In this document: one piece after another, positions 1 through 64,000 of the stretch
Layout: every line of letters begins with the position of its first letter
Position numbering within the stretch: the first letter of the stretch is position 1
From: Octopus vulgaris
Taxonomy: Eukaryota
Direction: 5' to 3'
Assembly (NCBI GenBank): GCA_951406725.2
Contig: OX597828.1
Coordinates: 52,948,001-53,012,000, forward strand
Length of the DNA stretch: 64,000 nucleotides
Notes under the pieces: model-generated
The model's input: the letters and a program-made list of their open reading frames with translations, nothing else
Databases searched by the model: none
What the model was told of the DNA's origin: nothing
Position numbers and translations under genes: made by a program

Positions 1-31
<31 letters not shown>

Positions 32-491
32 ATGTTTATATATACATACAGTAATGTGCTCAAGCTCAGTTATTCAAGTTTCGGTCCCATTGCATCATAT
101 GATAAACACGCATTTTTATTATAATCTCGAACGGATATAGAAGTTGTAAGTGAAATTAATTGATAGCAAAGTGTGGAGATGCCCTTCCAATGGATCGTAC
201 AGATTATATACACAAGTAGTCAAGCAGATTCTGCTTAGAAATTGCATTAGCGGTACACTGATATGCGGCACGCTAAACCACTTTATACATTAATTCAATG
301 AATAAATCCTTCATCGAAAGAACTGGACAGTCACATGTCAAATTAGACCAAGGTTTTCATCATCCCCATCACCGTAAATATCTGTTGTATGTGCGTGTGC
401 ATAAATAAACAAAGACACACACACACATACACATAATATATTCCATCAAAAACTTTCACGGTGTGTCAAATTAATATATTCACTGTGTAAA

Positions 492-723
492 GCGGCGAGC
501 TGGCAGAAACGTTAGCACGCCGGGCGAAATGCGTAACTGTATTTCGTCTGCCGTTACGTTCTGAGTTCAAATTCCACCGAGGTCGACTTTGCCTTTCCTC
601 CTTTCGGGGTCGATAAATTAAGTACCAGTTACGCACTGGAGTCGATATAATCGACTTAATCCGTTTGTCTGTCCCTGTTTGTCCCCTCTGTGTTTAGCCC
701 CTTGTGGGCAATAAAGAAATAAG
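492..723 (+). mobile_element. tRNA-derived SINE, family A (tail type i), followed by a head-truncated second copy to ~840
   Basis: A-box-like TGGCAGAAACGTT, B-box GAGTTCAAATTCC, central GGTCGACTTTGCCTTTC..CCTTTCGGGGTCGATAAATTAAGTACCAG, A-rich end; many near-identical copies in the window. Confidence 0.9.
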
Positions 724-844
724 AATCGTTAGCTTGCCGGGTAAAATGCTTGGCATTATATTCGTCTTTACGTTCTGAGTTCAAATTCCACCGAGATCGA
801 TTTCGCTTTTCATCGCTTCGTAATCGATAAAATAAGTTTGTCAT

Positions 845-1035
845 CAGACTGCAGCCATATTGGAGCACAACGTTTAGTCGAACAAATCGACCCCCAGGAC
901 GTATTCTTTGTAAGCTTGGTACTTATTCTATCGGACTTTTTTGCTGAACTGCTAGATAACGGGGACGCAAACACACCATCATCGGTTGTCAAGTGATGGA
1001 GGGTGGACAAACAGACATAAAGACACACACACACA
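845..1035 (-). mobile_element. SINE family B, 3' half
   Basis: Reverse complement matches the 3' half of full copies at 51898-52369 and 60538-60953. Confidence 0.8.
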
Positions 1036-1053
1036 CTATATATATATATATAT

Positions 1054-1096
<43 letters not shown>

Positions 1097-1098
<2 letters not shown>

Positions 1099-2088
1099 AA
1101 GCAGCCTGATCAAGCATCTCAAATGTGGCGAGAAGTATCACCTGGAGAGATTGCTATTGAAAATTGGGAAACGTCTGCATGAGTCTCATGAAAAGGGGAG
1201 AGCAAAAAAAAGAAGCTTGGGTTATAGAAATTATCAAGTCAATCCCTAAAGCTTTCTTTAAGTTTACGAAAGAAACAGCCTCAGTACGCCACAAGATAGG
1301 ACTCCTCTTCCAAAAAGATGGCTCCCTCACAGGAAACCCCATGAGGGTAAGTGAAATACTGAACGAACGGTTCCAAAGTTTGTTCACTCCCATTTTGGAA
1401 CAGGGGCAAGTGAACAAACCAGTGGAATTTTTAGCCACATTATCTAAAACCAAAGAGGTTTTAAAATTGTGTACATAAACCATAGATGAGGTTGACACAA
1501 ACTCAGCAGCTGGCCCGGATGGGTTTCCAGCAGTCCTACTCAAATCATGCAAGTGAGCTCTTACAAAACCATTGCAGCTTTCTCTTCCAGAGCTTCCTTG
1601 CAAGTGGTAAGCTCCCAGACAAACTGAAGGAAGGGATAATATGCCCTATCCATAAGGGAGGAAGCAGAGCAGATGCTAAAAATTATAGGCCTGTCTTCCT
1701 GACCTCAGACATCATTAAAGTCATGAAATGATTAGTCCGCAAGAAACTAATCACGTTCCTAGAAGAAAATGACTTGCTGACTGACACCCAGCATGGATTT
1801 TGTCCAGGTAGAAGCCGTCTGACACAGCTCCTGCAACACTACGACTGGTTGTTGAAACAGCTACTGAATGACTCAAGCGTGGATGTGTTATATTTCGACT
1901 TTGTAAAAGCCTTTGATAAAGTTGACCATGGCATGATATGTCACAAACTGCGCGATCTCGGCTTATGCGGAAAACTTGGAGAATGGCTGCACAACTTTCT
2001 AAAATATAGACGTCAGGCAGAAGTGGCATTGTCTTGGGACCACTGCTGTTCATAGTGGCCCTCTCAGATATGCCCTCGGCTGCTCAGC
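1097..2088 (+). mobile_element. Decayed CR1/L2-clade LINE ORF2 reverse transcriptase fragment
   Basis: Across stops and frameshifts: GPDGFPAVLLK, GKLPDKLKEGIICPIHKGGSRADAKNYRPVFLTS, QHGFCPGRSRLTQLL, VDVLYFDFVKAFDKVDHG, LGPLLF, which are non-LTR RT motifs. Confidence 0.93.
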
Positions 2089-2387
2089 TATGTATATATG
2101 TATATGTATATATGTATATGAATATATGCACCTGTATGTATATGTATATATGCATGTATATACATATATATATATGTGTGTGTATATAGATGTATATGTA
2201 TGTATATATGTGTGTGTGTGTGTAGGTACGTCTCTGTTTGTATCGTGTGTGTGTGTTCTAATCTATTAAAATACTTTAAACGCAACACACAATCATGTGC
2301 GTATAGAATAAAAATTCAAAACAATTACAATTTTATACACACCTTAAATCTGTACACAACCCAACACTGCTACCCCTATACACACAT

Positions 2388-2463
<76 letters not shown>

Positions 2464-2554
2464 AGTCATGTACGTATGCATAAGTAGAAAATGGGAAATG
2501 CAAGTAAACGTATAGGGGTAGGTGCGTGCAGTTGTACACATATTTATGTAAATA

Positions 2555-2777
2555 CAGCAATCCCTCGCCATACCAGGGTACATCTATCGCACACTCAGTA
2601 CGTCGCCGTTCACCTATCGGTTACTCAGTACATCGCGAATTTTTCTGGCTAAGTTTATATCACGGAATCCTCAGTATAACGTGGGTTTCTGCGGCCGATA
2701 GGTATTTATATATTTTTGGATTTTAATTATTTCTGTAGGAGGTTTTGGAACGTAACACCTGCGATAGTCGAGGGATA

Positions 2778-2783
<6 letters not shown>
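2555..2783. mobile_element. Non-autonomous Tc1/mariner-pogo-type MITE
   Basis: Imperfect TIRs CAGCAATCCCTCGCCATA ... GATAGTCGAGGGATAACTCTG, preceded by TA; non-coding interior. Confidence 0.6.
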
Positions 2784-2829
<46 letters not shown>

Positions 2830-3296
2830 GTGTGTGTGAATAAACTGTCCTTAACATACCACTGTACATCTGAGGATATAGAGGCCTTCATTTCTTCATT
2901 AAGCTTTTTAAAATTCTTACAAGGGCAGTTTCTGTTGAGGCCTAAATTTGTTATTTGTTCATATACACACATCTGTGCATGTATATATGCCTCTGTGTGT
3001 GTCTATGCACTATACGTAATATAAACAATATATATACATACACTATATGTAATATCTATGCAGTATATATATATACACATATATACTGTTTATAATATGT
3101 GCATATGCATATTATGTATGTGTTTATATATAATATAATATTACATATATTTGTAATAAAATAGTAATATATATATATATATATATTATATGTAGAAAAA
3201 TACAAACTGGGACAAGAACGCAAAACATTTAGAAGACGATACAAAAAACACGGATGGGACATTTGAAGCCTTCAAATCTTCAGTCAAGAACCGATA

Positions 3297-3328
<32 letters not shown>

Positions 3329-3420
3329 CTATATTATATACACATATGGGCGTGTGTGAGACGAGGGTGGTAAAGTAACTGATAGTAACTTTTCACATGC
3401 AGCATTTTTCTGTGTGTACG

Positions 3421-3461
<41 letters not shown>

Positions 3462-3861
3462 GCACATATGCATCAAACATACATATGTACTACACGCGCG
3501 CGTGTACAGAGACATCGATATAGACACCAACACACTGGCACCTATGCTCACAATGATTTCTGCATACGGAGAGGAAAAAAAAGAATTTAACACGCACGTG
3601 TTCTTCTCATCAACACTCATTCATACATGCTCTTTGTCACACACGCATACACACACACGCACTCACACACGCACACACTAATTTCTACGCACATGTTCAC
3701 TCACTCGCAGCTGTTAGGTACCTCTCTATTTGCTGATATTCCCACAATTTCGTCACTTCTCCAGCTTTCCTTACGTAAACTCAACGGTCGATCTAGGTGC
3801 ACGTTTCCTTCTCTCTGTTTATCTATCTATCTACCTATCTATCTATCAAGCTATCTGTCTG

Positions 3862-3928
<67 letters not shown>

Positions 3929-3975
3929 GTTTATTTATCTGTCTGTCTGTCTACCTATGTATCTATTTATCTATT

Positions 3976-4195
3976 TGGCAGAAACGTTAGCACGCCGGGC
4001 GAGATGCGTAGCCGTATTTCGTCTGCTGTTACGTTCTGAGTTCAAATTCCGCCGAGGTCGACTTTGCTTTTCATCCTTTCGGGGTCGATAAATAAAGTAC
4101 CAGTTTCGCACTGGGGTCGATGTAATCGACTTAATCCTTTTTTCTGTCCTTGTTTGTCCATTCTATGTTTAGCCCCTTGTGGGCAATAAAGAAAT
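3976..4195 (+). mobile_element. SINE family A (tail i) inserted in a (TATC)n tract
   Basis: Near-identical to 492-723. Confidence 0.9.
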
Positions 4196-4238
4196 ATATC
4201 TATCTGTCTACTTATCTATCTGTCTGTCTACCTATGTG

Positions 4239-4310
<72 letters not shown>

Positions 4311-4519
4311 CCTTCCAGGCAGGCATGTAGGTATGCAGGTAGGTGTGTAGATATCGGTCTATGCTCTGTAGCTATCTCTATAGATATATATCTTTGTTTC
4401 TTCTTCTCCGCCAACTTCTCTTCTTCTTACTTTCCACTTCTTCATCTTCCCTCCCCTCCTCCTCCTTTTCTCATTCAACTCCTCCTTATTCTTCTTCTTC
4501 AAGCGATGTTGCGGGTCAA

Positions 4520-4572
<53 letters not shown>

Positions 4573-4664
4573 AAGAGAAAGTTTACGAAAATAAACAAAA
4601 GACGAAGGCAGGTGATGTACAAACAAACAGATGTATTAGTATAGCGCTCAGGAATAGAAAAAGT

Positions 4665-4700
4665 ATTTTACGTTTCGGGCCTACGCTCTTCGACAGAAAG
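4665..4700 (-). ncRNA. Degenerate minimal hammerhead-like motif inside a ~190 bp insert (4572-4759) in (TA)n
   Basis: Minus strand CTTT-CTGTCGA-A-GAGC-GTAG-GCCC-GAAACGT-A-AAAT; core deviates at position 6. Confidence 0.45.
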
Positions 4701-4756
4701 GTACACAGAAAAAACAAGGCGAGAAAAAATGTGTGTAGTAGCTAACGATCTATCAT

Positions 4757-4806
<50 letters not shown>

Positions 4807-5250
4807 TGTTTAATAAGTATGTACGCGACTAAATGCATTGAGAAATTCATCAGTTTAATGTTAAACTGTTTTATATATATATAACTTGACATAAAACCAA
4901 ACATCAATACACAAAATTAATTTTTTTCTGCGGTGCCCCAGCATGACCGCAATCGAATGACTGAAGCGAATAAAAGAATATTGCTCATGGCATGTTAGTC
5001 AATCGTCGAAGAAACTAAGAAACTGTAATTCCTCATCTTTAATTCAAGAATAGTGCTTCAATAGTTAATCGCTACTTAAATTAAGAACAAAGATTAACTT
5101 TTACTTTCGGCGGCGGCTTGTTTAAATAATGAATAAAATATTTATGCACAGCAAAGCATGTATTAGAGAACTGAAAACAAAATAATTCTTATTTACATTA
5201 TTTACATTATTTACATTCGACGGATATTTGTCCTCATCTTGTTTTTTGTG

Positions 5251-5296
5251 AACAGAACGTTTCGGCTGATATACCCTCCAGTCTTCATCAGGTGTC
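5251..5296 (-). ncRNA. Minimal type I hammerhead ribozyme motif (Penelope-type)
   Basis: Minus strand ACAC-CTGATGA-A-GACTG-(GAGGGTATAT)-CAGCC-GAAACGT-T-CTGT: canonical core, 5-bp stem II with one mismatch, palindromic ACGT stem III. Confidence 0.65.
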
Positions 5297-5394
5297 TTGG
5301 GGGAAATTTCAAACCTGGGTTCTCATTCCTAAGATATTTTCGATGTTATTATTTCTATTATAGAGAAAATATAATTAAGGAAAATAACTGTTTG

Positions 5395-5437
<43 letters not shown>

Positions 5438-6125
5438 CGCGCGTGTAGAGGGAGAGAGAGGGAGGGAAAAAGGAAGAGAGGGAGAGAGAAAAATGTTGGA
5501 TTCTTGCGAACTGAACTGTTCAGCAAGAACTGTGTCCGATTGAATATAAATGACTTAAAACAATTACAGGGATCGTTTTGAGTGACTAAACCCTCCAAAG
5601 ATTTGATCCAAGATGGCCGTGGTTCGACGATTGAAACCAATTTAAAACACACACACACACACGTGCGCAGACACTTAACTATGCACAAACGTGCACGCAC
5701 AAACACACACACTAAATATATATATATTCTTAGAACCCCCTTGGAGTCAATATTCTGTCCAGCAGACCAAGAAAAAAAATTTCTTTCCTTCTTCTTCCCT
5801 CTCCCTTCCCCTCTTTCTCTTTAGCACTCACCTCAGATACAAACACACACACACACACATACACATACACACATGTTCTCTCTCTCACTTTCTCCTCATC
5901 CACCTCACCCTCTTGTACTGTCTTATATTCCTCCCCACCACTACGAAACTCTATAAAATGATTAAAATTCCCCACAAAGGAACTTATTTTGATTTGAAAA
6001 CCCCACTAGAATGGGAGAAAGCGCTAATGATCTGAATGATATGATATATATGTAAAAAATGTAATATATAAATAAATATCTGTAAATATAAACCATCCGA
6101 TCTTCTGATTACCTCATGTCTTCTA

Positions 6126-6193
<68 letters not shown>

Positions 6194-6276
6194 ATGTATT
6201 TCATTAATTTGAACGTTAATCCTAACACATTTTTTCTCTCTCCGTCTTTTTTTTTTTTTTTTTTTCACTTTCAATG

Positions 6277-6312
6277 CTTTCTATCGAAGAGCGTAGATTC
6301 GAAACGTCAAAG
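6277..6312 (+). ncRNA. Degenerate minimal hammerhead-like motif, same family as 4665-4700
   Basis: CTTT-CTATCGA-A-GAGC-GTAG-ATTC-GAAACGT-C-AAAG; stem I CTTT/AAAG and GUC site intact, core mutated. Confidence 0.45.
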
Positions 6313-6446
6313 ACCTTTCCATTTTTCCCGAGCGTTAAACTAATACTCCTGCTTGTTTTTCCTTCACGTGGCATCGTCTTTTGTTTTCTCTAAATTTGAA
6401 CTATATATATATATATATATATATATAATAACGGATGGTTTGTGGT

Positions 6447-6504
6447 TCACTACAGCTGTTTCAGATGTTTTTTTTTTTGATGATTACAGGTTTTACATCA
6501 GGCA
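6447..6504 (-). ncRNA. Degenerate hammerhead-like motif with long stem II region
   Basis: Minus strand GC-CTGATGT...CATCT-GAAACAGCTGT-A-GT; palindromic ACAGCTGT stem III; insert 6430-6575 lies between (TA)n tracts. Confidence 0.45.
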
Positions 6505-6566
6505 CAAGAAAACGCTTTCAATCTTCGTGTCTTCATTATTTAATTACCAGGCTCACTCGAATCCTG

Positions 6567-6629
<63 letters not shown>

Positions 6630-7119
6630 CATGCATGCATGTATGTATGTATCGTTGCCATTATGTAAAATTGTCGTAAGTCCAAAACGTTGCTTTTTCA
6701 GAAAACGAAAAAATAGTTTCACCATTCCATTACTGTTTACATTAACAATAGTTTCAGCTTAACAATAATACTTTGTTGGGCGCATAAAAGCGTAACTATA
6801 TGCATGTATGATATTTTTAGTCAGAAATACTTTTGCAAAACTGTCCTATGTGGGACTTACTACACTTTTGAAAATGCTAAATAGTTGCACCACACTTTGA
6901 CAATCTTCATATCTTAGCGTCTGAAGCAGCTGGAGATACGATAGTTTGAGCAAAAGAACCGGCTATTGCAAGCAAAATTAAATACTGAAAAAAAAAAAAA
7001 AAACACCCGCATATGGCCAAATTTGGATATATGACAGTTTAGCAAAATAGCAACGATATATATATATATGCTTGATAGCATTCCATCTGAGGAAGCATCC
7101 ACACACAGCTATTGCTGAA

Positions 7120-7159
<40 letters not shown>

Positions 7160-7165
7160 ATGTAT

Positions 7166-7498
7166 AGGCGCAAGCTTGGCTGTGTGGTAAGAAGTTTCCC
7201 AACCATATGGTTCCGTGTTCAGTCCCACTGCGTGGCAACTTGTGTAGGTATCTTCTGCTATTGCCTCGCGCCGACCAAAGCTTTGTGAGTGGGTTTGGTA
7301 GGTGGAAACTGAAAGAAGCCCCATCGTATATATGTATGTGTTTGTGTATCTGTGTTTGTCCCCCACCATCGTTTACAACTGATGTTGGTGTGTTTACGTC
7401 CCCGTAACTTAACGGTTCGGCCAAAGAGACCGATAAAATAATCCTGTGGGGCGATTTGATCGACAAAAGGACTGAAACACGTAAATGAGTAAAAGAAC
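7166..7498 (+). mobile_element. tRNA-derived SINE family B
   Basis: GGCGCA..TGGCTGTGTGGTAAG A-box region, GTTCAGTCCC B-box, internal (TA/TG)n, 3' part shortened. Confidence 0.85.
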
Positions 7499-7517
7499 AT
7501 ATAAATGTGTGTGTGTA

Positions 7518-7568
<51 letters not shown>

Positions 7569-7609
7569 CTCTTTCCTATGCTAGACACAATATCTTAAAA
7601 TCTATATTA

Positions 7610-7828
7610 AGGCGGTGAGCTGGCAGAATCGTTAGCACGTCGGGCGAAATGCGTAGCCGTATTTCGTCTGTCACTACGTTCCGAGTTCAAATCCCGCCGA
7701 GGTCGACTTTGCCTTTCATCCTTTCGGCGTCGATAAATTAAGTACCAGTTACGCACTGGGGTCGATATAATCGACTTAATCCCTTTGTCTGTCCTTGTTT
7801 GTCCCCTCTTGTGGGTAGTAAAGAAAAA
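7610..7828 (+). mobile_element. SINE family A with apparent TSD TTAAAATCTATA
   Basis: Matches family A; TTAAAATCTATA on both flanks. Confidence 0.9.
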
Positions 7829-7925
7829 TATTTTAAAATCTATAGATGGAAAAGAAACAAACTGGATGTTGTGATGTTGATTGCCTGATAAATGTAAAGC
7901 TAAACAATTGTGAGTGTCTGTGTGT

Positions 7926-7962
<37 letters not shown>

Positions 7963-8656
7963 ATATTTGTATAATATTCGGCCATGTACATAGCTCTGCG
8001 TGATTCCCAAATTCTATCATTCACATTTTTCCTCTGCAGTCGTCATCTTCCCTCCTCCTTCTACTCTACCACCCCCTTTACACTTCTTATATCTCTAGAT
8101 TTCTGTGTATACCTTGCCTTCCTTTCTCTCGCTCCCACAACCTTTCCTATTACCTTCTTCCCTCCTGCTTTCCCTCTCTCTCCCCTTCTCTCTCTCTTTC
8201 TCTATTTATCTTACTCTCATGTCCCTCACCTCTTCACTTTAACACTCCTACTCCGCCTCTTAATCCATTATTGACCAATCAGCGTCCAGTTCTTTCTCTG
8301 CAACAGACGACCGCACGGGCTTCATTTGCCGACTTAGCTTCTGTTATTTCTTCTGCCGTCAGTCTTTTTTTTTCATCTTCTCGTTCTTGTTATTCGAATT
8401 TGTTTCATTAGTATAATCTACCCCCCACCCCCTTTTATACCTGAATTTGTTCTTTATTACATTTTTGTGGTCTTTTGTTTATTTTTGTTGTTTTGTCTCG
8501 AGTTCCTTTCTTCCTTCCTTTTCTTTTTCTCTACTAAATTCCCGTCTTCCGGATATTCTGTGTGAGTCGATGTAATAAGTCTCTAAATTGCTAGACATAG
8601 CAGTCAAAATTCACATTCATTTCACACACTCTAAGAGAAAATAGAAACAGAAAAGG

Positions 8657-8688
<32 letters not shown>

Positions 8689-8802
8689 AGCCGAAATTGC
8701 GAGGATGATCCGGTTCTTGACTGAAAATTATCGTCTATTTGAATGTTTTGCGTTCTTGTCCCATTTTATATATTTTTTATACATACGTACACACACACAC
8801 AC

Positions 8803-8854
<52 letters not shown>

Positions 8855-9614
8855 ATAAAATAATACACGAATTGACAAAGGAAACTCTAAGCGGCCTCCT
8901 GACTTCCGAGAAATAGCAACCAAATTTCGTTTTGGGATTTGGTTTACAAGATTCTTTATATGAGTTCGTGTGTTGAAGCATATTCTGTTGTGTCTGGGGA
9001 GAGTCATTTTCTTTTTGTGCCTTATAATATAACACACTCACCGGTAAGATTTCCACTTATTTCTTATTTAAAAAAACAAAATAAGTGGAAATTTTACCGA
9101 TGAGTGTGTTATTATAAGGCACCAAAAGAGAATGACTCTCCCCAGACGCAACCAAATCTATTTTTCTTATCTCAGAAATCAACGCAGGAACATATATGCA
9201 ATCACTTAAACAGCAAAAATTAGCGGCCAAATTTCTTGCAGGACTAAACTAGAATTAAAACCGAAGATAACTGCAGCAACAACAAGCGAATGGGGGCACA
9301 CTTTTGGATAAAGTAGTTGCAGATACATTATGGCAAAATAATATCAACGACAAATGAGGAACTCAATGCCGTAGAGTATGGGCCTGCTTGATGAGCTACG
9401 ACAGGTTTGGGGCTAAACAAGAACAATATTGTGTAACCAAAAGCATCTCTTTCGACGGAACCCTGGGTCACAGACTGACTGGTGACGGGATTTATATTCG
9501 AGGATATCGATCTCAGCATATATTCTATAGCAGCACGGCTAAATAGTTTTGAAGTTCGCTTCGCAGTCCTAAGATCTTGGGTTCGATCCCAATGACTAGC
9601 CTCTTGAGCAAGTT

Positions 9615-9960
9615 TCTCTTTATTCTTTTACTCGCTTCAGTCATTTGACTGCAGTTATGCCGGAGCACCGCGTTAAAGGGCTTTAGTCGAAAAAAATCGC
9701 CCCCCCCCAGGACTTACTCTTGTAAGCCTTGTAACTTACTCAAACGTAAACACACCAACACCGGTTGTTCAAGCAATGAAGGGACGAACACAGACACAAA
9801 GACATACACATACGACAGGCTTCTTTCAGTTTCCGTCTACCAAAGCTTTGGTCGGCCCGAAGTTATAGTTGAAGATACTTACCCAAGGTTTCACGCAATG
9901 GGACTGAACCCGGAACCATGTGGTTGGGAAGCAAGTTTCTTACCACATAACCACGACTGC
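9615..9960 (-). mobile_element. SINE family B with internal deletions
   Basis: Reverse complement of family B sequence. Confidence 0.85.
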
Positions 9961-9961
9961 A

Positions 9962-10683
9962 CTCGATGTATTATCACACTGGAAGATTGCGTTACCATCA
10001 GGGGAAATTCTTTGTGCAAAGGATGTATATGTTCTACCAAACTAATAATAATAGTAATAATAATAATAATAATATTAATAGAACAATTAAAAGACCCATA
10101 GAATTCCGTAATACAGCTGCCCAAATTATCATAGAGTTATTGCTATGATTCTTGGTAGGTGCCAAACACCCAGAGATGAAGACTTCTTTGCCTCGAAGTT
10201 CGTAAAAGGACGGACGGTGATTCATTAGAGAATACGACATTATTCCATAGCACCTTTTAACCTCTCCTAATTATTCAGATAACATTTTTACCCGCTTATC
10301 AACATTGATGATGGGAAACAGGAGAGGTTTTGCAATTGCAGTCTTCCAATGGTATTCAGCTTTATGGAGTTCACGAAAATCGGTTGGCACACAGTTAGCA
10401 AGATGATGGTTTAGCTCAGCTATCATTTTTGCTGCAGAAGTTCGATGGATTTGGGATGCAACAAGTTAAACTCTTGTGCGATCCTTCTGCCTTCCTTCTT
10501 CTGTGACCCTTCTGCCTTTCACCCAATGCTAACCAAACTGTTTTCCTGTGGTTTTGGAATGCCAGTATGATTTTCGAAATTGTACCTCTCGAAACATAAA
10601 TCAATCCAGCAGTTTTAGTGCCTGAATCCCTTGTTATCCATGCTCCAATAATTTGTCCTCTGGAGATCAGATACGTCAAGCAT
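9962..10683 (-). mobile_element. Decayed Tc1-family transposase
   Basis: Frameshifted translation MLDVSDLQR/GQIIGAW..SGTKTAGLIYVSRGTISKI (paired-like HTH), RELHKAEY..AIAKPLL, VFSNES, SMIIWAA, GNAIFQCDN, matching Tc1 FSDES, VMVWG and FQQDNA motifs; interrupted by (AAT)n. Confidence 0.85.
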
Positions 10684-10867
10684 TTTAACCTATTTACATA
10701 TAAATAATTTAAAGAAAGAAAGAAAGAGAGAGAAGGAAAGAAAGAGAGTAGGAAAGAAAGAAGAAAGAAAGAAAGAAATTCATAGCGCATATGAACATAT
10801 GCACACAAACTAAAAACGGCTTTGAATTTCACATATTGCAAATATACACACATGCACCCAACATGTG

Positions 10868-10916
<49 letters not shown>

Positions 10917-10919
10917 ACA

Positions 10920-10950
<31 letters not shown>

Positions 10951-10992
10951 GCGTATAATCAGAAATCCTACATTTTCTGATTGTAGGAAATA

Positions 10993-11226
10993 AAGGCGGT
11001 AAGCTGGCAGAAACGTTAGCACGCCGGACGAAATGCTTAGCCGTATTTCGTCTGCTGTTACGTTCTGAGTTCAAATTCCGCCGAGGTCGACTTTGCCTTT
11101 CATCCTTCCGGGGTCGATTAAATAAGTACCAGTTACGCACTGGGGTCGATATAATCGACTTAATTCGTTTGTCTGTCCTTGTTTCTCCTCTCTGTGTTTA
11201 GCCCCTTTTGGGTAATAAAGAAATAA
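10993..11226 (+). mobile_element. SINE family A (tail i)
   Basis: Near-consensus copy; AGAAATCCTACATT occurs on both flanks. Confidence 0.9.
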
Positions 11227-11236
11227 GAAATCCTAC

Positions 11237-11271
<35 letters not shown>

Positions 11272-12670
11272 CTATAAACAGAAATCTTATATGGGAACTT
11301 ACTATTTAGTTGGAGAAAGATATCAATAACATTTAGCGGCAATTGTGAGCGACTCACTAAGAAAAGCAGACAAATTTAATGAGTGAAGTAATTATTTTAA
11401 ATTTCAATAAATTAGAAATTAATTACCATCTATTAACATAATTCAGAATAATCGGTTATAAGCGCATCAAAACATGCGACGAGGTTTCGATTCTCTGTTA
11501 CAGCTCTTTCTGTCATCGAATGATGGGGTCGGTGGTGTGCTTGGCATTTGTGATTGTTTTAAGTGGTTCGAATCGTTCTTCTGTCGATTTTAATTTTATC
11601 CGCCCCTCTCCCCGGTGGTTAATGATGTAAGAGTCGCTTTATTGATAATGGGTCGCCACAAGGCAGCTAACCGGCGTAGTCGTTAGCGCGCTGGGCAGAA
11701 AATGCTTAGCAGCATTTCATCCCTCTTGATGTTGAGCTCAAATTCCGCCTAGGTCGACATTGCATTTTATCCTTATATAATCAACTTATCCACATCTTCG
11801 ACTATATGTCGGCCTTGTGCCAAAATTTAAACTATACTAGATCACCATTATATCCTAAGTACCAAAACATTGAGCTGGAAGGATCGTTAGAAACGTTGGA
11901 CAAAATGCTTCGTGGTATTTCATTTGATTCTGCGCTCAAATGTCGTCGAAGTAAAATTTGCCTTTCATGCGTTCAAGCTCACTAAAATAAAGTAAAAGTC
12001 CAGCACTTGGGTCAATGTTATAGACCAAAACGCACCCTACTAAAACGGTGGTTTTGTACCTAAATTAGGAACACGTATCCAAATCTTAAGCTATGTTAAC
12101 ATTTGACTTTGCGAATTTTTTTTTTTTTTCAGTGTTAGAAATTGTAAGTAACGTTGTGGGTCAGCAGATCTCGTTAAACGTCGAGAAAAGGATTTGTGGC
12201 CTTTAGTTGTGGACACAACTGCAATCAAGAACAATTTCAAATTCCACCCTTATTGAGGTTGTCGTTGTTGTTAACCACCCCAGCTGGACCAACGTTGGTT
12301 GCTTCTATAAACTGAGATGCCTTGAGATCTTGAACATAAACAATAGGCTCATTCATGTACGAGATATCGGTTAGATCAGCCGTCACTCGCAGGCGAATAT
12401 GATCATATGTAGTATGTAGAATGCTTATACTAATATACTTTTGGCATCCATATAGTTGCGAGCACATAAAGACACCCTGTTGACCCAACAGCCCTTGACA
12501 CAACAGAAAATTGAGAATGAGAACCCTGGAAAAAGAGGGTTGCCCTACGATTCGGCTGTTACTCACTTTTAATAAAATAGATTGGTGTGATAGCAAGTGA
12601 TGTCCTAGACTCAGCGGCCCAATGTGCCACCCGGAACAGAAATGGATAGCAGGCACAACAACCAAATAAA

Positions 12671-12718
<48 letters not shown>

Positions 12719-12739
12719 CACACACATACACACACACAT

Positions 12740-12838
12740 ATATATATGTATGAGAGTGAGTTAATATATGTATTTGTGAATGTATACTTACATAAGAAAT
12801 TTAAATATATTTGTATGTATGTATGTATGTATATGTAT

Positions 12839-12888
<50 letters not shown>

Positions 12889-12955
12889 GCATGCATGTAT
12901 GTATGTGCATGCATGTATGTATGTGTATGCATGTATGTATGTGTATGTATGCATG

Positions 12956-12986
<31 letters not shown>

Positions 12987-13256
12987 ATATATATATGTAT
13001 GTGTGTATATGTATATGTATGTGTGTATATGTATGTATGTATATATATATGTATTATATATATATGTATGTAGATATGTATATATATGTATATGTATGTA
13101 TACATGTATGTATATATATATGTATATGTATGTATGTATATATATATATATGTATACACGTATGCATGTATGTATATGTATGTATACATGTATGCATGTA
13201 CATATATATGTATGCATGCATGTATACATGGATCTATGTATGTATATGTACGTATG

Positions 13257-13288
<32 letters not shown>

Positions 13289-13541
13289 TATATATAATAT
13301 CAATATGTATGTATATATTTGCACGTATGCATATATATATATATATATATATATATTCTTTTCATTTTTTCATTTTTTTCAGTCATTTGACTGCTGCGAT
13401 GCTGGAGCACAACCTTTAGTCGAACAAATCCACCCCAGGACTTATAAGACACCCAAGTCACGCAATGGGACTGAACCATGTGACTGGTAAACAAGCTACT
13501 TGCCACACACTGTTGCGCCTATAAAACACACACATATATAT

Positions 13542-13572
<31 letters not shown>

Positions 13573-13587
13573 GATAGATATATATAC

Positions 13588-13621
<34 letters not shown>

Positions 13622-13743
13622 ATGTATATTTATATTTGTGTATGTGTATATATATATGTATATATGTATATATATATATATGTATATGTATTTATGTATA
13701 TATCTATAATATATATGTATATGTATGTATGTATGTATGTATA

Positions 13744-13788
<45 letters not shown>

Positions 13789-13803
13789 GTATATATATGT
13801 ATA

Positions 13804-13848
<45 letters not shown>

Positions 13849-13859
13849 GTATATATATA

Positions 13860-13935
<76 letters not shown>

Positions 13936-14109
13936 GTATATATATATGTATATATATGTATATATATGTATATATATATGTATATATATGTATATATATG
14001 TATATATATGTATATATATATGTATATATATATGTATATATATATGTATATATATATGATATATATGTATATATATGTATATATATATGTATATATATGT
14101 ATATATATG

Positions 14110-14142
<33 letters not shown>

Positions 14143-14356
14143 GTATATATATGTATATATATATATGTATGTATATATATATGTATATATATATATGTAT
14201 ATATATATGTATGTATATATATATGTATATATATATATATGTATGTATATATATATATGTATATATATATGTATATATATATATGTATATATATATATGT
14301 ATATATATATATGTGTGTGTGTGTGTGTATGTATGTATATATATATATATATATAT
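12740..14356. repeat. Compound (TA)n/(TATG)n low-complexity tracts flanking a deleted family B SINE (13355-13520, minus)
   Basis: Direct reading. Confidence 0.9.
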
Positions 14357-14784
14357 CGAGAACGGAAAAGACGGGTTGAAAAATAAGTGCACACAATAGA
14401 ACCGAATTCTGACTTTCATACTTTTGTGTGTATAGAGAAAACAATACTAGTAATTCATTGGGGGACGGAGGGGTTCTTTCTAATTCAGTCACTAATGTGA
14501 ACCCCCTTAACCTCTTGTATCGCAACAAGTGATTTGAGTGAAACAGAACCCCAATCTGTATGGCGCTAGCTGGAATCCCTTGTTCTCAGTTTCAAAACTG
14601 GCCTTGTCTTCCACCGTTCAAGGGACAATAAATTAATATACCTGTAATATGCTGGGGTGAATGTGCCCCAGTATATAATCCTTTCCGAAATTCTTTTAAA
14701 CCTCTCGCCTTTTTAACCACCGTGTTTTTATTTTCTGTGAGGGGATTCAGTTTGTAATATATTTCATATACGTTACTAATAAAC

Positions 14785-14868
<84 letters not shown>

Positions 14869-15036
14869 ATAGTAGTAGTAGTAGTAGTAGTAGTATTGTT
14901 CCCTGAGATCGACTTCACCTGTCATCCTTTCGGGCTCGATAGATTAAGTACCAGTGAAACTCTGGTGTCGAAGTAATCGACTCTCACCCTCCCCCACAAT
15001 TTCAGCTTTGTGCCTATAGTAGAAAGGATTATTATT

Positions 15037-15255
15037 AAGGCGATGAGCTGCGAGAATTCGTTAGTACGACGGGCTAAATGCTTTGCGGCATTTCGTCTGT
15101 CTTCGTGTTCTGAGTTCAAATTCCGACGTGGTCGATTTTGCCTTCCATCCTTTCGGGGTTGATAAAATAAGTACCAATTACATACTAGGTTGATGTAATC
15201 GACTATTTCCCCCATCACCACTAAATTCCAGGCCTTGTGCTTATAATAAAAAGTA
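15037..15255 (+). mobile_element. SINE family A (tail ii), preceded by a partial copy at ~14900-15030
   Basis: Family A head and core, tail CCCC..AAATTCCAGGCCTTGTGCTTATAAT then (ATT)n. Confidence 0.85.
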
Positions 15256-15265
15256 TTATTATTAC

Positions 15266-15312
<47 letters not shown>

Positions 15313-15402
15313 TGTGACGACAGAACCACACACTGATACAAATATTATATACATATGTGTATGTATACACACACACACATATATACACACACACACACAT
15401 AC

Positions 15403-15474
<72 letters not shown>

Positions 15475-15559
15475 CTAATCCAAATAAGAAAGCACAAAAA
15501 ACACAACGCGAAGACGTGGAACAAACATAGTATTATTGGACGCTAAGGAAAGAAGGAGG

Positions 15560-15594
15560 GTTTAAAGTTTCGAGCGGAGCTCTTCGTCGGAAAC
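15560..15594 (-). ncRNA. Minimal hammerhead-like motif within insert 15471-15665
   Basis: Minus strand GTTT-CCGACGA-A-GAGC-TCC-GCTC-GAAACTT-T-AAAC; stems I and II perfect, U4C core change, stem III mismatched. Confidence 0.55.
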
Positions 15595-15692
15595 ATAGGA
15601 GAAGGAAAGATCCAGAGAAGGGAAGACAGAGGGAAAAAATCACCAAAGGTACACACGCGGTCACATACACACACACACACACACAGGCATGT

Positions 15693-16000
15693 GGAGGCGC
15701 AATGGCCCAGTGGTCAGGGCAGCGGACTCGCGGTCGTAGTATCGCGGTTTCGAATTCCAGATGTTGTGAGTGTTTATTGAGCGAAAACACCTAAAGCTCC
15801 ACGAGGCTCCTGCAGGGGGTGGGTGGCGATCCCTGCTGTTATTTTTTCGCCACAACTTTCTCTCACTCTTTCTTGTGTTGGCCTACTCGCTTAGCCACCG
15901 GCGTGGCGTCATTTGAGGGCTAAAACAATGCGAGGCGCATTGTGACCAGCGATGTGTAGCAACATCTGATAGCCTGGTCAGTCACAGTGATCACGGTGAT
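15693..16000 (+). mobile_element. tRNA-derived SINE, third family (single copy here)
   Basis: tRNA-like head with TGGCCCAGTGGT A-box and GGTTTCGAATTCC B-box, GC-rich body, short tandem tail TCACAGTGA-TCACGGTGA. Confidence 0.75.
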
Positions 16001-16142
16001 ATATACACACACACACGTCATACTTAATAATAATAATATTAAAAACAATAATAGTAATAATAATAATAAAAATAACAATGATAGTAATAATAATAATTAT
16101 ACCCCAGTGTTACTTTGATGGCATGCACTGCTCTCTCACTCC

Positions 16143-16182
<40 letters not shown>

Positions 16183-16226
16183 TGCAAACGTTTAAAATTT
16201 ATCTCTACAACGCTGAATAGCTATGA

Positions 16227-16265
<39 letters not shown>

Positions 16266-16532
16266 TTCATGTCCCCTTTCACTGCCCTTTGTAATAAGTA
16301 CCTAGGTGGACTTAGCATTTCGCCGTAATACGTTCACTAAGTGGTTGTGGTACCAGTACCCAGTTTGATCTCATGGGGTCATTAAAATCTATCCCATTGA
16401 GAATGACTTATATTTTTCCATCTTATATATTTCTACAAAATACCAGTCAAACACTTGGGGTCATATACTATAATACCTGCATATTTAAACGTGTATTGTT
16501 TTGCGTTTAATAATAACAATAGTTTTAAATTT

Positions 16533-16715
16533 TTGGCACAAGGCCAGCACTTTCGGAGGAGTGGGTGAATCGATGACATCTACCTCAGTGTTCAGTTGGT
16601 TCTTAATTCATCCACCCCGAAAGGATGAAAGGCAATGTCGACCTCGGCAGAATTTGAACTCAGAACGTAGTCGGAAGAAATGCCGCTATGTGAACCATTC
16701 TACCACTTCGCCGCC

Positions 16716-16764
<49 letters not shown>

Positions 16765-17470
16765 TAATCCTTTCTACATAAAGCAGTAGGCCTGAAATTT
16801 AGGGGATGGGGACAAATCGATTACATTGACCCCAGTGTTTCACTGGTACTTAAATTACCGACCCCAAAATGATGATGGGCAAAGTCGTCTTCGGAGGAAT
16901 TTGAACTCAGAACGTAAGGACGAACGAAATGCCAATAAGTATTTTGGCAAGCTTGCTAAAAAATAAGTGCTTAGCGGCATTTCGCTCTTCCTTACGTTCT
17001 GAGTTCAAATTCCGTCGAAGTCGATTTTGCATTTCATCCTTTCGGGGTCGATAAATAAAGTACCAGTTATGCACTGGGGTCGATGTAATCGACTTAATCC
17101 CTTTGTCTGTCCTTGTTTGTCCGCTCTATGTTTATCCCCTTGTGGGCAATAATGAAATATGTTTATTATTGTTATTTTATCTTTCATTCTCGAGGGAACC
17201 AATGAAATAAAGTACCAGTTATATACTAGGGTTACTTTTGTCTAACCTCCAGCACTTCTCAAAAAATTTGTGACAGAATTGTTAGCATGCCGGTTAAAAT
17301 GCTTAGAGGCATTTCGTCTGTCTATACGTTGTGAGTTCAAATTGTGCCGAAGCCGACTTTACATTTCATACTTCCGGGGTCGCTAAAATGAGTGCCATTT
17401 GTGCACTGGGGTCGATATAATCGACTTACACATACCCTCGAAATTGCTGGCCTTGTGCTAAAATTTGAAA
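16533..17470. mobile_element. Cluster of four family A SINE copies: 16533-16717 and 16770-16950 minus; 16965-17158 and 17270-17470 plus
   Basis: Family A core in both orientations. Confidence 0.85.
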
Positions 17471-18141
17471 CCCATTTTTTTAAAATTTGCGTTCCTTTTT
17501 ACTTTTTCTTCCTTTTCTTCTTCATCATTTCTAAACCTCATCTCCCTACTCCTTGCTCTCTGTCTCTCTGTCTCTCTCTCTCTCTTTCCCACGTCCCGCC
17601 TTTAATCCTCCCACTTTCGTTTTCCTTTCTTAGCGGTATAACAAACCCCCACCCACCCTTTTTTCTTAGCACACACACGCAAATGCACGCACGCACCACA
17701 TAGGAACTAAACTACGAGACTTAGCTGCTAGAAACAACAACCAAATCACTTCATCCAACATCTATAAAAACAAAAAACAAAGCTACACAGACTTAAATGT
17801 AAAACGCCGGACACATTGATTGAAAAATACGAAATGGTCACGGTTGGTAATGAGTAGTCTCTGTCAGAAGATGACCCAGGGGACGCAACAGCAGCAGTTA
17901 CTACTGTTACTACTACTACTACTATAAGAACACCTCATGCACCACTCTCTTCAGTTTCTGTGTTATTGTGGCTGCTGATAGTAAAGCCTCTCCCACCTCT
18001 ACTCTCACTTATTCCTCCTACTCCCTATAGGCGCTCCTCTTTTGTTTGGCTCTTCTTGCACATCAGCCACTCCTACTACTTTTCGCTTGGCTCACCTCCC
18101 CCTCCTTCTCTATTTAGGTTTCACTCTCCACCACGTTTACT

Positions 18142-18144
<3 letters not shown>

Positions 18145-18184
<40 letters not shown>

Positions 18185-18311
18185 GATCTATCTATCTATC
18201 TATCGATCTATCTATCTATCTATCTATCGATCTATCTGTCTGTTTATTTATCCGTGTATCTATCCTTCCGTCTCTCTATCTGTCTATCGACTCGTTTATT
18301 TATCAGTCTCC

Positions 18312-18366
<55 letters not shown>

Positions 18367-18367
18367 C

Positions 18368-18436
<69 letters not shown>

Positions 18437-18495
18437 ATACTATCTATCATACAATCTATCCATCTATCTACCTATCTATCTATCTACCTATCTAC

Positions 18496-18536
<41 letters not shown>

Positions 18537-18545
18537 AATCTATCT
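18145..18545. repeat. (TC)n then (TATC)n microsatellite
   Basis: Direct reading. Confidence 0.95.
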
Positions 18546-18750
18546 AAAACAAACATGGAAACACACTAACACACACACATATATTATTTCATTCATTTAA
18601 CTGCGGCCATGCTGGGGCACCGCTTTGCAGGGTCTCAGTCGAACTTATTTTTATTAAGCCTAGTACTTATTAAAATAAGTACTAGGCTCTCTTTTGACGA
18701 ACCGCTAACTTACAGCTTGTATACGTGAATATATATATATATATTGGTCT

Positions 18751-18802
<52 letters not shown>

Positions 18803-18885
18803 TATAGCCATATCCGACGGAGTGCCACACATTTTGCATCTATAAATCCGCTTAAGTTTGCCGGAGGTTATAGCATTAGACGCAC

Positions 18886-18889
<4 letters not shown>

Positions 18890-18971
<82 letters not shown>

Positions 18972-18978
18972 ATGTATG

Positions 18979-19015
<37 letters not shown>

Positions 19016-19349
19016 CGTATATACGTATATATATATATATATATGTATATACGTATATATATATATATATACGTATATATATATATATATATGTATATAC
19101 GTATATATGTATATGTATATACGTATATATATATATGTATATACGTATATATATATATATATATATGTATATACGTATATATATATATGTATATACGTAT
19201 ATATATATATATGTATATACGTATATATATATATATGTATATACGTATATATATATATATGTATATACGTATATATATATATATGTATATACGTATATAT
19301 ATATATATATGTATATACGTATATGTATATATATATATGTATATACGTA

Positions 19350-19394
<45 letters not shown>

Positions 19395-19431
19395 GTATAT
19401 ATATATATATACGTATATGTATATATATACG

Positions 19432-19474
<43 letters not shown>

Positions 19475-19483
19475 GTATATACG

Positions 19484-19549
<66 letters not shown>
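18890..19549. repeat. TA-derived minisatellite, ~20 bp unit ATATATATATGTATATACGT, between pure (TA)n tracts
   Basis: Recurrent GTATATACGT spaced by short TA runs. Confidence 0.9.
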
Positions 19550-19553
<4 letters not shown>

Positions 19554-19959
19554 TACACACACATACACTCTACCTGTGCGTTGTATAGCTGCATGCATGG
19601 CATAGCAAATGAGAAATTCGATGTCTCAAAACGGCAGAATATGGATTCGAACTCACTATATGGTTTATAAAATTCAAGTGTTTTCAACATCCTCCATAAT
19701 TTTTTATTGAAGCTGGTGGAGATCTTCTGAATATTTTGTAGGGGTACCTCCTAGGGCTCAAAGGGTTCTTCTCCTACCTTACTGATGCTGATTCAGGGAC
19801 GCGTTAATGGCACACGTTTTGGACAATCGGGGAGCGAAAGCTATAGGAATGTCCATCGTCACACACACACACATACATATACGTTCATATATATATATAT
19901 ATATATATATGTATATGCACATATAAGCAGATATACACGTCATGCATGCACACATACAT

Positions 19960-20204
19960 GTGGATGTAAGCACACCCACATCGATTGTCAAGCGATGGGG
20001 TGGGGGGACACATGAGCATATATATATATATATATATATATATGACGGGCTTCTTTCAGTTTCTGTCTACCAAATCCACTCAAAGGTGAAAGACACTTGA
20101 CAACTATAATAGAAGACATTTGCCCTAGGTGCCACGCAGTGGGACTGAACCCGGAACCATGTGGTTGAGAAGCAAGCTTCTTACCATACAGCCACGCCTG
20201 CGTC
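19960..20204 (-). mobile_element. SINE family B, 5' part
   Basis: Reverse complement of family B head; paralogous to 23565-23825. Confidence 0.85.
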
Positions 20205-20379
20205 TATATACACCTGTATTCGACAGGCTTCTTCCAGTTTCCCTTTACCAAATTCACTCCCTCTTTATGTATATATAGACATACATACATGCACTCGAGT
20301 ACACACACACATATTATATGATATGAGCTTATATGCGTATACATGAATGTATATATACATATATAGATATGTGAGTGAC

Positions 20380-20440
<61 letters not shown>

Positions 20441-22253
20441 GTATACACACTGGTACTTTAGAAGGTATTATAGGATTGACGTTCGGAGCCATATGTTTGA
20501 CGTACTCTATTCATGTAATATTTCTGTACTCTCTTAGAACCCTGCTGAGTGGCGCCGAAATGAATTGTAAAATTTATAATATGAAACTGTTTCTTAAATG
20601 TAATTCTTTTATACAAACTTCTTCAGCTTTCATTGAATGTCTTGCATTCAAGGATGCAAATATGCATATGTGTGTGTGTGTGATTGTGTGTATATATGTA
20701 TATATATATATATATAGATATATGTATAGGTGTGTATATATATATAGGTATATATATAGATATATATATATATGTATATATATATATGTATATATGTATA
20801 TATAGATATATATGTATATATGTATATATAGATATATATGTATATATGTATATATAGATATATATGTATTTATGTATATATAGATATATATGTATATATA
20901 GATATATATGTATATATGTATATATAGATATATATAGATATAGATATATATGTATATATAGATAGTAACACCCCCACCACCCTGCCTGTCCCTAGCCATA
21001 TTCAGATGGCTTTAGTCCCTTATGTTATGTATATATGTATATATAGATATATGTATATATATAGATATATATATATAGATATATGTATATATATATATAT
21101 AGATATATATATATATATATATATATAGATATATATATATATATAGATATATGTATATATATAGATATGTATATATAGATATATATATATACGTATATAT
21201 ATATATATAGATATATATATATATATATAGATATAAGTATATATATACACGTATATATAGATATTGTATATTTATGTATATATGGATATATGTATATTTA
21301 TGTATATATGGATATATGTATATTTATGTATATATGGATATATGTATATGTATATATGTATGTATATATATATATGTATATATGTATGTATATATATATA
21401 TGTATATATGTATGTATATGTATGTATATATATGTATATATGTATGTATATATATATGTATATATGTATGTATATGTATATATGTATGTATATATATGTA
21501 TATATGCACATATATATATATGTATATATGCACATATATATATATGTATATATGCACATATATTTATATGTATATATGCACATATATTTATATGTATATA
21601 TGCACATATATTTATATGTATATATGCATATATATATATATTTGTATATATGTATATGTATACATGTATATATGTATAAGTATATATATATGTATGTATG
21701 CGTGTGAGTGTATTTGTCTGTATGCATGTATACGTGTATACATATATATATGTACATATCTATATATGCTTATATATGTGTGTATGTATATATATATATA
21801 TATATAGATAGATGATGCAATGTGTGTGCGTGTTTATATGTATCCCTGTCTGTATGGACACACACACACACACACAAATATATGTGCAAAGAAATTCGTA
21901 TATGCGTATAAATATTTACTATTAAAAAGCCTATTTTAAAAAAAACTACAATTCAAACTTCATCAAAAGATACAAAAATATAAATTATACGCGCGACAAT
22001 AACATACGCACGCACGCACACACAAACATTTATGCATACACAGAAACACACGCACACACGCATACACACACGCGCACATACGCATACACACACGCGCATA
22101 TCTATATTTTTCTGAGTGTGTGCTATGTGTATTTGTACATGTGTGTATGTGAGTGTATGTGAGTGTGAAGCTATGCAAATGAGTGGTATCCTACGAATTT
22201 CACATACCTAATGAGTATACAATCCCCTCTTTGACGATATTTCTATTTCACAA

Positions 22254-22325
<72 letters not shown>

Positions 22326-22366
22326 ATATATATATAATATATTATATATATATATATATATAATAT

Positions 22367-22453
<87 letters not shown>

Positions 22454-22549
22454 GTGTGTGTGTTCTGAGTATGTGAATTTATGTAAGCATGCGTGTATTT
22501 ATGAAAAGCTGAAAATATACACATGTAATTATAATTATTTGACAGTATA

Positions 22550-22729
22550 TAGGCGGAGGAGTGGCTGTGAGGTAAGTATCTTGCTTACGAAACACATTGT
22601 GCCGGGTTCAGTCCCACTGCGTGTGGCACCTTGGGTAAGTGTCTTCTACTATAGCCTCGGCCCGACCAAAGCCTTGTGAGTGGATTTGGTAGACAGAAAC
22701 TGAAAGAAGCTCGTCATATATATGTATAA

Positions 22730-22767
<38 letters not shown>

Positions 22768-22974
22768 TTGTGTGTCTGTGTTTGTCCCACAACAACGCTT
22801 GACAACCAATGCTGGTGTGTTTATGTCCCCGTAACTTAGCGGTTCGGCAAATACACCGATAGAATAAATACTAGGCTTACAAAGAATATTTCCTGGGGTC
22901 GATTTGCTCGATGAATGGCGGTACTCCAGCATGGCCACATTCAAATGACTGAAACAAGTAAAAAAATAAAAGAG
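22550..22974 (+). mobile_element. Full-length SINE family B
   Basis: Head, GGCACCTTGGGTAAGT segment, internal microsatellite, GACTGAAACAAGTAAAA tail. Confidence 0.92.
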
Positions 22975-23220
22975 TTTATATATGAAGTGTTTGCGGAGAT
23001 TTACACATACACACACACACATATATGATGTAGCTATGTACATATGAATATATAGTTATATGTATGCACGCATACGGGTATGTAAGATGCATGCAATCTG
23101 CTGTTTGTAGTTGTCGAGCAGCTCAATTACGAGACATAAACGAAATTAGAATAAATATATTTATAAAAAGAAATTTAAAACCTTCGGTTACCTTTATGTG
23201 ATATATATACACATGTATAC

Positions 23221-23275
<55 letters not shown>

Positions 23276-23341
23276 TACACACATCTGCATATCTCTAGCA
23301 TATATATATAACCGTATTTATGCATTTGTATACACATACAG

Positions 23342-23390
<49 letters not shown>

Positions 23391-23419
23391 CATTTATATA
23401 TATATATATATACACACAT

Positions 23420-23637
23420 ATTTCTTTTGTCTTTTACTTGTCAGTCATTTGACTGCGGCCATGCTGGAGCACCGCCTTTAGTCAAACAAATCGACTCTAG
23501 GACTTATTCTTTGTAAGCCCACTAATTATTCCATCGATCGCTTTTGCCGAACCGCTAAGTTAAGTGGATGTAAGCACACCGACATCGATTGTCAAGCGAT
23601 GTGGGGTGGGGTGGGGGAGAAATACAGATACACGAGC

Positions 23638-23668
<31 letters not shown>

Positions 23669-23825
23669 GCGGCTTTCATTTTCTGTCTACCAAATCCACT
23701 CAAAGGCGGAAGACACTTGCCAGCTATAGTATAAGACACTTGCCCAAGGTGCAACGCAAATGGGACCGAACCCGGAACCATGTGGTTGGGAAGCAAGCTT
23801 CTTACCACACAGCCACGCCTGCGTC
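23420..23825 (-). mobile_element. Full-length SINE family B, inverted relative to 22550-22974
   Basis: Reverse complement of family B. Confidence 0.9.
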
Positions 23826-23882
23826 TATATACACATCTATACGACGGGCTTCTTCTAGTTTCCCTCTACCAAATCCACTTCC

Positions 23883-23937
<55 letters not shown>

Positions 23938-23989
23938 CATACATACATGCACACGAACTCACCCACATATGTATATTAGCTTATATGCG

Positions 23990-24022
<33 letters not shown>

Positions 24023-24111
24023 ACATGTACTCTCACACACATACATATAAACAAGGATATATATATATATGTATATTACAGCGTGTGTGTATAACATATA
24101 TATATATATAA

Positions 24112-24161
<50 letters not shown>

Positions 24162-24220
24162 ACATGCACACATAGATATAAACATAGATATATATATAGT
24201 ATATTTCTGTATAAATATAT

Positions 24221-24263
<43 letters not shown>

Positions 24264-24344
24264 GGTCCCGGGTTGAGTCGGGGTTAACCACAGTAAATAA
24301 GGTACTCAATACATAGCAGAGTAAATTAATTTATTTTATAGAAG

Positions 24345-24397
24345 GAGCTTCTACAGGACTAGAACTGTTTCATTCAAAAGAAATCATCAGGAAGCTC
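24345..24397 (-). ncRNA. Type I hammerhead ribozyme motif within ~200 bp element 24261-24465
   Basis: Minus strand GAGCTTC-CTGATGA-TTTCTTTTGAAT-GAA-ACAG-TTCTAGTC-CTGT-A-GAAGCTC: 7-bp stem I, canonical core, 4-bp stem III, GUA cleavage triplet; stem II is 3 bp with a U-U mismatch at its base. Confidence 0.75.
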
Positions 24398-24488
24398 ATC
24401 AGCTTCCTGATGATTTCTTTTGAATGAAACAGTTCTAGAACTCCTTCTATAAAATAAAATTAAAATATATTTATAAATATAAAAATTA

Positions 24489-24540
<52 letters not shown>

Positions 24541-24820
24541 CTCTTATGTATTTATGTATGTGTATACGCATATACATTCATGTGTGTGTGTGCGCGCGCA
24601 TGTGTTTGTATATTAATAATCTGCAGAACAGAGGCTGAAGAGTGATCCAAGGTCCGAGATGGGCTTTTTTCAGATTCTGTTTACCAAAGAGGTCCGATAC
24701 CTTTTTGCATAGGCACTTATCAACGAATGAATTTTGTGCCGATTATCAATAGTATATGTGTGTGTGTAGACACACACACACACATGCAGATGCACCTCTC
24801 TGTATAAAATGTCTATCTGT

Positions 24821-24880
<60 letters not shown>

Positions 24881-25072
24881 TATTCATACGCACACTCATA
24901 CATACTCAGACACTCACAAGCACACAACTTAAATACATACGCACATATGTAAGTTAGCCGTAAAAGATTTGAGAATTTGAAACTCAAAAACCTAACAATA
25001 CAAGTTTTTGGAGACAAGACTTCATGCACTCACCTCTACACTCTTCCATGCACACACACACAGACACACACA

Positions 25073-25108
<36 letters not shown>

Positions 25109-25135
25109 TACTACACACATACGGTCTTGTAGTAG

Positions 25136-25369
25136 AAGGCGGAGAGCTGGCAGAAACGTTAGCACGCCGGGCGAAATGCGTAGCCGTATTTCGTCTGGCG
25201 TTACGTTCTGGGTTCAAATTCCGCCGAGGTCGACTTTGCCTTTCATCCTTTCGGGGTCGATAAATTAAGTACCAGTTACGCACTGGGGGTCGATGTAATC
25301 GGCTTAATCCGTTTGTCTGTCCTTGTTTGTCCCTTCTGTGTTTAGCCCCTTGTGGGTAGTAAAGAAATA
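25136..25369 (+). mobile_element. SINE family A (tail i) with 13-bp TSD
   Basis: GGTCTTGTAGTAG at 25123-25135 and 25370-25382. Confidence 0.92.
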
Positions 25370-25375
25370 GGTCTT

Positions 25376-25444
<69 letters not shown>

Positions 25445-25849
25445 ATAGTAGTAGTAGTAGTAGTAGTTGTTGTTAGCGCGTTTTATATACCTAAATCGTG
25501 CTCATGGTCTTCTTTCCGTTTGTCGTTGTTGTTGTTGTTGATGAGTGCGACGGTGCTTTAATTGTTTTTAATTGTATTTTATTCTGTATATTATGAAATG
25601 CATCTTTTGCTTTATGGTGCTTTTTTTTGTCTGTTTGTTTTTTTTTGTGGTTTTTGCTGTCGTTGTTGGAAGATGCGTACATTTTGCGTGTGTCAGGGCT
25701 TGTTTTTTTTTTTTTTTGCTTGTATATTTTTGAATGAACTATTTCGTGTTCATGTGTGCGCATGTGTGTGTATGTGTGTGTGTGTGTGCACAAATATTAA
25801 CTTTGTTTCCAACATACTCATGTATACATGAATACACATACCTATATAT

Positions 25850-25918
<69 letters not shown>

Positions 25919-26028
25919 TACAGACACACGCAAATACACACATGCATACACACGCACATACACACACACGCATATACACATACGCCGCGTGACCGCGCAA
26001 ACATAGACAAGGTGGTATATATATATAT

Positions 26029-26164
<136 letters not shown>

Positions 26165-26299
26165 CTGTATGTTTGTATATATGAAGTTATTTACGTTACG
26201 AAGTCTATAACATCAAGTACCAGTCAGACACGAGGGCGGTTTTAATCGGGTAACTCCACCCTTTCGTGTATCAAGTTCTCTACCCGCCATTCACGCAGT

Positions 26300-26444
26300 T
26301 ATGATGATGATGATGATAATAATAATTATGATAATAATGGTAATAATAATAATAATAATGGTAATAATAATATTAATAATGGTAATAATAATATTAATAA
26401 TAATAATAATAATATTAATAATAATAATGGTACTAATAATGATG

Positions 26445-26483
<39 letters not shown>

Positions 26484-26660
26484 TTAATAATAATAATGGT
26501 ACTAATAATGATGATAATAGTAATAATAATAATAATATTAATAATAATAATGGTAATGATAATAATAATATTAATAATAATAATGGTACTAATAATGATG
26601 ATAATAATAATGGTAATAATAATAATGATAATAATAATGATAATATCAATAATGATTATA
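26300..26660. repeat. (AAT)n-derived compound repeat with higher-order ATGGTACTAATAATGATG units
   Basis: Direct reading. Confidence 0.9.
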
Positions 26661-26931
26661 GTACTTTTTACTATCGGCCCAAGGCCTATTAATAATAATT
26701 ATTATTATTTTAAATGCCGCCGAGGTCGACTTCGCCTTTCATCCTTTAGAGGTCGATAAATTAAGTAGCAGTGATATACTGGGGGTCGATGTAATAGACT
26801 GGTCTCCTCCCACTAAATTTTGGCAGAAAAGTTTATTATTATTAATTCAATTTTTATATTACAATATATTACTGAAAGACAAAGTCAGTTCGTTTGTGGT
26901 TGAGCTTGTATATTTTATGTGTGTTGCGCAC

Positions 26932-26967
<36 letters not shown>

Positions 26968-27597
26968 TTGTTTATGCGTGCCGTGCGCGCGAAGTTATAA
27001 GCACACACCTAATTCACAAGGGGGCACAGTAACCAGTTTAAATGGCAGTGCCCCAGCATGACCGCCACCCGTAGTTGATTACTACGTAGTGATGAATTAA
27101 AAAAAAAACAGTAAGGTATACAGCAGAAGTGCCAAGAGAAACACACACACGTGAGCGCGCATGCATACATACATGCATACATACATACATACACACATAC
27201 ATGCACATACATACATACAATAACCCGTGCCTCTCCTTTATTATTATTATTTCTTCTTTTAGGGGTAATATGACAGAGTCGTCAGACTTGTCGGAAAAAG
27301 GGCCTTGCGTTATTTCTTCCTGGGTTCTACATTGTGGGTGCAATTCCTGTCGAGGTTAACCTTGTTTTATATATTTTAGGGATTGAAAAAATAAAGTAAC
27401 AGTCAAGTACTAGAATCGATGTTATCCCCGAAGCCCCCATTCCCTCGAGCCTAAGGGCTTTGCGTCCTCGTAATGTCCCTCTCAATATGTTCTTGTGGGC
27501 AATAAAAGAATTATTATTATTATTATCATTATTATTATTGTTATTGTTATTATTATTATTATTGTTATTGTTATTGTTATTATTATTATTATTATTA

Positions 27598-27647
<50 letters not shown>

Positions 27648-27649
<2 letters not shown>

Positions 27650-28067
27650 GGCAGCGAGCTGGCAGAATCGTTAGCACGCCGGGGAAAATATTTAGCGACG
27701 TTTCATCCGTCTTTACGTCCTGGGTTCAAATTTCACCGACACTGACTTGCCTTCCATCACTTCAGGGTCGATAAATTAAGTACCAGTTACGCACTGGGGT
27801 TGACGTAATCGACTAGTCCCCACCCCTCTGATTTCAGTTTCAGGCCTTGTGCCTATAATAGAAAAGATTGTTTTTTTTCGAAATGGTCGTGCGTGTATGT
27901 GTTGTTGTTATTATTGTCAGCATTTCGTCTTGTTTTTCCTTCTGAGTTTAAATTCTGCCGAGGTCGACTTTGCCCTTCACCCTTTCAAAGTCGATGAAAT
28001 AAATACCAGTGGCATACTGGGGTCGATGTAACCGAAAATTTTAGGCCTTGTGCCTTTAGTAGAAAGC

Positions 28068-28106
<39 letters not shown>

Positions 28107-28395
28107 TAATAGTAATAATAATAATAATAATAATAACAACAATAATTCTTCTTCTTCTTATTATTATTATTATTAAAGCGGCAAGCTGGCAGACTCGTTA
28201 GCACGCCGGTCAGAAAAAGTTTAGCGGTATTTCGTCCGACTTTACGTTTTGAGATCAGATTCCACCGAATTCGACTTTGCCTTTCATCTTTTCGGGGTCG
28301 ATGAAATAAGTACCAGTTGAGCACTGGGGGGTTGATGTCACCAAAACTTTGTCACTCCTCAAAATTCCTGGCCCTGGTGACAAAATAAGGAGAGG
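27648..28395 (+). mobile_element. Three family A SINE copies (tail ii) separated by (AAT/ATT)n
   Basis: Copies at ~27648-27868, ~27920-28068 and ~28176-28395. Confidence 0.85.
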
Positions 28396-28411
28396 CTATC
28401 ATTGTTATTAC

Positions 28412-28863
28412 CATTGTTGTTGGGACAATATTGTGGGACTGCGATGGCGCATGAATGACAGAGTAAGAGACAGCGGCGTTGTCGACCTGCCTCCCCCTCC
28501 TCCTCCTCCCCTCCTTCTGCCTCTACTACCACTACTACTGTCGCTACTACACCAATTGTCGCTGCTGCTGCTGCTGCTGCTTCTATTACTATTGCTGTTA
28601 TTACTACCACTACTACTACTACTGCTACTACCACAACTCCAGCAGCTGGGAGGGCGCTGCGGTTGTTGTGCTTTCTTGATTTCCACTCCGTGTGTGAAAA
28701 GGGACACTCTTTTTTTTCTCCTCTCTGTATGTCTGTTCGTTACTGGTGTTGGTGTTGGTGGTGTCTGTTGCTGTTGTTGTTGTTGTCGTTGTTGATGGGT
28801 ACCCCAGAGATGCTCTACGTCGACCTGTAGTGATGTGAAGTGTCTTCGATTGAAAAAAAACAT
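28412..28863 (-). CDS. Candidate low-complexity coding exon (Gln/Ser/Gly-rich) of an unidentified gene
   Basis: GC-enriched open frame MFFFNRR...RRKKRVSLF...MRHRSPTILSQQQ ending at ATG|GTAATA possible donor; alternative acceptor CACTACAG| before 28824; could instead be 5' UTR. Confidence 0.4.
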
Positions 28864-29860
28864 GCTACGATGATGATGATGATGATGATGAAGACGACGA
28901 CGACGGCGATGATGATGATAACAACGACGACGACGATGACGATGATGATGATTCGATGGACTCTTGCTTGAAACATTAAGATTATCGCTTATTATTATTA
29001 TTATTATTATCATCATTATTATTACCATTATTAGTATTATTCCTTTCATCTGAATTATCGTCATCATTGTTATCTATAATCGTTGTCGTTTATTTCATCA
29101 TTCGATAAACAACAACAACAACAACACCAACGACAACAACATTGTCAAAGGAAGAAATAATACAACAGAAAACAAATACGAAAAAAAGTATATAAAAATA
29201 TTAATTATAATAATAATAATAATAATAATATTAATAATCAGAACTTGAAGGGAAAAAAAACAACAACACCAAAAACAAAAAACGAAGCTTCACGAAAGAG
29301 CAACGAAACAACACGAACAGCAGTAATCATCATCATCATCGTCAACTTTCTTGAAAACAAATACTACAATCACTACTAATACTACCACTATTACTATTAT
29401 TATTACTGTTCCAAAAACTGGGAAGATAACAACGGGAAGAACGATATGATCAACCTCAGCAAGAACAAAGCCAAGAACATGAGACAAGGTTAAAAAATCC
29501 TTATTAATCTCTTCTGTATATTTGCAATTAGTAATATTGTCATTCTTATTCTTAACCATCGCCACTTCTCCTTGATACCGCCGCCATCCACCGCTTACAA
29601 CTGTTATGATTTGAAAGAAACGTGGACAACCCATTATCACATTACCGTGAAGAAAAAAGCGACGACTTTACCACCAAGAACACATCACGGACATATATAT
29701 ACATAGATATATATATATATTCATACACATACTTTGGATCGATAAGAATATCTCTCCCCTTCCTCATCTCACCTGTCTTACAAACATACATATATATATA
29801 CACTCACACAGGTACACAAAAAACACTCATTGGTATTCCGTTTATTTATTTATCCCTCAT

Positions 29861-29913
<53 letters not shown>

Positions 29914-30013
29914 CATATACACAAGCTCACAAATACACACAACACACATATACAGATATATTGCAAAAGTACGCGCGCACATAAACGTACACATATAAAC
30001 AAATACACACATT

Positions 30014-30045
<32 letters not shown>

Positions 30046-30431
30046 AGTATACATAAATTCTTTATTTATATACACGTCGCAATCAACACACACTACCTCA
30101 GTTTATATATAAATACACACACACACGCACGAAAAATAGACTATATATACACATTACATTTAAATAACAACAATTAGAACAACAAAATAATCATAATTAT
30201 AACAATAATAATAAAACACCTGGCCCTTATCCTCACCTGATTTCTACAAAAGGAAAAAAAAATTAACAGAAAAATTATATATTTCTCTACGTCATCTTTA
30301 TCATACAAAAATCGCCGCAACCTGGGTTGGTTCCTACAGTTAACTTCTTATTATTATTGTTTTGGTGGGTGAGTGCGTGGCAACGCACCAGTTCTAAAAC
30401 AGTCAAAATTTCACCATCAAAGGCAGAGAAC

Positions 30432-30453
30432 ATGACCGAGACTCAAGCAAAAC
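30432..30453 (+). CDS. Candidate first coding exon MTETQAK (phase 1)
   Basis: AGAAC-ATG context and a strong AAC|GTAAGT donor in unique sequence; no confirmed downstream exon. Confidence 0.3.
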
Positions 30454-31007
30454 GTAAGTTCCCTAATGTCCCATTCATCACGTTTTAATTATATTATATC
30501 ATCTAATGAACTTCAATGGTAAAATTCCAATTGATCCTCATTACGATTACTTTTAATTATTTTTTTTAATTTTCGAACATTTTCTTTGTCACCTGAAATC
30601 TTTCTTTTTTATATTTTATTCCATTTTTTGTATGCATTTTTTTTCTTTTCATTTATGTATTTTTTTCGTTATTTGAGTTCGTTTCATTTTCTTGGTCAAT
30701 CGATTTTGTTCGCGTTACGTTTTGTTATTGTTGTTCTTATACACGTACGTAGCGGCGGTTGAGAGTTGTATGTGAGGAGTGTTGACTTGGTACAGTTGTT
30801 TGTTTATCGATCTATGTAAGTCATGTATTTGTCTATCTCTCTGTCTGTCTGTCTGTCCATACAAGCTACCATTTATTTATTCATTTACCTACATATTTAT
30901 ATAATTATCTACTATTTTATTTATCGCTACATACATCGGTTAGTGACATTGTGGACGTGTTTGCAACGCTTGGTCTACTTCTTTCTTAGTGTGCTTGTTT
31001 CTCTACT

Positions 31008-31394
<387 letters not shown>

Positions 31395-32498
31395 GTGTCC
31401 GTATCTTCAAATATATTCATTTATCTGCAAATACCTATTGTTCGGACAGGAAACCCGCATGTAATCATATACACACTCGCATGTATACTTGTGTGTGTAT
31501 GGATATATACATTGCTACACACACACACACACACATATGTATGTATTATATATACGATATGGTAGTACACAATAACTCTTCTATTATTTAACTAAACTTA
31601 TATATTTTTTTTAATCGGGTAATTGAAAGACAGCAATTAAAAGTACAACCAGTGCATGTCTAATTATTTGAAAAATGATCATCCGCGAAATACACACACA
31701 TACACACATGCTCACAGATAGATAGAGAGATAGAAAGATTGATAGATATGCAAATATGCAAGAATACATGTGTGTGAGTGTACCCAAACATTTCTTTAAG
31801 ACTACATGTGCTTGTACACACATACACATACGTATATACACTCTATACAAAATTTGTGTTTGGTAAATGTATTCATTACATATGTATATATATACCCATA
31901 TCTATATAAAATTATGTATATGGTTTATACATACCTATGTAATATTTATGAAGAATACCTATACATGTATGTATATGCATACATATTTGTATATATATGT
32001 ATATATATATATATGCATGTATATATATATATACTAGTATATATATATACAAGTATATATATATACATGTATATATATATGCATGTGTATATATATACAT
32101 ATATATATATATGCATGTGTATATATATATGCATGTGTATATATATATGCATGTGTATATATATATACATATGTATATATATACATATGTTTATATATAT
32201 ACATGTATGTATATATATATATATATATAATATACATACATAAATATATATACACGCATAGGCATTGGAATAAAAGCTAGTAATACGTATATGTATTAAA
32301 ATTCGTCAATATATTTGTATGTATGATTGATCTATTTAAATGTATTTACATATATTTTATATATTGTTACATATTTACTATAAATATAACGTTGATAACT
32401 TTGATAGGTTTCGGCCAGAATAGGCCCAGGCTATGTCTAACTTAATAGCATACATATGATATTTTGTATTTATGGAATATACAACCTACAGCACATAA

Positions 32499-32752
32499 CA
32501 GTGTTTCTCAAATGGGGTCCATATGGCCCTTGGTGGGGTGAATAAGATTTGTTGTTAAAATTCATGCAAAATAAATTTGTTATTTTCAATCGAAACACAA
32601 AATATTTTAACAATATATAATTTTTAAATACAATCCCTCACAAAATTCAATCAAAAATGTCACAGGATTTTTTAAACATCGAATGGCTTGAAGGGTTCAC
32701 CTGGGTAAAATAGGAATATAAGAGATTCATAGTTAAAAATGCTTGAACACTG
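32499..32752. mobile_element. hAT (Charlie-like) MITE, degenerate
   Basis: CAGTGTTTCTCAA ... TTGAACACTG ends; interior related to 35570-35909; TSD not retained. Confidence 0.65.
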
Positions 32753-32949
32753 ATCTACAAGATATCCCACGATGTTAGCTTTAGTATACCATGAGCCTTT
32801 ACGATATCGGACAAAAAGTTTTGTTTATTTCCCCAAAATTCGCTTATTGAACTCAATACATCTTTACATTATATCTTGTACTGTTTCATATATGTTATGC
32901 ATACTAAACGTGAAACACACACATACACACATACACACACATATTTATA

Positions 32950-33153
32950 CAGGGTGACTCAAAATTAGGTTTACAGTTATTCAACTTCCTCGCATTTATA
33001 TGTTAACAGTTTAAATCTTAATTAGAAAAAACATATGAAACCATTATTCTATGCTAATTTAGTTAATTGTAAAATAGAAATTTAAATGTAATGTTTTAAA
33101 AGAAATTTAAAGTACCTATGTGATAATTATAAACCTACTTTGGGGCCAGCCTG
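32950..33153. mobile_element. Tc1/mariner-type MITE
   Basis: ~30-bp imperfect TIRs CAGGGTGACTCAAAATTAGGTTTACAGTTAT / ATAATTATAAACCTACTTTGGGGCCAGCCTG, preceded by TA. Confidence 0.75.
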
Positions 33154-33161
33154 TGTATATA

Positions 33162-33318
33162 CCGTATTTTAACGTCTATAAGGAACCCCTAATTTTGGGG
33201 GGGCTTAAATTCGAAAGAAGGTTTTGTATACGACTATAATACTATCCATGTATAAGAAACTCCCTTATTTTTTAACCTAATTTTTGACAAAGGTTTCCTT
33301 ATACACATTAAAATACAG
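33162..33318. mobile_element. pogo/Tigger-type MITE
   Basis: TIRs CCGTATTTTAACGTCTATAAGGAACC / GGTTTCCTTATACACATTAAAATACAG, preceded by TA. Confidence 0.75.
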
Positions 33319-33324
33319 TGTGTG

Positions 33325-33361
<37 letters not shown>

Positions 33362-33663
33362 GTGTGTTATATTATATTATATTATGTTCTATGTATAGTT
33401 CCAAGCATGTGCAAATATATATGGCGTTTGTGTGCTTGGGTCATATACAGGTATATAATTCGTATTTGTAAATGAATGCTTCAAACGCGCGCGTGCACAC
33501 ACACACATACAAACACAAACACACACACACACGCGTATTTGTGTGTTTATATACATACATATATAGATATATATACACACACGGATTCTGGTGTAACGTA
33601 ACTTAATTTAAGACAATTCATAGGATATCAAGATCAGTCGTATTATATGTTTGCGTTTACATA

Positions 33664-33703
<40 letters not shown>

Positions 33704-34011
33704 GAAGAGCAAAAATATATTTATACGAACATATATTACAATTCGTTCATTTGTGTGTATATGCATGATTCATATACACAAATGTGTTTACATATATTTT
33801 ATACATTGTAATATATCTAGTAAACGATATATAATATATATATAGGCACATTTGTTTTGATGTGTGTATAAGCGCCTTGTCATGAATATCTGTATTTCAC
33901 AATCTCTTTTTACCTCCTTATGTTATTTGTAACTGTAATAAAATGAGCTTCAAATTTGCAGGTGCCCAAACATACCTGCATAACTATAAAAATAAATTAC
34001 CTGATAGGTTT

Positions 34012-34057
<46 letters not shown>

Positions 34058-34454
34058 ACACACATATATATGTAGATAGGTAGATATGTAGATAGGTAGG
34101 CAGGTTGGTAGATAGATAGATATGCAGATAGATATCCCTCATTCAGCAATTTCCAAACTATTAAAGGAGGATTGATGTAGAAGTACAAACAAACACCACT
34201 TGGCGCGGTGCCCCCCAGTAAGATCACTGCTCTCGAGCCGAAACAAGTCAAAGGGTGTGTGTGTATATATATATATACACGCATACGCACAAACACTTAT
34301 TGAGTGTCTCTAAAAGAAACTGAACCTAAATAATACCTGTTTTATAATATGTATAAATATAATGTATAATATATAATGCACAAAATATGTCAAATTATAC
34401 GTCACCATTTTGTACAAGCATATCTGTTTATCTAGTTATCTATCTATCTATCTA

Positions 34455-34485
<31 letters not shown>

Positions 34486-34581
34486 GTATATATATATATG
34501 TGTGTATGTATATATATATATATATAGGGAGAGAGAGAGAGAGAGAGAGAGAGATACATAGATAGATAACTAGATAAACAG

Positions 34582-34628
<47 letters not shown>

Positions 34629-34739
34629 TCATTTATTTCTTCATGTAATACGTTTATTTATTGAGCGTTATATTCATTGATATATAGATAATTATACACC
34701 CTTGCATATATAACTTAGATAACTCAGTTAATTTTGGGC

Positions 34740-35530
34740 CATTAATGGCCCAGATCCTGTCTAATTTAATACACCGCCTGGTGTACCTTGTTTTGAAGTC
34801 CTGGTTTAGAACAACATAAACCATTCCTGTAGGTCGATCTTTATTAATGTGCTAGTGATAGGTCTGGAGTTTCTTGGGTGTATTTATCCAAGTACTGCTA
34901 AAATGTCACGCAGTTTCCTTTTCCATTTCTTTCCAAATAATGTTGAATCATTCAGGATAACAAAGAAAAAAATGGAATTTCTTTCGTAATGTTGCTAGCT
35001 GAAGTGAGTTCGATTTTTGTTGGGTGCGTATAGCTCTGGGCCCAGTCCTTGGGCAACTTGTAAACTTGATACCGATATCTTTTGGACAATGTTCAGGAAG
35101 TATTTCCCAAATTGTGCAGATGATAGAGTGTTCACAGAGGCTCTGGATAGAAATAATTATACCCTTGTTAAGGCGGTAGCCGAGACCCAACAATCAAGGC
35201 CTGGCAACCCATTACTTTTATTTATTTTTTTTTTTCATATGACCCTTTTCTGGAGTGCTTCAGCTTTTTATACAGTAAAGCTGTGTATACGGAAACCCTA
35301 GTGGGACAGCAATATTCAAGGCAAACGCAGAGACGAGACAAATAATGGTATCAGGACCTCCTAAATAGAAATTTCTAATGATACATAAGTAATCCTTAAT
35401 TGCATTCTGAGAGCCTTAACAGCTTTCTTGTTGTGTGCACTACAGCTTAGGCTGTTACTCACAGTTACACATAAGTCTGTTATTTGAGGCTCTAAGGAGC
35501 TCGCCCGAGGCAAGAGGATATGGCTGTTTA
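34740..35530 (-). mobile_element. Decayed CR1-type LINE, 3' end of ORF2
   Basis: Frameshifted DLCVTVSNSLSCSAHNKKAV, EVLIPLF, LEYCCPL, TIWEILPEHCPKDIGIKF, QYLDKYTQETPD, typical of the post-RT region of CR1/L2 ORF2. Confidence 0.8.
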
Positions 35531-35569
35531 AGTATATTCTCTTTTTCCATTAATTATAGTCTCTTATAC

Positions 35570-35909
35570 CAGTGGTTCTGAACCGGTGCCCATATGGCCC
35601 CTGAAGGTCCATATAAGATTTTTGGGGGTCCACACAAGGAAATAGTAAATACAATAGTGTTTTAATTGCCCCTGAAAAAATTTTGCCTTAAATGTATTTA
35701 TTACTATGTATTGCAAAAAACCAAAAAAAAAACAACTAGGTTTCTTTTTCTACGACCTGCGCAAGTTAATGGGAGAAAAAATGGGAATTTTGAAAGAAGT
35801 TTCTATAATATTCGTTTATATACATTGATTGGATATCGGGGGTCCACCAGAATAAAATAATAATCAAAGGGGACTATAGATTAACAAAAAAATTATTGCG
35901 AAAAACCTG
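35570..35909. mobile_element. hAT MITE with perfect 8-bp TSD
   Basis: CAGTGGTTC...AAAACCTG flanked by TCTTATAC at 35562-35569 and 35910-35917. Confidence 0.88.
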
Positions 35910-36020
35910 TCTTATACGGAAGCCTGTAAAAGAAAGCACCGAATTCTTTACTGTACAAGCAAATGCATTTTGGATAAAATACACTTATGACTATATGTAT
36001 GTATACATATATAGATTTGT

Positions 36021-36055
<35 letters not shown>

Positions 36056-36334
36056 TATATGTTTGCGTGCATTTTTGTTCTTAATTAATTTTTTAAAACC
36101 AAAACAAGTTTGAAACTAATCGAACTAGTCGACGATTAGTATAATTTATCTGGTATTTTAATGCGTTGTTAACTAACAACAGTTTTTCTCTGATTTCCTG
36201 AAGAGGTCCTAAACTTGAAATTGAAATACCACACTTTGTTATTTTTTTATTAAAATAATTAAAACATTTATATATATTAGACAATGCTTCATGAAGACTA
36301 TGCTACTTTAATATACACACACATTTGTACATGT

Positions 36335-36385
<51 letters not shown>

Positions 36386-36419
36386 ATATATATGTATGTG
36401 TATATATATACACATACAC

Positions 36420-36537
36420 ACACAGGAGTGACTGTGTGGTAAGTAGCTTGCTTACCAACCATATGTCTCTGGGTTCAGTCCCACTGCGTGGCACCAAGGG
36501 CAAGTTTCTTCTAGGAAACTGAAAGAAGCCCGTCCTG

Positions 36538-36585
<48 letters not shown>

Positions 36586-36785
36586 GTGTTTGTGTGTCTG
36601 TGTTTGTCCCACCAACATCGCTTGACAACCGATGCTGGTGTATTTACGACCCCGTAACTTAGCGGTTCTTCAAATAAGTACTAGGCTTACAAAGAATAAG
36701 TCCTGGGGTCGATTTAAGCGGCTAAAGGCGGTGTTCCAACATGGCCGTAGTCAAATGACTGAAACAAATACAAGAGTAAAGAGTA
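36420..36785 (+). mobile_element. SINE family B with internal deletions
   Basis: Matches family B. Confidence 0.9.
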
Positions 36786-36908
36786 ATATATATACACATG
36801 AGCGTCCAATAATACTATATTTGTTCTACGTCCTCGCGTTGTGGTGTTTTTTGTGCTTTCTTGTTTGGATTAACTTTATATATATTTATATATACACACA
36901 CACATATT

Positions 36909-36940
<32 letters not shown>

Positions 36941-37480
36941 CACACATATTTATATATATATGTATATATACATACACACATATTTATATATATATTTATA
37001 TATACACACACCCATATTTATATATATATGTATATATACATACACATATATTTATCTATATATATTATATACGCGCACATATAATGTATATATATATATA
37101 TATGTGTGTGTGTATATATACTCACATGTGTTTGTGTGTGTGTGTTTATAAAACTCTACCGACATGATTTGGGACAACTTTATAATAACATAATTTCCTC
37201 CTGTTTTTTCTCTCTTCCCCCTCACTCCGTGACCACCCTCACATATAAATTTCACACGCTCACACACATCCTACCTTAGACTGTAAAATAAGTAATATAA
37301 GGTATTAATAATAATAATCATTATTTAACTTCGGGTCCTTGGCCCCTTACCATCTTTCGTAGGGATATTGCGCCATCTCAGGACAAAATAGCTTTATATA
37401 GAACGTCTATGAATTAGTGTGTCGTAAATACTTTCTACAATGTTTCCCTCTTAGCAAATGAAGAAGTAGCAAAATATGCT

Positions 37481-37546
<66 letters not shown>

Positions 37547-37585
37547 ATAATAATAATAATAATAATAATGTTAATAATAATAATG

Positions 37586-37801
37586 ATGGATGGGTTACTC
37601 GACCAGAAGAAAATTCTGACCGGGCCCCACCTGCAAGGTCATGTGCTGTTTATCTTGATATGAGATCACCATGTCATGCACATATGGTTGTGATGCATTA
37701 GCCTAGTGTACCCTTATCAGACGGGTAGTCATGATAGGTGTACTGGTCTTCGTATATTTTACCCCAGTGCCACTTTGATGGCATGCACTGCTCTCTTACT
37801 C

Positions 37802-37802
<1 letters not shown>
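37586..37802 (+). mobile_element. 5'-truncated retroposon 3' end with (AAT)n tail; shorter copy at ~16099-16142
   Basis: Shared terminus ACCCCAGTG..ACTTTGATGGCATGCACTGCTCTCT.ACTC then (AAT)n in both copies. Confidence 0.7.
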
Positions 37803-37838
<36 letters not shown>

Positions 37839-38318
37839 GCACAAGGCCTGAAATTTCGGGGTAGGGGATTAGTCGATTACATTGATCTCAGTGCTCAACT
37901 AGTACTCAATTTATTGACCTCGAAAGGATGTAAGGTAAAGTCGACCTCGACGGAATTTGAACATAGAACGTAGTAATAATAGTAATTATAATAATTTTGG
38001 GGTCTAATATTGAGGAGCAAAGTATGTAAGAAAAGTCCTCGATATCTAAGGAGACTGGTTGTGACCCGGTATCTAGGGCATTGATTCTGAATGTAAAACA
38101 TTCGTGCACACCATGAATAATAATAAGGGTAAATAGAAAGTAGGATATTGTCCTGTAATTTACATTAAAAGTATTGTCACACACACACACACGCACACAC
38201 AAATGCGCGCGCTGAAACACCCTTGCGTATGTTCATGTATGTTTATATGAACATGTATTTCGTATATTCCAATTAAACACACACATATAGCATATGTACA
38301 TGTGTATATGTATTAATA

Positions 38319-38372
<54 letters not shown>

Positions 38373-38426
38373 TATGTATATTATATAAGATTTGAAGTAT
38401 ATATAATAGTATATACATTTATTTAC

Positions 38427-38460
<34 letters not shown>

Positions 38461-39061
38461 ATATATATATGTGTGTGTGTGTGTATGAATTTCTGTGCGT
38501 ATGACCGCATTGCTTCCTGGCTTATAGACTCAGCCTTTCTGGACCTAAATCCACAAACATCACATATTTAAAATTAGGATAAAGCCCCATTCCACCGCTT
38601 TGTTTCTGTGTTCCATAGGTTCACCTGCCTATGGCACAAAGTCTGTTACTCCCATAAAAGTTGGAAAAGAAACCTTTCATTTCTTTCGCTCAGCAAAAGG
38701 CTAAGAAGTTTAAAAATTGAAGTATAAATATATTTTTAATGCAAAAATAAAATGACTTTCTGTGAGAATAGTAGTTTGTGACACTATTTCAGCTTTCGGT
38801 ACTAAAACACTCTTCGTGTTTGTTCGGGATAAGCTAGATTTGTGTAGGAACTTTCTTACTGATAAAGGCCTATCCCAGCAAATGTGATCCTTAGAAAATA
38901 AATTCATAGGCCGTTTCGTTAAATTGAGTCTTTTGTTCCAAATCCTTATGTCATTTAATGCATGTAATTGTTCTTTACTTAACGGTAATGCTTTTTATAC
39001 GTATGTATGTATGTATGTATGTATGTATGTATGTATGTATGTATGTATGTATGTATGTATG

Positions 39062-39094
<33 letters not shown>

Positions 39095-39127
39095 GCATTC
39101 CCAAATAAAATCGCGCTTTATTTTTGA

Positions 39128-39208
39128 AACTCCGATGAAGCTAGAGGGCGATACACGAGTACTCAAATATGAGTGCATTGTATTTTGTAGCAGAAACAGT
39201 TGTAAGCT
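39128..39208 (+). ncRNA. Hammerhead-like motif with extended stem II
   Basis: AACT-CCGATGA-A-GCTA...(TACTCA-AATA-TGAGTG)...TAGC-A-GAAACAGTTGT-A-AGCT. Confidence 0.55.
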
Positions 39209-39300
39209 AATGAAGTTGATTGTCACGAGCTAAACTAAATGTCTGTCCTAAAGGGTGGTTATTTGGCTTGTCTACTCCTCTTCCCTTTTACCTATCTATC

Positions 39301-40238
<938 letters not shown>

Positions 40239-40830
40239 GTTTCAAATTTTGGCACAAGGTTAGAATCTTCGGGGAAGGGACTAGTCGTTGACATCAACCG
40301 CTGTGTTCAACTGGTAATTATTTTATCGACACGGATGAAAGTTGAAGTCGTACAAAATACATCATTTTAATTCTGTAAATATGTCTTATTAATTAATGTA
40401 GTCAGTATTGTTTCGTCTTTTGAAATAATTCCTTATATAGAACATGATTGCAACTCACAGACAGTGGCAAGAAAGCCCTCGCTAAACGGCTGCTGAAACT
40501 GCTAGAAATAGCAACAAAATCTCATCTTTGTTCAAAGCTCTAGACAGTGTCCCATCAAAGGAATTATATTTTAGATGTTTAGTTACTCAGTACACTATCC
40601 TTAAAGAAAAAAAAAAACACGGTGGTGACCACTAGAGTTTGGCATAGGTAGAGTATAATATGATTAAAACAATTATAATTTTTTAAAAGCAATTTTTTAA
40701 ATATTAATCACTTGATAAAGAAATGAGATTAATCCCCGTGAAAGGCAACTTAAGTTTTCAACCTTCAAGGGGTCGATTAATATTGTCCGTTTTACTCTAA
40801 TTGCACACCCTTCCTGATTATTATTATTAA

Positions 40831-40888
<58 letters not shown>

Positions 40889-41845
40889 CATTATTATTAT
40901 GAACATATGACTTAGACTTGCTAGAATGTTTAGGCAAATTCTTGCTGTGTCTAAGTTTACGTTCCTTTCTCCGATGTGTCAAATTTTCATAACCCTGTGT
41001 TCTACAAAATAACCTGAATATGTCAATTTCTAGAATCTATCCTGGAAATAATTTAATCAAAATAATTAAATCTAAATGTGTTTAATTAATTCTCATATGT
41101 TGGTTGAACCCCTGCTTCTGTTGAGGGACCGAAAAGTCAGATTTCTCATTTATTACTGCAATTATTATTATTATTTTATTTTTTTGTCTAAATCCTCAGT
41201 CCTTTTTTTTATATAGTACCTAAACATAGATGCAGGCGTGGCTGTGTAGGAAGAAGTTTGCTTCCCAAACACATAATTCTGGGTTCAGAAATGTGGTCGA
41301 TTCATTCGACCAAAATTCTTTAAGTCAGTACCCCAGCATGGCCGCAGTTTAATGACTGAAATACGAAAACGATAAAAGATATAATAAACAGTAATTAATA
41401 TTATTTCTATTCTCGCAGTCAAATTCCTAAACTTATATTCTACGGGTTTTAGCTTAGAATTATGAAATTTTGTCTTCTAAATATTTTTTCTTGTCCCGGG
41501 CAGATTTTATCAAGGTTTTCTCTTTTCTTCTCTTTTACAATTTATTTATTCTTTCTTATGCTTTTGATATCTAATTGAAATCTTATAGAGATTTAGTTGA
41601 TGAAATATTTTGTTCAAAATAAAAATTAAACAGAGAAAAAAGTTATGAGTAGTGTCAGAGGAAAGTGGCGGATTGTAGAATGGCTAGGGTTGTACTTAGG
41701 TCTAAGTTCAAATCCCGCAGAGGTTAGCTTTGCCTTTAGTTACTCTGGACTCGAGAAAATGAGGACCCAGTCTAGCATCTGGGGCGTAAAATTGATTATT
41801 ACTGGTTAAGATTACCGGACGAATCTGCATAATATTGCTTGCATT

Positions 41846-41902
<57 letters not shown>

Positions 41903-42043
41903 AAGTATAATAGCCATCTCAATATGGCTAACCGCAAAGGGTGGGTGTTACTGTAGCTTTGTGGTTAGCCATATTGAGATGGCTATTATACTTTACATTG
42001 TCGAGCGGTTACTGTTTACATCTGGTTCAGAGATTTATTATTG

Positions 42044-42152
<109 letters not shown>

Positions 42153-42314
42153 TATATATATTATATATATATATATATTATATATATATATATTATATAT
42201 ATATTTTATATATTTATATATATATATATTATTATTATTATATATTTTATATATATATATTTATATATATATATATATATTATTATATATATATTTATAT
42301 ATATATATTTATAT

Positions 42315-42377
<63 letters not shown>

Positions 42378-43850
42378 TTTATTATATTACAGGTCGTTTG
42401 CCCAAGAAAATACTCTGCCCTAATCACCATTGTGACAAAATTTTTTCTTAACTGTAAAAGATCATTCAGCATTAAAATGTCACACGTTTTTAGGGATCAA
42501 TAAAATTGATTATCATTGGATGAGATTGCCGGAGGAATCTGTTTAGTGTTGTTTGCATTTTCATATCTCTAATGTGGCTGCTACCCTGGAAAATATTCTG
42601 TCCTAATCACCATTGTGAACAAAGATTTTCTTAACAATAAAAGTTCATTTGGCGGTGAAATGTCACACATTTTTAAAATTCTTTCACTGAGCAAGACTCA
42701 GTTTGACAGAAGAATAAAATCTGTAGAGCATCGAAAAATTTGATATTTTCTAACGTCTCTTCAAGTTGTGAGTTCAGATTCGTTCCCAGATCTCTTTTAT
42801 GATTTCCAAAGTTGATTTAATAAATTAACATTGTACTATGATACAACTTTAATTTTATGTACTGTGGTCATCAAACTCTGAAATAGAAGGCAGTGACTCG
42901 GTTCCAAATACCGGTGATGTAATGCGCTGTTAAGGTTCCGTCCAAATGTACAATGTTTTTATTTAAACATTTATCCAATTGCGTTAATACCGAGAAATAA
43001 AATAATTTATTTATTCATTGTTGTAGTTTAGCTTGGGGAGAATGAAATGATCGAATGATCAAAAGCATTCCAGTTGTGGCCATCACGCCTTGATGTTTGT
43101 GTGTGCATGTATGTGTGTAATATATGCGTATATCTATGTATACGTGCATGTATGTATTTTTATAATAGATAGGTAGATTGATAGATAAATAGATAGATAG
43201 ATGGATTGATGGATGGATAGATATATAGATAGATAGATAAGAAAGTAGATAGATAGATAGATAGAATAATTACAGGAATCAATAAAATGCCGCAGAAACA
43301 GCTGTTAATTTTGAACCTCAATTGTGTTCATATATATATGTATGTATGTATGCATGTACATATATATATGTATATGTATGTATATATATATATATATATA
43401 TATATTAATATATATAACTTGCCGGAAGACACTGAGGCAAATTATATTTTTACCAGGTATATATTTACAAACGTATGTGCGTGTATGTAAATGTGTGTGT
43501 GTGTGTGTATGTATATACATATACGTTGTAGAATATGATTCAAGTTGATTTACTTTGGTATTCTTCGAATTTTATGAAACTTCCTCATTAACTCAAATTT
43601 TTTAGTTCTTTATTGGCTTTTTTTAAATGATTTTGCGTTTTCTGTTAATTAAGATATTCATTATTCTCACTATTTTCCTAATTTTTTGAATTATGGAATA
43701 TGTCTGAAAAACTTTTAAATTTCTTATATATATATATACATACATACATATACAGAGATACGTATACACGATATATTTGTATTTGGAGGATTAGAAATGT
43801 ACGTGTGGATGTTTGTATATTCATGCATGTGTGTGTGTGAGATAGAGAGA

Positions 43851-43883
<33 letters not shown>

Positions 43884-44165
43884 TGTATGTATGTATGTAT
43901 GTATGTATGTATGTATGTATGTATGTGAGAGAAGCAGTGTATGTATGTACATACGTAAATCTATATGTATGCATGGGCGTGTGTGGGTCACACTTGTTGC
44001 TTAGTCCCATATTAACTCTGACTAAACTTTTGAACCTAAGTCCTAAAACATAGCAGTCGTTTCCGACTGGTATTTACCTTTTATTATGCCTTTAAACACA
44101 AATGTATTTAAGACTACATAATCTAATGATTCCTTACATCGATAGGGAATAAATTGAAAGACACC

Positions 44166-44218
<53 letters not shown>

Positions 44219-44219
<1 letters not shown>

Positions 44220-44431
44220 GGCGGCGAACTGACAGAATCGTTAGCACGCCGGGTGAGATGCTTAGGAGCATTTCGTCCGTCTTCCCGTCCCGAGTTCAAA
44301 TTCCGCCGAGGTTGACGTTATCTTTCATCCTTTCAGGGTCGATAACTTGAGTACCAGTGAAATGCTGGGGTCGATGCAATCGACTAGTCCTCTCCCCCAA
44401 AATTTGAGGACTTGTGCCTCCAGTAGAAAGG

Positions 44432-44493
<62 letters not shown>

Positions 44494-44530
44494 CATCATT
44501 ATCATTATTATCATTATTATTATTATTATC

Positions 44531-44595
<65 letters not shown>

Positions 44596-44612
44596 CATCA
44601 TTATCATTATTA

Positions 44613-44651
<39 letters not shown>

Positions 44652-44895
44652 TAATGCGGCGTAGCTCACAGAATCGTTAGCACGCCGAGTGAGATGCTTA
44701 GCAGCATATCGTCCGTCTTCATGTTCCAGGTTCGAATTCCGCCGAGGTCGACTTTGCTTGTCATCCGTTCAGGGTCGATGAAACATTGGGGTCGATGTTA
44801 CTGACTTAACCCGTCCCTACAAATTTCAGGCCTTATGCTTTTAGTAGAAAGGATTGTTATTGCTATTTTTATTATTATCATCATCATCATCATCA

Positions 44896-44929
<34 letters not shown>

Positions 44930-45150
44930 CATTATTATTATTAATATTATTATTATTAGTAGTAGTAGTATTATGGTGTCACCCCAGGCAGGATCGTTAC
45001 CTCATCAAACAAAATTTCTTTTGGCATTTCTTACGGCTTTACGTTCTGAGTTCAAATGCTTCGATAAAATAAGTACCAGTTGAGTACTTTGGTCTATGTA
45101 ATCGACTTTCCTCTTCCTCAAAATTCCTGACACTGTGCCAAAATTACAAA
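44219..45150 (+). mobile_element. Three family A SINE copies (tail ii) embedded in (ATT/ATC)n
   Basis: Copies at ~44219-44431, ~44656-44852 and ~44985-45150. Confidence 0.85.
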
Positions 45151-45629
45151 GAATTACCGTTATTCTTATTTGCAGGAACTAATGGTTAATATGATAAAGT
45201 AGCCGGTTAATTAGCATACAGTGTTTAGTTTATATAAGCTATTTTGAGTTTGGATTAAAAATTTCATTGTTTTTGCTTTTCCGGGTCGATAAAATTAGTA
45301 CCAGTCAAATAATGAGGTCGATTTAATCTACCATATCGCTAAATACGTTATTTATGGCTCGGCGCCAAAACTTTGACGGAATCAATACATTTAGATGTGT
45401 AATATATACCGCTAGATATTAAGCTTGCTCGTTCTTTATCATATCATTTCTCATCAGTTAGGCTGCTAATGAGAAAGGCATGAATACTCCATATTCTTGT
45501 TTGTATAATTTAAGATTTTCGTGACTAAATGGTTTGCAATGTCAACAAGAGATTATATAAATAAGTTAATGTGCAAACAGATGTACAGATACGCATACAA
45601 AGGAACATATGAGCAAACTTATAAACAGG

Positions 45630-45992
45630 CCCACTCCGTGACACCTTGGGCAAGTATCTTCCAATATAGCCTCGGGCCGACCAAAGCCTTGTGAGTGAAT
45701 TTGGTCAACGGAAACTGAAAGAAGCTCGTCATATATATATATATATATAAGCTCGTCATATATATATATAAATATATATAATGTATTTGAGTGTCTGTGT
45801 TTGTTCCCCCACCATCGCTTGACAACCGGTGCTGGTGTTTACCTCCCCGTAACATAGCGGTTCGGCAAAAGAGACCGATAGAATAAGTACTAGGTTTACA
45901 AAGAATAAGTCCTGGGGTAGATTTATTCGACTAAAAGGCAGTGTTCCAGCGTGGCCGCAGTCAAATGACTGAAACAAGTAAAAGAGTAAAAA
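45630..45992 (+). mobile_element. SINE family B, head truncated
   Basis: Matches family B. Confidence 0.9.
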
Positions 45993-46217
45993 CGAATATC
46001 CGTACATATTTATCAATATCTATATATATATATCCATCTATCTGTCTCTCTGTCTACCTATCTATCTATCTCTAAACACACACACTTTCATACATATATG
46101 TGTGTGTGAACTTGTTTGTGTGTATGTATATATATGTATGTATATTATATGTAGGTCCCGGGTTGAGTCGGGGTTAACCACAGTAAATAAGGTACTCAAT
46201 ACATAGCACAGTAAATA

Positions 46218-46302
46218 ATTTATTTTATAGAAGGAGCTTCTACAGGACTAGAACTGTTTCATTCAAATGAAATCATCAGGAAGCTCCTTCTATAAAATAA
46301 AT
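46218..46302 (-). ncRNA. Type I hammerhead ribozyme motif closed by a perfect 23-bp stem I (element 46151-46302)
   Basis: Arms 46218-46240 and 46280-46302 are exact reverse complements; between them the minus strand reads CTGATGA-TTTCATTTGAAT-GAA-ACAG-TTCTAGTC-CTGT-A. Confidence 0.75.
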
Positions 46303-46443
46303 ATATATATTATATGTATATATGTATAGATATGTATATATATGTATATATATATACATATATATATTATATATATATATATCATATATATAATATATCT
46401 ATTATATATATTGTGTATATATATTATTTATATATGTATATTG

Positions 46444-46476
<33 letters not shown>

Positions 46477-46529
46477 TGTATGTATATATATTGTATGTAT
46501 ATATATATTGTATGTATGTATATATATTG

Positions 46530-46565
<36 letters not shown>

Positions 46566-46945
46566 ATGTATAAATATATATATAGAATATGTATAATCGT
46601 ATAATCGGCATATAGTTAAAGTGATTTCTTTTTTTTAAGTCTCTTCTATTATTTGTTGCGTGGCGCTTCTTAAATGCAGGCATAAAACTCTCGGCCCTTG
46701 AGTCCTGTTTTTAATTCTCAACCGATCAAAATAAAATGATTTCCGATTTAAACCGATGACGTTCTGTTTTGAGGAGTGAGACTGAGTCGAAGCCATCGAC
46801 CGCACTTATGTTAGCGTTCTGGGAAGGATTAAATGCTAAGTTAGCCCCGACGAGATTAGATCTCAGGACAGATTTCGTCAGAACAATTAGCACAAAACAA
46901 ATTTTCCGACGCTCTGACGAGTTTGTCAATATACCAACTGGAATG

Positions 46946-47556
46946 AAGGCGACGAGCTGGCAGAACCGTTAGCACGCAGGGTGAAATGCGTATCGGTATT
47001 TCGCCTGCCGTTCCGTTCTGAGTTCAAATTCCGCCGAGGTCGACTTTGCCTTTCATCCTTTCGGGGTCGATAAATTAAGTAACAGTTACGCACTGGGGTC
47101 GATGTAATCGACTTAATCCCTTTGTCTGTCCTTGTCTGTCTCCTCTATGTTTAGCCCCTTGTGGGTAATAAAGAAATAGAAATAGGTATTTCGCCTGCCG
47201 TTACGTTCTGAGTTCAAATTCCGCCGAGGTCTACTTTGCCTTTCAACCTTTCGGGGTCGATAAATTAAGTAACAGTTACGCACTGGAGTCGATGTAATCG
47301 ACTTAATCCCTTTGTCTGTCCCCTCTATGCTTAGCCCCTTGTGGGCAATAAAGAAATAAGTAACGTTAGCACGCCGGGCGAAATGCTTAGCAGCATTTTG
47401 TCTGTCTTTATGTTCTGAGTTCAAATTCTGCCGAGGTCGACTTTGCCTTTCATCCTTTCGGGGTCGATAAATTAAGTACCAGTTGCGTACTGGGGTCGAT
47501 CTAATCGACTGGCCCCCTTCCCCAAAATTTAGGGCCTTGTACCTAGATTAGAAAAG
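46946..47556 (+). mobile_element. Trimeric family A SINE composite inside one 18-bp TSD
   Basis: AATATACCAACTGGAATG at 46928-46945 and 47557-47574; three core units between them. Confidence 0.92.
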
Positions 47557-48237
47557 AATATACCAACTGGAATGTTTATTCCTAATTTAGGCACAAGACA
47601 AGTAATTTTTGTGGAAAATTAGCCGACTCATGTGACACCAGTAATTGACATGTGCTTTAATTTATCATTATCGGGAGGATTAAAAGCAAAGATAACCTGG
47701 ACGGGAACGAATACCGCAAGGCATTCATACCGTGACTCTGACATAAGCCCAAGGCCAGTAATATGTTTAAGGAAAGGGCTCTTAAAAGAGGTCAAGTCAG
47801 TTATACCGATCCCCAAAATTGGTTGTGACGTCATTTTATAGACTTCGGAGTCATGAAAGGTAAAGATCATCTCCGTGGGATTTTGAACTCAGAATGTTAA
47901 CAAAATACTACAAGGTATTTTGTTGCATACCCTAATGACTCTACCATACATTACCCAAAATGATAAAAATAATAATTTTCTTAATTGGCCTCAACGCCAG
48001 CAAGATAGTGGGGAAGGAGTGAATCGATTACGTTGACCCTAGTGATCAACTGGTACTTAGGTACTTATTTTATCGACACCGGAAGGATGACAGGTGGAAT
48101 TTAAACACAGAGTATAAAGATCAAATGAAATGCCACTAATCATTTTACCCGACGTGCTAAACGATTCAGCCAGCTCACCGTCTTCTCTAATAATAATAAT
48201 AATAATAATAATAATAGTAATAATAATAATAATAATA

Positions 48238-48640
48238 GTCCTTTCTACTATAGGCACAAGGCCTGAAATTTTAGAGGGAGAAGGGACAAGTTGATCACGT
48301 CGACTCCAGTGTTTCACTGGTACTCATTTATTGTTCCCCGAAAGGACGAAAGGCAAAGTCGATCCCGGCGGAATTCGATCTCAGAACGTAACGGGCAGAC
48401 GAAATACCTACTTCTTTACTACCCACAAGAGGCTAAACACAGAGGAGACAAACAAGGACAGACATAGGTATTAAGTCGATTACAACGACCCCAGTACGTA
48501 ACTGGTACTTAATTTATCGACCCCGAAAGGATGAAAGGCAAAGTCGACCTCGGCGGAATTTGAACTCAGAACGTAACGGCGGATGAAATACGGCTACGCA
48601 TTTCATCCGGCGTGCTTACGACTCTGCCAGCTCGCCGCCT
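48238..48640 (-). mobile_element. Dimeric family A SINE; further decayed minus-strand copies at 47590-48180
   Basis: Reverse complement: full tail-i unit then head-truncated tail-ii unit. Confidence 0.9.
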
Positions 48641-48962
48641 AATAATAATAATAATAATAATAATAATGATGATGATGATGATGACGATAATAATAATTTT
48701 ATGAAGCACAAACGTTTATATTAAAAGAAGGTTAATATTTCAAACGCTTTACTACTTTATTTTACGTCATTCTTAGCAAAAATTATCATCGTCGTAAAAA
48801 CGTAAAAAAAATAATCGAACCCACTAAGATTTGAAACCGTGTTGCTATGTCTTAACACCGGAACCATAAAGTCTTCTATTGCACAACTATTTAATCTATC
48901 TAACCTGAACAAGTTAACCTTCTAAACAGATGCCTTTGAGTTTTTACACCTCCGCCTCTCAC

Positions 48963-49031
48963 TTTATCAACATGGCAGCCCCTTAACAATGCTGCATCTG
49001 TCTCGATCTGCTCAACGTGAACTGACAAATC
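48963..49031 (-). CDS. Candidate internal coding exon DLSVHVEQIETDAALLRGCHVDK (69 nt, phase 0-0)
   Basis: Acceptor CTTTCTCTATACAG|, donor AAA|GTGAGA, only frame 0 is open, non-repetitive composition. Confidence 0.65.
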
Positions 49032-49138
49032 CTGTATAGAGAAAGATCTACCGCATCCGTAATTGCAGCAAGTTTTCTGTTTGGCTGATTGCCTGCATGT
49101 CTCCCTTTCTTTTCTCCCCCTCTCTCGCACCCTATGTA

Positions 49139-49186
<48 letters not shown>

Positions 49187-49847
49187 TTACAGATATAGGG
49201 TGAAAGATAATTAATTTAATAAAATCAACAAATTTCACCTAGTAGTTTTTCGGTATGGAAAAGGACCATATTCGGTAAAAAACTTATACAAAAGTTTTTT
49301 GTTTTTTTCATATATAATTATAAGAATAAGGGTTTAGCAACAAGTTGCTTGACCACATACCGAAAAGTTTAGAAATAGCAGCCAAAAGACTACTACTTCC
49401 TTTTCCTACAAAAATATGTCTCCACAGACAACAATATTTGTAATTCACACATGGCAAAAAAGAAGAAAAATAATGAAATCAATATATTTATATATATATA
49501 TATAATGAGAAGTTGTAGATTCTGAAATATTTTGCTCACTGAGTTTCACGTTACCGATTGTTAAAACGATTTTGAATAGTCAAACAATCGGTTCCGTGAA
49601 ACTCAGATAAACGATTCATAAGGTTCCAACACTTAATAAAACATAGTCGCTCTGTTTTAAGCATTGAGCACTTCTTTCCTTCTTTATTAATATAAACTTA
49701 TACCAATGGACACATTTGTGTCAGTATCTGTCCGCGTAAATACACACACACACGCACATATATATATATATCCTAAACACATACTGCGTAGGCACTCACT
49801 CAGACGCACCACTGACTACATATGTAATATATGTATATGTATATTAG

Positions 49848-49882
<35 letters not shown>

Positions 49883-50360
49883 ATACTGTGGGTCTATGTT
49901 TATTTATGTTACGCATCTAATTTTCCAGTTGCTTTACTTTCACTTTCACTTATGAATTCTATTTTTCATCTCTTAGATAAAAAGGCATGAATGTCATTTC
50001 ATCCGCTCTACACCTATTCTTTCGTGCACCATTCATTTATACATTAATATCAATACCTTTTCCATTTGTCCATAAACTGCGACAGCTTCTACATAGGGTC
50101 CCTTAATTACCTATAGCTACCTATACGTCCCGAAATATAATTTAAGGTATCTCTTCTTATCTAGAAAGTAAGTATACCCTGTATACCTACATTAATATCC
50201 GTTATAATAATATTTGAAAAATCGTATCCCTTTTCACACCTTACATCTATACTCCAGAATATCTGCTTTTACATAGGTATCTTGTTAAGTAAAACAATTG
50301 AGATAGTTTGTATCTGTTTTAATTACTGATACAATATATATATATATATGTATGTATGTA

Positions 50361-50433
<73 letters not shown>

Positions 50434-50548
50434 TAACAAACTGAGATGAAAAGTGATTAAGAGTTCATACAAATCAAAAATTATAGTTAAAAAAATGTAA
50501 ATAAAGTTGGAAGAGGCACAAAAGTATGTTTTAGAGAATGTTTAATAA

Positions 50549-50587
50549 AATATAACCGGTTTCGATGTATCCATCTTATCATATATT
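50549..50587 (-). ncRNA. Minimal hammerhead-like motif with A8 core variant; inverted partial copy at 50711-50739
   Basis: Minus strand AATAT-ATGATAA-GATG-GATA-CATC-GAAACCGGT-T-ATATT; the second copy has core TTGATAA. Confidence 0.55.
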
Positions 50588-51682
50588 AGAAATGTTAGAA
50601 ATAATTGTTAAGGGAGTCAGAACTCAGATATGGGCACAAACTGTTAAACACCACAAAAAATTATAATTATTAATTTTTTTTTTTTACCTCTGAGTCCCCA
50701 CAAAAGATTCTTTCTAACATTTGATAAGATGGATACGTCCCGCCAACATTGCTCGGCAACCGATGCTGGTGTGTTTACGTCCCCGTAACTTAGCGACTCG
50801 GCAAAAAACATTGATAGAATAAGTCATAGGCTTACAAGGAGTAAGTTCTGGGGTCCATTTGCTCGACTAAAGGTGGTGCTCCAGCATGACCTCAGTCAAA
50901 TGACCGAACCAAAATAATTCTCTTTAATATACTCCTCTGCCTTTTCTAATTTTTTTTTAAACTTTAATTAACAATATATATATATATATAATATATATAA
51001 CGTATGTTTCTCGAACTTTCATCTACACCGTGCGTTACAGTTTTATATCAATACATTACATAAGTTTAATGTGTAAATTAGTAAAAGGTCTCATATCTAT
51101 ATATGTTATGTTATATGATATATCTGTTATATTTTCTGTCAATATTATGACTGTTGCACTGTTACATATAAAAAGGCTTTTTATGTGAATATGCAGACGT
51201 TGAGTACCCTATGTATTGTAAGCCGTGTGTATATATATATATATATATAGATAGATAGATATATTTCAGTTTTATTTAAACATTGGGGAGATATTAAGGT
51301 AGATACTTTATATCTTAACCGTTTTAAGGTTATATGTAATATATCTAATCAATGTTATCTAATTTATGGAGATGGCATATTTTTACTGATAACTAACACT
51401 CCGTGGCATCTGAGTTCGAGCTTCACAGCAAGCACATTGAGTCAATACTGAGCCATTGTACTGAGCCAACCCAATGATTATCAACTAAAATTATGATTAT
51501 ATTAGTATGAGAGAAAACCAATCTATATTATTACTAGAGCTACTAGAAACAGGCTGTTACTTTTCATAGGTTCACATCCAAGTGTCAAGATATGAGAAAT
51601 TATATATATATCTCATCTGCTTTACACAAGACTACTGGATCTATAATTATTCGCAAAATGTATATTAGATGTGCCCGAGTGA

Positions 51683-51833
<151 letters not shown>

Positions 51834-51840
51834 ATCTGTC

Positions 51841-51897
<57 letters not shown>

Positions 51898-51900
<3 letters not shown>

Positions 51901-52058
51901 CACAGGAGTGGCTGTGTGGTAAGTAGCCTGCCTACCAACTACATGGTTCCGAGTTCAGTCCCACTGTGTGGCACCTTGGGCAAGTGCCTTCTACTATAGC
52001 CTCAGGCCGAGCAAAGCCTTGTGAGTGAATCTGGTAAACGGAAACTGAAAGAAGCCCG

Positions 52059-52125
<67 letters not shown>

Positions 52126-52369
52126 TGTATGTATGTATGTATGTATGTATCTGTGTGTGTGTATATGTTTGTGTGTCTGTGCTTGTCCTCCAACATCGCT
52201 TGACAACTGGTGTGTTTACGTCCCCGTAATTTAGCGGTTCGGCAAAAGTGACCGATAGAATAAGTACAAGGCTTACAAAGAATAAGACCAGGTGCCGATT
52301 TGATCGACTAAAGGCGGTGCTCTAGCATGGCCGCAGTCAAATGGCTGAAACAATTAAAAGAATAAAAGA
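51898..52369 (+). mobile_element. Full-length SINE family B
   Basis: Complete head, expanded internal (TA)(TATG)n, tail. Confidence 0.92.
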
Positions 52370-52401
52370 ACATATATATATATATATGCACAATGTATAT
52401 G

Positions 52402-52432
<31 letters not shown>

Positions 52433-52944
52433 AATGTATATCTAGCCATATGTGCAAATATGATATGTGTGTGTATAATAATATGTTCTATATATTTTAC
52501 TTGCTAAAGTTTAAAGATAGAATATTCACATGCGTATCACACACACACTCACACACGCGCGCACACACAAAAATGTATCACTCGGTGCTGTCACTCACTT
52601 CAATGCAACTTCCAGGAAGCTAACCTTTATGTCAACAACGACGCAATATATAAGATGACGGGGTGTAGCGTGTGCTTTAGTAATGGTGCTCCGGGCCAAA
52701 TCTTATTGAGGAAGTCCTTTCCAGCCACGACCATTCGTTCATTTTTGTATACAGAGGACTGGACGACGTTATCCAATAAAACTTGTAGATTTAGCCACTT
52801 TTCGAGAAAGATTCGATTCGTCTGTTGTTTCCGAGTAATTCAAGTAAAAACGAGTATCAGTTTCGAGTGGTGTATATTGCATGCATTCCTTCGCACACCT
52901 ACCAACACACTTGTGTTTGCATATGCATGTAAACATATGAATCA

Positions 52945-53225
52945 GGTTCAGTCCCACCGCGTGGCACCTTGGGCAATTGTCTTCCACTATAGTCTCTAGC
53001 CGACCAAAAACTTGTACCCATCGTACATATATACATATATGAAGGGGGGGATCCCCCCTCCCAAGCGATGTTGGTGTGTTTACGCACTCGTAAATTAACG
53101 GTTCGGCAAAAGCGACCGATACAATGAGTACTGGGCTTGCAAAGAATAAGCCCTAGGGTGTTTTCTTCGACTAAAGTTGGTGCTCCAGCATGGCCGCAGT
53201 CAAATGACTAAACAAGTAAAGGAAT
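52945..53225 (+). mobile_element. Degenerate SINE family B
   Basis: Matches family B from the B-box onward. Confidence 0.8.
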
Positions 53226-53259
53226 AGAAGAAATGTATATATGTATGTGCGTGTGTATG

Positions 53260-53306
<47 letters not shown>

Positions 53307-54119
53307 CAAAGTAAAGTTTCATATATATATATGTGTGTTTGTGTGAGCTTGTATACGTATATATTTACATATATAAACATATATACATATATATATTATG
53401 TGTGTGTATATAGATGTATGTTTGTGTGTGTATATATATAAATGAAAACAGTGTGTTGGAAAACCTCTTTGGCATTATTTAGTCACCATTACACATGTTT
53501 CACTTGCTAATAGGAATTACTAAATTGTACACATGGGATAAATATGTGGGAAATTTCCTTCAAGAAATTCTTCAGACAGGGAATCATAATTACTCGTTAA
53601 AGAATATTCCCAGAATATTCATTTCTAGAGTGTATTTCACTCTTAATATAACAATTACAAACAGAATTGGAATTGGAATATGGAGATATGCATTTAGAGA
53701 ATACAGCTTCGATTTTAACCATAACTATGTACAGTTGTATTTATATATATGTATGTACGTGCTATATATATATATATATGAACGTATGTTATACACACGC
53801 ACAAACATGTATATATATATATATATGTCTGTGTATAAATATATATGTATGTATTCTTATATACATATATGTCTATACATATAACATATATATGTATATA
53901 TTCTTATATACATATATGTCTATACATATGTAACATATATATATATATATATATATATAAATACGTGTACATATGTATCTATTTTTTACGTACATATATA
54001 TGTACGCAAGTATTTATATACACACATTCTTTTATTCTTTTACTCGTTTCAGCCATGTGGCTGTGGTCATGCTAGAGCACCAACGTCTGTATGTACATAT
54101 GTGTGTGTATGCGTGGACA

Positions 54120-54178
<59 letters not shown>

Positions 54179-54276
54179 ATACGTTTATATGTATGTGTGT
54201 GTATACGTTTATATGTATACGTGTGTACATTTATCTATATATATGTGTATATATATATGCATGTATATGTATTTAT

Positions 54277-54310
<34 letters not shown>

Positions 54311-54356
54311 TTATATATACATATGTATGTGTACATACATGTGAGTATGGATATAG

Positions 54357-54398
<42 letters not shown>

Positions 54399-54691
54399 AA
54401 AGATAGATAGACCGATAGATAGATAGATTATTTATCTATAAAATGAATTCTGCTCATAAATTTTGACATATCATAATTCTTCAAAGGATCATCAGTGCAG
54501 TTGATGCGAATTTTTGAGGCTTCTCATTTGCAAAGTTTTAATATTTCATCATTGAACACAATGTCCATTATTTTTACGTTAGGAAATTTAACAGCAGTCG
54601 TAGCGTATGACGTAAGAGAAATATAACGGTGGCTGTATTGACAAGAACGGTTCATGACGGCATTGTTAATATTAGTACAAGGCTGCTGCTG

Positions 54692-54756
<65 letters not shown>

Positions 54757-54767
54757 GCTACCAATGA

Positions 54768-54985
54768 TCCTTTCTATTATAGGCACAAGGCCTGAAATTT
54801 GGGTCAGGGGACTAGTCGGTTATATCGACCCAAGTGTTTCACTGGTACTTAATTTATCGACCCCTGCCAAAGGATTTAAAAGGCAAAATTGACCTCTACG
54901 GAATTTGAACTCAGAACGTAAGGACGGATGAAATGCTGCTAAGCATTTTGGCCGGCGTGCTAATGATACTGCCAGCTCGTGGCCT

Positions 54986-55023
<38 letters not shown>

Positions 55024-55445
55024 ATAATAGTAATAACATAATAAGAAATAAGAATATTTTCTAAAATATGTTTTTTAGGGGAAGGGTCTAGTTGACTACA
55101 TCAACCCCTGCGCGCAGTTGATACATATTTCATTGACCTCCAAAAGGATTGATATACGTACCAGGTGAACCCTAGGGTTGATGTAATCGACTAACCTCCT
55201 CCTCCAAAATTGCAGGCCTTGTGCTTATTAGTAGAAAATATTGTTGTGATTATGATTATTAAGTCGGCGAGCGGACAGTCTCGTCAGCATGTCGGTCAAA
55301 ATGCTCAACAGCTTTTCGTCCCTCTTTGCGTTCTCGATTTTACTTTTCAACCTTTTTGGGATCGATGAAATAAGTAACAGTACGGGGTTCGATGTAATCG
55401 ATTCCCACTTCCTTAAATAGTGCTGGTCTTCCGCCTAAGTTTGAA
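54768..55445. mobile_element. Family A SINE cluster (54768-54985 minus; decayed copies to 55445)
   Basis: Family A core; first copy sits in (CTA)n. Confidence 0.8.
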
Positions 55446-55994
55446 ATCATCATTATTATCATTATATTAAACATAAGAACAAACCATTTTCAGGTGCAAA
55501 AAAAAAGGTTGACTTTCATACTTTGATAAACATATTTTATTGACCCCAATACAATGATAAATTAATTCGACTAAAATAGGGTAGTAAGTAAAAATACCTC
55601 GACATCTTACTCTGTTGCACAAGGTTTTCTTAAGAAAACTTTAATATATGGCGTTTCACGTTACTAGGACCACGGTTTAATATTTAGAATAACACGCCAT
55701 ATTTATTTTTTCTCTATTTTCAATTAAATTTACCCCCACAAACACACACACGTGCACAATTTATGCTTGTATATGTTAGGCAGTTACAGTACCAACCCCA
55801 GTTACTAGCGCTTCTCGGAGGTCATCTTCCCTTCAAGTATAGGAAATCTATATTCTAAAAAACTTTTAATTTTAATGATATTTGGAAATATATACCTGTC
55901 CAGTATATCTGTGCACAATCGCTAACTTTGATAGAAATTGTTCTCAGTCGTCTCAACAAAACAGGGTACTTAGGCAATACAGTGCCTGATGTAC

Positions 55995-56048
55995 CTGGTC
56001 ATGGGGTGGAAGGTAGTGTTGATCATTGGGGTGTTCACTCAGGGTGGA
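55995..56048 (-). CDS. Candidate internal coding exon STLSEHPNDQHYLPPHDQ (54 nt, phase 0-0)
   Basis: ~60-nt U-rich tract ending CTGTCTGAAG|, donor CAG|GTACAT, only frame 0 is open; phase compatible with 48963-49031. Confidence 0.55.
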
Positions 56049-56224
56049 CTTCAGACAGAGCAAAAACAAATACAACAAAAACAAAAGCAAAAGAAACAAA
56101 AGCACAAACAAACTCCCACACTCACATACCTAAGTTCAGGTTTGCTATGAGTTAAGAGTGCTAGCCTTAGGCAGTTCTTACGCTTTGCTGGTTGCACTCC
56201 TGTACAAATATGCATATATACATG

Positions 56225-56268
<44 letters not shown>

Positions 56269-56371
56269 CCTTGGCTGTAATTGGACCAATCGAAATAGAT
56301 TGCTATCAGATGTAGTACTCAGCATGACTGAAGAGTTTCATATTTTTTTTCTTTAATCTGCACTCACAAAT

Positions 56372-56420
<49 letters not shown>

Positions 56421-56815
56421 GACACACAGACTTGTGTATGTGTGTGTGTTCGTATGTGTGTACACATGAAAAAAAATCTTACGAAACTCGTTTTAAAAAC
56501 GACTGCACATCGTGGAGTGACACCACGCCACTATACTATCATATGTGGAATATATATATATATATATGTATTATAGATATGAATGTGCGTATATATGTAT
56601 ATATATACACATAAATATACACATAAATATACATATATATACATGCATATATACGCACATTCATATCTATAAGATATAAATATCTATATATACACATACA
56701 GATTTATAATATACTACCATATGTGGTATATACATACATACATACATGTATATATATATACACATACAGATCTATAATATGCTACCATATGTGGTATATA
56801 CATACATACATGTAA

Positions 56816-56865
<50 letters not shown>

Positions 56866-57224
56866 GTGTGTGTGTGTGTGTGTGTGTATACATATTAGAG
56901 GTAAACCACTATATGGACACCCTTATGCTAGAAATAGATCCGCTATGGTCATACCACTAAGAAATGTTCTCAAGGAAAATTTTGCAAAACAACCAAAACG
57001 TAATGCAAGACAAAAGAAAAGCAGTAAAATTCTGGATTATTCACATACATGTTTCGCTATCGACATATTACGTAATTTTAAGGGTGTCCACATAGTGGTT
57101 TCCCTCTAATATGTATATGATACAATTTTAGTGAACCTTCTGTTTTTTTATATGCTAGACCACTGGTGTGAAATCGATGTTAATTATATTGATATCTAAT
57201 TTCTCACCCTCATTTTAAATTTAT

Positions 57225-57227
57225 GCG

Positions 57228-57262
<35 letters not shown>

Positions 57263-57855
57263 GTATGTATATGTATGTATATATATATATATATGTATAT
57301 GTATGTATATATATATATATATGTATATGTATGTATATATATATATATATATATGTATATGTATGTATATACATGTATATATATATATGTATATGTATGT
57401 ATATACATGTATATATATATATGTATATGTATGTATATACATGTATATATATATGTATATGTATGTATATACATGTATATATATATGCATATGTATGTAT
57501 ATACATGTATATATATATGTATATGTATGTATATACATGTATATATATATGTATATGTATGTATATACATGTGTATATGTATGTATATACATGTATATAT
57601 ATATGTATATGTATGTATATACATGTATATATATATGTATATGTATGTATATACATGTATATATGTATGTATATGTATGTATATACATGTATATATATAT
57701 GTATATGTATGTATATACATGTATGTATATACATGTATGTATATATGTATATGTATGTATATACATGTATGTATATATATATGTATGTATGTATATATGT
57801 ATATGTATGTATGTATATATAAATGCGTGTGTATATATATATATATATATGTATG
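57225..57855. repeat. TA-derived minisatellite, ~28-30 bp unit (AT)nGTATATGTATGTATATACATGT
   Basis: Direct reading. Confidence 0.9.
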
Positions 57856-57862
57856 TTTGTAT

Positions 57863-57893
<31 letters not shown>

Positions 57894-57910
57894 TGTATCT
57901 CTGTATATAA

Positions 57911-58894
57911 GTGGAGTGCCTGTGTTGTAAAAACCTTGCTTTCCAACCACATGGCTCGGGTTCAATCCCACTGCGTGGCACCTTGGGTAAGTGTATTCTA
58001 CTAAGCCTTTGGAGTGGATTTGGTAGACGGAAACTATATATAGATATCTATGTTTGTGTTTGCCTGTGCATGTGTGTGTGGATATATTTGATAACCGACG
58101 CTGGTGTGCGTGTGAAACCCTAACATTAGCGGTTCGGCAAAAGAGGCCGAAAGAATAAGTACTAGGGTTGCATAGAATAAGTCCAGGGGTCGGTTTATTC
58201 GAGTAAAAGGCGGTGCTCCATCGTGGTCGCAGTCAAATTGCTGAAACAAGTAAACGAAAAACGAAAAAGGATGTATGTATATATATATATATATGCGTGT
58301 GTGTGTGTATGTATGCATATATGTGTACATATATTTTTTTGGCATTTGTTTCACTCATTTGACTGCGGCCATGCAGGAGCACTGCCCTTAGTCGAAAGAA
58401 ATCGACCCCGGGACTTATTCTTTGTAAGCCTAGTACTTATTTTATCGGTTATTTTACCGAAACGCTAAGTTACGGGGACGTAAACAAACACAGACATACA
58501 AGCATATATATATATGAGAAGGTTTTTATAATAGCAGACAAAACCTATTGTGTCTGGTATCATATGTGTGTTATTACTGTTGTTGCTTTATAACCCTGAG
58601 TCAGTCCTGATCGAAAAGAGCAATGATTAAAGGGCTGCCAGTCATGAAACTTTCGCCTCTTTTCTGACAGTTTTGAGACCTTCATTTCGCATTATATACT
58701 CTTCTTACTTGTATCGGTCACTTGAATGCTGCCTTGCTGGAGCACCGCCTTTAGTCGAGCAAATCGACCCCAGGACTTATTCTTTGGAATCCTAGTACTT
58801 ATTCTATCTGTCTCTCTTTTGCCGAACCGCTAGATTACGGGGACGTAAACACACCACCATCGGTTGTCAAGCGATGTTGGGGAGACAAACACAG

Positions 58895-58953
<59 letters not shown>

Positions 58954-59779
58954 TATACGTAATCCACTCGCAAAGCTTTGGTCGTCCCGAGGCTATATAG
59001 TAGAAGACACTTGCCCAAGGTGCAGCGCAGTGGGACTGAACCCGGAACCACGTTGTTGGTAAGCAAGCTGCTTACCACACAGCCACGCCTGCGCCTATGC
59101 CACTCTTGCGCCTATGTAGTTCTTTCTTCTATCCACCCCACCCCCCTTTTCCTTCTTGTCATTATTCTTAAGTGACTTAAAGGATGATTTAATGGAAATT
59201 TGACTGCTCTTTCTAACATGTCACGCAATCACGTATAAGGATATTGTGTATTGAATATCATTTCATTCACTGGGAACAGTTTACGCGACAAAATCAATTT
59301 TTAAAACTGCTGTTTATTCAGTTAAGAGAAAGCCTCGACTTTACCTATTTTGATATTGTAAATAATAGATTACAGGTATATATATGAAAAAATCGAACAA
59401 TGAAAATATATAATAATAATAATAATAACAATAATAATAATAATAATGATGATAATAATAATAATAATAATAATAAAAATGATGATGATGATAATAATAA
59501 TGATGATAACAATAATAATAATAATAATGATAATAATAATAATAACAGCAACAACTCTTTCACTCTTTCACTTGTTTCAGTCGTTTGACTGCGGCCATGC
59601 TGGAGCACCGCCTTTAGTCGAGCAAAACCGATCCCATGACTTATTCTTTGTAAGCCTAGTACTTAGTCTATCGGTCTCTCTTTTGCCGAACCGCTAAGTT
59701 ACGGTGACTTAAGCACACCACCATCGGTTGTCAAGCGATGCTGGGGGAAACAAACACAGATACGTAAACACACACACAC

Positions 59780-59827
<48 letters not shown>

Positions 59828-60700
59828 GACGGGCTTCTCTCAGTTTCTGTCTACCAAATCACTCACAAGGCTTTGGTCGGCCCGAGGCTATAGTAGAAGA
59901 CATTTGCCCAAGGTGCCACGCAGTGGGAAGTGAACCTGGAACCCTCAACAACACTGTTTATTATTTATTTACCAAAAATGTAAGCAAAAAGTACCAGGTC
60001 GGAATAAATATGTTGAAATTGCGGGTAGAGTTAAACGGAATTTCAAAAGGAACTAGGAAGTAACACACTGGAATATTATAGATAAAAATATATCTATAAT
60101 ATTTACACATATACAGATGGATGGGTGCATGGACTAAAAATTCTTTTGAATATTACAAGGCTACCTGTGGGTGAAATAATAATATAAACATAGTTGTACG
60201 CTTGAGTGTGTGAGTATATGTAGTAAGAGAAGAGAAGAGATTTCATAATCAGAAACACAGTTATAATTAATCAATTAACTAAAGGGCTCAATACAGGGTT
60301 ATATCTTGATATCCTTTCTGCTAATTATAATGTGAGTCATTTTGAAGCTAGACTAATTTTCTCCAAACTCACTGAAGAGAGTATTTTTTTTTCAGTTGAA
60401 AGTTAGGGCTTCTATAGGCGTTCCATATGGGCAAATAATCGAGCAAATTTGAAATCACTATTAGTAAAATTATTCACTGTATGAATCACAAACACGAATT
60501 CATATGGATGCATATACACACATATACACACACATACGTAGGAGTGGCTGTATGGTAAGTAGCTTGCTTACCAACCACATGGTTCCTGGTTCAGTCTCAC
60601 TGCGTGGCACCTTGGTCAAGTGTCTTCTACTATAGCCTCGGTCTGACCAAAGCCTTGTGAGTGGATTTGGTAGACGGAAACTGAAAAGAAGCCTGTCGTA

Positions 60701-60740
<40 letters not shown>

Positions 60741-60953
60741 GTGTTTGTGTGTCTGTATTTGTCCCCCCAACATCGCTTGACAACCGATGCCGGTGTGTTT
60801 ACGTCCCAGTAACTTAGAGGTTCGGGAAAAGAGACCGATAGAATAAGTACTAGGCTTACAAAGAATAAGGCCCGGGGTCGATTTGCTCGACTAAAGGTGA
60901 TGCTCCAGCATGGCCACAGCCAAATGACTGACACAAATAAAAGAGTCAAAGAG

Positions 60954-60993
<40 letters not shown>

Positions 60994-61637
60994 TCGTGTA
61001 TATAGACCCAAAACAATTTTTGGTACGCAATTGAAACTATAAATGCATCTAAAACAGTAGCATTTTCGTAAATACTAGTCATAAAGTTCGAACGACCACA
61101 AATTAATGCCAGAGGAAGGTGTGCCAATATTAAGCAACACAAACGTATAATACTTATATATGTACATATATATATAAACACCTATATACGTTTATATACA
61201 TTTATTTATTTGTATATATGTATATATATGCAGATATAGATATGTATATATGTATATATTTTCTTTTATTTCTTTGTCATTAAACTGCGGCCGTGCTGGA
61301 GCGCCGCCTTAAGTCGAACAAATCGATACCAGAAATTATTCTTTGTAAGCCTAGCACTCATTCAAACGGATCTCTTTTTGCTGACCCGCTAAGTTACGGG
61401 AACGTAAACACACCAACATCGGTTGTCAAGCGACGGTGTGGGGAAAAAGAAACAGACAAGCACATACATACATACATACATATATAAGAAGGGTTTTCAG
61501 ATTCCGTCTACCAAATTCATTCACAAGGATTTTGTCGGCCCGAGGCTTTAGTAGAAGACACTTGCCCAAGGGACCACCAACATCAGTCGCCAAGCGATGG
61601 TAGGAGGGACACACAAAGTCACACAAAAATACACAAT

Positions 61638-61686
<49 letters not shown>

Positions 61687-61830
61687 GTAGATATCACGGA
61701 CTTCTTTTAGTTTCCGTCTACCAAATCCACACAAAAGGTTTTGGTCCGCCCCAGGCTATCATAGAAGACAATTCTCCAAGGTGCCACGCGGCGGGCAAGC
61801 AAGCTATATAATACATAGCCATGCCTGCAC
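57911..61830. mobile_element. Cluster of family B SINEs: 57911-58265 +, 58345-58500 -, 58705-59096 -, 59555-59943 -, 60538-60953 +, 61260-61830 - (partly duplicated)
   Basis: Family B sequence in both orientations. Confidence 0.88.
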
Positions 61831-61986
61831 CTGCATATATATGTATAACTGAGATATATATGTGTGTGCGTGTGCGTGTGTGTGTGTGCGAATGTGCATA
61901 AAATATGCATTTCTATATATGTATATATATCTATATGTATACATAAATAAGTATAGCTATATATATATACATACGTATAATGATAG

Positions 61987-62054
<68 letters not shown>

Positions 62055-62630
62055 TCTGTATATATATATACCTATACATATATATATATATACATATATT
62101 ATTATAGTTGTATATATATATATATATATATACACATCTACATATAGATATGTACAGCTCTCTCTATATTTACATATATATAAATTTACATATATATATA
62201 TCATCATCATTTACAAATATATATATATACAAATATATATACATTTGTATATATATATATTTGTGCGTATTTGCCCTTAATACATATAAATACATTTAAA
62301 GGGTATAATTAATAAAACTTTTCCCTTATGAGGTTTTTTACACTAACTACTTAATAAAAATTTATAAAGATTTTATCCTATTATTTAAATCGTATATTTG
62401 TATACATACAAGCACACCAACACACACACACACACAAACACATATAAATATATATATACTTGTACATATATATATATGTATATATATAGATGTCAACATA
62501 TATGAATACAAATATTTATGTATACATATGTATATATATTTATGTATATATATGGAAATATTTATATATATATTTGCGTATATATGTATATATATATATT
62601 TGTGTATATATATATATATATAGATAGATA

Positions 62631-62661
<31 letters not shown>

Positions 62662-62718
62662 TTGTATATATTTATTTGTACATATACATATATTTGTGTA
62701 TATATATATATATATACA

Positions 62719-62766
<48 letters not shown>

Positions 62767-62832
62767 TTGAATATATATATATTTTTATAAATATATATTT
62801 GTATATATATGTATATATATTTCTATAGCTAT

Positions 62833-62904
<72 letters not shown>

Positions 62905-63054
62905 CATATATGTATAGCTGTATATATGTATATAAATATGCATGCATATATGGCGTTATATATCTCTTTATATACTTGTATATATATACATATATATATA
63001 TATTTAGTTACATAGATAGGTAGATGTATGTATGTTTGTATAAATATATAACTA

Positions 63055-63107
<53 letters not shown>

Positions 63108-64000
63108 GTTTATGTATGTATATATATATTGCAGTTATGAATATGTAAGTACATTTCTGGGTGTATAGATAGATAGATAGATGGTTCATGTTTCTGTAAT
63201 CTCGCCCATTCTGGAATGACAAGTTCACTTTCTCATGGAATACTACAACAGTCATTTGACTTCTGTCTATTTCATAGACAAGCACTTGTTTGACGCATCG
63301 CTAAGTTATTAGAATATCAATGTAAAACACATTCACACTTAGTGCTAAAATCGCATACTCAAACATACATACACCCTATGTACATAAGTATACGTTCGGC
63401 TACAGCTTAGGTGAAGTGGTCAAGGTAATATTTGTAACATACTTGTGAAATTTTGTTTTAATTAAATCAATCACGTGTTATTAATAAGTGTGTATATAAC
63501 AGAGAGAAAAAGAGAGAGAGAGAGAGAGAGTGAAAGAATTTATACATATATCTACGTATATACATATATAGATGCCTATATACTAATACATACATTCAAC
63601 CATATATACACACGTATGTATGTCTATATATGGCTCTGTAATTGTATAATATATATCAATATATTTATATATATCAATATAGCTGATCAACATCTGTGTG
63701 TGTCTGTGTATATATATTTACATGTATATATATATATACATATATATATGTGCATATATACATATATATGTACATATATATATATATATGTATATATCTG
63801 TATATATATATACTTATATATAAGTATATATATGTATAAATATTTTTTATATATGTATATATATATGTATATATATATATATGTATATATATATGTATGT
63901 ATATTTATATATGTATATATATATATATATATGTATATATATGTACATACGAATATATATATATGTATATATATACATAGGATTGTATATATATGAATAC

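Follow-up and report, generated by a model that had tools for sequence, protein, structure and literature searches.

A fold-back with hammerhead cores on both strands in octopus DNA is a stump insertion of a young Penelope-like element

The fold-back at 24261-24465 of the window, the 64-kb stretch of octopus DNA analyzed here, is a head-to-head stump left by the insertion of a young Penelope-like element, and about 1,800 such stumps were counted in the genome. The parent, as assigned by its protein motifs, (TA)n targets, and pLTR hammerhead, is a Hydra-clade element, and the sequences of its copies indicate that the stump was probably formed by two-ended priming of reverse transcription and head-to-head joining of the resulting cDNAs. 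Nothing sets the locus apart within its family, and insertions of this kind are known; the layout, in which an inverted pLTR bears a tail, both strands have hammerheads, and stem II has a U·U, is already published for the clade. It is the family, not the locus, that matters: the accessible text of Craig et al. 2021 (PMC8557442) calls hammerhead function in Penelope-like elements unclear, and that of a study of an anole element (PMC11167929) reports no RNA ends at the cut. The parts of the locus are collected in Table 1.

Table 1. Parts of the fold-back locus, in window coordinates
Feature	Position	Strand	Basis
Left (AT)n target tract	24200..24260	.	AT tract at the start of 30/30 aligned copies
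Long ("outer") arm, 136-nt pLTR end, from the inferred transcript start (+1 = 24396) to the outer reverse-transcription start (24261)	24261..24396	-	136/136 identity to the pLTR directly upstream of the L174 ORF; 34/44 scored outer arms end there
Type I hammerhead, predicted cut 24352|24351	24346..24396	-	Fold, subfamily variation pattern, sister-copy scars
Competing hairpin over the cut site and stem I 3' strand	24336..24355	-	Prediction only
"Tail", about 70 nt, long arm only, between two inferred reverse-transcription starts	24261..24330	-	47/47 junction records
Junction filler CATC	24397..24400	.	24397 = extra G at -1 of the long arm; junctions vary by copy
Short ("inner") inverted arm with second hammerhead core, lacking +39..+46 and G49	24401..24463	+	G49 loss recurs in the family
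A/T-rich filler and right (AT)n target tract	24464..24530	.	Sequence

A sequence-only reading of this DNA had proposed a complete type I hammerhead on the minus strand, cut between 24352 and 24351; motif and position are both confirmed, and sister copies carry scars at the predicted bond. With the unit numbered on the minus strand from +1 = 24396, the predicted cut is A45|G46. Stem I (AGCUUC/GAAGCU, 6 bp) pairs +1..6 with +46..51, and the core consists of CUGAUGA and then GAAAC, with the core words at +7..13 and +26..29. Stem II is formed by U14·U25 and three pairs closed by a UUUU loop, and stem III (ACAG/CUGU) pairs +29..32 with +41..44 around an 8-nt loop and leads to the cleavage triplet GUA. 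The features that define a type I hammerhead, namely CUGANGA, GAAA, NUH, and three stems, are all present. The G10.1-C11.1 pair closing stem II is absent, with U·U in its place. This mismatch had been named as a possible defect of the motif, yet it is not private to the octopus sequence: 14/25 Hydra families in the hammerhead table of PMC8557442 have U·U at the base of stem II. Literature searching, with subscription journals and Repbase outside its scope, found no report on the 10.1-11.1 mismatch among the papers listed.

The hammerhead core pattern has four matches within the window against 0.07 expected. An Rfam search of the locus gave nothing at gathering level; below threshold there is a 16-bit Hammerhead_3 match to the plus arm only, and microRNA matches were set aside as due to the hairpin alone. 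Since there is no gathering-level match and the motif in isolation folds like its shuffles (z = -0.89), it is the family that makes the case for a ribozyme. In the predicted RNA from +1 to +136, a competing 8-bp hairpin with a 3-nt loop lowers the probability of stem I from 0.7-0.99 to about 0.13. The inverted duplication around CATC, with a second core on the plus strand devoid of a cut site, was likewise borne out; the loss of +39..+46 and G49 from the plus arm removes the 3' strand of stem III together with the cut site. The sequestering hairpin, put at about 38 bp, measures exactly that: 24359-24396 pairs perfectly with 24401-24438, at a folding energy for the fold-back of -87 kcal/mol (z = -16), and the predicted hammerhead pair probabilities are 0.000 in a minus-strand read-through transcript.

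The family is large. Within 2.8 Gb, 5,612 sites match a 35-mer of the motif exactly (0 for the control), and head-to-head junctions with two cores within 30 nt give 1,789 matches genome-wide, a count in which the 50 matches listed fall in 48 loci. The 40 candidate copies scored, out of 996, all match most or all of 210 nt at 89-100% identity. Thirty aligned copies have the outer end and the (AT)n flanks in common and differ at their junctions. Among 47 junction records on contig C1, the long arm is intact in 37 and the short arm in 28; the samples that were read come mostly from the first part of this contig. A second family copy lies within the window at 46151-46300 on the minus strand, and its short arm starts at the predicted cut (+46) and is joined via stem I microhomology, a type of junction found 29 times in the genome. 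An assembly artefact was ruled out because the arms differ, the junctions vary, and the unit is present in runs of 14 studies (possible source runs included). None of the runs listed for it is labelled as RNA, and they were covered as contigs, from which starts, ends, and strand cannot be read. A 6-kb repeat at L097 proved to be a segmental duplication, not a tandem element.

Longer copies contain the 3' region and, further upstream, an ORF, and copies found through the N-terminal part of the reverse transcriptase (RT) are partial tandems running from pLTR through a short leader to the ORF. In one of these (L174), the pLTR lies directly upstream of a broken RT and GIY-YIG ORF, and the sister copy L181 has an intact ORF of 713 aa with YRDD and VYTCEV...YIG. 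A copy with a full-length ORF (L180) ends in the same kind of fold-back. Among 7,992 scored candidates, 1,117 are homologues of the 713-aa protein, at about 40% identity and with PF01541 and PF00078 in some of their rows; a Pfam search with the ORF query fragment of the parent gave no valid match, and a PDB search gave none. The protein has DKT instead of DKG, RWR where 22/23 aligned homologues have RWK, a linker CNCPDKTTC that fits CxCX5C, and CDLC and CMH near the C-terminus. No cysteine pair lies between GIY and YIG, where Neptune, Nematis, and Penelope-Poseidon would call for CCHH with two cysteines, and an assignment to Neptune was rejected. Insertion into (TA)n, a pLTR hammerhead, and partial tandems are all found in the family. 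The clade's length of <3 kb, a tendency and not a strict criterion, is exceeded, as the element reaches about 5.6 kb overall with 3.1 kb from the end of the ORF to the 3' hammerhead in L152. The family has no match in the literature searched, and it is set apart from Hydra-1_Obim by its hammerhead and protein sequences.

Further repeats were observed within the window and beyond it. A hammerhead-like core at 5259-5291 on the minus strand (CUGAUGA...GAAAC, with a long stem II) belongs to another repeat family and is probably another Penelope-like end. A sub-threshold RVT_1 fragment at 1732-2052 on the plus strand is likely a decayed LINE, and abundant SINE-like repeat copies, some of them tandem, occupy 25135-25370, 26709-26800, and 46960-47500. 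An unrelated inverted duplication flanked by (AT)n (L097:4570-5220) is possibly a fold-back insertion of another family. The genome also holds a second Hydra-like family (46% identity rows), which is very homogeneous, has many open frames of 727 aa, and often occurs as inverted pairs.

The ends of the arms carry most of the evidence on how the stumps form. In 47/47 junction records on contig C1, one arm has the tail and the other does not. The first 100 arms listed among unselected 35-mer matches have their 5' ends at -1/+1 in 26 cases, at +2..+7 in 26, and further in in 20; on the upstream side none ends at -2..-8, six end at -9..-14, and 22 are long. TATAAAT stands 22 nt before +1 in 100/100 long arms listed of 2,766, with 18-26 allowed and the spacers varied. 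The cDNA ends thus pile up 29 nt below the TATA box, frequently with an extra G, and this G at -1 has 971 matches. It is found at 8/10 unbiased informative junctions vs 0/24 arms with the element's own upstream sequence, where the -1 base is T, C, or A in all 24. No long element in the genome has G at -1 under the TATA motif, which makes the G a feature of the junction, and because the base preceding it is mostly T (24/44), snap-back on stem I does not fit. A 3' splice site at +2 was ruled out, as no upstream exon is common to the copies. Ends at -9..-14 were seen at L062, L089, L183, L230, and L367, mostly in one subfamily, where a second start site is possible.

In the mechanism that we consider probable, the enzyme of the parent element would prime reverse transcription at both ends of a cut (AT)n tract, and would do so at two fixed sites just below the 5' hammerhead, in the 5' pLTR of one capped RNA. 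We infer that the transcript starts at +1, that the cDNAs run off at the capped 5' end after about 136 and about 65 nt, with the additional G at -1 as a copy of the cap, that they are fused head to head by host end joining, often via the AGCT palindrome, and that few templates are cut by the ribozyme (about 1/100 arms end at the cut), most being copied uncut. The two cDNAs would be made separately, mostly from one RNA. Copying of the cap as an additional G is a behaviour of reverse transcriptases. Six ends per 100 arms at -9..-14 speak against this mechanism; two of them are internal deletions and the others are not explained by it. The AGCT palindrome at +1 could also attract junctions by itself.

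The same copies can be read differently. The mirror arm could have arisen by self-priming, with one cDNA, or an antisense template, folding back at the palindrome and then being copied, as head-to-head palindromic junctions of rotifer Penelope elements have been read (PMC3846280). A perfect AGCT palindrome is indeed the commonest junction (24/42 flush arms of the unbiased set, where a palindrome counts for each of its two arms), and the arms of a pair nearly always agree in their subfamily letters, with 6/47 flagged, mostly for alignment offsets. The two arms of L368 have a point change in common, and the same foreign sequence on both arms of L361 and L363 fits fold-back copying as well as it fits two cDNAs. 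Against self-priming stands that a lesion of the long arm does not usually pass to the short arm. G49 lesions occur in 11/94 arms, yet in both arms of only 1/47 pairs, and there the lesions differ; several long arms carry the lesion and have an intact short partner. These unshared lesions favour two separate syntheses over fold-back copying. The arms of L063 differ in loop III letters, and some junctions carry filler flanked on either side by an extra G. Self-priming appears unlikely. That the 200-nt fold-back is itself mobile as a whole, in the manner of a MITE, SINE, or retrozyme, is hardly credible and largely refuted: there are many full-length look-alikes at 89-99% identity with fixed outer ends, but almost every copy has its own junction and its own short-arm end, the TATA region upstream is missing from the stumps, and their arms fall in the same subfamilies as the long elements. 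The loci that were read contain no head-to-tail arrays, only segmental duplications that include the flanks (L096, L366). A non-LTR retrozyme was rejected on similar grounds, the units in the loci read being head to head or solo and not head-to-tail tandems with a hammerhead each.

Lesions in the arms bear on whether the ribozyme cuts. Among 94 arms chosen by their junction only, substitutions in +8..+51 are frequent at N7, at two sites in loop II, and in loop III. Deletions among 93 arms affect G46 in 7 and G49 in 13, and no other position of +8..+68 in more than two; the short arm in the window is an extreme case of this G49/G46 lesion class. The G49 lesion has 504 matches genome-wide and is commoner in arms ending near +1 (11/94) than in long arms (1/100; p = 0.002), in line with a predicted fold that is likelier without upstream sequence. 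Quasi-palindrome repair was rejected as its cause, since it misfits the second loop III subfamily and the variants that also lack G46. The cut site itself was sampled through 117 arms with a non-A base before G46, of which 30 were read and classified by eye: 19/30 begin exactly at +46, 9 of them with 6-nt microhomology and 10 without, and 11/30 have a change or insertion at the bond. At the control, the single position +43 (47 matches, 20 read), 1/20 begins there, so that Fisher's test gives p = 3e-5 for all 19/30 and p = 0.03 for the 10 without microhomology. In five loci (L313/314 and L361-L364), both arms start from +46 with foreign filler between them; the last four come from eight further paired loci, the other four of which do not have both arms at +46. 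Among 12 further single matches, about five begin at +46 and the remainder are changes at A45.

Individual copies were observed beside these counts. In L361 and L363, the same foreign sequence stands on both cut-starting arms, as would result from the joining of a 3' cleavage product to another RNA or from a jump of both cDNAs to one acceptor. In L323, +46 follows directly, and in sense, on endonuclease-coding sequence of the element, a junction that would fit a template jump from the cut end. In L093, about 180 nt of unrelated repeat sequence is captured between the two arms.

Sister copies that start exactly at the predicted cut suggest self-cleavage in the animal, and the +46 ends are best accounted for by RNA that physically ends at the predicted bond. 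The evidence does not all point one way. The commonest scar, G49, lies 4 nt off the bond at the apex of the competing hairpin, and structure-induced slippage is possible there; in 9/19 ends at +46, the 6-nt microhomology favours the join anyway; and the accessible text of PMC11167929 describes no RNA ends at the hammerhead cut and cleavage that is dispensable in vitro. As the main caveat, the modelled hairpin over the cut site could both restrain cleavage and cause the G49 slips. The chances seem to us about even that the stumps are a fossil record in which one capped RNA, beginning at the first base of the hammerhead, was copied twice from two fixed sites and had sometimes already been cut by the ribozyme, with cDNAs that stop at, stumble over, or jump from the bond. 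Should this reading be true, it would provide direct genomic evidence of in vivo cleavage by a Penelope-type hammerhead with a U·U in stem II, would imply that cleavage is gated by the competing hairpin, and would trace the inverted pLTR to twin priming.

The fold-back had also been read as a built-in antisense lock on the ribozyme, with the intact motif on the strand of candidate host exons. The lock is right in thermodynamic terms: in a read-through transcript of either strand the antisense arm comes first, the hammerhead fold is lost in prediction, and by geometry the ribozyme would be trapped in double-stranded RNA. As a selected device for regulating the ribozyme or protecting a host transcript, it is very improbable. 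Support comes from the abolished hammerhead fold and from A>G changes on the antisense strand in 4/5 runs guessed to be RNA, against 0.05% or none in three DNA or unlabelled runs. In contigs, the change at 24343 has 75/653 and 604/2,643 depth in two guessed-RNA runs vs about 0.05% in two others, and changes at 24361 and 24364 appear in two more runs, with none in the fifth guessed-RNA run and one DNA run; no sense-strand change is listed in the same runs. Edited hairpins are a weak hint at the level of the family, from contigs with a guessed RNA label, and do not amount to function at the locus. Against the lock stand about 1,800 copies with heterogeneous junctions and nothing special about this one, the fold-back being the usual form of insertion (1,789 junction matches), and there is no switch to release it. 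The dead second core is a lesion of this copy and no design, given the 37 long and 28 short arms intact in 47 records. No host exon is confirmed: Pfam gave no match on 107 minus-strand ORFs of the window and only two sub-threshold matches, RVT_1 and TILa, on 85 plus-strand ORFs, a search over ORFs picked from 434+ by complexity in which short exons would be missed. The mirror arm is most likely a by-product of integration and not a regulatory lock.

The octopus family is young and abundant, its ORF is intact, its start sites are defined, and it bears scars at the predicted bond, which makes it a ready substrate for testing both cleavage and the origin of the inverted pLTR; the 727-aa Hydra-like family is a natural test of whether the scars generalise. 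The approximately 1,800 near-perfect hairpins could also feed RNA editing or silencing in the octopus host.

In L1 twin priming, two target-primed cDNAs are joined by microhomology to give a 5' inversion. Unlike those of L1, the octopus cDNAs cover the same stretch of template and have fixed start sites. The literature search, again with subscription journals and Repbase outside its scope, found neither a report of cut-site scars or twin priming in Penelope elements nor an application of L1-type twin priming to them among the papers listed, and the accessible text of PMC13282606 does not mention hammerheads. With the Hydra clade as described in PMC8557442, the family shares a C-terminal GIY-YIG, DKT, a CxCX5C linker, the lack of CCHH, (TA)n targets, and a type I hammerhead with CUGANGA-U...U-GAA, as in 14/25 listed families; its ACAG/CUGU-A stem III resembles those of Hydra-1_aMil, Penelope-1_NV, and Penelope-1_SK. 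In the same source, Penelope-13_HM has a 5' inverted copy and a hammerhead listed on both strands. Unlike the clade, where elements are generally <3 kb and tails 30-40 nt (PMC8557442), the octopus element reaches about 5.6 kb, its 3' region being 3.1 kb of simple repeats, and has an 8-nt loop III, a tail of about 70 nt, and thousands of copies. Hydra-1_Obim has another hammerhead and another protein, and the portion of the PMC8557442 supplement consulted gives 0 matches to the octopus stem I.

Type I hammerheads in pLTRs and a palindromic word in loop III are shared with metazoan Penelope-like hammerheads (Cervera and de la Pena 2014, PMC4209133) and non-LTR retrozymes (bioRxiv 10.64898/2026.07.22.740005), sources that also describe paired hammerheads on opposite strands, 100-700 bp apart, in Schistosoma. 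Unlike these, the octopus unit has no G10.1-C11.1 pair and no tandem array, and its stem III, at 4 bp, could support activity in a monomer. Endonuclease-bearing Penelope elements (Arkhipova et al. 2013, PMC3846280) have similar head-to-head inverted pLTRs, a palindrome at the junction, a tail on one arm, microhomology joins, and a TATA-like motif in the pLTR. In contrast to those elements, the octopus stumps consist of two arms only with one end position, and their unshared lesions point to two cDNAs more than to self-priming, which that study proposed. A mechanistic parallel in vitro is Poseidon of Anolis carolinensis (Frangieh et al. 2024, PMC11167929), with two internal starts, nicking of both strands, and a predicted dimer. 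Both have AT-rich targets, and under the proposed mechanism the octopus element would also share with it two internal initiation sites, one on either side of the tail and just below the hammerhead where pLTR and ORF meet, the cutting and extension of both target strands, and the use of mainly uncut RNA as template. Anole Poseidon belongs to another clade and, in the accessible text of PMC11167929, shows no RNA ends at the hammerhead cut, whereas genomic copies of the octopus family begin there.

Follow-up and report, generated by a model that had tools for sequence, protein, structure and literature searches.

How did a short repeat copy come to run up to stem I of a putative hammerhead ribozyme and then continue as an inverted copy of itself? 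The question is raised by the sequence at 46151 in a 64,000-nt stretch of the Octopus vulgaris genome (contig OX597828.1, positions 52,948,001 to 53,012,000; hereafter the window), for which an earlier note had proposed that the ribozyme stem both defines the variable end of the repeat and primes self-templated synthesis during integration. We identify this sequence, which lies in a TA repeat, as an inverted stub, 152 bp long, from a Hydra-clade Penelope-like retrotransposon (PLE), consisting of the first 136 nt of the element RNA followed by an inverted 23 nt (Table 1). Positions in the element are numbered from its fixed end (ref 1 = 46151), which puts the short end at ref 69, predicted cleavage after ref 91 and the 5' arm of stem I at ref 131-136.

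Table 1. Features of the window copy and of its partner insertion (positions of the window)
Feature	Position	Strand	Remarks
Arm read as tail-primed: 5'-terminal 136 nt (ref 1-136) of a Hydra-clade PLE	46151..46285	-	94% match to the pLTR of the ORF-bearing locus L138
RNA sense of the element	46151..46285	-	
"Tail" between two fixed start points: long end 46151, short end 46218	46151..46217	-	short end at ref 68-72 in 51/51
Type I hammerhead motif, predicted	46235..46285	-	cleavage predicted 46241/46240
Inferred transcription start / capped 5' end, first A of stem I	46285	-	
Tail-less inverted arm (ref 69-91)	46280..46302	+	joined via 6-bp stem-I complementarity (46280-46285)
Second insertion, same family	24261..24463		tail arm 24261-24396, 4-nt insert, tail-less inverted arm 24401-~24463

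The 23 perfect base pairs described for this copy were confirmed as the inverted repeat 46218-46240/46280-46302. The near-identity to the copy at 24261 held as well, the two sharing orientation and starting base and being 97.8% identical over 136 columns (2 substitutions and one 1-nt gap). Both had been said to share sequence through GAAGCTC and then to continue as inverted copies of themselves; the continuation is real, but the final C is absent from the parent elements, which have A, T or G at that place (ref 137), and native stem I comprises only 6 bp (AGCUUC/GAAGCU). Past the common part, the 24261 copy reads GAAGCT, 4 nt and then an inverted copy with a 9-nt deletion spanning the cleavage site (window 24430-24445). 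The two copies did not arise by segmental duplication, since their 2-kb flanks have only dispersed repeats in common, at 71-92% identity and none adjoining the element; one such repeat lies ~650 nt to the right of each copy, and the DNA between gives no alignment. Dispersed SINE-like repeats are abundant around both (window 45640-46000, 46900-47400 and 25135-25500). The picture of a recent family with one fixed end is upheld.

A 33-nt core of the element has 1,909 exact matches in the 2.8-Gb genome and a 28-nt tail motif has 2,048, both of them lower bounds given by exact matching, as each pattern misses some subfamilies. The family and its short-end/TA boundary are present in independent contigs too, by a search that misses known common variants. 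The tail leads into coding sequence at 59 places, and among the 20 of these coding regions that were fetched, L138 carries an intact 713-aa ORF with RT and GIY-YIG (L138:772-2913) between direct pLTRs, whose long end runs on as ATAT in the parent element, matching the TA target. Compared by eye with the Hydra-clade definition, this ORF has YRDD and LVY...SYIG motifs, DKT for DKG, a CxCX5C linker, and CxxC and CxH flanking E and N, with no CCHH; RWK reads RWR. A Pfam scan of it gave no true match, the single sub-threshold match, to VtrA_C, being taken as chance, and its atlas neighbours at 0.96-0.99 bear RVT_1, GIY-YIG or HTH_animal. TA-repeat targets, pLTRs, an inverted truncated arm and a one-sided tail are all present in the family. 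Such targets, arms and tails are known for PLEs, as are hammerheads in the pLTR, and the accessible text on the Hydra-clade C-terminal EN+ PLEs, e.g. Hydra-1_Obim (Craig et al. 2021, PMC8557442), describes the same single RT + GIY-YIG ORF, the same DKT, CxCX5C linker and CxxC/CxH round E and N without CCHH, and the same combination of pLTR hammerhead, (TA)n target, inverted 5'-truncated arm and tail at one end. The element type itself is ordinary. Placed by these motifs, the element would be a new family of a known clade, set apart by eye from Hydra-1_Obim in both protein and hammerhead (PMC8557442, as far as accessible).

Two dimensions set it apart from the clade as described in the available part of that source: a tail of ~68 nt versus 30-40, and a unit that, counted between pLTRs, is ~4.8 kb long in L138 and 5.6-7.2 kb at four more loci, above the <3 kb typical of the Hydra clade, which is itself a general tendency (PMC8557442). 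The unit exceeds 3 kb because simple repeats fill the 3' UTR, and this UTR (L031-L035, L138) consists of 2-4 kb of TA/CA microsatellite-rich sequence that varies among copies. At L032 and L035 the insertions are multi-kb, with a tail-less ORF-bearing arm and a short inverted arm that carries the tail. Seven ORF copies (L133, L136, L137, L141, L143, L147, L149) are frame-broken at the same C6 run, where one more base is needed; the assembly carries signs of long-read errors within repeats, and the common break is likely a long-read homopolymer error, with a shared lesion as the alternative.

The minus strand of the window copy carries a predicted type I hammerhead core, with CUGAUGA at 46279-46273, GAAA at 46260-46257 and GUA^ between 46241 and 46240, and the cleavage position that the earlier note had given on that strand was placed correctly relative to it. 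The full core is there (CUGANGA, GAAA and UH, with three helices), subfamilies varying at N7, loop II and loop III. It is built of a 6-bp stem I, CUGAUGA, a weak stem II, GAAA and a 4-bp stem III; stem II has a U-U at 10.1/11.1 plus 3 bp, the closing pair G10.1-C11.1 being absent. In Rfam the motif had no match at gathering score and no hammerhead family at E<=10, and its isolated fold is unremarkable (z -0.43).

Plotted against the hammerhead, the breakpoints of the family are strongly non-random and pile up at the 5' edge of stem I. Our tail-anchored sample used 75 of the first 76 tail matches on contig C1, less one duplicate, giving 74 loci that comprised 51 inverted insertions, 12 without an inverted arm in view and 11 running beyond ref 255. 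The inverted arm started at ref 68-72 in every inverted insertion (51/51). Among arms reaching ref 128, 36 of 52 with the tail and 36 of 38 without it end within ref 128-137, and the end density over the 74 arms is 0.084/nt there, vs 0.0036 beyond and 0.0032 at ref 40-85. Partial-tandem joints occur at the same stop too (L036, L135, L140, L142). The idea that the ribozyme stem defines the variable end survives in part: stem I is where the arm ends cluster, although the 5' end of the RNA accounts for the stop better than a structure does. Against such a stop stand the 11 of 74 tail arms that extend far past this wall, so templates of greater length are used as well.

Priming by the stem fared worse. 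In the fullest form of that hypothesis, one cDNA stops at stem I, folds back and copies itself, after which one of the two arms loses its tail through endonuclease cutting at the AT-rich short-end site. Self-priming has been proposed from palindromic PLE junctions (PMC3846280, accessible part) and endonuclease resolution has been proposed for the tail (PMC8557442, likewise); with the added cut, tails on either arm are accounted for, and the geometry of the window copy permits it. The exact window-type stem-I joint is, however, a rare class, found 29 times genome-wide, one other joint type being found 303 times. In 23 of these 29, all of which were examined, the 68-nt tail sits on the inverted continuation and the ribozyme arm has no tail, so that the continuation was not copied from the ribozyme arm, and folding back without the added cut fails; the remaining 6, the window copy among them, have the opposite layout. 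In the commoner joint type the tail is on the continuing arm in 9 of 15. Each insertion has one tail, on either arm, and the tail arm is >=15 nt shorter than its partner in 8 of the 51 inverted insertions. Zero-loop palindromes make up 8 of the 51, and several joints (L151, L154, L156, L160, L161, L163) have an extra C on both arms with 1-2 nt between; neither zero-loop, nor 1-2-nt-loop, nor both-arm extra-C joints can be primed within one molecule. L096, L112 and L130 are joined through stem II complementarity, and therefore any self-complementary patch serves. Moreover, the accessible account of the anole Poseidon enzyme in vitro has both target strands extended and two internal start sites delimiting the tail (PMC11167929), so that the tail there reflects two starts. 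We infer that two independently primed cDNAs were joined by microhomology. Self-templated synthesis, disfavoured by the tail on the continuation and by the zero-loop palindromes, is unlikely for the family even with the cut added, and it may still hold for the window copy alone, where the geometry is compatible, as it is in 6/29 stem-I joints.

Recurrence of some joints (303 and 29 exact copies) could also mean that the palindromic stub propagates itself as a non-autonomous element, with complete copies made from a single master or a few of them. The same joint is nevertheless found in several subfamilies, with the tail on either arm, which largely refutes this reading; joints are also very diverse, and we regard such masters as very improbable.

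For two cDNAs, the stop at stem I calls for an explanation of its own, and the base that follows it bears on the matter. We chose 215 informative joints without parental and direct-inversion sequence, and a hand count of the first 100 gave C 77, G 16, T 4 and A 3. Twenty C loci that were fetched were all true joints and none parental, several of them with the extra base on both arms. Of the G rows, 13 of 16 read GAA, and 11 of those, in CUGAAGA subfamilies, fit microhomology. The C is rarer after ends at the cleavage site (ref 91; 7/29) than at ref 137 (Fisher p 3e-7), as expected if it derives from the cap. Against this, C can be added by some reverse transcriptases whatever the template end. 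In accessible text, the untemplated G at full-length L1/SVA 5' ends has been attributed to the cap (PMC3287187). Also against the cap, CAG is the reading in 60 of the 77 C joints, and re-copying of the RNA's own 5' sequence can produce it; with these joints set aside C is still ahead, though on small numbers (17 vs A 1 and T 3). At L159 and L152 the first 9 nt of the RNA were seemingly copied two or three times, the extra C ending each round; these joints appear to reflect telomerase-like realignment and re-copying of the RNA 5' end.

Upstream of the stop, parent elements have a TATA box 29 nt before the inferred start, and the TATA-to-stem spacer is 22 nt in 20/20 matches from 13 hand-picked loci whose spacer sequences are divergent. 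Two points speak against a start driven by this TATA box. Upstream conservation forms a block of ~50 nt, wider than the TATA box alone, and Penelope of D. virilis, which resembles the present family in having its promoter and hammerhead in the pLTR and a landmark at the 5' boundary of helix I, relies on an internal promoter that lacks a TATA box and has an intron whose end falls at helix I, whereas here the TATA box lies upstream and the start would lie at helix I (Schostak 2008, PMC2377424; Cervera 2014, PMC4209133; accessible parts). That intron (PMC4209133) would fit another explanation, in which priming is again twin but the ref-136 end comes from RNA processing, either by 5'-3' decay that halts at stem I or by splicing to a 3' splice site in the AG of stem I, and the C is added by terminal transferase. 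The 15 nt upstream are indeed pyrimidine-rich and end in YAG, and such processing would partly rescue the notion that the stem defines the end. However, a spliced exon upstream of ref 136 common to the joints was looked for among 50 of them and none was found, nor does any match the element's strong GAG|GT donor; the C is rare after cleavage-site ends, and the fixed TATA spacing is left unexplained. By consensus, exon ends would predict G or T, not C, on the cDNA. We consider processing about as improbable as folding back with a cut. The stop at ref 136 likely represents the capped 5' end of the RNA.

A second, smaller pile-up marks the cleavage site, which is also where the inner end of the tail-less arm of the window copy lies. 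Arms leave the parent exactly after ref 91 in 70 cases, whereas the control positions ref 97 and ref 94 have 5 and 10 such exits. This excess suggests in-vivo cutting by the motif, affecting a minor fraction of the templates. Several points weigh against it: 29 of the 70 exits are stem-I joints, explicable by microhomology, 12 resemble 1-nt deletions, leaving 29, and the G10.1-C11.1 pair is missing from stem II. From the 41 non-joint matches at ref 91, 20 loci were fetched; 15 end at the site, 2 of them being variant stem-I joints, and the other 5 continue across it, leaving a scar of 1-2 nt. Both arms end at the site in L216 and L220. Just 3' of the site lies a small-deletion hotspot (ref 88-91), with a gap at ref 88 in 13 of 147 arms, mostly in one arm. 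As the seven ORF copies with the same C6 frame break caution, the deletions at ref 88-89 may be long-read errors, and they were kept out of the evidence.

The interpretation that we favour as probable is that two cDNAs are primed at two fixed internal sites of the RNA, run off its capped 5' end and are joined head-to-head. It builds on the parent element with its ORF, the two fixed outer ends, the pile-up at ref 128-137, the tail on either arm, the untemplated C and the smaller pile-up at ref 91. The element's enzyme would prime one cDNA per target strand, and head-to-head joining would follow once both had run off the capped 5' end, which would coincide with the hammerhead's first base. In the window copy, 6 bp of pairing between the end of the long cDNA and the stem-I complement carried by the second cDNA would have given only the appearance of a fold-back. 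Since the priming sites sit in the 5' leader of the mRNA, priming at them would give the short abortive stubs that make up most copies. More tentatively, and with rather less confidence than in the twin cDNAs themselves, it can be hypothesized that the hammerhead is transcribed first, with Pol II starting on its first base, so that a cut at +45, ahead of the ORF and of both priming sites, would take the cap off the element's own mRNA. The telomerase-related enzyme would copy the leader to the cap two times over, giving the equivalent of paired strong-stop DNAs, and would at times realign and re-copy the 5' end (as in L159 and L152). Cleavage of hammerheads in the 5' UTR enables cap-independent translation in RNA viruses, a possible parallel (PMC13725137, accessible part).

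How the inverted ends of PLEs form and what the hammerhead does are stated as open questions in the accessible text of PMC8557442. In the openly accessible literature covered, neither twin priming in PLEs nor a cap or transcription start at their hammerhead was found to be reported, nor were arm ends at its cleavage site. The proposal makes single-base predictions: transcription would start, with a cap, on the base that opens stem I, cleavage would fall 45 nt further downstream, and the two priming sites would be separated by 68 nt. If it is true, thousands of stubs are a base-resolution record of the cap, of ribozyme cleavage in vivo and of the formation of inverted and tandem PLE ends.

The closest experimental system is Poseidon PAc of the green anole (Frangieh et al. 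2024, PMC11167929), which has two internal starts delimiting the tail, extension of both strands and an AT-rich target, as we would have it for the present family. According to the accessible part of that report, the Poseidon ORF starts inside the hammerhead, the start sites lack homology to the target and RNA ends were not found at the cleavage site, whereas in the present family the hammerhead is part of the 5' leader, each of the two start sites resembles TA and arms accumulate at the cleavage site. The animal non-LTR retrozymes (Li et al., bioRxiv 10.64898/2026.07.22.740005, as accessible) likewise have a type I hammerhead from PLE pLTRs, but the window copy is a monomer, an inverted stub of an autonomous element without the tandem hammerhead units that define a non-LTR retrozyme. 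Local duplication of whole insertions, joint included, is seen at L166, L111 and L187. The family does have one array, at L131 (G000:C8:91474500-91484300), of ~29 tandem units, mostly 271 bp and with one inversion; each unit contains a TATA box, hammerhead, tail and ORF start, and the array resembles a newborn retrozyme of the window-copy family.
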